Shown here in pieces: positions 1-64,000 of a stretch of DNA of 64,000 nt. A program made the translations under genes and the position numbers. Within the stretch, counting starts at the first letter, position 1. Each line of letters opens with the position of its first letter. The notes below the pieces were generated by a model. That model made no database searches. It was not told where the DNA came from and saw only the letters and a program-made list of their open reading frames with translations. Origin of the DNA: Torpedo marmorata (Eukaryota); assembly GCA_977017645.1 (NCBI GenBank), contig OZ360222.1, positions 179,614,001 through 179,678,000 of the forward strand, read 5' to 3'.

Positions 1-599
1 TCCCGTCATCCAAATTACACATTTACAAAGGTGCTCATTTATAGTGATGGATAAAAGCTAAAGTATCCCATTCAAGTAGCCATGCTTGTGTGTCACAGCA
101 TCGTATTGCTGTTCTCACCCAATATCCATTGCAGGTAAACTTTATCATAAGGGTCACTGCCTAGAAGCAGGAGCAGATTTGTGTTCTATTCATATTCTTA
201 AGGGTAATTATGCTTAAAAAATCTGTACCCAAAGGAAATCCAGCAAACTTGGGAATATCTGTTTATACCATTGGCCTCAGCAGCAATGCATTTTAAACTG
301 AGAATTTTGGTGGATACAGAACGATAAACAATTTTTAAGATGACTATCAGGCAAATTTCAGGAAGTTTCTTTTTGATCCTCATATCGAGTCATGAGAAAA
401 ATCAGCATTTTGCAATGGGATAGAGCATTCGGCGATATTAACCATGCAGATCACTTGGTGTATTTGGTTCAGTCAGATGTTGCTTCTTTCCACTGTTGTT
501 TCAGCCAGGGCTCAATTGTTTGCACTCTCATCACTTCACCGACTCAAGCACAATATTTCTATGCTGACAGTCTAATGTGACATCAAGCGAATGCTGTTG

Positions 600-875
600 G
601 AGGTACTACTTGCTTTTCAAAGTGGATGTAAAATATCCCATGGTATTTTGAAGAAAAGGTGAGAGAATTTATCAATGTCCTGACCAATATTCATCCCTCA
701 ATCAGCCTCCAAAAAAATTTACCCAGTCATTATTCGCATTGTGTATTTTGTAGGAATCTTGTTGTGCACACAAGACTATAACCTTTCCTAATCAACAGGG
801 CTATATTCTAAAAATACTTGGTTGTAAAGTGTTTCTAAAAATCATGAAGTTCTGATGCTATTTGATAAATGCAAA
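600..875 (+). mobile_element. Old Deu-domain SINE remnant (SacSINE1/AmnSINE1-like)
   Basis: Degenerate match to recalled Deu-SINE motifs: gtggatgtaaaatatcccatgg, tgtcctgaccaatattcatccctcaa, aaaatacttggttgtaaagtg, ataaatgcaa. Boundaries approximate. Confidence 0.55.
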
Positions 876-1150
876 TCACTCTAATTGTGTAATTAAACCA
901 GTGTAGATAAATTTATGATATCAGTGGGTTATGGTTCCAGCTCCCCAAATTATATAAAACCAGTTGATGAAATGTTGCTTTTTAAAAACTCTCATTTTCC
1001 TGAGAAACATTCTGTGTTGTTGTGTCATGGTAAAGAAAAACACCAGCCTTAGTTGCAGCAGTTTTCAATAACCATATAACCATATAACAATTACAGCACG
1101 GAAACAGGCCATTAGGCCCTTCTAGTCCGCACCAAACCAAACTCTCCTCT

Positions 1151-4100
1151 CTAGTCCCACCTACCTGCACCCTGCCCATAACCCTCCACTTCCTTCTCAT
1201 CCATATACCTGTCCAACTTTTTCTTAAATAATAAAATTGACTCTGCCGCCACTACTTCTCCCGGAAGCTCATTCCACACCGCTACCACTCTCTGAGTAAA
1301 GAAGTTCCCCCTCATGTTACCTCTAAACCTCTGCCCCTTAACTCTTAACTCATGTCCTCTTGTTTCAATCTCTCCTACTCTTAACGGAAATAGTCTATCC
1401 ACGTCCACTCTGTCTATCCCTTTCATAATCTTAAATACCTCTATCAAATCCCCTCTCAACCTTCTACGCTCCAAAGAATAAAGACCTAATATGCTCAATC
1501 TCTCCTTGTACTCTAGATGCTTAAACCCAGGTAACATTCTGGTAAATCTTCTCTGCACTCTCTCCACTCTGTTGATATCCTTCCTATAATTTGGCGACCA
1601 GAACTGCACAGAGAACTCTAAACGAGACCGCACCAACGCCTTATATAATCTCAACATCACTTCCCAACTCCTATATTCTATGCAATGATTGATAAATGCC
1701 AGCATACTAAAAGCCTTCTTCACTACCCTATTCACATGAGTTTCTACCTTCAGGGAACGATGCACCGTTATTCCTAAATCTTTCTGCTCTTCTGTATTCA
1801 TCAATGCTCTCCCATTTACTACGTATGTCCTGTTCTGATTCTTCTTACCAAAATGAAGCACCTCACACTTATCAGCATTAAACTCCATTTGCCATTTTTC
1901 AGCCCACTTTTCTAAGCAGCCCAAATCCCTCTGCAATCCTTGAAAACCTTCTTCATTATCCACTATTCCACCTATCTTAGTATCGTCTGCATATTTACTA
2001 ATCCAGTTCACCACCCCATCATCTAGATCATTAATGTATATCACGAACAACAATGGGCCCAATACAGATCCCTGAGGCACACCGCTGGTCACCGGCCTCC
2101 AACCTGACAGACAATTATCCACTACCACTCTCTGGCCTTTCCCTTTCAGCCAATGTTCAATCCATTTGACTATCTCAAAATTTATACCTAAAGACTGCAC
2201 CTTCCTAACTAACCTTCCATGTGGTACCTTATCGAAGGCCTTACTGAAGTCCATATAGACAACATCCACCGCGCTACGCTCATCCACATTCCTAGTCACC
2301 TCTTCAAAAAATTCAATCAGATTGGTCAAACAGGACCTTTCGCTCACAAATCCATGTTGAGTGTTCCTGATCAGACCCTGTCTATCCAGATATTTATAAG
2401 TACTATCTCTAAGAACTTTCTCCATTAATTTACCTACCACAGACGTCAAACTTACAGGCCGATAATTGCCAGGCTTCCTCCTTGAACCCCTTTTAAATAA
2501 CGGAACCACATGCGCAATACGCCAATCCTCCGGCACTATCCCCATCTCTAATGACATTTGGAAAATCACCGTCAGAGCCTCTGCTATTTCCTCACTTATT
2601 TCTCTCAAGGTCCTGGGGAAGATCCTGTCGGGTCCCGGAGACTTATCCACCTTTATATGCCTCAAAAGCCCTAACACTACATCTTTCGTAATCACTATAT
2701 TCTCCATATTTACCCAATTTGCTTTTTTTATCTCGCATATCCCAATATCCTTCTCCTTGGTGAATACCGAAGAAAAGAAACTGTTCAATATCTCCCCCAT
2801 TTCTCTAGGCTCCACACACAGTTTTCCACTCTGATTCTCTAAGGGACCAATTTTGTCCCTCGCTTTCCTTTTACCATTAACGTATTTGTAGAAACCTTTT
2901 GGATTAATTTTCACCCTGCTTGCTATAGTCTCCTCGTACCTTCTTTTAGCTTTCCTAATTCCTCTCTTAAGATTCCTTTTACATTCAATGTATTTTTCAA
3001 ACATCTCCTTAATTCCATGCTTCTTATACTTAATGTACGCCTCCCTTTTTTTTCGAACCAAGTTTCCAATATTCCTCGAAAACTACGGCTCTCTCAAACC
3101 TTTTGCCCCTCCTTTTAACCTAACAGGTACATAAAGCTTTTGCACTCTCAAAATCTGATCTTTAAAAGACTTCCATCTCTCTACTACATCCTGCCCATAA
3201 AACAAATTGTCCCAATGCACATCCTGTAAGTCCTTTCGCATCTCCTCAAATCTAGCTTTTCCCCAATCAAATACCTCAACCCTTGGCCCTGACTTATCTC
3301 TTTCCATAATGACATTGAAGCTGATGGCATTATGATCACTGGACCCGAAGTGCTCGCCAACACAAACCTCCGTCACTTGACCTATCTCATTTGCCAACAG
3401 TAGATCTAACACTGCTCCTTCTCTGGTCGGTACCTCTACATATTGTTGTAAAAAACTATCCTGCACACATTTCACAAACTCCAACCCATCCAGCCCTTTC
3501 ACAGAATGTGTTTCCCAATCTATATGTGGAAAATTAAAATCTCCCATAATTACAACCCTGTGCTTATCACAAATATCCACTATCTCCCTACAGATTTGCT
3601 CCTCTAGGTCTCGGTCCCCTCCGGGTGGTCTATAATACACCCCTACAAGTGTAACTTCTCCTTTCCCACTCCTCAGTTCTACCCAAATAGCCTCCGTAGA
3701 CGAGCCCTCTAATCTATCCTGCCTAAGCACTGCTGTAATATTCTCCCTGACAAGCAATGCAACACCACCTCCTCTTGCCCCTCCGACTCTATCACACCTA
3801 AAGCAACGAAACCCAGGGATATTCAGCTGCCAATCACATCCCTCCTGCAACCATGTCTCACTAATCGCTACCACATCATACTTCCAAGTATCAATCCACA
3901 CCTTCAGCTCATCCACCTTTTTTACAATACTCCTGGCATTAAATATATGAATTTCAGAGATTTCCCACTTCTTAATCTCTGTTTGCCCTCATCTTTAGTA
4001 ACAACATTATTATTTACTTTTTCTGCCAATTGCCCTTCATCTTCATCCAGAGCATTTCCCTTCTCTATCACCTGCCCATCCATATTCAAACACTGACTAC

Positions 4101-4167
4101 AAACTTTCTCTGTTTGCATTCTAAGCTTCTCCTTACTGCTCTGTACTATTTTGCTCCCTCCCCCCAA
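1151..4167 (-). pseudogene. CR1 ORF2 (APE endonuclease + reverse transcriptase) with one frameshift and one nonsense codon
   Basis: APE motifs VAISETWL, VYYRPP, MGDFN, SDHN; RT motifs PGPD, YRPVSLTS, DFSKAFD, GVPQGSVLGP, YADD. A 1-bp deletion lies near 3940 (IY[F]NARSI). An in-frame TAG at 3083-3085 (EP*FSR, expected W) separates ORFs 3083..3916 and 1151..3061. Confidence 0.93.
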
Positions 4168-4172
4168 CCATT

Positions 4173-4712
4173 CTAGTTTAAAGGATCCTGAGTAGCCCTA
4201 GCAAATACCCCTGCCAGGATCCTGGTCCCCCTGGCATTCAAGTGTAACCCGTCCTTACTGTACAGGTCACATCTTCCCCAAAAAAGGTCCCAGTGATCCA
4301 GATACTTGAAACCCTGCCCCTTACTCCACCCCTTCAGCCACGTGTTAATCCTCCACCTCATTCTATTCCTACTCTCACTGTCACGTGGCACAGGGAGTAA
4401 TCCGGAGATTACTCCCTTTGTGGTCCTTCTTTTTAACTCCCTACCTAACTGCCTGTACTCACTTTTTAGGACCTCTTCTCTATTCCTCCCTATGTCATTG
4501 GTACCTACATGTACCACGACCTCTGGCTCCTGTCCCTCCCCCTTTAGGATATCCGGGACACGAGCAGCAACATCCCGGACCCTGGCACCAGGGAGGCAAA
4601 CCACCATCCGGTTCTCCTTGCTGCGTCCACAGAATCCCCTATCTGTCCTCTTAACTATGGAGTCCCCTACGACTATTGCCCTCCTCTTCCTTTCCCTACC
4701 CTTCTGAGCCAC
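4173..4712 (-). CDS. CR1 ORF1 SGNH esterase domain (partial)
   Basis: Motifs IVVGDSIV, VVVHVGTNDIG and DGLHLN, the GDS / GxND / DxxH blocks of an SGNH hydrolase. Confidence 0.9.
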   Translation of the reverse strand: MAQKGRERKRRAIVVGDSIVKRTDRGFCGRSKENRMVVCLPGARVRDVAARVPDILKGEGQEPEVVVHVGTNDIGRNREEVLKSEYRQLGRELKRRTTKGVISGLLPVPRDSESRNRMRWRINTWLKGWSKGQGFKYLDHWDLFWGRCDLYSKDGLHLNARGTRILAGVFARATQDPLN

Positions 4713-5058
4713 AGGGGCTGACCCCGTGGTGTGAACATTACTGCTTTCATGTGAACATTTCTGTCACTGAACTTGTAGAATTCATGAGGGTTTAGCAATA
4801 AAATAGCAAATGGGATTGGTTATGTTTTATATTTAACAATGTTGCTGAGATTCCCAGATTTAAGAGTGTACAATGTGACGTGGGCAGTTGGTTGGCATAC
4901 TGGTGTTCAGCATCGAGTGCCTAGTTATGCTTTGTACTTGAATGTCCCCCCTCCCCTATCCCCTACTTTGTTAATGTGTACATTAGAGAGATTCTACAAT
5001 TGCCATTCAGTAATTCTGGAAGGAAAGCACACATTTTTTATTAAAAAAAACAGCATCT

Positions 5059-5368
5059 GAGCCCATATATAAAAACTGTTGGTTTAAGGATTTGAAGATC
5101 TCTGGATATCAGATCTGACTGGCGAACCTATCTTCCACAATAAATTCAGTTTATAGTTGTTTTTTTTTTAGATTGACATTCTCCTTAATTTATCTTTTTC
5201 TTTTTTCTTTCTTTTTTTATTTTAGTAGATTAGTAGGGGTGGGAGGGTTAGGGAGGGGTGGGAGGGAGGGGGTGTGTGAAAATGTATCACGTGTATTTTG
5301 ATAATTTTGTATTTTATATTATGTATTCTGTGATTTAAAATTTTTAAGTAAAATATTTAAAAAAAAGA
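5059..5368 (+). mobile_element. 5'-truncated L1 3' end (family A)
   Basis: A-rich tail and TSD aaaaaaaacagcatct (5043-5058 / 5369-5384). Highly similar to ~15564-15858, which carries L1 ORF2 C-terminal coding sequence. Confidence 0.8.
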
Positions 5369-5562
5369 AAAAAAAACAGCATCTTTGAGCAAACTGAATG
5401 TATACTCTAATATTAGTAAGGATGACTTGTAAAACTCAGACCATTGTCCAAGGGAGGTATATACCTGAGAGTCAGCTCTCCATCCTTTGGTCTATTAAAC
5501 TATTAGTCCAAATTCCTTGGGCTTTGGTGTGTTTATTTTTTAAGTAATTAACTTTTATTTCT

Positions 5563-6246
5563 TTCTTTTTCAATCTTTTTATTGGTTTCTTGAAAAAAAC
5601 ATTAGGTTGCAGATACATATGATATAATGTTCAGGTAAAGATAAAATATAATTACAAATAATAAATAACGGTAAACAAGATACGTATGATCCATGTTACT
5701 GATGAAAAAAAAGAAAGAAAGGGAAAAAAAACATCTATTGCTAATCTAATTTCTAACCCCAACCTGAGTGATTGCTGGCAAAGTAAGGCGTCTACTACTG
5801 ATTTCGGTACTAATAGGTTCAAAAAAAAGGGAGAGACATTTTTTTCAAAAAATAACGAGAACCTAAAATAATTACGGTAATCTATAAATTTTGAAAATAG
5901 TTGAAAAAATAACCCCAAAGAGAAGAAAATGTAATACTCGTTTTAGTAGTTGAGCACCTAATTTTCTCTAGAGAAAGGGATGCCATCAAATCCAATAACC
6001 ATTGTGTTTGCGTGGGAGGAACAACACCTTTCCATTGCAGCAGAATAAGCCTTCTAGCAATCAGGGAAGCAAAAGCGACTACATGGGATTGAGATGGAGT
6101 CAAAATTAAGTCCGTTGGTCCACTCACTCCAAAAATAGCAATAAAAGGGCTAGGAGTCAAATTGATATAAGAGTTAAAGATAGAGTACGAAATACCTCTT
6201 TCCAATAGTTACAGAGAGAGGGACATAGCCAAAACATATGATATAA
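5563..6246 (-). mobile_element. 5'-truncated L1 (ORF2 C-terminus + 3' UTR)
   Basis: ORF 5882..6205 IARRLILLQWK...WLLDL...LEKIR is a fish-type L1 C-terminus. 17-bp TSD aattaacttttatttct (5546-5562 / 6247-6263). Confidence 0.85.
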
Positions 6247-6564
6247 AATTAACTTTTATTTCTGAAGTGGGAAAATAAACTATTTGGATATGTTCAAATA
6301 TTCGTGTTCTTGATTTTTTTATCATTGTTCCAATGACTGTAGTTGAAGTAATGAGTTGTCCCTTTCTCTCTGCCATTGTCATTCAGATGTTGGAGCATCG
6401 TGCAATAGTTCAGCAAAGGAGGAAGATATCAGCCAACAACTGTAAAACTGTTCTTTCAATAAGCAGTCCAGTTAGTTGCACTGCTACATTCTTCACATTT
6501 GTGTAATTTTTCTCTTGGCTTTCATCTAATTACTTTTTGAAAACAATAATGCATTTGCAAATGT

Positions 6565-7015
6565 CTCGTGCACTGCTGGACTGAGACCACCCGCAAATTG
6601 AAGGAATAACACCTCATATTCCGTAGGGCACCCTCCAACTGGTTGGCATTGACATTTACTTCTCCGGTTTCCGTTAGCCATCTCTCCCCTTCCCCTTCCC
6701 CTTCCCCTTCCCCTGTCCCAAAGTCTCCTTTCCTCTAGTTCTGTCTCTCTCTCTCTCTCTCTCTTTCTCTTTCCCTCTGTCTCCTTTACTCCACCTTTCC
6801 TCTCCTGTTCTCCCATCATTGTCCAATTATTGCCTTTTGCCTGTTGGCCTCTGCTCCTCCCCCTGCCCCTTTCTTCCCTCCTCCCCTAGCCTTTTTATTC
6901 AGGCACCTGCCTGCTTTTTGCTCTTACCTTGAAGAAGGGCTCAGGCCTGAAATGTTGGTTATATATCTTTACCTCCCATGGATACTGTGAGACCTGCTGA
7001 GTTCCTCCACCATTT
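6565..7015 (+). mobile_element. Penelope-like element 3' fragment
   Basis: Degenerate TRKLxExHLIFR...TLQ...IDI.FSGFR* C-terminus, pyrimidine-rich UTR, and hammerhead-like ccttgaagaagggctcaggcctgaaatgttgg at ~6927. Confidence 0.8.
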
Positions 7016-7017
7016 TC

Positions 7018-7380
7018 GTGATTGGGGATAGTCAACATGGCTTTGTACGTGGGAAATCATGTCTCACAAATTTGATTTTTTTAAAAGAGGTGACTAAGGT
7101 GGTAGATATTGTCTACGTGACTTTAGACAGTCTGGTCCAGAAGGTTAGAATACATGGGATCCAAAATTTGTGCAGTAGTAGGAGGCACAGGGTGGTAGTG
7201 GAAAACTGCTTTTCACATTGAGGTGCCTATGACCTATGGTGTTTCGCAGGGATTGGTGTTGGGTCATCTGTATGTCATATACAGTATTAATGATTTAGAT
7301 CTGGGACTAGCCCAGAATGCCAATTTGGTTGGCTTGGACAAGTTGGGCTGAGGGCCTGTTCTGTGCCAGATGTCTCTACT
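7018..7380 (+). mobile_element. Degenerate CR1 RT fragment
   Basis: SQHGFVRGKSCLTNL motif, with many deletions. Confidence 0.75.
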
Positions 7381-8132
7381 GCTTGACAGCTCAAGGTCTA
7401 TGCCGACATGGGAAAACTAGCATTAATATGGAGAGAGGCAGGGGAGTGAAAACTGAAAAAAAAAAATACAGAGAGAAAAACACAAACAAAGTGACATTTA
7501 AAAGGCTCGTAAAAGATAAAGTACAAAATGATTGCACCCAAAGGAAAGACTTCCCGCTAGTTGACAAGGAGGAACACTTGCATTCCAAATGCAGGGTTGA
7601 GTTTGATGACAAATCAGAAATGATAAAAGGTCAAAGAATCGGCAAGGTACTTGGTTACTACTTTTAATCCCATGATGCAACAGGTTAGGCAGGTGGAAGT
7701 GGGATAGCCAATCCCAACCCTAATAAATTGTTTGTGCATCGAAGAATTGAGGGCAGCCAAATAACGTGATCGAGAGGCAGGTAAGCAGTGGTCATGTTTA
7801 ATTGAGATTTCATGCCTCTTATTTTGTCAGAATGTATGGATATGATTTGTTTAGAGTCATATGGGCCAAACGCAGGGAGGTGGGTCTAGTATGGGTGGGA
7901 CATTTTGGTCGGCATGGGCAATTCAGGCTGAAGGGCCTGTTTTCATGCTGTATCACTCTATGACTTGCCCCAATGACAACAGGAGGACAAGGTATTAGCA
8001 TCACATTCTTGATGAAACTAAACAATAGTTGGAACAATTTACATCAATTTTATGAAAACCTGAACAAGCAGAAAGCTCTGAAGCCTCAAAGTAAAACTTA
8101 TCATTTACAGGTCGAGTGCTCAGGGACTTTCA

Positions 8133-9592
8133 CATAAGCGTATCTAGGGTATGGCAGCTAGGGCACATGCCCTGGGCGCCACTTGCAGGGGGGCGCCACT
8201 GTCCTCGCCACGCCCGCCCAACATCCGAGTCCCTAGCCCAACAATGAATCTCCATCCCAGAAGTGCAGTGCTGCCGGGGCTCACTTGAGCGCCCAGGAAC
8301 GCAGCTCCGGCACCTCACCGGGCCGCTCCGAGCTGGCACCTCATTGGGCCGCTTCCGGGCCACTCCGGCACCTCACTCAATGCGGGATCAATGGGCAAAA
8401 TGGCCGTCTTCCTTACTCATAATCCCCCACTGTTCTGCCAGTGCCAGCGCCAGGGAAACGCAGAGCGGTTCCAGCTGCGTGGGGGATTATGGGTAAGGAG
8501 GACAGCCATGTTGCCCATTGATCCCGCATTGAGCGAGGTGCCGGAGCGGCCCCGAAGCGGCCCAATGAGATGCCGGCCCGGGGCAGCCCGGTGAGGTGCC
8601 GGAGCAGCGCTCCGGTGAGCTCTGGCAGCACTGCACGCAGGGCCGGCGCTACCATTAGGTGAACCAGACCTCAGAGGGGGCACTGGCGACCCTCTGAACA
8701 ATCACAGGTAAGACTTTATTTCGCCCTGAAGTGGCAGCAATTTTTATGTTTGAATCCCGCAAAGTGCCAGGGGAGAGATTATGTGCGTGGAGCGGGAAAA
8801 AAAAACCTGCGCCTGACTTGCCCAATGTTAATCTTCACCGGGAGACCCCTTGTGTTATCCGTGGTCTGCAGTGGACTCTTGCAAAACAAAGGGAGAGTCG
8901 GAGTTTTCATTGAAGTAAGCGGGGAATTGCAGCAGTGAGAATTCAAGAGTTCACCGCAACCCCCCATGTACATGTTCTGTTCCCCACTGAAGCCAGGCAG
9001 AGTTATTCCGGGATGAGAAAGGAAGTTCAGGTACAGGCTGCCCTTCTCGGCTCCACAGTCAGGCCGGTTCGGCCCGGCCTTGGGTGCGGGAGGGGCAGCA
9101 TTCAGTTACCGCCGGTGCGACGGCAGTTAACAGCAATGCGTTTGCAGTTCTCCGGACAGTGCACTCCTGTGCCCGGCTCTGGAATGGCTGCACGTCAATA
9201 TACTGTATATTCAACACGCTGGTTTCTCGAACAAAGCAAACGGGTTTAATCGCATGGCAGGCGCAGAGGCTTTAAACAGAGGAGGGGGGAGGGACTCAGG
9301 GAGAGAGCGAGAGAGACTGCTTCTCTCCGTTAAAAACCTTTCACCCGTCCCACTTCTAACCCTGTTACAATGAACCTGGTTGTGAGTAACGGTGCTGATT
9401 TAGGGAACGGGAATTCATGACCTCTGAGAAAGTGCCCAATACACACGCGGCCGATCTTCAAAACTAGCCCAATTGTGCGTGAAAACCGCCCAACTGTCAA
9501 CTTTATGTGTGATTTTTTTTAACGGGGTGGGGGGAGGGGTGGCGCAATTTCAGTGCTTGCCATAGGTGCTATTTTACGTAGATACGCCACTG
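8133..9592. mobile_element. Non-autonomous hAT-type DNA transposon
   Basis: Imperfect TIRs cataagcgtatcta / tagatacgccactg and an 8-bp TSD gactttca (8125-8132 / 9593-9600). GC-rich interior with no transposase ORF. Confidence 0.8.
8263..8636. repeat. Long imperfect inverted repeat (~160-bp arms, ~48-bp spacer)
   Basis: 8263-8430 is the reverse complement of 8479-8636, e.g. ctcaatgcgggatcaatgggcaa / ttgcccattgatcccgcattgag. Confidence 0.9.
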
Positions 9593-10729
9593 GACTTTCA
9601 GGACACTAATTGCTGGAGTACAGTATTGCCATTGATAAATTAGTATGCCAGTGTGATTACAAAGAAGGCAAGCAGTCAGGAATCATTCACCTTAATTAGA
9701 TTGCTGGTGACTTTCAGCTATATTTCTAGTCAATATTCCATCTAATGCTATAAAAGATGCTTCTGTTTCAGACCAAAGACCTAGCTTTATCTAAATTCTT
9801 TCTGACTTGGAGCTGATGGGAATTACCATGATTGGGGTCCTCAGGGTACATCAAAGGACTGTGTAAACCTTAATGATGACAGGAAAATTATTCAGTCACA
9901 TTTCTTCATTGTGCTTCCAGTGTTCCAATCAGGACCACCGTCTATAAGATTAACTGGAACAATTTGTTGTGCACAAATGAATGTGAAGGTTATAATTATG
10001 TTGGTCAGATTTATTTAAAGAAAACAAACAAAACAATTCTTCAAAGAGTGCAGTTGGCAATGACACTATCTATGTTGCTGATTCGTGCATACTCGCAGGT
10101 CCTTTTTTGTGATGACATCCTGACCCCTCAGGAGAGGTGACAGTCAGACCACTGTGATTGGTTTTGACCCCCTTCTGCTTCGGGTGGGGGGAGGAAAATA
10201 ACAAACCTCTTCATCACTTTCTTGTGACTCGTGTATGGACACTAGGTCATACTTGATTGTGATGTCCACGGTTGAACAAGAAATTAAGATGACTGGGTGA
10301 AAAAGTGAAAAAGAACGTGTGATGCATTGCACCGCCAATGACTTCAGGGTGGTAAAAATGGTTTATTGAAGCTGGGTGCTCTTGCAGTGTTGCCACTGTT
10401 ATATGAAACACCACATCTGATTTGACAGCAAAATCCCACTGACTATTTTTTGTTTGACTCCCTCAGGATTGAGAGTGATTTGCTTTCCCTCCAATGTTAG
10501 CACTGAGGCGGGTAATAACACAGATGTGGGAACTGCACTGTTCTACAGATGGGGTAAGCACAGGCCGATTGGATGGCTGGGTGGGTAGATTGTGAGGTGG
10601 TGTGCTTCCTTTGTTGCTTGTGTAGGGTTTTTGTGTGCTGCCAATGCTTCAAGACTCTAAATACCATCCCAAATGCTCCTTCTCCACTTTGCACAGTGGC
10701 CTTTGGTCATGAAGTCTGTGTGGAGGTGA

Positions 10730-11115
10730 GATAAGAGTTTATTGTCACATACACAATACAATGTACAGGTGCAATGAAATTTTTGCTTGCTGCAAGAAGT
10801 ATGTAAAACACACAAACAATAAGTATGAATTATCATAATGTGCCAGGGGTGAAAAAATATTCGTAGTTGCAGTAGTGCAAAAGAAGGGCTGTTTCAATCA
10901 TGCAAATAGCTGGTGGTCCTGGAGTAGTTAATGGTTAGCATTGTGCATGGAAGTTTAAGAGTTTGATAGCTGTTTGGGGTGGGGTGGGGGAAACTTCTTC
11001 AACCTGGAGGTTTTGGCTTTTAGGCTTCTGTACGCTCTGCCTGAAGGTAGTAGTGGGAAGAGGTTCTGACCAGGGTGGTGAGGGTTCTTTATGATGTTGT
11101 CTGTCTTCACCCTTG
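10730..11115 (-). mobile_element. Rex/Babar-like LINE 3' fragment
   Basis: IIKNPHHPGQNLFPLLPSGRAYRSLKAKTSRL C-terminal motif and a gacaataaa-type tail. Confidence 0.75.
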
Positions 11116-13699
11116 AGTGAAAGTCAAAAAATACTTCATTGGTTGTAAAACACTTCGAGATATCCTGCAACCATGATAATCTGTCGTATGTCCCTTTCCT
11201 TTCAATTGGAAGCATTCCAAATATTTTCTCTGGACCCCTGATGTACCTCAGCTTTGCTGTAGCCAGTACACCATCTTGCTCTGATTAACAGAACTTTCAT
11301 TTGCATTATGTAGGCCGATGACCTGTCAAATATAGCATCCAACAAGACTCTTGCTTGATCCTCTTGTATTTTTCAAGGCTCTCTGCCCAGACAGTGTGCT
11401 GACTATTTCAGACCCAATAATGTACCAAATAACGTCCCCATTCATTCCTTCATATTTATTGACCCACATCATTTATCCCAGCTCCTTGCAGAAGCATGGA
11501 TTTTAATTGTACAGTTTGTGTATAATTAGATCATAAAATGCACACTTGATATTAGCTCAGATGTATCTTGTCTTTTCTCTTCCTTATTTCAATATTACTG
11601 CTGCCCTGTGATCTATACTTTGAGATACTCATACTCGTACTCTAAGTTTGTGCCAGCCACTATATTAGTCATTTTGTAGATAAAATTCCCATAAACTGAG
11701 GCAAGATCAGGAACATAGTTGTTCTCCATTAGTTTGAACAATATCAAATCAGTAACGATCCATTGGAATGCTTAGAGTTGAAGCTATTCATCATGAATAT
11801 GAAAGGTAAAAGAACAATGTATCTCTGCTGTTTTAAATGAAGCTCACTTTTCTTCAGCTTCTCAATAAAGTGATTGCTTGTCACGTGACTCAACAATGCA
11901 TGCTCTTTTATTTAAAGCAGAAACAAAATGATGGAGGGTCAGGCAGTGTTTGTGGAAAGAAAAACAGAATTAACATTTCGGTTTGACTTAATCAGAACTG
12001 CTGAATGTCTCCAGCATTTATTTATTTCAGATTTTCTTTCAGAGTGGAAGAAACTTAGCTTCAGCTTCCAGCTCTCCATTCTGTGCCTTTAACTGGGTGT
12101 AAACCTAGTTGCTCAGTTGTGGCTTGATTCTTCTTGACTGCTTTGCTGTTGATGGCACAGAGATAAATGGTCTCTGTCACTCGTACACATTTGTGAGAAA
12201 AGACAGTGTCAGTGTGATTTATGAAACTATCTGCAGGCGTTTTATTTCTCACTCATTGGATTTTAGTCTGCCAGACAAGCTGGACTGACAATATACACGG
12301 CAGCCCCCTGGTCAACAAAAGCCCGGCCTTGCAATGACCCTGGCAAGAAATGTGCAGTACAAGCTTTTGGAGTCGAAGGAATCCTTATTAAAGACTGTTC
12401 TCATTTCACTCTTTCTGGTTTAATTGTTTTCTTAGTGAATAGTTTTTTAAAAAAAACAGTCTATCCCAGTCATGTTTACACATATGATCTGGTCCAGCTC
12501 TTTTTGTTCTCGTCCATCCATTATAATAACAAAAATATATCCCATCAATGCTTGCTTCATAACTACTGTGAGGCCAACCAGATAAAAATCTGCCCTTAGA
12601 GAAGAATCACTCATTCTGTTTTCATGACCAGGCTGGAACATAGAGCACAAAGTTGTGACGGAGATAGGGTGAAGTTTTTAATCCTTTTTTAAAATCCATG
12701 AACTCCCTGGGGACTCTGTCAGTAGATAGGTTGTCAAGTAAGGGAACTGAACTGTACAGTGCAAGAGGTTCTGAGCATGGTTTGTGCAGAATTAGCAGAT
12801 CTTAAGACAAAGCCAAAAATTGGTCTTGATTAAGATGAGGGGTATTCAAACAGGACTATAATATTTAAACACACTATATGATTTCTGCCTGGAAATGCTT
12901 ATGTATTTAACAGAGTTGGCTCAAATGTGAGGCTCTTCCTAGTTGAATAATCCACTATTGGCACCCACAGATATTCATCTGAGTATATTATTCCACTCTG
13001 TGCCATCGGTTCAAGCAAAGTGGAAGAAAACTGGAGTACACGAGATCAAATGTTTAAAAACAAATGTATGTCTGTATTTAAAATCATTCAAATGTTGTTC
13101 TTGGGTACCAGATCCAAATTAAACAAGGCAGTTTTCTACAATGTCTCCTCAAATTTGGAGTAATCGTTCTATTACTGCCACTCCCACATCATTCCCACAA
13201 CTACCTATCCAGTGTTGTCGTACATCATTGCTGCTGCCACACTCTAGCTGTGTTGTTGCTCCATCATCAGCATCCCATCACAAGAATCGTGGGGCACCAA
13301 AGGAGGCCATTCACATCTTGCCTCAGTGTTACCTCATCAGAATTGCGGTTCTACTTTGAGTCCTTTTAAATTTCAGTCGATGATTTTATCAAATTTATAG
13401 TAGTCAATAAATAATTCTGCTATCCTCTCAAATCAATGTGCCCTCTGCTTGCTGATCTCTTGCACTAGGAACCAAAATGGCTCTGTTGTGTAGAGAATGC
13501 CATTGCAATATTACAATTATCTCCTTGGAAGGGTATGTCTAAAGAAAAAGGCAGCACCTGCCATCTAAACAAAGAATGGTAGTACAGCTCTTCCAATGTT
13601 TTGAGTTTGCTGTTTTGCTTGCAGCAGCTAGTAGCTTTAAGAGAGGACATATTGGAGTCTTGCTCCTTTGTAACTCTTTTATCTCCATTGGCTTGTAGA

Positions 13700-13960
13700 A
13701 TCATGTAGGCCCTTCAGCCCACCGGATCTATGCCACCCATCAAATGTTCATGGACACTAATCCTACACTAAACCCATATTATTATCCCAAAATTCTACCA
13801 CTCACCAAAACACCTGGGGCAAATTACAGTGGCCTTTGTGATGTGGGAGGAAAGTGGGGCATCTGGAGGAACCCACATGATCACAGGGTGTGTTCAAACT
13901 CCACACAGAAAGCACCTGAAGTCAGGATAAAACCAGAGTCCCTGGAGCTGTGAGACTCCA
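13700..13960 (-). mobile_element. Old HE1/V-SINE-like SINE
   Basis: Degenerate V-domain (gggaggaaa...gaggaacccaca...caaactccacacag) and a CR1-like tail. Confidence 0.6.
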
Positions 13961-14834
13961 ACTCTATGATATATGACCTTGTTCTCTGGTATGAGTTGGC
14001 ATTTGTTTTATAATGCTCTGTGAAACCCCTTGTTTGTTCTTTGTTAAAGCTGCTACGTGAATGGAAACAGTTGTTGTTTCAGAAAGTGGGCTTCCCGCAC
14101 ATTATCACCAGCTCCACTCCATCACCATGCATAATTAATTCCACTTCTTCCACACCACCTCTCTCTTCACTGTGCCACCCATAGAACTGCATTTCCTAAC
14201 AAAACCATCTTTTGTGTTCAATTTTCTCCTACTGAGATCCAGTGTACACCAATACAACTGTGAATATTTATTTTGCTATCCTTTCATATTTCTTTTTTCT
14301 GTTTCGTGGCACACTGTGATAATTTAATACCATTGTTGTTGGTGTCTCTTGTTTACCTGCGTGGTTGCAGCAAGGAAGAAATTTGGTGCATCTGTACATT
14401 ATACTTGTGTATATGACAATAAACTCTCAAATGCATATTCAATACATCCAAAACTCCATTGTCTGGATCCTGATTATCTCTTGTACCATTTTATTTCCTT
14501 ACCAACATTGCATTCTTATCTCAAACCATATCAAATTTAAAATTCCTTCATGGCTATATCTCACTCCTAATATCCACCTGTGCCTCTACTCATTAGATTT
14601 CAGGTGTACTCACTTTGGTTCTGCTCTCTTGAACAACTGGTGTTCCTCATGCACCTCTTGGACATCCCTCCAATTGATAATTGATGTATGCACCTGGGAC
14701 TCAAGGCTTGACCTAGAATGCATGAGGTTCAACGTTGACTTTGGCTGAGCTCCAGCTCCAACCAGAATCCAACTGAAGTAGAGTCGACATATGTCCTTTC
14801 ACCCCTTCACTTCCTGCATTTGTTTTCCCTGGAG

Positions 14835-16250
14835 CAGAGGAGGCTCATGGTCCAGGTTGCAGGAAAGGTTCTCCGTTCCCTCCGGCGAAGTCAGGGATTG
14901 GTAAGATAATGATGTATTAGTGGGACTGGGGAATGAATCTATGGCTCACTGGCTGGCGAACAGAGGACGACAGTCTGTTATGCAGGCTGCTCAAAAGGCT
15001 GGGGATATTGGAGATGTGATTCGGACAATGCAGCAGCCTGGGGAGACGATGGTGGATTATCTGGCAAAGTACAAGAGCAAATGGGATGAGTGGGCTGGTG
15101 TTAATCAACCACTGGCTATCCAGACCTTGCTAAATTGCATGTGGCCAAGACATGACCAAACTTTTAAAATGAGAAATTCTTATTGGCAAACAAATAACTG
15201 GGCTGAAGTTACTATTATATTGGCTAATATGGACAAGGATAATTTTTTCCCTATAAGTTACAAAAAGGATAAGAACATGAGTCAGTTTTATCAAGGAGCC
15301 AACTATACAGGTAGAGGTCGAGGGAGGAGATGAGGCATGGGGCGTTTAGTTTATGAATAGGTGGGGACCACTAGCCCGCTATAGGTCACAGGATGAATGC
15401 CACTGATGTGGTCATAAAGGGCATTGGGATGTATTGCCACTACATGGAAGTCGGATGTAGACTTAGGGTTGGAAAGATGGCACGCAGAATTGCGTTCATG
15501 CATACCACTCGAAAAAATTACATATAATTTACGTGATAAGTATCATTTCTTTTTGGAAGTATGGAGCCCATATATAAAAATTGTGGGTTTAAGGATTTGA
15601 AGATCTCTGGACATCGGTTCTGGCTGGCGAGCCTATCCTCCACAATAAGATCAGTTTATAGTTGTTCTTTTTAGATTGACATTCTCCTTACTCTATCCTT
15701 TTCTTCTTCTTTCTTTCTTTTTGGGAGGGTTAGGGAGGGGAGGGAGGGAGGGAGGGGGGGGTGAAAAGGTATCACATGTAACTTGAGAAATTTGCATTTT
15801 AAACTGTGTATTATGTGATTTAAAAATTTTAAATAAAATATTTTAAAAAATTAAAAAAATAAAGGGCATTGGGCACAAAATTGTTGGTCGGCCGCACCTC
15901 GTGCCCTAACACAGCATGAGGCATGCAGTGGTGTTACTGCTCAATTCCACTGCAACACAATATTTTACAGCATCATGTCTGACCAGTTATGAAGTTATTT
16001 ATGTCTCATCCTAATTTCACCTTCTTGTGTTCTCCAGTGATCAGCCCCTTTCCTGCCAGAACCTACTGATGAGGGAATCGGAGATGTGGAACATGACTGA
16101 ACCACTCTCTTAAAAGCCGTTACCTCCCTTCATCCCGACCTGTCAGACCAGCCTTTGGAGAATGCAAATCTGGTGTAATACATTGATGATTCATCATGGC
16201 GTCCTGCAGATAATGTTCTTCTAGCCAGTTATGCCATTGTCAAACCATTT
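14835..16250 (+). pseudogene. Endogenous retrovirus gag (CA-NC) and pol (tether/RNase H) remnants, gamma/epsilon-like
   Basis: ORF 14920..15333 (QQPGETMVDYL, RGRGRR). Zinc knuckle ECH*CGHKGHW|AQNC is split by an L1. ~15955-16250 reads LTSYEVI...EHD*...HPDLSDQPLENANLV*YIDDSS...SYAIV, a retroviral RNase H start. Confidence 0.8.
15429..15858 (+). mobile_element. 5'-truncated L1 (family A) inserted in the ERV gag
   Basis: CIATTWKS...RWHAELRSCIPLEKI...W.PY, A-rich tail, and 15-bp TSD ataaagggcattggg (15414-15428 / 15859-15873). Confidence 0.9.
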
Positions 16251-16254
16251 TAAC

Positions 16255-17258
16255 TTGCCCTTTTGCCATATGTCCACTGTCCCTGAGTCCACCCCTATAA
16301 ATCGCTACTAAAGGTGACTGCCCACTGATCATTACCAGTTTCTCTAATTACCGTCTCCACTGGGGATCCCAGAGGAACAATAGGATCTCCTACCTGCTGC
16401 CGATGTTTTATCAATCGTTTTATCTTCTGACATGTTTTCCTTGTCACGCAAGATGTATTTGGAATTGGTTTACCTTTCCTTGATTCTGGTTCTGACTTCA
16501 GAACTCGCATTGTCTTTGATCCCATGGTATCTTTACTAGGGTGATTTACCATGACTGCACTGCAAACTGAACTAATTTCTTACATAATATATAATATACA
16601 GAATACAGCAATTTATAACAATTTTACAAGAATGCTCACCGGTGATCTCTGAAGCTAACCTAGAACGTCTCTGACTTTTATTCTAACTTTAATTTCTTCC
16701 AAACCTCATACTTCTCTTGTCTTCTCACTTCTCACTTCTTCCCCACTTCTTGCCTCAGCCCATTGGCGTCTCGGCTCAGTATGGGTCATTGGCCAGGTGT
16801 GGGGACTCTAAGTTTTTGTCTCTCTCTCCCAGGACCTGTCTTTTTCAAAAAGTAAAAAAATCTTTTTTTTTTTTAGTTAGTACGGATTCCATTCCAATAG
16901 GGATCCTGCCAACTACGCCAATTCTGTCAACGAGTTTACCTGATCGGAGACCTTGAATATCGTTTCACAGACTTTATTTCACATGATATATCATGGAAAG
17001 CAGGCAGCAGTCTCCACAGCTATCCGACTCCAAAATCTACCTCTACAAGCACTTGTATTTATACTGAGAGACAAACAAGCTGTTACAGAAAATAGGATTA
17101 CATCATGGAATAAACCCATTGAAAACCACATCAAGACCTTTATTACAATTTTTGTATATTAAAATCTTGGTTTTGTCTAATTTGAAGAAGAATGCATCAA
17201 TAACAACTGTTAGCATCTAAATAATGCCTTGCTGAACAGGTGCTGTATTAAAACAGGC
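16255..17258 (-). mobile_element. ERV 5' portion: LTR, PBS(Ser), leader and gag N-terminus
   Basis: On the minus strand: TATAAATA (17056-17063), AATAAA (16973-16978), LTR end CA at 16925, PBS at 16903-16920, then ORF 16295..16552 containing MGSK... and a downstream WTQGQW (matrix-like). Confidence 0.7.
16903..16920 (-). promoter_or_regulatory. Primer-binding site complementary to the tRNA-Ser 3' end
   Basis: Plus strand atcctgccaactacgcca matches the vertebrate tRNA-Ser 3' end ATCCTGCCGACTACGCCA at 17/18, so the minus strand reads TGGCGTAGTTGGCAGGAT. Confidence 0.85.
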
Positions 17259-17512
17259 TGGTAAACCACTGTTGTATGAACTATGGGGCTGGGGATAAGT
17301 CTGAGCACGCCCTGCTGTCTATCCCGGTGGCTCCTCCCCCTTCCTCCCTGAATAAAGGCCTTGAGCCACTGACCCCTCCTCCAGTTCTGGGATAGTCCAG
17401 CAGGTCTCAGCAGGTTAACTGTGACTTAACCTAGGCTCTGTCTTACTGCTAATAAAAGCCTTTCGATCTCCCATTACTTCCTGCCTCTGGTAAGTCATTG
17501 ATAGGTGTATCA
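17259..17512 (+). repeat. 5' LTR of Gypsy A
   Basis: Direct repeat of 21643-21896, ending gtatca. Confidence 0.95.
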
Positions 17513-17536
17513 ATTTTATTAGCAGTAAAAAGCCTG

Positions 17537-20500
17537 ATGGAGAACGTTTTGAGACCGGACAAGTTGGATATCGATCCCCTGGCTCAAGATGCCGCTAGCG
17601 CTTTCGAACTCTGGCTGCGCTGTTTCCGACCATTCCTGCGGTCGATCAGACAACGAGGACGACAAACTGAACATCCTCATGTCCAGGGTAAGCCCTCGTG
17701 TGTATACAACCGTTTGAGACTGCCAGACCTACGAGGAAGCTATGCAAGCCCTAAAGAGACTGTACTTAACGCCCGTGAACGCGGTCTACGCGAGACACCG
17801 GCTATCGCAACAGCGCCTGCGCCCCAGTGAGTTGATCTCCGAATTCATTCAAGACGTGCAGTCGCTGGTGCGAGCGTGCGACTGCAGAGCGCTGACGGCT
17901 GAGCAGCACGCTGATCTGCTAGCAAGGGACACTTTCATCATGGGGATCAGGTCGGCATACATGCGCCAGCGATTGCTGGAGCGCGTCGATCTGACCCTCA
18001 AATCCGCTGTCCAGACGGCCCTCACGCTGGAGGCTGCGCTGAGAAACTCAGACGCTATGCAGGCGCAGCCTGCCTCGTGGACAGCCCCAACCGCCAGCCC
18101 TGCAAGCGAGATGACCGCCGCTGCTGTCTGCCGCGACCCGATCGCCGCCGCCGCCACCATCCGTGAACTCGCCGCCGCCGCCGCTGCCCGAGAGCCCGCC
18201 ACCGCCATCCGTGAGTTAACCGCCGCGGCCGTTACCCGAGAGCCCGAGAAGTGTTACTTTTGCGGGCTCGACAAACATCCGCGCAAACGCTGCCCGGCCC
18301 GAGACGCGACTTGCTCCAGTTGCGGCAAGAAAGGCCACTACGCTAAGGCCTGCTGCACCAGGCCGCGTGCGGTTCCGAGCAGCGCCGCGTGCGAAGTGAG
18401 GGAGCGGCCATCTTACCTATTGTCACTTCCGGCGGCGACCTCGTGCGAGGAATGGAGGCGGCCATCTTGGACCCCGGCACTTCTGGCACCGGCACTTCCG
18501 GCGCGGCCATTTTACAGTCTCACGTCTGCACTTCCGGCACTTCCGGCGCCGCCATCTTGTAGCTCCAGCCGCGACACGTGCGACCCACGGGGGCAGCCAT
18601 CTTTGCCAGCGTCGGATCAAGACTACACGTCGGATCAAGACTACGTCCCGACCCTGGCGTCGGTCACACTCGATCAGAGCGCGCCCCACCAGCTGTCCAG
18701 ATCTATGATGGACATACTAGTCAAGGGGCGCAAGACTACCTGCCTGTTCGATACAGGCAGCACCGAAAGCTTCATTCACCCAGACACTGTCCAGCGCTGT
18801 GGCCTCACGACTGTACCGGTAAGCCAGAGGGTGGCCATGGCGTCTGGGTCGCACACAACGGACATCCGGGGGGGTTGTGTGGCGAACATTGTAGTACAGG
18901 GCACAGAATATCGGGACTTTTCATTACTCGTCATGCCTCGTTTGTGTGCGCCTGTACTGCTGGGACTTGACTTTCAGAGTCACCTACGAAGCGTCACCAT
19001 GCGCTACGACGGGCCCCACCCTCCGATCACAGTGACTAACCACCAGTACCTGAACAATACGCCCCAGACTACCTGTGGCCTCTCCACGCTTAAGATCCCG
19101 CCCCCGTCACTCTTCGCCAACCTGACCCCCGACTGTAAGCCCGTGGCAACCAAGAGCAGGCGATACAGCGCGGGGGACAGGGTGTTCATCAAGGCGGAGG
19201 TGAAACGCCTACTGGGGGAGGGGATCATCGAACCCAGTAACAGCCCCTGGAGAGCCCAGGTAGTCGTGGTAAAGAATGGGGCCAAGAGCCGGATGGTGGT
19301 GGACTATAGTCAGACTATCAATCGGTTTACGCAATTGGATGCCTACCCGTTGCCGCGAATAGCGGATATGGTCAATCAAATTGCACAGTACAGACTGTTC
19401 TCAACTATAGACTTAAAGTCGGCTTATCACCAGCTCCCGATCCGCCGGGAAGACCGCGCGTACACCGCCTTTGAGGCGGACGGCAGGTTGTTCCATTTCC
19501 TGCGCGTCCCCTTCGGAGTCACAAATGGGGTGTCCGTGTTCCAGCGGGAGATAGACAGGATAGTCAACCAATTTAAACTGAAAGCCACGTTCCCGTACCT
19601 GGACGACATCACCATATGTGGTCATGATCGCCAGGATCACGATAAGAACCTTCGGAGGTTCCTGCAGGTGGCCGAGGCGCTAAACCTCACCTATAATAAG
19701 GAGAAGTGCGTGTTCGGGACTACCCGACTCGCCATTCTGGGGTGCGTCGTGGAGAACGGGGTGATTGGACCCGACCCCGACCGCATGCGGCCCCTGCTGG
19801 AACTTCCGATTCCTCATACCCCCAAAGCCCTTAAACGATGCCTCGGGTTCTTCTCATATTATGAGCAGTGGGTTCCAAACTATGCGGATAAAGCCCGACC
19901 CCTCGTCAAATCCACCAAGTTTCCCCTTGCTTCGGAGGCACGTGAGGCTTTTGACCTCATAAAAGGGGACATTGCCCGAGCAGCAATGCACGCGGTGGAC
20001 GAGTCGGTACCTTTTCAGGTAGAGAGTGACGCATCGGACTTCGCGCTGGCTGCTACCCTCAACCAGGCGGGAAGACCGGTAGCGTTTTTCTCACGGACCC
20101 TCCAAGGCCCCGAAATTCGGCACTCCGCGGTTGAGAAAGAGGCCCAGGCCATAGTAGAGGCTATCAGGCACTGGAGGCACTATCTCGCCGGCAAGCATTT
20201 TATCCTGCTGACAGATCAACGCTCTGTCGCGTTTATGTTTAACAACCAGCAGCGGGGTAAGATCAAAAATGATAAAATCATGAGGTGGAGAATAGAACTC
20301 TCCACCTACAATTACGACATCCTTTACCGGCCCGGGAAGCTCAACGAGCCCCCCGATGCTCTAACCCGGGGGTCGTGCGCCAGCGCGCAGATCGACCGGT
20401 TACACGCCCTCCATTGTGACCTCTGCCACCCGGGAGTTACCAGGCTCTTTCACTTCGTTAAGGCACGGAACCTGCCGTACTCCCTGGAAGAGGTCAGGAC

Positions 20501-21506
20501 TATGACCAGCAGCTGCTGAGTCTGTGCGGATTGCAAACCGCAATTCTACCGCCCCGACAAGGCACAGCTGGTCAAGGCCACCTGCCCTTTCGAACGTCTT
20601 AGTATCGACTTCAAGGGCCCCCTCCCTTCCACGAACCGCAATGTGTACTTCCTCAATATTATTGATGAATACTCGCGGTTCCCCTTCGCCATCCCCTGCC
20701 CCGATACCTCGGCCACCTCTGCTATTAAAGCTCTTCGCCAGGTATTCACAATATTTGGTTTCCCCAACTATGTCCATAGCGACCGGGGATCAGCGTTTAT
20801 GAGTGAGGAACTGCGGCAGTACTTGCAGACCCGAGGCATCGCCACCAGTAGAACCACGGGGTACAACCCACGGGGAAACGGGCAGGTGGAGAGGGAGAAT
20901 GCTACCGTGTGGAAGGCCACGCTCCTGGCCCTCAAATCAAAAGGGTGGCCAGTAGCCCATTGGCAGGAAGTTCTCCCGGATGCCCTCCACTCCATACGGT
21001 CCCTGTTGTGTACCTCTACTAATGCCACCCCTCACGAACGCATCTTTTCCTTCCCCAGAAAGTCGACCACCGGAACCACCCTCCCTGCCTGGCTGACGTC
21101 CCCGGGACCTGTGCTACTCCGCAAGCACCTTCGGAGTAGCAAATACGATCCCATGGTCGAGAGGGTGCAGCTGACCCACGCGAATCCGCAGTATGCCTAT
21201 GTGGTCTTCCCTGATGGGCGGGAAGACACGGTATCGATACGGGACCTGGCGCCTGCAGGAGCGCCGGAAGAGGTCCCCAACAGCGAGAACGCCTGGTCGC
21301 AGCTGTTTCCCCCGTCTCCCCCACCCCCCAGCACGGCAGGCCCAGCACCCTCGCTGGGGCTGGATGGTCCACAAGCCAGGCAGGAGACAATCCTGCCATC
21401 CCCTTCTCCATCACTACCACCCCAACCACCATCGCCCGCCCCTTCACCACAGGTTCTACGCAGGTCGCAGCGGCGGATTCGACCGCCAGATAGGCTCGAC
21501 CTGTAA
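17537..21506 (+). pseudogene. gag-pol: Gypsy A gag-pol polyprotein (frameshift near 17640, TGA at 20517-20519)
   Basis: Starts MENVLRPDKL. Two Zn knuckles (CYFCGLDKHPRKRC, CSSCGKKGHYAKAC), protease LFDTGS, RT YLDD, RNase H SDAS...EKEA, integrase HHCC and SIDFKG...HSDRG...VER. ORFs 17742..20519 and 20643..21506 are in the same frame. Confidence 0.95.
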
Positions 21507-21640
21507 ATGTAACTGTAACTGTAATTGTAACTGTATATATATTTGTATATATCTGTCTACATGCGATACGCGTCTTGTGTGTGTAAATAATCACGGTAGC
21601 CACGTCACCCCGGTGGACTCTTTTAAAAAGGAGGGGTGAA

Positions 21641-21896
21641 TGTGGTAAACCACTGTTGTATGAACTATGGGGCTGGGGATAAGTCTGAGCACGCCCTGCT
21701 GTCTATCCCGGTGGCTCCTCCCCCTTCCTCCCTGAATAAAGGCCTTGAGCCACTGACCCCTCCTCCAGTTCCGGGATAGTCCAGCAGGTCTCAGCAGGTT
21801 AACTGTGACTTAACCTAGGCTCAGTCTTACTGCTAATAAAAGCCTTTCGATCTCCCATTACTTCCTGCCTCTGGTGAGTCATTGATAGGTGTATCA
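21641..21896 (+). repeat. 3' LTR of Gypsy A
   Basis: TG...CA, 256 bp, directly preceded by the PPT. Confidence 0.95.
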
Positions 21897-22514
21897 CTAT
21901 GATAGTGTCAATGTCAATCCTTTCTTCATAAAATTTCTTCCACATAAAGGTCTGCTACTGTGCTGTATGATTCCAAGACTAGATTGGATAAGCTTTACAG
22001 AACAATGCATTCAGTCTGTAGGACTGATCCTGAGCTTCCAGTTGGCCATTAATTAAATTCTCCATCCAAGGCCTTTTGCATCTCATTTTCTGTCCACTTG
22101 CACTGCAGCCACCCACTCAATGTTGAATTCTTCAACTTTAACTACTCACTCTTTCTGTATATACCAGACCTGGTTTTTCGGACAGTCATCCATCTGAGCT
22201 TCTGGCACAGTTTTACTCTCTCCATCAGTATAGGCAGGATGTTTCTGTCATTTTCTGTTTTGTTTCAGATTTTCAGTTTATGATTACCAGGTCAGCATTC
22301 TACTTCTCTTTTCCTCTCCTCTTGTTTATCTTCTGTTTTAGAATGGCCCTCAGAGCAGTAATTAATGAGTGGTGGAAAGTAAGAAGTAAGAACTCCCAAA
22401 TTCTGCTTCCAATGTTTGCCAAATATGGCAAAATTGTGTATTACTATTTTGCTATAAATTTCAGTTTACTTTGAATTATTAAAATTGAATAAAATCATAC
22501 CATATACTTTTATA

Positions 22515-22835
22515 ATAGGCTCCCGAAGGGCCTCGGGCACTGAAGGCTTCTTGATTATATCGGAGGTTTGGATCTGGAGCTCGGGTTGCCAACAGATAGA
22601 ACAGGGGCCTGTGCGGCTGCAGAGGCTGTGGGAGCACTGGAGGTGAATCCATGGACACTCAGTGACTCTGAAGGGACTTTCTTTTGCTTCTCTTTCTCTT
22701 ATTGTAAGGGGTGCCAGGCAATATTAGTGGCAACTCTTTGTGTGCCTAACAGCAGGCAAAAGAAAATTTTGTCTAATATTACACTTTCTGCTTTATTACA
22801 TGACAATAAAAGAATCTTGAACAAAAAAATCTTGA
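22515..22835 (+). mobile_element. Non-coding retroposon 3' end with Rex/Babar-like tail
   Basis: tgtgtgcct...ggcaaaagaaaattt...catgacaataaa followed by tcttgaa repeats; related to the tails at 51.1 and 60.0 kb. Confidence 0.45.
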
Positions 22836-23264
22836 AAATTAAACTGAATGAAAAGAGGCAGCCTACATTTCTGTGTTTAACAGACTTTTCCTCACTTTCT
22901 CCTGCTTTAAAGATTTCGATGAATAGCAAGAGTTTTCAAGGGATAGTTTCTCAAGCTCTCTGAGCCCCACTGCAGACTTATTTTCTGTGCTCCACCCCCA
23001 AATTCTCCCTCTTCCTTTAAATATTGAATAAAAGCTATTAACCTTTATAATTATTTCCCTCTTCTAACTTTTCCAAACCCCTCTAGGGTTGTAGTTTAAA
23101 AAGATTATGAGAGAATACAGTGATGAATACCTTTATTGGAAATGTGTAAAATCACAACTTCACATGGAGAGTGTTATATTTTAGTAATGTTAAGCTTGCA
23201 ACAAGCAGACCTCAGAACTCTTTGAATTTGCCTTGAGTTGTTAAATATACAGTGTAAATCAAAC

Positions 23265-23995
23265 ATTTATACATAGAACAGTACAGTACAGGAACAGGCT
23301 GCTTGCATGTGATACATATCCCTCTATTCCCTGCATATTCATGTGTCTATCTACAAGTATCTTAAATGCCACTATCACATCTGCTTCCACCACTACACCT
23401 GGCAGCCCTTTACAGAATCTACCGCTGTCTGAGAGTAAAAAAAAACACTTGCCCCACACATCTTTAAACTACCCTACCCCCAACCTTAAATGCATGTCCT
23501 CTAGACTTTGACATTTTTACCCTGGGGGAAACGATTCTGGCTGTCTGTCCTTTCATAATTTTATAAACTTCTTTCAGGGCTTGCTCCAGCCTCCAAAGCT
23601 CCAGAAAAAACAACCCAAGTTTGTCCAACCTCTCTCCTTAGCTCGAACCATCTAATCCAGGCAGCATCCTGGTAAATCTCTCCTGTACCCTTTCCAAAGC
23701 CTCCACATCCTTCTTTAATTTTTTTAAAATTTAGACATACAGCACGGTAACAGGTCATTTCGGCCCACAGCCCATGCCGTCCAATTACACCCAATTAACC
23801 TACGAGCCCCAGTACGTTTCGAACGGTGGGAGGAACTGGAGCCCCCAGAGGAAACCCACGCAGACACGTGGAGAATGTACAAACTCTTTACAGACAGCAC
23901 AGGATTCGAACCCCGTCCCAATCGCTGACGCTGTAACTGTAGCAGTTAGTAATGGGGCAGCCAGAATTGCATACCATATTGCAAGTGCGGTCTAA
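23265..23995 (-). mobile_element. CR1 3' fragment interrupted by a SINE
   Basis: Reverse complement of CR1 RT C-terminus and 3' UTR (RFTRMLPG, LPGVVVEA); SINE inserted at ~23716-23940. Confidence 0.8.
23716..23940 (-). mobile_element. HE1/V-SINE-like SINE
   Basis: B-box (ggattcgaaccc on +), V-domain gaggaaacccacgcagacac...caaactc.ttacagacagc, and CR1-like tail acagcacggtaacagg. Confidence 0.85.
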
Positions 23996-23999
23996 CCTG

Positions 24000-24335
24000 A
24001 CCTGTGACAAGCATATTGACGCAACGACCAGAAAGTGCATCAATGCCTCTTCTTTCTTAGAAGACTAAGGAAGTTTGGCACGTCTCCACCCTGTACCTCA
24101 ACAACTTCTACAGGTGCACCAGTGAAGGTTGGATGCATCACAACATGGCATGGGAACTGCTTTACTCCAGTTCGGAAGAAGTTGCAGAAGATAGCGAATT
24201 CAGCTCAGAACATGATGGAAACTTCTCTCCCCTCCATGGACTCCATCTACATCTCCCATTGCCTTGGAAAGGCTGCCCACACACTGAAAGATCCATGACA
24301 CACTGGACACACTCTTCCCTCTTCTCCCAACGGGG
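24000..24335 (+). mobile_element. Rex/Babar-like LINE fragment
   Basis: LFFLRRLRKFG...CITTWHGNC...RKKLQK...LKDP. Confidence 0.8.
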
Positions 24336-26965
24336 AGAAGGCTGTGGAACTTCAGTCATCATTGATCACTGCTTTTAAAAATCTGAAAAAAGTAGTGATT
24401 AAATTAATAAAAGTACAGGTGAAATGAACAATGTCAATTGTAAACTAACCAGAGCTTTCTAACTGCAGCCTGAGTGAATACCTGTACTACTTGGCTAAGG
24501 TTTCAGTACATATACAGGCAATATAATTCACCTGTATTATGTATTGTCTATCCTAGTTGCCAATCATCCAATAAAATTGCAGGAATTGCTGCAAAACTGT
24601 TAAATCTCTAGTGTGGGTTGTCATTGTAGCGTGCAACAAGCAGAGTTGTCAACCATGACATCGTTACCAGGGTGTTGACAACACTGCTAAGCAACTCACA
24701 GATACATGGTTTATTCTTTTTCAACCAATGGATAATTTGTTATCCCCACAGTTGTCATGGTATTATAATCCAATCATCATTTAATGCCCTGGCAGCTGGT
24801 GGCAGGACAGCGGGGATAATGGGAGCATCTTTTTTTTTTGCAAAGTACCCTTTCTCTTTCAGCTTCATTAAACTTGATGCCTTACATATTGCATGAAGAT
24901 TTTTTAACTTCATTAAAATTTTAAAAAACAAAATATGCCTAGCATAGAAGCAGTGTTGTGCAGAAAGATGAATATGGGGTGAGATGTACGGTATTGTTTG
25001 TCATTAGTGATTATCCATTTAGTTCAGTAATGATTTTCAGGGAGAGGCGCTCCACAGGCAATTCAACCTCCAAGTCACTTCTACATTTGTACCATGTGCT
25101 AAATCTGGCAGAATGTTTTCCCCCACTATTATTCCTTCCCCTTCTGTCCACATAGTTCTAAAGCCACCCATACATTTCTACTTTCTCATCTCGTAGGCTA
25201 TTCTTCAGGTCCAAGTCTAGACAGAGAACATCAACCAAAAATGTGAACAGTACAATAGGGTCTCATTCTAGCTCCCACCCACTCTCCATTCATGTCTAGA
25301 TTTCAGCACTTGAGTCACTGGCAAACGGTTAAGAGGTGGAAATCTAGCTGGTTTTTCAATCTCCTGATGTGTATCCACTGAGCTAATTGAATTGCTACTG
25401 ACTGAGATCTGCTAAACCAGCACATGGGGGAATCAAACCTGGGATGTTCTCCGCCTGGCAGTGCCTTCACCAACTTAGTTGTCAGAAGGATGGCCAGTTA
25501 TTTTTGCTTTTCATTTTGTGACCATTGCAATAACCATATTGTAAAAAGAGAATCAGCAACGTATCGTGGTCATGTGACAATTATCACTTAAAGAAGCCCT
25601 TAACATTGCCAGGAAGACATGAATGAAGTATAGGCTGAGATGTAATGCTGCTCCATACTTTTTTTTGCTGGAGTCTCAGTTAGATGAAGGAATGTATCAT
25701 CTGTAGTATCTTTTCATTCTGTTTATAATTGTTGTAACCAAATCATTTGATTTTTTCCCTGTGTTAACTTAATGATATCCTGCTCAACATTTTTGCACAT
25801 GCTTGCAGCTAATCAGTCTTAACTCATCATATTCCTTAAACCCATTGCATTTAAGGCATCAGATGAATGAAATTGATGATGGTGGCTGGTTCACAATGTT
25901 TTCATTCAATGAAAGCCTTTCTGTTGTTCTCAGTATTGATAGCTGTGGACTTCTTCTACATTGTATCATTCAGGTTCCCAGTACAGACAGAAACTATTCA
26001 TTCCACTGTGTATTTTACTTGATGCACAGAATGACCTTTTTCTGTGCCAATAAATTGCTCTTTGTTCAAACAATCCCAAACGAATCCAACAGAATACTTC
26101 TCCCTCTCTCTCTTTCCTTCTGATCAAATATTTTCCTCTTTAATTGTTTATTCATTCTTCACAGAATATATATTGGTCCCTGCGACAAGTGCTTTATGCA
26201 GCAATAAAACCCTTCATAAACCTTAATGCCAATGTTAATTTGACAACCCATCATTACAGATTCCGTAACCTTGGGAAAATAGTCTTTCTGATTACTTTGT
26301 CAAAACTGTTCTTAATCTTGATGTGAAATAGAAATACAAAGAGTAAATACATCATCAAATAACATATTTCATACAAAAAAAAATTAAATACAGACATTTA
26401 AAGATGCACTGATATAAAATTATTGGTAAATTATGAAGGAAAAGTAGATGAATTAGTACAACAATACCAATGTGTTCACCTTGGTTTAACCTGAATTGCA
26501 ATATCTTTCTGGTGCAAGTTGTGGAGAACCTGACCAAATTACCAAGGGCACACTACTGAAATATGAATAGCTTTGAGAGATACGATGGGAGGTCATATCC
26601 CATTCCAATTTACTGTGTCAGTCATAAAATAGAAACTATCTACTCAGTACAACTTATTTCCTTGCATCTCTTGCATTGAAGCAAAGTTCATTATATTATT
26701 TCCTTGCTCAGAGGTGTTTTAATTTCTAGATAAATGAGCCCTGTTTTTGGTTAAAAATTGGATTTCAGGCCCCATTTAAAACTTTCCCCTCTTACCTGAA
26801 ACCTCTGCTCTCTACTTTTAGAGCCACCTACCCTGGGGTAAAGACAGGGACCATCCACCTTCATGCTTTTTTAACATTATATAAACCTCTATGGTGGCAT
26901 TCTTCCTTTTAACTTTTTTTTCCTCTCCATCAAATAATTTTCTCTTTAATTGTTTAAGCATTGTT

Positions 26966-29655
26966 TGCTGGAAGTAAAGCACGAAAGTCTGCAGACACCG
27001 TGGTTGAAGTATAAACACAATGATGGAGAAACAGTGCCCTTTATATAGCAAAGATAAAGGTACATAACCGACGTTTTGGGCTTGAGCCCTTCATCATGGT
27101 AAGGAAAAATGTCGGCAGGCTTCCAAACTAAAAGGTAAGGGGGAGACGTGGGGGGAGGAGCACGGTCCCAAAGGCAGGAGGTAATAGGTGGAGAAGGGAG
27201 GGAGGGCACAGCAGCAAGCAGGGAGAGGAGGGATGGCTAGGTGAATAGAGAGGGAAGGGGATGGAGAGCTGTGGGAAAGAAGATAGGGGGAAGGGAAATG
27301 AGGGAGAAAGGAGAGCAGGTTAGCAGAAACTGGAGAAGTCGATGTTACTGCCATCTGGCTGGAGAGTGTCCAGACGGAAAATCAGGTGTTGTTCCTCCAA
27401 TTTACAGGTGGTCTTGGTGCGATAGTTCATGAGGCCAAGGACAGACATGTGAGTATGGGAGTGTGACACAGAACTGAAATGGTTGGCCACTGGGAGGTCC
27501 CTGTCACTGGTGCGGACAGAGCGAAGGTGCTCAGCGAAGTGTTGCTTCACTTGAAAGGCCTGTTTGGGGCCCCGGACTGTGGTGAGGGAGGAGGTGTGGG
27601 CACAAGGGTGGTACCTCCTGTGACCACAGGGAAGGTGCCGGAGGGCGATTGGTGGGGAGCGATGAGTGCACAAGGAGTCATGGAGGGAGCAGTCCCTATG
27701 GAAGGTAGAGGGGGAGGAGAGGGGAAGATGTGTCTGGTAGTGAGTGCCAGAAATTCCAGAGGATAATATGTTGGATGCGGAGGCTGGTGGGGTGGTAGGT
27801 AAGGATAAGAGGAATCCTGTGTTTATTGCGTCTGGGGGCAGAGGGGGCTAGGGCAGATGAGCGGGAAATGGAGGAGATGCAGGTGAGGGCTGAGTTGATG
27901 GTGGTGGAGGGGAAGCCACGTTTTTGGAAGAAGGCAGACATTTCAGAAGATCTGGACTGGAAGACCGCATCTTGGGAACAGATGCGGCAGAGACGGAGAA
28001 ATTGCGAGAAGGGAATAGAATCCTTGCAGGGGACAGGGTGTGAGGAAATGTAGTCGAGGTAGTTGTGGGAGTTGGTGGGTTTGGAAAAAATGTCGGTGGA
28101 AAGCTTGTCTCCCGAGATGGAGACAGAGAGATCCAGAAAGGGGAGAGTGTTGTCGGAGATGGACCAGGTGAGTTTGAGATCGGAGTGGAAGTTGGCAGCG
28201 AAGTGAATGAAGTTGACAAGCTCATCTCAGGTGCATGAGGCAGCCCCGATGTAGTCATCAATATAGCAGTTGAGGGGCCTTGCCTGTGTAGGCTTGCAGC
28301 ATGGATTGCTCCACAAAGCCCACAAACATGCAGGCATAGCTGGGACCCATGGCTACTCCTTTGATTTGGAGGAAGTGAGAGGAGTCAAAGGAGAAGTTAT
28401 TTAGAGTGAGGACAATTTCTGCCAGGTGGAGGAAGGTGGTGGTAGAGGCAGTGGCGGATTAACTTAATCCATAATAGAATTAGTTTATAGATTGGTATTC
28501 TCCTTACTCTATCTTTTTCTTTCTTTTTACTTCTTCTTTTTCTATTTTTATTTTCTATTTTTATTTTTATTAGATTAGTGGGGTTGGGAGGGTTGGGGAG
28601 GGGAGGGGGGTGAAAATATATCACAAATACTTTGATAATTTTATATTTTATTTTATGTATTTTGTGATTTAAAAATTTTAAATAAAATATTTTTTTTTAA
28701 AAACTACCACCCAGGCCCCAAGGCTGAGCTTTAGTAAGGCTCCCCTGACCTTGCCCCCCTGCCCCACCATTCATTTAATAGAATAAAGTGACATTAAGTT
28801 ACATTAAATAACATATTAGGGGTCTCCAAAGTGGTCGATATCAACCCTTGGGGGGTCAATGGCACTATCCATGGGGTCAGAAAATGGCAGGGGGTCGAAA
28901 GGGGGTCGATAAACGCCGGGGGTTGATTGAACTTTTGGGGTCGAAAGAATTGTAGAGCCCGAGGTCCCCACTCCTGCCAGGAGCCCGATGTCCTCCCTTC
29001 TGCCGGAATCCCGAGGTCCCCGCTCCTGCCGGGCCCCTTTCCTTCTGGACCCCTAGGCTTAAGCCTATTCAGCCTAATGGTTAATCTGCCACTGGGTAGA
29101 GGGTGACTGGTCAGGTCTCTGGTCCAGAAAGAAACTAAGTGCTTTGAGACCTTCTGTATGGGGGATGGAGGTATAAAGGGATTGGACATCCATATTAAAA
29201 ATGAGGCAGTCAAGTTCAGGGAATTTTAAGTAATTTAAGAGATGGAGGGCATGTGAGGTATCATGGATGTAGGTGGGGAGGGATTGGACCAGGGGAGAAA
29301 AGATAGAGTCAAGGTAAGATGAAACTATTTCAGTGGGGCAAGAGTAAGCGGAAACATTGGGTCTACTCGGATGGTTGGGTTTGTGTATCTTGGGTAAAAG
29401 GTAGAACCGGGCAGTGCGAGGATGGGAGACAATGAGGTTGGTGGCCATGGGAGGGAGGTGACCAGAGGTGATGAGGTTGGAGATGGTGTTGGAGATGGTG
29501 GCTTGATGAGCTGTGGTGGGGTCCTGTGGAAGGTATAAGTAGGAGGAGGTGTCTGAGAGCTGTCGTCTGGCCTCAGCAAGGTAGACGTCAGTGTGCCAGA
29601 CCACAATAGCACCTTCCTTGTCTGCAGGTTTGATGGTGAGGTTGTTTGCGCTCAG
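26966..29655 (-). mobile_element. Penelope-like element (Neptune-type RT + GIY-YIG), degraded and interrupted by a hAT
   Basis: TIKPADK...FYLLPKIHK...DVQSLYTSIPH (29074..29661) and KLEEQHLIFRL.TLQPDG C-terminus; 3' UTR with hammerhead-like motif at ~27068-27100. Confidence 0.92.
28449..29094. mobile_element. Non-autonomous hAT-type transposon carrying a nested L1 3' end
   Basis: TIRs cagtggcggattaac / gttaatctgccactg and 8-bp TSD ggtagagg (28441-28448 / 29095-29102). ~28464-28700 resembles the family A L1 3' UTR. Confidence 0.9.
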
Positions 29656-30184
29656 GATCATCTAATAAGTTTCTCAACTCCAGCCCAAGCATCTCCCTCT
29701 CTTCCACTTGTGAAACGCTTTGGAATCTTTCACTAAATTAAAGATGCTGTTATGAAATTTTGAAGCCTTCACCCACAACATGCTACAGAGTTTCAACTTG
29801 CTCCTTGAGTTTTTTTTTCCTTCAAGTCATGTATTTGAACGTAAATGTCGGTTTAAGAACTAAGTTACCACGAGCAATGACTTTTGATGTATTGTTGAAC
29901 CAGATACTGCCGTTCAGTTTGAGAATGTCTGCCCTCGATTTATGGTATTGTGCTTTTAGATCTGCCTAGAATGGGCGATAGTACTTGCAACAACAGTAAA
30001 CCAATCCACAGACTGTCCCCTTGAGTTTTCACAAACAATGGCATGTCTTTTTTCAACTGCTTTTCATGAACACAGAACAAAAATTGCAAATATTGCAATC
30101 ACTCTTCTGGCCAGTCTGCATCTGTGAAATGAACATTTGGGTTAATGCTACAAGCATGTGTTCCCTTCATTGGAATATTTTGTT

Positions 30185-30428
30185 TAAATTTTATTTACAA
30201 CATGGTAGAAACCGATTCCAGCCATTGAGGCCAGTGCTGCCTAATTATACCCAATTAACCTACAACTCTGTGCATTTTAAAGGGGGGGAGGAAACCGGAG
30301 AACCCAGAGGAAGTCCACGCTGACATGGGGAGAATGTACAAACTCCTTACAGACAGCGCTGGATTTGAACCCAAGTCACTGGCACTGTCATAGCGTTGCG
30401 CTAACTGCTATGCTAACCGTGTCGCCGC
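30185..30428 (-). mobile_element. HE1/V-SINE-like SINE
   Basis: tRNA-like head (gctaac...gctaaccg on +), V-domain and tail as in the other copies. Confidence 0.85.
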
Positions 30429-30744
30429 AGGTTTTGAGCATATGCAGTTCTTTTCTATGTATTTATGTAGTCTGATTAACAAATCTACAAGGGATGCTGT
30501 TTTTATCCAAATCACTAGTTACTTAAAGTATATATTGTAGGCCCATGCATCAAGTTGATTACTTTGTATATCAATATATCAATATATATGTTTGCTATAC
30601 AATTAAATCTTGGCTGAGCACAACTATAATTTAGGGTGTTATTTTCTAACTCTGTAAAAGTTTTTTTCCCAGGTTGTTGAATACATTTCTGGCAGGAAAT
30701 AACCTCATGTGTCAAATAAACGTGAATCGGTTTTTGTCATGCAT

Positions 30745-30912
30745 GCTGCTCTTAAGGAATTTCCTGGTGTGCTGAATAATTTTCCTCCCTTAACCAATAA
30801 CTGCAATTAAACATTAATTGTCCATTCATCTCATTGCTTTTTATGTTCTGTGCAGATTTACTGCCACATTTTATTACTACACAAGTTACTGCATTTCAAA
30901 GTAATTAATTGC
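30745..30912 (+). mobile_element. Old Deu-domain SINE remnant
   Basis: cctggtgtgctgaataattttcctcccttaacc...catctcattgct...ttactgcatttcaaagtaatt, similar to 600-875. Confidence 0.45.
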
Positions 30913-32185
30913 ATTTTTATTTATTTGTTCACAGGATATGGAAGCTGGCATTTATTATCCATCCCAAATTGCACCACTTAAGAGGTTAGTTAAGATTCGG
31001 CAACAAAGGTGGTTAGAAATCACAAGTAAGTCCAACTTCTTTGATCCTCAATCAATCTTAAATCATCCTCTTTCCTAAGGGACTGCCTAAGAAAAAGAAG
31101 AATAATCTGGAGGAGGTAAGGATGGCTGATTACCTTCCCTAACGGACATTAGTGGATCAGGTGAGTTTTTACCACAGACATGGTGCTATTACTGAAACCA
31201 GCTGTTCAATTCCAGACACAAAGTAACTTGAACTTAAATCCCTCAGCCGTCAGTTTAGGTTTGGAACTTGTCCAATCCTCTGGCTGTCAGTCCAGCAATT
31301 TTGGACGGTGCTACCATGCCCATTTGAAGTGTTTGAATCATTGTAGACTGACTTAATAAGGCAACCTATAAATGTGAGCCTTTCTTATTCCTTTTCTGAT
31401 TGGAAGTATGGCGACCTATCTGATTTTCAGCGTGACTGTCTTGCTTATGGGGGCAGGTTTCTGTAATAAGGCTGGCACAAGAACAGTAACAGCTCAGTTT
31501 TCAAGAGAGTAATAAGTGGATAGAGTGGTGCTCGAGGAGAAAAGAGTGCCAGAAATGTGTGTGCCTTCAATGCACGTGCTGTGGGGAAAATCTTGTCAAT
31601 TTGTTGTGATTTTTGTTGCTGCTGGAAATTAGCACAATATTAGCATCTTTCTCTTCCTTCTGCATGTGTGCCGAACTGCAGGAATGTGTAGTGAACTTTT
31701 ATAGGACTTCTATAGGACCTCATTTATGGGACTTGTATCTTCAACCTACACAGGTGCGTGCGCGCCCGCACACACGCGCAAACACACACAGGCTCCAAAC
31801 AATCTTGAATGTTACTTTTTTGCATCGTCATATGGTGTGTCAGAACTGTTCAGATCTCCAGATCATTGTTACATGATAATGGACTGTGATGAGGCCCTTT
31901 TAACACTCTTTCAAAGGGTTTATTCAACAGTTAACAGGCCTTCACAAATGATGTAGAACATTTTTAAGTTGAAAGATCAAAGAAACTCTTCAACCAAATG
32001 CTGTACTTGTGTTGAATGAGTACAAGAAAAATTTGAGTGAAACACGAAAGTCTGCAGATGCTGTGATTGTAGTAAAAACACACCGAAATGCTGGTCTTTT
32101 CAGCGCCTCGAGACAAAGATATATTGCCGACGTTTTGGGCCTGAGCCCTTCTTCAAGGAAAAAGTAGAATAAGACAGAAGCAAGA

Positions 32186-32437
32186 TGTGGTGAACCACTG
32201 TGTTTGTATTTGTGGTGTATATAGGTATTACAGGCCGGACTGATGTCTACTCCCTCCCCTCCCTTGGGTGTCCAGGTAATCCCTCCCCCTTCCTCACCTG
32301 AATAAAGGCCACTGTATCTCGGCCACCCCTCCAGTCCGGATCTGATCGAGTAGGAAGCACGGCTTCATTCTTAGTTAATAAAAGCCTATGATTCACTCGC
32401 TCTCACAGTCTTTGAGTGGTTATTGATAGGCCTATCA
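32186..32437 (+). repeat. 5' LTR of Gypsy B
   Basis: Direct repeat of 36532-36783. Confidence 0.96.
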
Positions 32438-32462
32438 ATTTTATTAACTAAGAATACATCTG

Positions 32463-35400
32463 ATGGAAGGAGCACTAAGACCGGCTATCCTCGACATCGA
32501 TCACCTAGCCCCCGACGCTAGTAACGCCTTCGAACACTGGCTGCGATGCTTGGAATCATTCATGTTCACCGTCCAAGCCATAAGTGAGGATCAATGACTG
32601 AGAGTCCTCATCTCCAGGGTGAGCTCACGAGTTTTCACAACGATAAGAGACTGCGAAACTTACACTGAGGCTATGGACGCCCTGAAGGGAATCTACTTGT
32701 CGCCAGTCAACGCGGTCTACGCACGATACCGACTCTACTCCCGAATGCAGCGAGCTGGGGAATCAACGGTGGAATACGTCAGGGACATACAGTCACTAGC
32801 ACGAGCGTGTGATTGTAAAGCCCTGACTGCTGAGGAACATTTGCGAGTGGTGGAGCGAGATGCGTTCATCATGGGGCTCAGGTCGGTATATGTGCGCCAG
32901 AGACTGCTAGAGCACGCCGACCTGGACTTTCGGAAGGCAGTAGCGATGGTCCGCACGCTGGAGACCGCGCAGCGGAACTCCGATGCTATGCAGGTACGCA
33001 ACCCCCAGCCCGCAACGTGGTCGGCCCCATCTCCCAGCCCTGCGAACGAGATGACCGCCGCTGCCGCCATCCGTGCCGATCCGATCGCTACCGCGATCCT
33101 CACCGCCGCTGCAGCCAGCCGCGAGCCCGAGAAGTGTTACTTCTGCGGGCTTGATAAGCACCCGCGGAAGCGCTGCCCGGCCCGCGACGCGACTTGTTCC
33201 GGATGCGGCAGGAAAGGCCATTACGTGAAGGCCTGCCGCTCCAAGTCGCGCCCGGGTCTGAGCAGCGCCGCGTGCGAGCTGCGGGGGCAGCCATCTTACC
33301 TGCGGCAGCTTCCGGAATCGGCCTCGTGCGAGCTGCGGGGGCAGCCATCTTACCTGCGGCAGCTTCTGGAATCGGCCTCGTGCGAGCTGCGGGGGCAGCC
33401 ATCTTACCTGCGGCAGCTTCCGGAATCGGCCTCGTGCGAGCTGCGGGGGCGGCCATCTTTGATGCTGGCACTTCCGGCGCCACCCACGTCAGTACTTCCG
33501 GCTATACTACCGCCGCCATCTTACAGCGGCAGCAGCAGCGACACGTGCGAGCCACGGGAGCAGCCATTTTTGTCGGCAGTAGAAGAAGATGAAGAATACA
33601 TCGCGACTCTTGCTTCAGTCACCCTCGACCAGAGCATCCCTCACCAGTTATCGAGATCCATGATGGACATTCTGGTGGAGGGACATAAAACCACCTGTCT
33701 CTTCGATACGGGCAGTACGGAGAGTTTCATCCAGCGCTGTGGCCTCACCACTATACCGGTAAGCCAGAGGGTGGCCATGGCGTCTGGGTCACACATAACA
33801 GACATCCGGGGGGCTTGTGTGGCTGATATTGTGGTACAGGGGACTAAGTATAAACATTTTTCTTTATTTATAATGAATCGTTTGTGTGCACCTGTATTGT
33901 TGGGACTTGATTTTCAGAGCCACTTGCGCAGTGTTACTATGCGGTACGATGGTCCCCACCCTGCGATCACTGTAGTCAACCACCAGTTCCTTAATAATGA
34001 GCCCCAGACTACCTGTGGCCTCTCCACTCTTAAGATCTCGCCTCCGTCGCTATTCACCAACCTGACCCCTGACTGTAAGCCTGTTGCAACCAAGAGCAGG
34101 CGATACAGTTCGGGGGACAGGGCGTTTATCAAGGCGGAGGTACAGAGGTTGCTACAAGAGGGGATTATTGAAAGGAGCAATAGTCCCTGGAGGGCCCAGG
34201 TGGTTGTGGTAAAAGGGGCCAAGAGTAGGATGGTGGTGGACTACAGTCAGACGATTAACCGGTTCACCCTGTTGGACGCATACCCGCTACCAAGAATAGC
34301 GGATATGGTTAATCAGATCGCTCAGTATAAGGTCTTTTCTACTATCGACCTGAAGTCCGCGTACCATCAGCTCCCTATCCGTCGGGAGGACCGCCAGTAC
34401 ACTGCGTTCGAGGCTGATGGGAGACTGTTCCACTTCCTGCGGGTCCCGTTCGGGGTGACTAATGGTGTTTCTGTGTTCCAGCGGGAGATGGATAACATTG
34501 TAGATGTATATAAACTTAAAGCCACCTTCCCGTACCTGGACGATATCACCATCTGTGGAATGGATCGCCAGGATCACGACACCAATCTCCGGAAGTTCCT
34601 GCAGGCGGCAAAAGCACTAAACCTGACATACAATAAGGAAAAATGTGTGTTTGGTACCACGCGCCTCGCTATTTTGGGGTACGTGGTAGAGAACGGGGTG
34701 ATTGGGCCAGACCCCGATCGCATGCGCCCCCTATTGGAACTTCCACTACCCTCCACCCCCAAAGCACTCAAGCGATGCCTCGGGTTCTTTTCGTATTATG
34801 CACAATGGGTACCGAATTATGCAGATAAGGCCCGACCCCTGGTGAAATCCACCGTATTTCCCCTTGACTCGGAGGCACGTAAGGCCTTTGACCTTATAAA
34901 AGGGGACATTGCGCGAGCAACAATGCACGCGGTGGATGAGGAGATACCTTTCCAGGTAGAGAGTGACGCGTCGGACTTCGCGCTGGCTGCTACCCTCAAC
35001 CAAGCGGGAAGGCCGGTGGCGTTTTTCTCACGCACCCTTCAAGGCCCTGAAATTCGGCACTCCGCGGTGGAGAAGGAAGCCCAGGCCATAGTGGAAGCAA
35101 TCAGGCACTGGAGGCACTATCTCGCCGGCAAGCATTTTACCCTGCTGACCGACCAACGCTCGGTAGCATTTATGTTCAGCAACCAGCAGCGGGGTAAAAT
35201 CAAAAACGACAAAATCATGAGGTGGAGAATAGAACTTTCCACCTATAACTACGACATCCTCTACCGGCCCGGGAAGCTCAATGAGCCCTCAGACGCTCTA
35301 TCCCGGGGATCATGCGCCAGCGCGCAGGTCGACCGATTACACGCCCTACATGACCTCCTCTGTCACCCAGGAGTTACCAGGCTTTTTCACTTTGTGAAGG

Positions 35401-36445
35401 CACAGAACCTGCCATACTCCCTGGAGGAGGTCAGGACATTGATCAGAGGCTGTCGTGTTTGCGCAGAGTGCAAACCCCAGTTCTACCGCCCGGACAGGGC
35501 ACAGCTGATCAAAGCCACACGCCCCTTTGAACGTCTTAGCATTGACTTCAAGGGGCCCCTTCCCTCCACGAACCGCAACGTGTACTTCTTAAACATTGTT
35601 GACGAGTACTCGCGGTTCCCCTTTGCCATCCCCTGCCCCGACACTTCAGCGACCTCAACCATAAAAGCTCTCCACCAGGTATTCACGCTGTTTGGTTTCC
35701 CAAACTACATTCATAGCGACCGGGGAGCAGCTTTTATGAGTGAGGAGCTGCGCCGGTACCTGCAGGACCGAGGCATCGCCACCAGCAGGACAACAGCACG
35801 AGGAAATGGGCAGGTGGAAAGGGAGAACGCTACGGTATGGAAGGCCGCGCTCCTAGCCCTTAAGTCAAAGGGCTGGCCGGTCTCCCACTGGCAGGATGTT
35901 CTCCCTGAAGCCCTCCACTCTATCCGGTCCCTACTGTGCACTTCCACCAACGCAACCCCTCATGAACGATTTTTTTCCTTCCCAGGAAGTCGACCACCGG
36001 GACCTCCCTACCTGCCTGGCTGATGTCCCCGGGACCAGTGCTGCTCCGCAACCACCTTCGGAGCAGCAAATATGAACCGACGGTTCAGAGGGTGCAGTTG
36101 GCGCACGCCAACCCCCAATATGCGTACGTGGTCTTCCCGGATGGACGAGAGGACACAGTCTCCATCCGAGACCTGGCGCCCGATGGGGCGCCAGAGGGGC
36201 ATTCCGACGGGCAAGACCACTTACTGCAAAACACACCGCAACCCCTTCCTAACGCCCCACCCGATGTGTTAGACCCCGCCCCCTCAACGGGACCGCAAGA
36301 GTTCCGAGAGGCCAGGCAGGAGGCGACGGCACAGACGAACCTACCACCTCCCCCATCACTAATATCTTCCCCAGCACCACAGCCCGACCCGCCACTACGC
36401 AGGTCACAGCGGAAAATTCGACCGCCGGATCGCCTTGACCTGTAA
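32463..36445 (+). pseudogene. gag-pol: Gypsy B gag-pol polyprotein (TGA at 32595-32597, frameshift near 35985)
   Basis: Starts MEGALRP, in frame with ORF 32619..36023; same Zn knuckle, PR, RT, RH and IN motifs as element A. The C-terminus is in ORF 36023..36445 (LRRSQRKIRPPDRLDL). Small in-frame deletions relative to A in PR and IN. Confidence 0.95.
33268..33460 (+). repeat. 54-bp tandem repeat (~3.5 copies) in the gag-protease linker
   Basis: Unit cgtgcgagctgcgggggcagccatcttacctgcggcagcttccggaatcggcct, encoding SCELRGQPSYLRQLPESA. Confidence 0.92.
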
Positions 36446-36531
36446 AAAGGAGGGTCTGTATGTATATATGTATTGTGTAATTAGAGTGGTCACGTCACCC
36501 CGCTGGACTCTTTCTAAAAAGGAGGGGTGAA

Positions 36532-36783
36532 TGTGGTGAACCACTGTGTTTGTATTTGTGGTGTATATAGGTATTACAGGCCGGACTGATGTCTACTCCC
36601 TCCCCTCCCTTGGGTGTCCAGGTAATCCCTCCCCTTTCCTCACCTGAATAAAGGCCACTGTATCTCGGCCACCCCTCCAGTCCGGATCTGATCGAGTAGG
36701 AAGCACGGCTTCATTCTTAGTTAATAAAGGCCTATGATTCACTCGCTCTCACAGTCTTTGAGTGGTTATTGATAGGCCTATCA
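36532..36783 (+). repeat. 3' LTR of Gypsy B
   Basis: TG...CA, preceded by the PPT and followed by the TSD. Confidence 0.96.
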
Positions 36784-36919
36784 CAAGATATATCTGAAAG
36801 TCTCAGAATTCAAACAATGGGGGAGGAATCCAGACCAACAAAAGGTGTTAATTGGATATGATAAGGGACTAGGTAGGAATTTATCATGTTTGTGCGAAAG
36901 GAGATGGAATGGAGAGACA

Positions 36920-37777
36920 TAGCCCCTTTCACACCGCCAACCCTCCTAGGAAGCGGGTAAACTTACTGGGTATGCTGCACCCGGGGAGCCTTTCCCACTG
37001 CACCATGATTTACCTGGTTCATCGGGAACCTGGGATTTTAAGGGGGGTCCCATCTCCAGCGGTGATGTCACGAGTGACGTATTACGTAATCGCAGGGCAG
37101 TGAAATCGTAGCGGGATTAAAGCACATACGCGCTCAATGTATAAAAGACCGTGGGAAAAACGCGCACTGTTTAATAAGACATAAACGCTTAATGTATAAA
37201 AGACCGTGGGAAAAAACACGCACAGTTTAATAAGACATACGCGCTCAATGTATAAAAGACCGTGGGAAAATCTACCGCAATGGGCTTCAGACTGTTCAAA
37301 CTTAGGACAAACCCACAGACCAGCTTGTCATTATTCTCTAAACAATAGAGTATAACAACAATTTACATAGCATTACATTGTATTAGGTATTAAAAGTAAT
37401 CTTGTGATGATTCAAAGCACAGGTACGCGCTAACAGCCCCGCCGGCTGCGCTCTGACAGCCACGCCGACTGCACAGTTATATTTCACAGCGCAGCCGGCC
37501 GCGCTCCGACAGTACCGCCAGCCGCGCTCTGACAGACTGACGCAAGCACGCAGGCACTAACGGTATCCGGTAATTCGAGTAGACCATTCACACCGCCAGA
37601 GTGATTAACGAGTTAACTCGGCCGGGCTCTCACACTTACCCCCACCCAGAGTCAGAGCCCGATTGATTTTTACTCGCCCTGCCCGGTTGGAACCTTTCAC
37701 ACCGCCAGATTACCCGCTCAAGACCCACTAATTTGGCCGGTTCAACCCACATGTACTTGGCGGTGTGAAAGGGGCTA
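36920..37777. mobile_element. Non-autonomous TIR DNA transposon (superfamily uncertain)
   Basis: Perfect 21-bp TIR tagcccctttcacaccgccaa / ttggcggtgtgaaaggggcta. TSD is either CA outside or the terminal TA. Internal cacaccgcca repeats and a ~57-bp tandem repeat at ~37124-37270. Confidence 0.9.
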
Positions 37778-39467
37778 CAGACATAGGGAAAGGCGACGGG
37801 GAGGGGGGGGGTTAACGAAAGCCAGAGAAGTCGATATTAATGCCATCTGGTTGGAGGGTGCCCAGTCGGAAGATGAGGTGTTGTTCCTCCAATTTACAGG
37901 TGGTCTCAGTCTGGCAGTACATGAGACCATGGACAGACATGTCGGCAAGGGAATGGGATGGAGAATTGAAATGGGTGGCCACTGGGAGATCCACGCTATT
38001 GCGGCAGACAGAGCTGAGGTGCTCAACAAAGCGATCTCCCAGTCTGCGTCCAGTCTCTCCGATGTAGAGGAAACTATAACGGGAGCACCGGATGTAGTAG
38101 ATGACCCCTGCAGATTCACAAGTGAAATGTTGCTTCACTTGGAAGGACTGTTTGGCGCCCCGAATTGTGGTGATAGAGGAGGTGTGGGCGCCAGTGGAGC
38201 ATCTCCTGCGGTCACAGGGGTAGGTCACAAGGGGACGATTGGTGGAGAGGGAGGAGTGGACAAGAAATCACGGAGGGAGCGATCCCTGCGGAAGGCAGAG
38301 AAGGGAGGAGAAGGGAATATGTGTCTAGTGCTGGGATCACGTAGTAGGTGGCGGAAATGGCGGAGGAGGATGTGTTGGATGCGGAGGCTGGTGGGGTGGT
38401 AGGTGAGGACAAGAGGAATCCTGTCCTTGTTGCGCGTGGGGGCGGAGGGGGCCAGGCAGATGTTCGGGTAATGGAGGATATGCGGGTGGTTTTTACAAGA
38501 AAAATTTGACACATTTAATTAACAAAACAACTGGTATTTAATAAGTTACACTTTGAATCCATTGATCAGTGTTGGTTGCAGTGACAGTGAAAACATCAGG
38601 CAACAAACCCTGGTGCATTTGGCAAAAGGGAATACAATCAATTCATCTGCAAGTCTGCAAAGTAGGTAAATTAGATGGCACGAATTGCACTCATTACAAG
38701 AAAGAGTTTGGTTGGGGCAGGATGTTGGAGATGTTTTGGTGGAGGGACAATTGTGGAATATGAGCTTTTGCATGTGAGAAAACAATGGAAGAAAATTATT
38801 TCAGATGCGCCAGTCACCTGCTTGCCTCTGTACCATGAGGTGAGTGAGGATAAATTCATCTCGGATAATGAAATGTTTTATGCTTCCATCAAATTCCATC
38901 AGGGGAGAGGGCCTGCAGAGAATAGAACAAATTAGGCTCGGCTTGAAGAGGGATCCTATGAAGCAGTAATTGCTGCAGACTTTTTTATTCAGTTGTTCTG
39001 GTTTTTAATTAGCCACTGAGTCAAGCTAGTAGCATTACATTAGAATCATCAGATCACTCAGTGCTGGAGCTATTACAGTAGCAAAGCACTTGTCAGAATT
39101 ACAGAGGCATGCTCAATCGTTGCTCTATGTTACATTCTCAAAAGGACTTTATAAAGGGATGTCAGATGAAGAACAAATTGCACTTGACAATCCAGAGGAA
39201 GGGAAAGAAATTCAGATTTGACAGTTACTTTACAAACAGCTCTACTAACTCAGCCAGATGGTAAATTCTTTGCTTGATGTGGAACTGGTATCTTTTTGGA
39301 CTTGAAAAGCCCTGAGTTTACTCCTTGTCTTTCTACAATTAGCTATCAGTCACTGGGTGACCTGTTGCAATTAATTTCCAGTATTTTCCTCTGTCGGCCT
39401 CTTGCTGTGGTGGCAATCAGAAATCTATGGCCCTTTCTATCCGCCGACCACAGTTTCTCTGATCTGT

Positions 39468-40200
39468 CGTAAAAACACAATGCTGGAGAAACTCAGCAGG
39501 TCAAGCAGTGTCCTTTATATAGCAAAGGTAAAAATACATAACCAATGTTTCGGGCTTGAGCCCTTCATCAAGGTATGGAAAAGTGTCGGCTGGGGTCCAA
39601 ACAAAAGAGTAGTGGGGGGGAGGTGTGGTCACAAAGGCAGGAGGTGATAGGTGGAGAAGGGAGGGAGGAGACAGCAGCGATCAAGGGGAGGAGGGATGGC
39701 TGGGTGAATAGAGAGGGAAGGGGGAGGGGAGGAGAACTGGACAGGGGAAGGGAAGGGGGAGGGGGAAGAGGAGAGCAGGTTAGCAGAAACTGGAAAAGTC
39801 GATGTGAATGCCGTCTGGCTGGAGAGTGCCCAGACGGAAAATCAGGTGTTGTTCCTCCAATTTGCGGGTGGTCTTGGTGGGATAGTACATAAGGCCATGG
39901 ACAGACTTGTGAGTTTGGGAGTGTGACACAGAACTGAAATGGTTGGCTACTGGGAGGTCTCTGTCACTGGAGCGGATGGAGCGAAGGTGCTCAGAGAAGC
40001 AATCTCCCAATCTGCGCCCAGTCTCTCCGATGTAGAGAAGGCCACAAAGGGACCACCGGATGCAGTAAATCAGTCCTGCGGATACACAAGTGAAGTGTTG
40101 CTTCACTTGAAAGGCCTGTTTGGGCCCCGGACTGTGGTGAGGGAGGACGTGTGGGTGCAAGTGTGGCACCTCCTGCGGCCACAGGGGAAGGTGCCAGGGG
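39468..40200 (-). mobile_element. Penelope-like element 3' part (GIY-YIG + UTR)
   Basis: ORF 39780..40205 LIYCIRWSLCGLLYIGETGRRLG...KLEEQHLIFRLGTLQP; hammerhead-like motif at 39541-39573. Confidence 0.92.
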
Positions 40201-40299
40201 GCCAAGCTGTAATTGACATTTACAGTACTACAAACCCACTGACTCGCACTGCTACCTTGACTTCACTTCCACCCGGCCTCCTGATTTGTAATTCGAATG

Positions 40300-40705
40300 C
40301 CCAGGTACACAGAGGTGGCAGAAGATGGCAGCCAGGTCCATCACAAGCTCTGACCTCCCATCCACTGAAGACCACTATGCCTCAAGAAGGCAGCCGACTC
40401 CCATCACGCTGGTCACAACCTCTTCTCACTGCTACCTTCAGGCTGAAGGTACAGAAGCCTGAAGACCAGCACCTCTTGGTTCGAGAACAGTTTCTTTCCA
40501 ACAGCTCTAAGGTTAGACTAGTCATGGACTGCTCCGACACCACAAAAGGACTCTCTGCACTATTACAAAGCCACTTTTTTTTCTTGCACTAGGATAACTG
40601 AATATTTAGCATCTATCTTTTGTATTTATTATCTCTTTTTAATTGAAATTATGTATACTATTGTAGTACCTGTTTGATTGCAGCAAGTAAGAATTTCGGT
40701 GCATA
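40300..40705 (+). mobile_element. Rex/Babar-like LINE 3' remnant
   Basis: Degenerate DSHHAGHNLFSLLPSG*RYRSLKTST in one frame; AT-rich UTR ending gcagcaagtaagaatttc. Confidence 0.7.
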
Positions 40706-40766
40706 AACTGCTAAAGAAATTAATCCAATCAGTTTCACTCTTCTTCTTGTTTGCTCACCATACAGC

Positions 40767-41022
40767 CAATGTTCCCTCTAATTTTTAGTAGTCAGTGTGC
40801 GTAAAAATCTTATGTTGTGCAAATTCTTTTCCTGTGACAAAAGTATTTGCGTTAGTTAACAGAAACAGTTAGCTTAGAGAATATTATCAATAAATATAAT
40901 TATTAATTACTACATTATTTTTGGTAACTAACTAACCTTTTGTGTACACATTAATTTCCTTTGTGCGCTGGTTGCGAAACATGTGTGCGCGCGCACACGC
41001 GCACAGCTTAGAGGGAACAGTG
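40767..41022. mobile_element. hAT-type MITE
   Basis: TIRs caatgttccctcta / tagagggaacagtg and 8-bp TSD catacagc (40759-40766 / 41023-41030). Confidence 0.9.
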
Positions 41023-41069
41023 CATACAGCTATCAACCTTGGTATCCCGTTGGGCCGATTCATCACTGG

Positions 41070-41815
41070 CTAGGGAGTGGGGAAGTGCAAATGGATCTGG
41101 GTGTACTTGTACACCGGTCACTGAAGGCTAAGATGCAGGTTCAGAAAGCTGTGAAGAAGGCAAATGGCATGTTGGCTTTCATAAAGAGGAGATTGGAGTA
41201 TAGGAGCAGAGACGCCCTTCTGCAGTTGTACAGGGCCCTGGTGAGACCCCACCTGGAGTATTGCGTCCAGTTCTGGTCTCCAAATTTGAGGAAGGACATA
41301 CTAGCTATAGAGGGTGTGCAGCGCAGATTTACAAGGTTAGTTCCAGGGATGGCAGGATTGACATATGCTGAAAGGTTAGAAAAACTGGACATATCCGATG
41401 GAGTTTAGAAGGATGAGGGGGGACATGATTGAGGTATACAAGATTATCAAGGGGATAGACAGGGTGAAGTCAGATTACTTGTTCCCAATGATGGGAGAGA
41501 CGAGGACTAGAGGGAATAGTTTAAGAATACAGGGAAGGCCCTTTAGGATGGAGATGAGGAAAAATTTTTTTACCCAGAGAAGTGTGAATCTGTGGAATGC
41601 TCTGCCACAGAGGGTGGTAGAGGCAGATTCGCTGATTATGTTCAAAAGGGAGTTAGATAAGACTCTAGTGGGCAGAGGAGTTAAGGGTTATGGGGATAAG
41701 GCTGGAAAGGGGTACTGATAGTAGTGATCAGCCATGATCTGTAAAATGGCGGTGCTGGCTCAACGGGCCGAAGGGCCTACTCCAGCTCCTATTGTCTATT
41801 GTCTATTGTCTATTG
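41070..41815 (+). mobile_element. 5'-truncated CR1
   Basis: DLGVLVH...LYRALVRPHLEYCVQFWSP...FFTQR.VNLWNALP and a (ctattgt)n tail. Confidence 0.93.
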
Positions 41816-42842
41816 GCTCCTCTCACCACCACCATTCAGATGCCCTCATTCATTCTTTTTCCATCATGGGATTTGATTTTTCCAGTGTCCTCCTTATTTG
41901 CTTCATCAGTTAGTACATTGGAGTGTTGGCCTTGATAATGTGCTCAAGTCATTTGAAGTGAACTTGCACCCACAACCATACACCTTCTGAATCAAGCTTT
42001 AAATGACCAGTTGAAGCACACTGCAAAATGCTGAGGTATACATAATTAACATATTTATAGACTGGATATTTTTTTATCTAATGCCTTCCCTCACCTCTAC
42101 AAACGTTAAACCTTGTATTGGGTTCTTTCTTTATTTCTCTATCACACAACATTTTCCTAAACCAACCTGGTCTTCCCACGTAAGAAAGCCTCTTAATAAT
42201 TTATCTCTCAGGCCCTACAGTGATCAAAGCTTCAGTGGAGAAGATGACAATTAGTTCCACAGTGCCTTGCTAGAGCTGGTTGTTCGACTAAAGCTACGTA
42301 CTTAGTGTGTTTTCATCCTCCACGCTGATACCTGCTGCTTGGTGATCAGCAGCCCGCTTGTGAAGGGCCTAGGGATATTTTGATTAAATGATGGTAGGCC
42401 CCATGTCAGTGCAGCTTGTAAAGCCCTAATGAACTGGTCAAATGTATCTCTGCAAAGCAAGCTCATTAGCGCCTTGTACGAGCAGCATTGTAAGTTTAAT
42501 GTATGACTTGCTATTTGCTGCAATCATGTTGACCAACCTTTATATTTTCCAACAGTAATTAAGTTGTACTTAGATTTAAATTGTGACTTAAATTTTTGCT
42601 CTAATTATGTTTAGGGCTGTTGGGATTGTGTAAATCAGGTTTGACATCTTACAAACTTTTACTATGTGCTAGCCAAATACTGTACTACCAATCTGTCTTA
42701 AAGATGCATCTCATTAACATCAAAAATTAATAACTAAACGCAGAGGTCTGAAGTAATATAATGCAAAGAATGAAGGCTGCCAATTATTTTTAAAAAGTCC
42801 TTCTTTACACCAAAAATTGACAGTTTACAAATATATATTTTT

Positions 42843-43098
42843 TAATTTAAATTTTTAAATTTCGACAGACAGCACGGTAACAGGCCCTTCCAGCCCACGA
42901 GCCGTGCCACCCAATTACACCCAATTAGCCTGTAACCCTGAAATGTTTTGAAGGGTGGGAGGAAACCGGAGCACCCAGAAGAAACCCACGCAGACACAGG
43001 GAGAACGTACAAACTCCTTACAGACAGCGTCGGATTCGAACCCCGGTCGCTGGCGCTGTAACAGTGTTGCGCTAACCGCTATGCTAACCATGCCGCCC
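42843..43098 (-). mobile_element. HE1/V-SINE-like SINE (well preserved)
   Basis: Minus strand gggcggcatggttagcatagcggttagcg (A-box) ... gggttcgaatcc (B-box), V-domain, CR1-type tail. Confidence 0.9.
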
Positions 43099-43289
43099 AA
43101 CATTGCCCAGCTTTTGCAGACAGAATAAATAAAAGTCAAAAACTTACTTTTAAAATTTATTCTCAGCTTGCCATACGTCAAAAGTTCTGCGTGCGTAGGA
43201 TTTGCTGATTATTCTAGTTTATAGCAATTTGCCACATATGTGTATTTATGTATTTGTCGGTGTTCTATAATACCTTGGCCAATGCAAAT

Positions 43290-43545
43290 GTAAGTGGTGA
43301 GAATTTAAAAAGGACCTGAGGGGCATCTTTTTCACTCAAAGGATGATGGGTTTATTGAACTAGCTGCCAGAGGGAGTGGTAGAGGGAGGTGCAATGTTTT
43401 CGAGATATGTAGACAGGTGCTTAGATAGGAAAGGTTCAGAGGGAAAAGGGCTAAATGCAGACAAATGGCACTAGCTCAGGTAGACAACTTGGTCAGCATG
43501 AACAAGTAGGGCAGAAGGTCCTGATTTCATGCTGTAAGACTTGGA
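43290..43545 (+). mobile_element. Old CR1 3' remnant
   Basis: atttaaaaaggacctgaggggcatctttttcactca...gctgccagagggagtggtagagg plus CR1 3' UTR. Confidence 0.7.
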
Positions 43546-43579
43546 TTCTGACTCGCTAGCTCTTTGAAGAACATAAGAG

Positions 43580-44170
43580 TAATACAAAGACTGCAAATGC
43601 TGGAATCTTGAGCAAACAAAGAATTTCTGGAGGAACTCAGAAGGTCAGACAGCATCCATGGTCACTCAACATCTCTGGTCCAGACCCTTTATTGAGACCA
43701 AAGTGAAAAAGGGGTGATATTGTGTAAATGGAAGGAACCTGGTGGACGTGCCAAGGCATTATTGGGTGCAGGACTGATGGTGTGAGAGATGGAGAGGAAG
43801 GTGGAGGGAGAGACCACTGGGATGGGAGGGGGGGGGGGTTGAGGAAAGAAAGTTAGAGGAAAAAAGTACAGGAAGAATAGGTAAAGAAGCGATGGAATTG
43901 GTGGAACCAGATTGGGGAGGGGGTGTTCGGGGAGAGGGGGTGGGGTTGGTTACCGAAAGTTGGAAGAATCAATGTTCATGCCATTAGGTTTAAGAATGTC
44001 AAGGAGGAATAGGATGTGTTGTTCCTCAAGTTTGTTTGGCCTCATTCTGACAATGAATGAGGCCAAGGTCCGATATCAGTGTAGGAATGAATTGGGGAGT
44101 TGTCATGGTTGGCTACAGGAAGTTCAAGGTTAGACCCACAAACACTCTAGGTGTTTGGCAAAGTGATCAC
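43580..44170 (-). mobile_element. Old Penelope-like 3' remnant
   Basis: Degenerate KLEEQHILFLLD.L.P.GMNIDSSNFR on the minus strand; UTR ctggaggaactcag motif. Confidence 0.7.
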
Positions 44171-44265
44171 CCCCATCTGGTCCCATTTTTGCCATCTCTT
44201 CTTTACCTACTTCTGTACTTTTTTGCTTCGCTGTCTAACTGCCTCCACCCCCCCCTCAGCAAATC

Positions 44266-47200
44266 TTTTTTTAACCAAAAAAATACTTTATTCACGATAA
44301 ATTATTTACAGAAGGAAAACCGTTCGAAGTCTCTTCCCACCCTTAGATTCATATCCATACATTTCCATCACTGTACATTGTTACATTAATTTCTATTTAC
44401 ACCATTGTGGTGCCTTGTTGTTACCCCCTCCCCCCCCCCCCCCCACTGAGGGGTCTCTCCTCAGTCTCAGTCCCTCAATGCCCGGTAACTGAAGGACTCC
44501 AGACTGTGGTCCTTCCGCACTATGCCCTCGCATTGGCTGCACCAAGCCTCGGTGCAACCTTCAGCACGTATTTCTGCAGCCTGGAATGCACCAATCGGCA
44601 GCATTCCTGCACTGACATCTCCATGTGCTGAAAGACCAACAGGTTTCGGGCAAACCAAAGGGTGTCTTTCTCCGAGTTGATGGTCTTCCAGCAGTTCTGG
44701 ATGTCCCCGGCAACAGGAGACGATGCTGCAGGAGATGAATCGTGACAAGGACCCTTGCATCCTTCTCCATACACTCTTAGTGAATCTACATTCTACAAAG
44801 AGGTGGGCGACTGTCTCCACTCTGCCACAATCATCTCAGGGACAACATGTGTTGTGGGTGATGTTCTGGTCGTACAGGAAGGATCTGACTGGGAGGGCTC
44901 CTCTCACCGCCAGCCAGGCCATGCCCTGGTGATGAGGCATTCCACCAGATGACCTGCATGGTCTGCTCAGGGAACCATCTCCCCATGTCCATCGTCTCTC
45001 AGTGTATGCAGGGCATTCCATGCTGACCACTGCCTGATGGACTTTTTTTCCACAAAGAATAGGTGGTGTGGCAAAATCCAACTGACTGGGACATTGCGCG
45101 GCAATGGGGCCAGGCCCATCTTTCGCAACACCTGGGGCAGGTAGAACCTCAGCACATAGCGGCACTTGGTGCCCTCGTACTTTGGTTCCATGCACAATCC
45201 GATGCAGCCACACGCGAAGGTGGTCATCAGGATAAGGGCCACGTTGGGTATGCCTTGCCCCGTTGTCAGGCGAATTGTACATTGTGACCCTTCGGACCCT
45301 TTCCACTTTGGATCCCCATATGAACCGGAAATCAGCTCTGGTGACGGCCAGTGCGGGGGTGCGGGGGATGGGCTACACCTGCTCCATGTACAGCAGTCCT
45401 GAGAGTACTTCTCATCTGATGATCAGGTTCTTCCCTGTTATTGAGAGGGAGCACCGCACCTACAGACCCAATTTCTGGTGGACCTTTGCGATCCACTTTG
45501 ACAAATTTGTGTTTCACGCCTGGCTCCTCCAAACCAGATCCCCAACACATTCAGGTAGTCAAATCTGACTGTGGGAAGGGGATGGTGGACCGGTCAGACC
45601 AGTTACTGAAGAGTATTGTCTCACTCTTCTTCCAGTTTACCCTGGTGCCCGATGCAGACTCAAAATTGGTCGTAGATGCTGATCGGTCTGAGGGCAGATC
45701 ATGTGTCTGAACAGAAGACGGTGACGTTGTCCATTGTTACATTCATTTACAGGGTGGCCTTGACCTGAGTGCCTCCACTGCCTGGCAATGTCACTCCTCT
45801 TATGCTCTCGTCCTTCCTGATGGATTCAGCAAAGGGCTCTATGCAGCACACAAATAAGACTGGAGAGTGTAGACAACCCTGCCTGACTCCAGACTTGTTG
45901 GGGAAGCTATCTGCTTCCCACCCACTGATTTGGACTGCGCTACGGATGTCCGTGTACAGCAGTTTAATCCAAATCCGGATTCCCTCCCCAAAGCCCAATT
46001 TGGAGAGTACGTCCATCATTTATGTGTGCGATATCCGGTCGAAAGCCTTCTCCTGGTCTAAGTTGACCAGGCAGGTGTCCACCCCTTTGTCCTGCATGTA
46101 GGCAATGGTATCTCTGAGCAGTGTGAGGCAGTCCGAGATCTTCCTGCCCGGAACCATGCAGGTTTGGTCTGGATGGATTACCTGCCCCAGGGCAGACTTG
46201 ACTTGATTGACGATGGCTTGGACAGGATTTTTTCGTCAACGTTTAACAATGATATGGGTCTCCGATTCTTGATATCCTCCTTCTCCCCTTCTGTTTGAAG
46301 ATGATGGTGATGATGCCCTTCCGCATGGAATGTGACATGCCTCCTGCCAGAAGTGTAGCATTGTATACTTCCAGCAAGTCCAAACCCACCCAGTCCCGCA
46401 GAGCCGTGAATAACTCAGCCGGAAAGCTGTCGCTTCCGGGAGTCTTACTTGACCCAAAGGAATGTATGGAATCTGTCAGCTCCTCCAGGGTAATTAGCTG
46501 GTCCAGTGTCTCCCGCTTGCTGTTGTGTAAGACCTCTGTGATAGAGGACAAGAAGTTTTGGGAGGTTATTTTGTCTGTAGCCTTAGTGTCGTACAGGCTG
46601 GCATAAAATAATCTGTTGATCCTCTGTATGCCTGTCTGTGAGGATGTGGCTGAGCTGTCTCCTCTTCCTTAAGGCTGTGGATAACAGAGCTCTCTCTGTC
46701 AATCTTTTGGAACAAGAAGCGTGAGCACGTCTACTGTGCGGACTCTGGATCGGAAGATGATCTTGGAGGACTCCAAGGTGAACAGCGTGCCTTGCCGGCT
46801 CCTCACCTCTTGGAGTTTCTCCCTCACATCCACTCTTTCGACTATCGAAGGAAGAGTTGCTGCAGGTCAGTCTGGAGTTGGCTCAGTTCCCTCTGTCTCT
46901 GTCTTGCTCTCTGAATACTTTTGAGGATAAAGAACCTCTTGATGTTCTCCTTGGTCACTTCCCACCAGTTCACTGATTTCGGGCTCAGGAACAGGGGGCG
47001 ATATTTCTCTGGGAGTGGGGTCTCCTCAGGCGAAGCTGGTGGTGTCGCTGGGGAGAGATCTGACTGTGCCCCTGCTCTTCCATCTTCGGCTGGCTTGTAT
47101 TCTCCTTCTCCCGGAGCTGGGGGTCGCTGGGTGCTGTACATCCCAACATCGGGCTTATTTGTAACCCGTTGTCCTTTATTTCCCCTCCATCTTGGCGCTT

Positions 47201-48140
47201 CCTCTGTCTTCATCCAGCACTCGTGCTGGCTTTATCTTCAGACAATGAGAGGTTGCAGCTTCTGTTTGTGCCTTGACCTTTCTCTTCCCCCTGCTTGCAG
47301 TGTCGGTTGCCAGTTTTTACCGTGGGGCTTTTTGGGTTTTCTTTCCTTTCCTCACTGTCTGCCATTTTTCCTTCACAGCTCCATCCGCCATCGACTCTGC
47401 CTCCTCAGGAGGGGCATCAGGCCTCGTGGCTGGAGTTTGAGAGATAGAGTAGGATGTGCTTGGGGTCTCCTCACTCCCCAGTCTCAGTCTCTGCTGGGGT
47501 GTCTGTTGCAATCGAGGTTGAGGGGGTGTTGACCTCGCTGGGAGTGGTGATGTTGGCCGTTTGCTCTCTTATTGCCTGTGCATAGGTGGCTACCCGTTTT
47601 GGCCTGCTTCCCCACACAAGTTGCAGCACTTGCTCTCTACACAGTCCTTGGTCTGGTGGCCTTCCTGCTTGCAGTTCTTGCAGACGACCAGGTTTGTTGC
47701 AGTTCCTGCACACCCTGGGCTGTCCAGCAGAGACCAAGTCCCCACAGTTCCCTCCAATGGTGAACACCAAGAGAGGATGGATGAGGCCCCTTTGCTGTCC
47801 TCTCTCAGCTTCACCTTCACTTGCTGTTTGCTGGTCCAGATTCCGAACGTGTCTTTGATGTCCACGCAGGTCCCTGTCCCCTTGAAATAATGGCCAAGGA
47901 AGGTGAGCACGTCCATGACTGGCACATGTGGGTTGAGCATGTGCACCGTTATCACTCATTCTTTCTGCATTGGAAGGGTGAAGAGTGGTTGTTCCTGGAA
48001 GTCCCAGGGCATCCTCTACCATCCCGCCTGGGCCTTGAAAGTCACGTCAAAGTGACTGTTATCCATGATGTCCTGGAGGCAGTAGATGTCTATCAGCAAA
48101 TCAATGAACAAGGAAATGGGGCCAAGGATAGATCCTTGGA
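44266..48140 (-). mobile_element. Tx1-like (L1 clade) LINE, degraded, endonuclease region deleted
   Basis: ORF1 remnants with knuckles (CKNCKQEGHQTKDC, CNLCGE); ORF2 pieces KTPGSD..PAE, SGVRQGC..SPVLF...IEPF, ETVAHLFVEC. ORF1 tail joins directly to WWEVTKENIK near 46975. AATAAA near 44290. Confidence 0.88.
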
Positions 48141-49210
48141 GAAGCCAGAGGTAATGCTGCTTTTACGTGCTTTTAAAATACAAACTTAACCGTTGTTAAT
48201 TACAGGCTATTAACACACCAAAAGTCCTGCCAGACAGGTTTTAGCACCACAATTGGCTTTTTCAATTAAGCAGGATATACTCTGAAACACCACAGGCAAT
48301 GAAGGATATTTTGTACAATTTCAACAAAAATACGGGAAGAGGCCCAGATTTCCCATATATTCGATCTTCCGATTTATTCTGCTTGTTATCATTAGTTATC
48401 ATTTGGCCATTTAAATGAGTTTGGCAACATAAATGCTCTTTTGGCAGAAAGTTGAATGAAGCTGTAACTTTAAGGAGTCAATAAAATTCTGATTTGGTAC
48501 ATACAAGGCTGAAGATCAGCATCAAAGAACCGGAAAGATGAAAGGTTTATGGTGGCTATGAAACTGCCTGTTGGAAGCATCTGATTTTAAAGATCAAACT
48601 GTACCTCACAAGAAAAGGTGACATTAAAACCACGCTCATCTGTTGCACCTTTTCTGACCTATTGTGTCCCCACACAGGGTGCTCTTCCTTTGAAATTTAT
48701 TAAGTGTTTGCATAACGGCACTTCAATAAACACCATGCAGTGCTTTCCCATATCCTGGGAAAATCCATTACGTATGTCACGTTACCTTGTGAAAAATAGA
48801 ACAATTTGCTGACTTTGATCCTTACAAGGGCAAGATGACCTGCAATCACAGCAACATTCAGTGGGCAATAGATTCATGTTACTGGATGCTGATGAATATT
48901 TCATTTGTAAAAAGCAGTTGTTTTATAAGTTTAATTGAAAGGATACTGCATGTATAAAATGGGATTGGCATGTTCCTTTAAAGATTTAGACAGGAAAGAG
49001 GAGGTGTGGCAACAAGGTAATGCACCTGGAATGTGGTTCAGAAGCTTTCCCCAAAGTTTAACTGATATGTTGTCACTTTGATTGCAATTAGATAAGGATT
49101 TATGAAGTTGGGGTAATGTGTTAGCACGGATAGAGGATTGGTTAACCAATAGAAGGCAGAGAGCTTGGATAAATGGATGGTTCTCTGGTTTGTTATCAGT
49201 GGTGAGCAGA

Positions 49211-50445
49211 TCTGTGGCTCGGTACATCAAAAACACCATCTACAAATTCTCTGACGATACCACAGTAGTGGGCTGTCTCATATGGGATGATGCGTCAGCA
49301 TACAGGAGGTTGAAAACTTGGCTGAATGGTGTATGAAACAGCAACCTTGCACTCAATGTCACCAAAACCAAAGAGCTGATTGTGGACTTTAGGAGGGGAA
49401 AACCAGAGGTGTACGATCCAGTGATCATTGGGGGATCAGAGGTGGAGAGGGTGAGCAAATTTAAATTTCTGCGAGTCACTATCTCGGAGGATCTTTTCCT
49501 GGACCCAACACACAAATGTCATCATGAAGAGAGCACATCAGCACCTCTACATGCTCAGGAGTTTGCAGAGGTTTGGTATGACATTGGAAACCTTGGCAAA
49601 CGTCTACAGATGTGCAGTGGAAAGTGTGCTAAGCATCATGGCCTGGTATGGGGCACCAATACCTCTGAGCGGAAAGCCCTGCAAAAGGTAGTGGACACAG
49701 CCCAGTACATCACAGGCAAAACTTTCCCCACCATCAAGAAAATCTACATGGAACACTGCCGTCGGAGAGCAGCAGCAATCGTCAAGGATCCACACCAGCC
49801 AGGACATGCTCTGTTCTTGCTGTTGCCATCAAGAAAGAGGTATAGGTAACACAAGACTCATACCATAAGAAGTAAAACATGAAAGTCTGCAGACACCATG
49901 GTTGAAGTAAAAACACAATGCTGGAAAAACTCAGCAGGTCAAACCGTGTCCTTTATATAGCAAAGATAAAGATATACAACCGATGTTTCGGGTTTGAGCC
50001 CTTCATCAAGGTATGGAAAAATACCTTGATGAAGGGCTCAAGCCCAAAATGTCAGTTATGTATCTTTATCTTTGCTATATAAAGGACACTGTTTGACCTG
50101 CTGAGTTTCTCCAGCATTGTGTTTTTACAAGACTCATACCACCAGGTTCAGGAGCAGTTGCAACCCCTCCACCTTCAGACTCCTAAACAACAAACTCAAT
50201 CAGAGACTCATTTAAGACTCTTACTTTGCACGTTATTTATTATTGAATGTTTATTTTCTGTATTGCACAGTCAGTTTGTTTACATTTCATTCTTTGTTTA
50301 CATTTCTCTCTTTTGTATAAGTATCTTTTCTTAAGACAGTTTTTTGCACTACTGATAAGTAGAAATTCTGCCTGGCCTGCAGAAAAAGAATCTCAGGGTT
50401 GTGTGTAATGTTGTGTATGAACTCTGACAATAAATCTGAACTTTG
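49211..50445 (+). mobile_element. Rex/Babar-like LINE 3' part
   Basis: KFSDDTTVVG...LNVTKTKELIVDFRR...KDPHQPGHALFLLLPS; tail tgacaataaatctgaac. Confidence 0.9.
49866..50128. mobile_element. Inverted (palindromic) Penelope terminal-repeat insertion
   Basis: 108-bp arms 49907-50014 / 50021-50128 with a 6-nt spacer; flanking duplication acaagactcatacca (49851-49865 / 50127-50141). Confidence 0.9.
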
Positions 50446-51046
50446 AATGCCGCAGGGATCGTGCTGGGCCTGCAAATGTTCAAAGTTCATTTTAGGTTCC
50501 GAGGTTCCTTTTAATGTCACGTAATAATATACATAAAAATGTAATCTATATGATATACTTCAACTTTTGTCTGCCATAAGGCAAACAAAGAGTCGCCTTA
50601 AGCATTGCCTGGCACCCCTAACAATAGACGAAAGAGAAGCAAAAGAAAATCCCAGATTTGATATCTGGTTTCCATCAGCCAGTCTCCAGCAGCCCTCAGC
50701 TTGTGTGGGGCCTTCACCCGCAATTCACCAACCGCCCTGAGCCTGTGTGGGTCCTTCAGCCGCTGAGATCCTCGCTGGTTCGCTGCCTTGTTCACCTTCC
50801 CTGTAGGGTCGTCGCCATGCTTCTCCTTCTCATCAGAAGGTGTTCTCCCTGCGCCAGTCCGCTGTTCACCCAGAGTCTGCAACCCCTTTTGGTACCATGC
50901 CTAGCACAGATGCTTCCATCTTGAGCACAGGCCTTTGTGGTTGCAAGATTTAAAAAAGCACCATCAGCTTCTTTAACAAGGCCATTTGGAAGCTAAGCAG
51001 GCACAGGACTGGTCAGTACTTGGAGGGGAGACTGCCAAGGAACACC

Positions 51047-51184
51047 AGGTGCTGTAGGTTTCTGTGAGGGGCGCTGGACAAAGTAGCGACCCTCTGTCTG
51101 CCTTACGGTAGACAAAAATTAAAGAATTTCATGTATGTCACATTCTAAATGTAGTATTACGTGACAATAATGGAACCTTTACCT
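51047..51184 (+). mobile_element. Short retroposon 3' end with (ccttta)n tail; near-identical copy at 59995-60146
   Basis: caggtgctgtaggtttctgtgagg...gtgacaataatggaacctttacct is shared by both copies. Confidence 0.75.
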
Positions 51185-51556
51185 TGTAGCCGACTGCTAC
51201 GAAGAAACACACACACACAGTGTGGAAGGTTAAGCTCTCTCCTCTATTCAGGCTGGAAATGCTTCTTTTATACAGTTGGAGTTCCCGCAGTTTGGTTGAT
51301 ATCAGTCGCATGAATAACAATAGCGGGTGGGAACGTTCTTGCATATGAATACCCTTCTTCCCCAGCCTGGTATTGATCTGTTAGCTGGGCAGCTTGGCCA
51401 GCGCCATTTTAGGGCTGCTGGTCTTGTACTGCTCCAGCTTTCAACCGCGCCGGTTCGCTATGCTAAGGGTCGCGTTACAGTGTGTTATGCTGCCGTTTAT
51501 TACCGCGCGCGCCGCACGGTGGGCTGGCTCAATCTCCGCAGTGGCGGGCCACCACA
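51185..51556 (-). mobile_element. Solo LTR
   Basis: TG...CA ends, 4-bp TSD acct (51181-51184 / 51557-51560), minus-strand TATAAAA at ~51266-51272; inserted in the (ccttta)n tail. Confidence 0.7.
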
Positions 51557-51719
51557 ACCTTTACTTTACCTTTAAAGCCCGTATGGAGCCGTCAGTGTCA
51601 TGACTGGGCAGTAGGACCCTGCAGAACAGCGCTGTGCCTCCGCTTCCCACTCTCCCGTGTCCACACCAGCGACAACGGTGCCATTTTTGTTCACAATGTA
51701 CATTAATGAATGAAAGAGG

Positions 51720-52585
51720 GGACTGACTGTACAGTATCTAAATTTGGTAATGTCACTAAATTGAGTAAAAAAGCGAATTGTACAGAAGATGTGGAGAGTC
51801 TGCAGAGAGATGTAGATAGACTAAGTGGCAAAGTTCTGGCAGATGAAGTACAATGAGGCAAATGAGAGGACATCCACTTTGGAAGGAAAAATAGATCAGA
51901 TTATTACTTAAATAGTGAAAGATTGCAGCATGGTGTTGTGCAGAGGGACTTAAGAGTGCTTGTGCATGAATCGCAAAAGGTTGATTTGCAGATGCAACAG
52001 GTAATCAAGAAAGCAAATGAGCATTCATTGCTGGAGGAATTGAATTTAAGAGCAGGAAAGTTCTGCAGCAACTGTACAGGGTAGTTGTGAGGCTGCACCT
52101 GGAGTACTGTGTGCAGTTCTGGTCTACTTACTTGAATAAAGATATTCTAGTTTTGGAGGCAGTGCAGAGGAAGTTCACCAGGTTGATTCCAGAGATAAGG
52201 GGGTTAGCCGATGAGGAGAGGTAGATTGAGTCACCTGGGACTATAATTGCAGGAATTTAGAAGAATGAGAGGGGATCTTATAGAAACATATAAAATCATG
52301 AAAGGGAAAGATAAGATAGATGCCGGAAAGTTGTTTCCACATGAGGAAGAATTGCTTCTCCCAGAGAATAGTGAATCTGGAATTCTCTGCCCAAGAAAGT
52401 AGTAGAGGCTGCCTCATTGAATATATAGAGTTAGGTATTTTTTTGCGAAGTTGAGGGATTGAGAGTTAAGGGGAAAAAGCAGGTGATGGAGCTGAGTCCA
52501 CGACTAGATCAGCCATGATCTTTTTAATTGGCGGAGCAGGCTCGACAGGCCAGATGGCCAACTCCTGGTCCTATTTCTTATGCAT
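51720..52585 (+). mobile_element. Degenerate CR1 3' fragment
   Basis: LQRDVDRL...RDL.VLVH...LHLEYCVQFWS...RMRGDLIETYKI and a CR1 3' UTR. Confidence 0.85.
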
Positions 52586-52644
52586 GTTCTAATTGGCAAT
52601 GTTTGCAATTATATTAACATCTCTGTCAAGTTTCAATTTATTAT

Positions 52645-54330
52645 CTTTATTTTTCAATCTTTATTGATTTTTATAAGAAATACAATACAATGAAGAAAAG
52701 GGAACGAAATTGAAAATACAATATCACATATGTATATATATTAAAATAAAACTTCAAACAGTATAAACTCGGTCCCCCCTCCACTGCAATAGGTGACAAT
52801 GAAAAAAACCATCAAGAGTATTATATATATATATATAAAAAAACATCACCTAACCTACTCTAATAAAAAAAACAACTAACCAAAAACAGCTGAGCAGCTT
52901 ATCCTGAGGGTTATATATATTTTGTAATTTTTGGTTCCTACCGTAAATCAAAAAACAAAGGAAGAGTAAATACATCTAATCATATTAGAAACACTTACAT
53001 CATATGAAAATAAGACATAAAAGGTCTCCATGTATCTTCAAATTTCACCGATGAATCAAATACATGATATCTAATTTTTTCTTTTTTAAAAACTATTTTA
53101 TTTTCATTTTTAACAAACAATGAAACAAAATACTTCAAAAACAGATATCACATTATATAGTAATACAATAAAAGTAACATATATAATAAAAAAAATAAAA
53201 TTAAAATAAAAAACCCAATTATCCCAAACCTTCCCCCCAAAAGAAAAAAAAACAAACTGAACAAAACAAATGGTCGACAATGTTTATATAATTAATAATT
53301 TCAAATATATAAAAGAAAAACTCCAAGGCTTCCCGGCAACAGGGCTTATCGCGTGAAGGAACCCAGAACAAATTAATACAAATCTTCTTTGATTTAATTT
53401 ATCCTGAACCCAAATAATCTAATTTTTTCTAATCTTAAACAAGACATAATATGAGAAAACCATTGAAACACTGTTGGAGGTCTAGAGTCTTTCCATTTGA
53501 ATAGGATGGCTCTTCTAGCCAACAATGTAGAGAAGGTCACAACCCGTTGAACAGGTACAGAAAAACTCCCTATGTCTGGGTCAATAACCCCAAAAAGAGC
53601 AGTTATTGGATTGGGTCGTAGCTCCACCTGGAGTATAGTTGAAAAGATATTAAAAATTTCTTTCCAATAGTTTTCTAAGGATGAACAAGATCAAAACATA
53701 TGTGACAATGTAGCAATTTCAGATTTGCATCTGTCACAAATAGGGTTAATATTAGAAAAAATACTAGCCAATTTATCTTTGGACATGTGAACACGATGAA
53801 CCACTTTGAATTGGATTAATGAATGTCGGGCACATATAGAAGATGTATTTACCAATTTAAAAATCTTGTCCCATAGATCCTCAGATAAGGATCTTGCAAG
53901 TTCCAGTTCCCAAGCCTTTTTAATCTTATCATGAAGTACTGGATGTAATTTTAATAATCTATCATATATAATTCCAATTAATCCTTTCTGAGAAGGATTC
54001 AATTGAAAAATATTATCAACTAAATCTGGTGGATATATAAATGGAAAATCCCATAATATGATATTTAAGAAATTTCTAATCTGTAAATATCTAAAAAAAA
54101 TGAGTATTTGGTTAGTCATATTTACTTACAAGCTGTTCAAAGGACATTAAACAACCTTCCTTAAATAAATTTGCAAAAGAAACAATACCTCTGATTTTCC
54201 ATATAGAGAAAAATTGATCAATTATTGATGGTCGAAAAAAATAGTTATGAGAGATAGCACTAGATAAGACAAAGTTTTTTAAATTAAAAAATTTCCTAAA
54301 TTGGAACCAGATTCGTAATGTATTGGATTA
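52645..54330 (-). mobile_element. 5'-truncated L1 with a second L1-like 3' end nested at ~53083-53415
   Basis: ORFs 53691..54119 (FFRYLQIR...IQFKVVHR...CDRCK...HMF) and 53394..53627 (ARRAILFKWK...LEKIR). Duplication atctaatttttt flanks the inner piece. Confidence 0.88.
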
Positions 54331-54804
54331 GATATATTCCTATTGATTCAATTTATTATCATGCAAAGGCAAACAAAGAGTTGCCAAGTCATCCAACGCC
54401 ATTAAAATAATGATAATGAATTTATTGTCCCATACATTGTACAATGTACATATGCACCAAAATTCTTCCTTCAATAAGAAAGAGAAGCAAAAGAGATCCT
54501 CAGCGACATCTTGCCGCCACCTCCTGTGCCCCAATAACCTTTGTAGCTGTGTCACATGTTGTTCAGTGGTGAACCAGAGCTCGAGCCCTGTATCAAGATT
54601 GCACTTCCCTAACCCCTGGTTCCAGATCCCCGAATCATTAGGCAGATGATGGCACCCACAGCCTTCTGGGAGGCTTGCACGATTCCTGGTTCCCAGAAGC
54701 TGGTTACCATTAGCGTATGGCTGGTGTGAGGCCTTTAGCATTGAAGTATCTCTTTGGCTTAAAAGTGCTCTGGACATCCTGAAACTACAAGGGCAGTATA
54801 AAAT

Positions 54805-55340
54805 GTATATTTTTGTGTTCAGTTCTGGTCACCTCATTACAGGAAAGGTGTGGAAGCTATGGAAAGGGTGCAGAGGAGATTTACCGGGATGTTGCCTGGA
54901 TTGGAAAATATGTCTTATGAGGCAAGGTTGACAGAGCTAGGGCTTTTCTCTTTGGTGCAAAGAAGGGTGAGAGGTGACTTAATAGAGGTTTACAAGATTC
55001 TGAGAGGCATAGATAAGGTGGACAGCCAGCGCCTTTTCCCCCGAGCGGGAGTAGCAAACTCCAGAGGACATCTGTACAAAGTGAAGTTTAGGGGAGACGT
55101 CAGTGGTAAGTTTTTATACAGAGAGTTGTGGGTGCCTGGAATGCATTGCCAGGGGTGGTAGTGGAGGCTGGAACAATAGGACAATAGGGGCATTTAAGTG
55201 ACTCTTAGACAGGCACATGGATGAAAGAAAAATAGAGGGTTATGAAGTGGGGAGGGTTCCGTTTTTTTTTGGTAGGTATATATGGGTCGGCACAACATCG
55301 TGGGCCGAAGAGCCTGTACTTTGTTGTAATGTTCTATTTG
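54805..55340 (+). mobile_element. 5'-truncated CR1
   Basis: ERVQRRFTGMLPGLE...RGDLIEVYKIL and 3' UTR. Confidence 0.9.
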
Positions 55341-55654
55341 GTTAATATAATCAAATTGAGAGAAACTCGTCAGATTCTCACATGCCTGGCCCTATCCCAT
55401 GCCTTTTTTGATGCCTTGGTGTTAATCAGCTCCTTCTATCCCTTCTTGGAAATCTCTGTTGAACAATTTTCTTCAGTTTAATACAGAGGACTGATCAGGT
55501 GCTGCAGATCCACTAATAATTGCCAACCTAATCCCATGATCGTCTTATTTGACCAGGAATCAATCTAACACTTTTTTAAAGAGGAGAAAAAATGTTAGAC
55601 ATCAAGAACTTTGCACAAAGTGTAAAACTAACAGGCATTTAGTTTCACCCTTTT

Positions 55655-55960
55655 CAAATAAAGACACAACATTAGCCACCTTCCAATCTTCTGCTACTTC
55701 ACCTGTGGCTAAGAAATACAAACATCTCTGTCAAGGCTCCAGCAATTTTTTCCCTTGCTTCCCACAGGATTGTTGGATACATCTTGTCAAGACCCGAAGA
55801 TTTATCCACCTTCATGTGCGACAAGACTGCCAACACCTCTTTCGTAATATCGACATAATCCAGGACATCACTGTCCTCTTCCTCGAATTCTCTGTCTTCC
55901 ACAACGTTCATAGTAATACAGGTTAGAAGTATTTATTTAAAATCCCATGCATCTCCCTCA
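55655..55960 (-). mobile_element. CR1 ORF2 internal fragment
   Basis: ITKEVLAVLSHMKVDKSSGLD.MYP.ILWEAREKIAGAL. Confidence 0.8.
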
Positions 55961-58900
55961 TTTTAAACCCCTAAGCCCCTAATAATCAATTGCCAAAAAC
56001 AGAGGAAAGCTCATTAAGGATAGAGAAGCAGTCAGAGCATCTTTGAAGGATTACAATGCAGAACTCGTCAAACGAGACTTTGTACTGTACTTGAAGCAGA
56101 TGTTCTTGGCTCCACCCCACAGCACACTATCCACTTCAGGCTCAAAATCACAACTGAACAATAAGAAGGTGAAAGCATCAATGTCTTTGGAATCAACAGT
56201 ATCCCGACTGAAGCTTTAAAACTTGGCATTAGAAACCTCAACATAAATTTGTACCCTTGTCGCTAACATCTGGCAAGAGTATATGCTGGGGACACCAGAG
56301 ATACCTTAATTCTGTATCACAAGATCACAAGATAAAGGAACAGAAGTAGGCCATTCGGCCCATCGAGTCTACTCCACAACTCCACCCTAAGCTAAACTGT
56401 TCTCACATCTAATTCCAATTTCTGGCCTTTTCCCTATATCCCTTGATACCCTGACTAATCAGATACCTATCAATCTCCTCCTTAAAATTCCCCAATGATT
56501 GGGCCTCCACAGCTGTATGTGGCAACGAATTCCACAAATCCATGACCCTCTGGCTAAAGAAATTCCTCCTCATCTCGGTTCTAAAAACCTTCTAATTCTA
56601 AGACTGTGCCCTCTTGTCCTGGATTCACCCACCAAGGGAAACATCTTATTTCCATCTACTCTATCCAATCCTTTCAGCATTCGAAATGTTTCTATGAGAT
56701 CCCCTCTCATTCTTCTATACTCCAATGAATACAGTCCAAGAGCTGCTAAACGTTCCTCATATGTTAGCCCTTGCATTCCAGGAATCATCCTGGTAAATCT
56801 TCGCTGTACTCTCGCTCCAACATCATTACATCCCTTCTAAGATAAGGGGCCCAAAACTGCACACAGTAATCCAAATGAGGTCTCGCCAGTGCCCCATAGA
56901 GCCTCATCAACACCTTTTTACTCTTTTACACTATTGCTCTTGAAATGAATGCCAACATATCATTCGCTTTCTTTACTGCCGATCCAACCTGGTGGTTAAC
57001 CTTTAGGTTATCCTGCACGAGGACCCCCAAGTCCCTTTGCACTTCCGAATTTTGAATTTTCTCCCCATCCAAATAATAATCTGCCTGTTTATTTCCTCTT
57101 CCAAAATGTATAACCGTACATTTCTCAACATTGTATCTCATCTGCCATTTCTTTGCCCACTCTCCTAAGCTGTCCAAGTCTCTCTGCAACCTTTCGGTTT
57201 CTTCAACACTTCTTACTCCACCACCTATCTTGGTGTCAACTGAAAACTTAGCCACAAAACCATTCAATCCATAATTTAAATCATCAATATACATTGTAAA
57301 AAGAAGCGGCCCCAACACCAACCCTTGTGGAACACCACTAGTAACCGGCAACCAAACAGAACAGGATCCCTTTATTCCCACCCTTTGCTTCCTGCCTATC
57401 AGCCAATGCTCCACCCAATCTCATATCTTTCCTGTAATTCCTTGGGCTCTCATCTTATTAAGCAGCCTCTTTATGCGGCACCTTATCAAAGGCCTTTTGA
57501 AAATCCAAATACACAACATCCACAGCCTCTCCCTTGTCCATCCTACTTGAGATTACCTCAAAAAATTCCAATAGGTTGGTCAGGCAAGATCTTCCCTTCA
57601 TGAAACCCTGCTGGCTTGGACCTATCATGTCATGCATCTCGAGATATTTCATAACCTCGTCCTTGAGGATCGACTCCAATAACTTTCCAATTACCGACGT
57701 CAGACTAATAGGCCTATAATTTCCTTTTTTCTGCCTCCCTCCTTTGTTAAACAGCGGAACTACATTAGCGACCTTCCAATCCTCCGGAACCATGCCGGAG
57801 TCTATTGATTTCTGGAAAATCATTTCCAATGCCTCTACAATCTCCAAAGCCACCTCCTTCAGAACCCGTGGGTACACCTCATCCAGTCAGGGAGACTTAT
57901 CTATCTTTAGTCCATTCAGCAAACCAAGCACTATCTCTCTAGTAATCCTGACTGTACTTAATTCTTTTCCCTGAGACCTCTGACTATCAGGTATATTGCT
58001 ATTGTCTTCCTCAGTGAAGGCTGACGCAAAATACTCATTTAGTTCCTCGGCCATTTCTTTGTTACCCATTATAATTCCTCCAGCATCATTTTCAATTAGT
58101 CGTATATCTACTCGTGTCTCTCTTTTACTCTTTATATATTTAAAAATAATTCTTAGTATCCTTTTGTATGTTATTTGCTGACTTCCTTTCATAATTCATC
58201 TTTTCTTTCCTAATGACTTTCCTTGTCTCTTTCTGTAAGTTTTAAAAAGTTTCCCAGTCCTCTGTTTTTCCACTAATTTTTGCTTCCTTGTATGCCCTCC
58301 CTTTTGCTTTTATTTTAGCCTTAACCTCTCTTGTTAGCCACATTTGTGCCATTTTTCCATTCATAATTTTCTTTTTTCTTGGAATATATCTATCCTGCAC
58401 TTTCTTTATTTCTTGTAGAAATATCATCCAATTCTGCTCTGCTGTCCCTCCATCTAGCTTACTTTTCCAGTCAACTTGGGCCAGTTCCTCTCTCATACCA
58501 CTGTAATTTCCTTTGTTCCATGAAATATTGACACACCTTATATCAGCTTTTCCTTTTCAAATTTGAATCTGAACTCGATCATATTATGATCACTACTTCC
58601 TAAGGGTTCCATTACCTTTAATTCCCTAATCACCTCAGGTTCATTACACATCACCCAATCCAAAACCGCCGATCCCCTGGTGGGCTTATCGACAAGCTGT
58701 TCCAAAAAGCCACCCTGTAGGCATTCTACAAACTCTCTCTCCTGAGATCCAGTACCTTCCTGACTTTCTCAATCCCCTTTCATGTTAAAATCCCCCATAA
58801 TTATTTTGACATTTTCCTTCTGACACGCTTTTTCTATTTCCATCTGTAACTCGTAGTCCACTTCCCGGCTGCTGTTTGGGGGCCTGTATATATCTGCCAT

Positions 58901-59026
58901 TTCTAAACTCAACCCATAAGGATTCTACCACTTCTGACCTTATGTCCCTTCTTTCTAGTGATTTAATATAATTGCTTACCATCAGGGCCACGCCACCCCT
59001 GCCTATCTTTCCTATACACTGTGTAC

Positions 59027-59173
59027 TGTTACAAAATCAAACCAGCAACGACAGAAGACGCAATGCAAAAGGGGTAAAATTGAAATTTATATTTATTAAA
59101 CACAATTAAACATATAATTTCACAACAATTAACCCCACTATAAACGTCTATAAACACTATTCTTATCTAAAAG

Positions 59174-59204
<31 letters not shown>

Positions 59205-59816
59205 GCCCAGACCATTACAGTCTGTGCCCAACCCTTATGTAAAAATGGAAAAACTTTCCCCAAAAACCCCAGGTCAGTCATAAAAAACAAGTCAGTCAAA
59301 AAAAGAATAATACAGTCCACAAAATTCACTCTCTAAATTCAGGTTTCAAATTCAGCTCTGTGTCTGGTAGAAGTACTTCTAAATGAACGTTGGAGAGAGA
59401 CAATGACTGTTTATGCTTACAAATACTTGTTTTTCTTCTCTGATGACGTTCCCTTCTTGTGTTTTCATAAGGATTGCGAGTTCAGATCAGTATACCACTG
59501 ATTAAGGCGTGTGCTTGGATCTCACAGCTAGTCTCGCTGATCTCACGCCTGTTCTCCACAGAAGTTGCTTTATGTCAGAATTTCTCTGAGACAGGAGGCC
59601 ATGTGCTATTCTGCCAGTCTTTTCTCTGGGATGCACAAGCCTGGATTTGGCTGTGTTCTCTCGCCTTTGCAACTCCCAACTGTCTGCTTTTTGCAGAGGT
59701 CTGCACCTGCTTTTGCAAAAGTGCAACAATGTATCTTTTCCACAGTCTGTCTCTCTCTGCTCTCTCTCTCTCTCTCTCTCTGGGTACACCAAGTCCTGGG
59801 CAAGTTAACTCTTTCA
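59027..59816 (-). mobile_element. Solo LTR (790 bp)
   Basis: TG...CA ends, 4-bp TSD gtac (59023-59026 / 59817-59820); minus strand begins TGAAAGAG and has AATAAA near 59092. Contains (gt)n and (ct)n tracts. Confidence 0.8.
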
Positions 59817-59994
59817 GTACCTGGCCCCAGTGTATACTCCAAAATACTTCATCCTTCCTGCTGACTGTCCGCAGTCCAAATGGTCAGTCATGGTCCATAA
59901 CAGTACCCTTGGACATTCAGCTCCCAATCACATCCATCATTAAGCCATGTCTCGGTGATGGCCACAATGTCATTTCTTTTAATCTGTAGCTGAA

Positions 59995-60146
59995 CAGGTG
60001 CTGTAGGTTTCTGTGAGGTGCGCTGGACAAAATAGCGACCCTTTGTCTGCCTTACGGTAGACAAAAATTAAAGAATTTCATGTATGTTACATTCTAAATG
60101 TAGTATTATGTGACAATAATGGAACCTTTACCTTTACCTTTACCTT
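59995..60146 (+). mobile_element. Short retroposon 3' end with (ccttta)n tail inserted in the CR1
   Basis: Near-identical to 51047-51184; interrupts the CR1 APE N-terminus. Confidence 0.75.
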
Positions 60147-61814
60147 TTACAACAAGGTCATCTACTTTATTCCTAACGCTCCGTGCATTTAAGTACAGTA
60201 CACTTAGACCAGTATCTGTTACCGATTTTGCTGTATTTCTATTGTACTGCAAATTACCCTGTCTTTTCACCTGCCTGTCCTTTTTGTCATTTTTGCTGCA
60301 CATTATTTTTACTTTTGTCTATTTTCCTCTTTCTCGACCCTAACACCCTGCTTCCCTTCTACTCTAATCTCTGCACTCACATTTTGTATATGTATATGGT
60401 AGAGTGGGCAGGAGGTTGACTGAAAATGCTGAATATAAAGTTTATTTTATCTTTAGTGTAAAACAATGTGTGAAATATCGTATGAAGTATGGCATAAAAT
60501 ACATTGACTTTTTATTGGTTGGCTTTAATCCAAACCAATATCTTGTTTGGGGCTACTTTGAGAAATAATGATACAGCACTGCAGAATGCTGAAATGCAGG
60601 TCTGTACTTGTATTTTCATGAATGCTGAGTTCCTGATTTTGATCATGCCATTATGAATGCTGCCAATTGGAAGCTTTCCACACTACAAATTAAACTGTCA
60701 AACTATTGTAATCGGGCTGTTAAATCTACTGTCTGGACACTGGTACAGCCTCCAAGTACTTTTTTTTCATTATAGAGTTAAAATGAAAGAGGAGAAATAA
60801 ATCATATTTATCAATAAAGAACCAGTATTGCCTCAGCTGATGTGTTGTGTCCTGTTCTGAAAGGGGATCTCGGAGAGGGGTCTTGGAGAGATTTTAGAGG
60901 AAATTAGAATGGAAGTGTTAATGGAGAACTTCAGTTCTAGTTTCCCTGGTCTTTCTACAAACTGATCCCCTTAGGTCAGAGAGGGTCAAGAGATTTCATG
61001 GAAGTCTTCAAAATTGATTTGTTAAACAGGGAGAATATTTCTATTGACAAAAGAACCAGTAATTGTGGTAATCTGCAGAAAATTTATTCTATAGAATGCT
61101 ATGATAATTTAAAATGCAATGTCAGAAAGGGCACATTTGACACAACTTGCAAAAGAGAATAGAAAAAAAAGATCTTAAATGGGTAAAATGTGTAGGGCTT
61201 CGAGAGTTCTATTCCATTGCACAAAATAGAAAACTTTCACTAGAGTTGGAACTGGCACCATGGTCTAATCTGCTTCATTCCATGACTCTAGCACTTAAAT
61301 AAATCTATACCCAGCACTACTGACACTCCATGATCCATATATGGGAGACTGGGCAGGAGGGTGACTGATAATACTGAATATGAAGCAAGATTGGCTTGAG
61401 CCCAAAGGCAGAGGAAATGGGACACGCAGAAAGTAATGGGAGGTGGATAGGAAAACATCTCTAAGCTATGTTTTGGCTATCTCTTTGTCACATTCAATCA
61501 ACAGCAAAGAAAATGGCACAAGATCTAAGATTGTTTTAGTTTTCATCAAAGCTGAAAACTGTTGTCTGTGTAAACATGCCTTATGATTTGGAATGGCCAT
61601 GCTGTTTCTAATAAAGTCCTGGAGTGATTTATGTTTGGTGAGCTTTTCTCAGCCCCTCTCCTGGCAGAGGAAGGGTGGAGGATAGTGAAGATTTAGAGTG
61701 GATAAAGAATACCAGAGTTGATATTGATAAGGGTACTAATTCTTGCACCTCATTTTTGGATTAAGTTGGTATGACCTCGCCCTCAACTTTCAGGAAGATT
61801 CTAAAAATAGAATT

Positions 61815-62054
61815 TAATTTTTTTTAAAATTTAGTCATACAGCACGGTAACAGACCATTTCGGCCCACGAGTCCGTGTTGCCCAATTTACACCAATTAAC
61901 CTACAAACCTGGTACGTTTCGAATGGTGCGAAAACCCACACAGACACGGGGAGAACGTACAAACTCCTTACAGACAGCACGGGATTCGAACCCCGGTCCC
62001 GATCACTGATGCTGTAAAGGCGTTACGCTAACCGCTACGCCAACCGTGCCGCCC
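61815..62054 (-). mobile_element. HE1/V-SINE-like SINE
   Basis: Minus strand gggcggcacggttggcgtagcggttagcg, B-box gggttcgaatcc, V-domain, CR1-type tail. Confidence 0.9.
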
Positions 62055-62599
62055 ACAAAATAAATAATTTGCTACCACTGAATCTCACTGCCTTCCTGTG
62101 CTGTGACCTTACTGGAAGTCTCAAGAGAACATGTTGAGGTATATCCTTTGTTTTTAAATGTCTCTCATCTCCTTCTCTCCTGAAGTTGCTGACTCTTCCG
62201 GAGTAGTTACATGGGTATACTGAAAGCTTGTTTATTATATGTGTTCCTGCGCTCTGACAGGGCAAATTGTCTGTGAGAGGCCTCGTACCAAAACCCTGAT
62301 GCTCAGTTTCTTAGTGGCTTCACAGGGTAATGATCAGGAGCGGTTGGCTTTTCTTTTTTTTTCTCAGGGAAGTAGGAATTTTAATTTTAAAAACATACTG
62401 AAATCTCAGTTGAAAGCAAAAAAACAAATCTGCAGCTGCTAAAAATAAATGTTAACATTCAAGTTGATGAAATATCATCAGGAGTATTGAAAGCCCATCA
62501 GCCTGAAACATTAACACTCTCTGTAAGGGCATCATGTATTGATCAATATATACTTGAAGTTCCAGAGTATAGATTCCTCATATTGAGTATTTGAAGGCA

Positions 62600-63495
62600 G
62601 GGGTGCAGAGGCTGGTGGATAAACTATCCTCACTGGGATTCAACACCCCTTTCTGCAACTGGATTCTGGACTTCTTGACAGAAAGACCACAGTCTGTCTA
62701 GGGTGGCAGCAAAACCTCAAGCTTCATCATGCTGAGCACTGGTGCACCTCAGGGCTGTGTGCTCAGCCAACTACTGTTCATGTTGCTGACTCATGGCTGC
62801 ACTGCCAGATTCAGTTCTAACAGAATAATCAAGTTTGCGGATGATGCCACAGTAGTTGGCCTCATCAGCAACAATGATGAGTCGCATTACAGAGAGGAGG
62901 TTGAAAGGCTCAGAAAATGGTGCGAGAACAACAACCTGAGTCTCAACGTGGACAAGACAAAGGAGGTGATTGTGGACTTCAGGAGGATGAAGGTTGACCA
63001 TTCTCCATTACACATCAACGGTTCCGTTGTGGAGAGACTGGAGAGCACAAAGTTCCTTGGCGTGCATATAAGGGATGACCTATCCTGGACTCAATGCCTC
63101 CTCGTTTGTCAGGAAGGTGCAACAGCACCTACACTTCGTAAGGAGGTTGAGGAGGGCAAGGCTACCGGCCCCTATCTTGACAATCATTTGCAGGAGCACA
63201 ATTGAGACTGTCCTGTCTGGCTGCATCATTGTGTGTTATGGTAGCCGCAAAGCATTAGACCGGAGGTCAATACAGAGGATAATTAAAACAGCCAAGAGGA
63301 TCACTCTGGTCTCCCTTTCCTCTATAGATGACAGTTACTGGGAGCGTTGTCTAAATAGGGCTCAAGAAATTATAGAAGACCCTTTCCATACAGCGCACGG
63401 TACCACTACCATCAAGAAGAAGGTACAGGAGCATCAAAATCAGGACTGCCAGGCTTCTTCCCGCAGGCTGTGAGACTGATGAATAGTATCCTGTA
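62600..63495 (+). mobile_element. Rex/Babar-like LINE RT fragment
   Basis: LSTGAPQGCVLS.LLF...IIKFADDATVVGLI...LNVDKTKEVIVDFRR (62729..63205), continuing after a frameshift. Confidence 0.92.
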
Positions 63496-63525
63496 ACTGT
63501 GACAATCATCCCAAATATTCATATA

Positions 63526-64000
63526 CAGTAAAAACCCCTGGTATCCGGCACCTATGGGAATTGGTAGATGCTGGCTAAGTGTATTTTCCGGTTGTTAGAG
63601 ACTTACTCTTACAATGTCTAACTGCATTAAGAATAAACAGTTTTAAAGATGAAAATATTACACTGTACTTACACTGAACAAACTTTACTTGCATGAATAT
63701 ATAAACAAAGCATTTTACTTTATTTTCAGTCACATTCTTTGAAAAGTTTAACTGTCGCTGCATCTGCAGATTCCTACCCCGCCACGGAGCCACCTGAAAG
63801 ACGAACAATAATATAGATAATTAACCCCCCCTCTTCCCCAAGTTTATAGATAAAGCCTCCGACCGGGGCAACTCTTACTAAGTAGGGACAAGGAGACACT
63901 TTAAGAGAGTTACCCCAACGGCGAGCGGCATCAACCAGCTTTTCCTCCTGGATGATGCCATTGCTGTTTTGCACAACTTTATTCAAACAACTGCTACGAG
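63526..64000. mobile_element. Tigger/pogo-like (Tc1/mariner) element end, running off the window
   Basis: TA followed by cagtaaaaacccctggtatccggcac, a Tigger-like terminus. Only one end is visible. Confidence 0.55.

What the first reader, a model, noticed from the sequence alone, without database searches (positions are those of the whole stretch)
17443..17528. Gypsy A: PBS is complementary to its own LTR poly(A)-signal segment (candidate self-priming)
Seen: after the 5' LTR end (CA, 17512) and one A there is no TGG tRNA-type PBS. Instead TTTTATTAGCAGTAA (17514-17528) is the exact reverse complement of TTACTGCTAATAAAA (17443-17457) inside the LTR. The polarity puts the 3' end of the LTR segment next to U5, as a minus-strand primer requires. 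The intervening U5 can extend the stem (gcctttcgat / attgataggt) or form TTGATA-ggtg-TATCAA, and the gag ATG follows at 17537. Established: self-priming is known in the Tf1/sushi chromovirus group, where the primer is the extreme 5' end of the RNA. Inference: this element has no chromodomain and two Zn knuckles, and the putative primer ends in the AATAAA signal itself. This may be an independent self-priming system in which one duplex also hides the 5' poly(A) signal. I cannot confirm whether it is already described.
Basis: partly seen in the sequence, partly recalled or inferred. Interest (0 to 1): 0.88.

Follow-up and report, generated by a model that had tools for sequence, protein, structure and literature searches.

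The report
Self-priming Gypsy clade outside Tf1/sushi
This jumping gene and dozens of distant relatives in animals carry, where a host tRNA normally docks, a sequence that pairs with their own end-repeat, so they likely start copying themselves with a piece of their own RNA, a trick proven in the yeast element Tf1, from whose group they are separate.

Summary
It is a trait of a whole clade. Of 54 scored relatives, 44 have an exact duplex of 11 bp or more at the same place; shuffle maxima were 7-11. Thirty family representatives show 29 different 11-mers, none with a TGG start. The LTR arm ends ...AAA|RCCT, one spacer base follows the LTR's CA, and RCCT pairs in U5 (23 of 30; null 7.6). RT-RNase H trees put the clade outside chromoviruses, and grouping it with Tf1/sushi-type elements is rejected (AU p=0.007). 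Best reading: Tf1-like self-priming (0.85). Limits: the start site, poly(A) site and cleavage were not measured. AATAAA/ATTAAA lies in the arm in only 18 of 30 families, so hiding the poly(A) signal is at most a side role. I could not name the clade. Ten literature searches found no report for it, but the key older papers were not held. This scan found the same signature before on other DNA.

The parts
17259..17512 (+). 5' LTR of Gypsy A (family LTR is 256 bp, TG...CA; this copy lacks the first two bases)
   Evidence: 3 differences in 254 bp from the 3' LTR
17351..17356 (+). second AATAAA, upstream in the LTR; role unknown
   Evidence: present in all 5 host family representatives and 74 of 80 family-B 5' LTRs
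17443..17457 (+). predicted self-primer arm; holds AATAAA at 17451-17456; predicted cut after 17457
17458..17461 (+). conserved RCCT motif, 5' arm of the second helix
   Evidence: G21/A7, C27, C28, T24 of 30
17503..17506 (+). AGGT, 3' arm of the second helix in U5
17513..17513 (+). one-base spacer between LTR end and primer site
   Evidence: 1 nt in 29 of 30 families, A in 27
17514..17528 (+). primer-binding site, exact complement of 17443-17457
17537..21506 (+). gag (2 CCHC)-PR-RT-RNase H-IN coding region, no chromodomain; in this copy broken by a frame change in gag and a stop at 20517-20519
21625..21640 (+). polypurine tract and bases next to the 3' LTR
21641..21896 (+). 3' LTR of Gypsy A
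32367..32383 (+). primer arm of a second family in the window (Gypsy B; LTRs 32186-32437 and 36532-36783, 5-bp TSD)
32439..32455 (+). primer-binding site of Gypsy B, 17-bp complement with different letters

Best explanation
This is a Ty3/Gypsy retrotransposon of a chromodomain-less animal clade whose primer site is complementary to its own LTR, and which likely primes reverse transcription with its own RNA. Shown: the duplex, its fixed position one base after the LTR's CA, its covariation across families, the ...AAA|RCCT boundary and a second helix in U5. [quoted passage not shown] The RNA's 5' end folds onto the primer site, the element's RT/RNase H cuts between the last A and the R of RCCU at the two-helix junction, and the freed 3' OH starts minus-strand DNA. 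Plus-strand copying of that primer would then rewrite the primer site in each cycle, keeping both arms Watson-Crick. Where the arm holds AATAAA or ATTAAA, the duplex may also mask it in the 5' LTR; I treat that as a side role.
For: Exact duplex of 11 bp or more in 44 of 54 scored loci (39 of 48 metagenome loci), shuffle maxima 7-11. 29 distinct 11-mers in 30 representatives; a site matches another family's LTR 11/11 in only 2 of 870 comparisons. The arm's 3' end faces U5 at a fixed register. No TGG in 30 of 30, and at most 7 nt of internal match to 28 host tRNA sequences for the 5 host families. Second helix of 4 bp or more starting right after the arm in 23 of 30; null mean 7.6, maximum 16 in 1000 shuffles. 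Compensated changes between near-identical copies (L037 against L034/L035). In host family B (4267 junctions) a C/T site in the arm follows a G/A site in the primer site, with only 50 C/A and 60 T/G copies, and the pair switches at least twice on a gag tree. G-U pairs are 2 of 390 in the main duplex against 8 of 98 in the second helix. Precedent: Tf1 and Tj1 (PMC4600332; 10.1101/2022.12.06.519325) and copia TAR (PMC6317226).
Against: No RNA evidence: no RNA holder was listed and only contigs could be laid. The 30 representatives were chosen for 11 or more exact pairs, so pairing and the lack of G-U at the first 11 positions are partly by selection. Ten of 54 loci missed the cut-off. Discordant family-B copies split 12 (LTRs differ) to 8 (both LTRs agree, primer site differs) among the 20 of 40 with a readable 3' LTR; plain mutation after insertion would give about that, so templated rewriting is not proven. 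The two flanking duplexes of the Tf1 pretzel are not found (0 of 30 each). Primer length is ambiguous: AG or TG sits 11 nt before the boundary in 25 of 30, yet pairing runs on to -13 (26 of 30) and -16 (19 of 30).
Confidence: 0.85

Rival explanations
1. The duplex is a regulatory hairpin (masking the 5' poly(A) signal or controlling translation of the nearby gag ATG), and priming uses a host RNA.
For: AATAAA or ATTAAA lies in the arm in 18 of 30 families; the ATG is only 15-47 nt after the LTR end; only 9 anticodon types of host tRNA were tested.
Against: 12 of 30 have no canonical hexamer in the arm but keep the duplex. 29 different site sequences follow their own LTR, which a fixed host primer cannot do. 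The duplex occupies exactly the primer-site register.
Confidence: 0.06
2. Self-priming, but the primer comes from the 3' LTR copy of the arm (same or co-packaged RNA) or from a longer 5' leader, not from the extreme 5' end.
For: Both LTRs carry the arm; the start site is unmapped; host families have a second AATAAA 83-107 nt upstream that could be a promoter-like or a 3'-end signal.
Against: Pairing falls to background at -17 (7 of 29), as expected if copying stops at an RNA 5' end close by; Tf1 uses the 5' end (PMC4600332).
Confidence: 0.08
3. On origin (compatible with the best explanation): the mechanism is shared by descent with Tf1/sushi, an ancient trait kept in two distant Gypsy branches, not an independent invention.
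For: Same logic and similar primer size (11 nt for Tf1 is recalled); PMC3601003 proposes that LTR ancestors were hairpin-primed; my trees are unrooted and the clade has a long stem.
Against: Tf1/sushi-type rows are nested in chromoviruses (99/99 within 100/97), most plant members of which use tRNA (PMC6317226), so many losses would be needed. The structures differ (no pretzel; one spacer base, whereas a five-base motif at the start of the Tf1 site follows the LTR in PMC11042837). Self-priming is predicted separately in copia TAR (PMC6317226).
Confidence: 0.25

Closest known systems
Tf1/Tf2 (S. pombe), Tj1 and the Tf1/sushi group of chromoviruses
   Same: Primer site just after the 5' LTR is complementary to an LTR segment; no tRNA site; an extra helix next to the predicted cut; Ty3/Gypsy domain order; 5-bp TSD here.
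   Different: No chromodomain; two CCHC knuckles; RT-RNase H outside chromoviruses, AU p=0.007; two-helix junction with ...AAA|RCCT, not the three-duplex pretzel; 13-16 bp typical duplex; the arm often holds the poly(A) hexamer.
Tcn1 clade (Gypsy) and TAR/Houba/Osr-1 lineage (Copia), self-priming predicted from sequence (PMC6317226)
   Same: Same kind of evidence: primer site complementary to own LTR; TAR shows the trait outside chromoviruses.
   Different: Tcn1 is Tf1/sushi-related; TAR is Copia in plants. Neither is an animal non-chromovirus Gypsy.
Mag lineage and Cigr-1/MolGy clades (PMC6238403)
   Same: The clade joins the tree next to rows I label Mag-like (93/89; label from recalled gag features). 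Size of 4.0-4.6 kb, short LTRs and a single ORF recall Cigr-1 (from memory).
   Different: No named reference sequence was available, so identity with any named clade is untested; the passages read give no primer-site data.

Membership tests
Ty3/Gypsy (Metaviridae) | LTRs TG...CA, PPT, TSD, gag-PR-RT-RH-IN order | tested here: met
   the window copy itself lacks the first TG and a TSD
Tf1/sushi group | chromodomain at the integrase C-terminus | tested here: not met
   no PF00385 hit in the window integrase frame or in 22 full-length relatives at E 0.05
Tf1/sushi group | RT-RNase H groups with fungal and vertebrate chromoviruses | tested here: not met
   AU p=0.0069. References were labelled by chromodomain and host name; Tf1 and sushi-ichi themselves were not in the tree
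Tf1/sushi group | primer site complementary to own LTR | tested here: met
Tf1/sushi group | three-duplex pretzel with helices on both sides of the primer site | tested here: not met
   0 of 30 significant for either flanking duplex; definition from 10.1101/2022.12.06.519325
Self-primed LTR elements (works-like) | primer segment is the 5' end of the transcript | not testable with these tools
   no RNA holder listed; contigs only
Self-primed LTR elements (works-like) | RT/RNase H cleaves the RNA to free the primer | not testable with these tools
   needs biochemistry; the conserved AAA|RCCT boundary is indirect
tRNA-primed LTR elements | TGG-initial site complementary to a tRNA 3' end | tested here: not met
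   0 of 30
half-tRNA-primed elements | site complementary to an internal tRNA stretch, constant among families | tested here: not met
   best 5-7 nt against 28 sequences of 9 anticodon types, a partial set; 29 different sites
Mag / Cigr-1 / MolGy clades | groups with named reference elements | not testable with these tools
   no named reference was stored; adjacent to Mag-like rows only

The most novel reading that the evidence does not exclude
A widespread animal Gypsy clade (sea anemone to rays) has invented self-priming independently of Tf1/sushi, with its own two-helix cleavage junction (...AAA|RCCU); in most families the primer is the very stretch that carries the poly(A) signal, so one duplex both makes the primer and silences 5' polyadenylation.
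Probability: 0.45. Interest if true: 0.78.

Novelty: new variant of a known kind. Interest (0 to 1): 0.6.

Why it matters
In the papers I could read, self-priming among Gypsy elements is tied to Tf1/sushi and its relative Tcn1. A second large Gypsy clade with the trait, thousands of copies strong in one vertebrate genome, makes an open question testable: is tRNA-free priming ancestral or repeatedly invented? It gives a second natural substrate, with a conserved boundary motif, for learning how a reverse transcriptase cuts RNA to make its own primer. It also predicts elements that tRNA-fragment silencing cannot reach and that annotation tools requiring a tRNA site will miss.

Tried and rejected
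Viral contigs gave no relatives. No RNA holder was listed; the two runs laid were contigs and show no start or end. A search for poly(A)-tailed retrocopies gave two loci after the arm's AATAAA and none after the upstream one. L379 has no similarity to the family. L376/L388 is a truncated copy ending in an A run, with no TSD and, by eye, inverted flanks, so I rejected it as a poly(A)-site marker. A Chromo search of the host genome gave 15 matches, none with an integrase hit, so no in-genome sushi control was available. Pretzel side duplexes were not found. The test for templated primer sites in discordant copies was inconclusive (12:8). The careful 70-row tree did not finish and returned the quick tree; the careful tree has 33 rows. 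One search used a miscounted gap and was not used. In one search the L162 row had wrong coordinates and the alignment was not used for counts. L043 passed in an off register. Lin and Levin 1997 and 1998, Levin 1996 and Atwood-Moore 2006 were not held; Butler 2001 and the Cigr-1 paper were not looked up by id. PMC2774666 had no hits for my terms. The earlier-findings search by sequence and a second one by words were empty.

Full report
Observation. The 15-mer at 17514-17528 is the exact reverse complement of 17443-17457; the chance within this LTR is about 5e-7. The LTRs are 17259-17512 and 21641-21896, with 3 differences in 254 bp. The LTR ends in CA, one A follows, then the site; the gag ATG is at 17537. 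Domains run gag (two CCHC), PR, RT, RNase H, IN, with no chromodomain. This copy is decayed: a frame change in gag, a stop at 20517-20519, no first TG and no TSD. A tight pattern finds 370 LTR-to-site junctions of this family in the genome. The closest named proteins are from rays, up to 83% identical, with more distant ones from a shark and a sea anemone, so the host is probably a ray (inference).

Is it a clade trait? I fetched 80 metagenome loci; 49 had a locatable gag start and 48 had enough upstream sequence. With 6 host representatives, a rule blind to the motif (any CA within 60 nt of gag, 0-2 spacer bases) found an exact complement of 11 nt or more in 44 of 54; per-locus shuffle maxima were 7-11. 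Of the ten misses, five (L033, L044, L072, L103, L124) are copies of families with perfect members. L092 and L078 are imperfect, L057 and L061 lie near contig ends, and L081 has a doubtful gag start. A second family in the same window has a 17-bp duplex with other letters (32367-32383 with 32439-32455).

Anatomy across families. I chose 30 representatives from the passing loci, so pairing at -1 to -11 is by selection. They hold 29 different 11-mers, and one family's site matches another's LTR fully in 2 of 870 tests. Watson-Crick pairing continues at -12 (29 of 30), -13 (26), -14 (20), -15 (21), -16 (19) and drops to 7 of 29 at -17. Conserved letters are A at -1, -2 and -3 (29 of 30 each), G at -10 (26) and RCCT directly after the arm. 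The spacer is one base in 29 of 30; the arm ends 20-68 nt before the LTR end. RCCT starts a helix of 4 bp or more with U5 in 23 of 30 (null mean 7.6, maximum 16). The two duplexes beside the site that make the Tf1 pretzel (10.1101/2022.12.06.519325, passages read) are absent (0 of 30 each).

tRNA. None of 30 sites starts with TGG; for the five host families the best internal match to 28 host tRNA sequences is 5-7 nt. That set covers only 9 anticodon types. The stronger argument is that 29 different sites each follow their own LTR.

Within-family covariation. Host family B has 4267 junctions. A C/T site in the arm follows a G/A site in the primer site; only 50 copies are C/A and 60 T/G (anchors differ slightly between these patterns). 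On a tree of 520 nt of gag from 80 copies the concordant pair switches twice. The wobble state T/G is hardly commoner than the mismatch C/A, which fits rewriting of the site from the primer better than slow selection on an RNA stem. However, of 40 discordant copies fetched, 20 had a readable 3' LTR, and these split 12 with differing LTRs to 8 with agreeing LTRs; mutation after insertion could give this. I count it as compatible, not as proof.

Poly(A) signal. The arm holds AATAAA in 10, ATTAAA in 8 and neither in 12 of 30. Three of those 12 have a canonical hexamer downstream in U5 and one upstream. All five host representatives have a second AATAAA upstream (17351-17356 here). A hunt for poly(A)-tailed retrocopies gave nothing usable. 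So masking is plausible for about 60% of families but is not the conserved core.

Phylogeny. RT-RNase H trees of 111 rows (FastTree), 70 rows (quick) and 33 rows (careful, PMSF) agree. In one search the clade has 100/100, chromoviruses 100/97, and fungal plus vertebrate chromodomain elements 99/99 within them. The clade joins between Mag-like rows (93/89) and the rest (93/93). Forcing it together with the fungal/vertebrate group costs 39.8 log-likelihood units (AU p=0.0069). Caveats: long stem, no root, references labelled by Pfam chromodomain and host name, Tf1 and sushi-ichi themselves absent, and the Mag-like label rests on recalled gag features.

Mechanism. I commit to Tf1-like self-priming (0.85): the RNA's 5' end pairs with the site, RT/RNase H cuts at AAA|RCCU beside the second helix, and the freed end primes minus-strand DNA one base from U5. 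The duplex, register, covariation and motif are shown; start site, cut and priming are inferred. Primer length is open: AG or TG at -11/-10 in 25 of 30 suggests a start near -11, while pairing to -16 suggests longer or mixed starts.

Literature. Ten searches listed no paper reporting self-priming in an animal non-chromovirus Gypsy clade; I saw most hits only as listings. I read passages of PMC6317226 (self-priming in Tf1/sushi, Tcn1 and copia TAR), PMC4600332, 10.1101/2022.12.06.519325 (supplements closed), PMC5341516, PMC11042837, PMC3601003, PMC6238403 (one supplement), PMC5006619, PMC6934838, PMC13524379 (supplement search), PMC3670739 and PMC3587641. PMC2774666 had no hits (111). Four Levin-lab papers were not held, and Butler 2001, the Cigr-1 paper and Repbase notes were not seen, so earlier notice there cannot be excluded. 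Four unchecked notes from this scan report the same signature in other genomes; they are not independent support.

Verdict. Real and general: a new variant of a known mechanism in a Gypsy clade outside Tf1/sushi. Interest 0.6; 0.78 if independent origin and the dual poly(A) role hold.

Noticed in passing
window 32186-36783: Second Gypsy family of the same clade, 99% identical LTRs and 5-bp TSD, with its own 17-bp self-complementary site and a 54-bp tandem repeat in gag.
   Followed up: yes
window 17350-17360: The upstream AATAAA and the bases after it resemble the arm's end and the RCCT boundary, perhaps an old internal duplication or a second 3'-end signal; kept in all five host families.
   Followed up: partly
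window 17490-17495: Splice-donor-like GTAAGT (GTGAGT in most copies) in U5 of this family; not seen at that place in the other host families.
   Followed up: no
L086, L092, L093, L094, about 25-35 nt upstream of the arm's 5' end: Pyrimidine run ending in TTCAG, like a splice or trans-splice acceptor, in several related metagenome elements.
   Followed up: no
L333, L278 (family B): 5' and 3' LTRs carry different U5 haplotypes although the target-site duplication matches, suggesting gene conversion or two-template origin.
   Followed up: no
P0209-P0307: Many metagenome chromovirus-like polyproteins carry a precomputed PF00856 hit (SET domain, name recalled) together with a chromodomain.
   Followed up: no
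window 1151-3988 (-) and 27320-28384 (-): A CR1-like LINE with endonuclease and RT frames, and a decayed Penelope-like RT; both labels are by eye from the translations.
   Followed up: no
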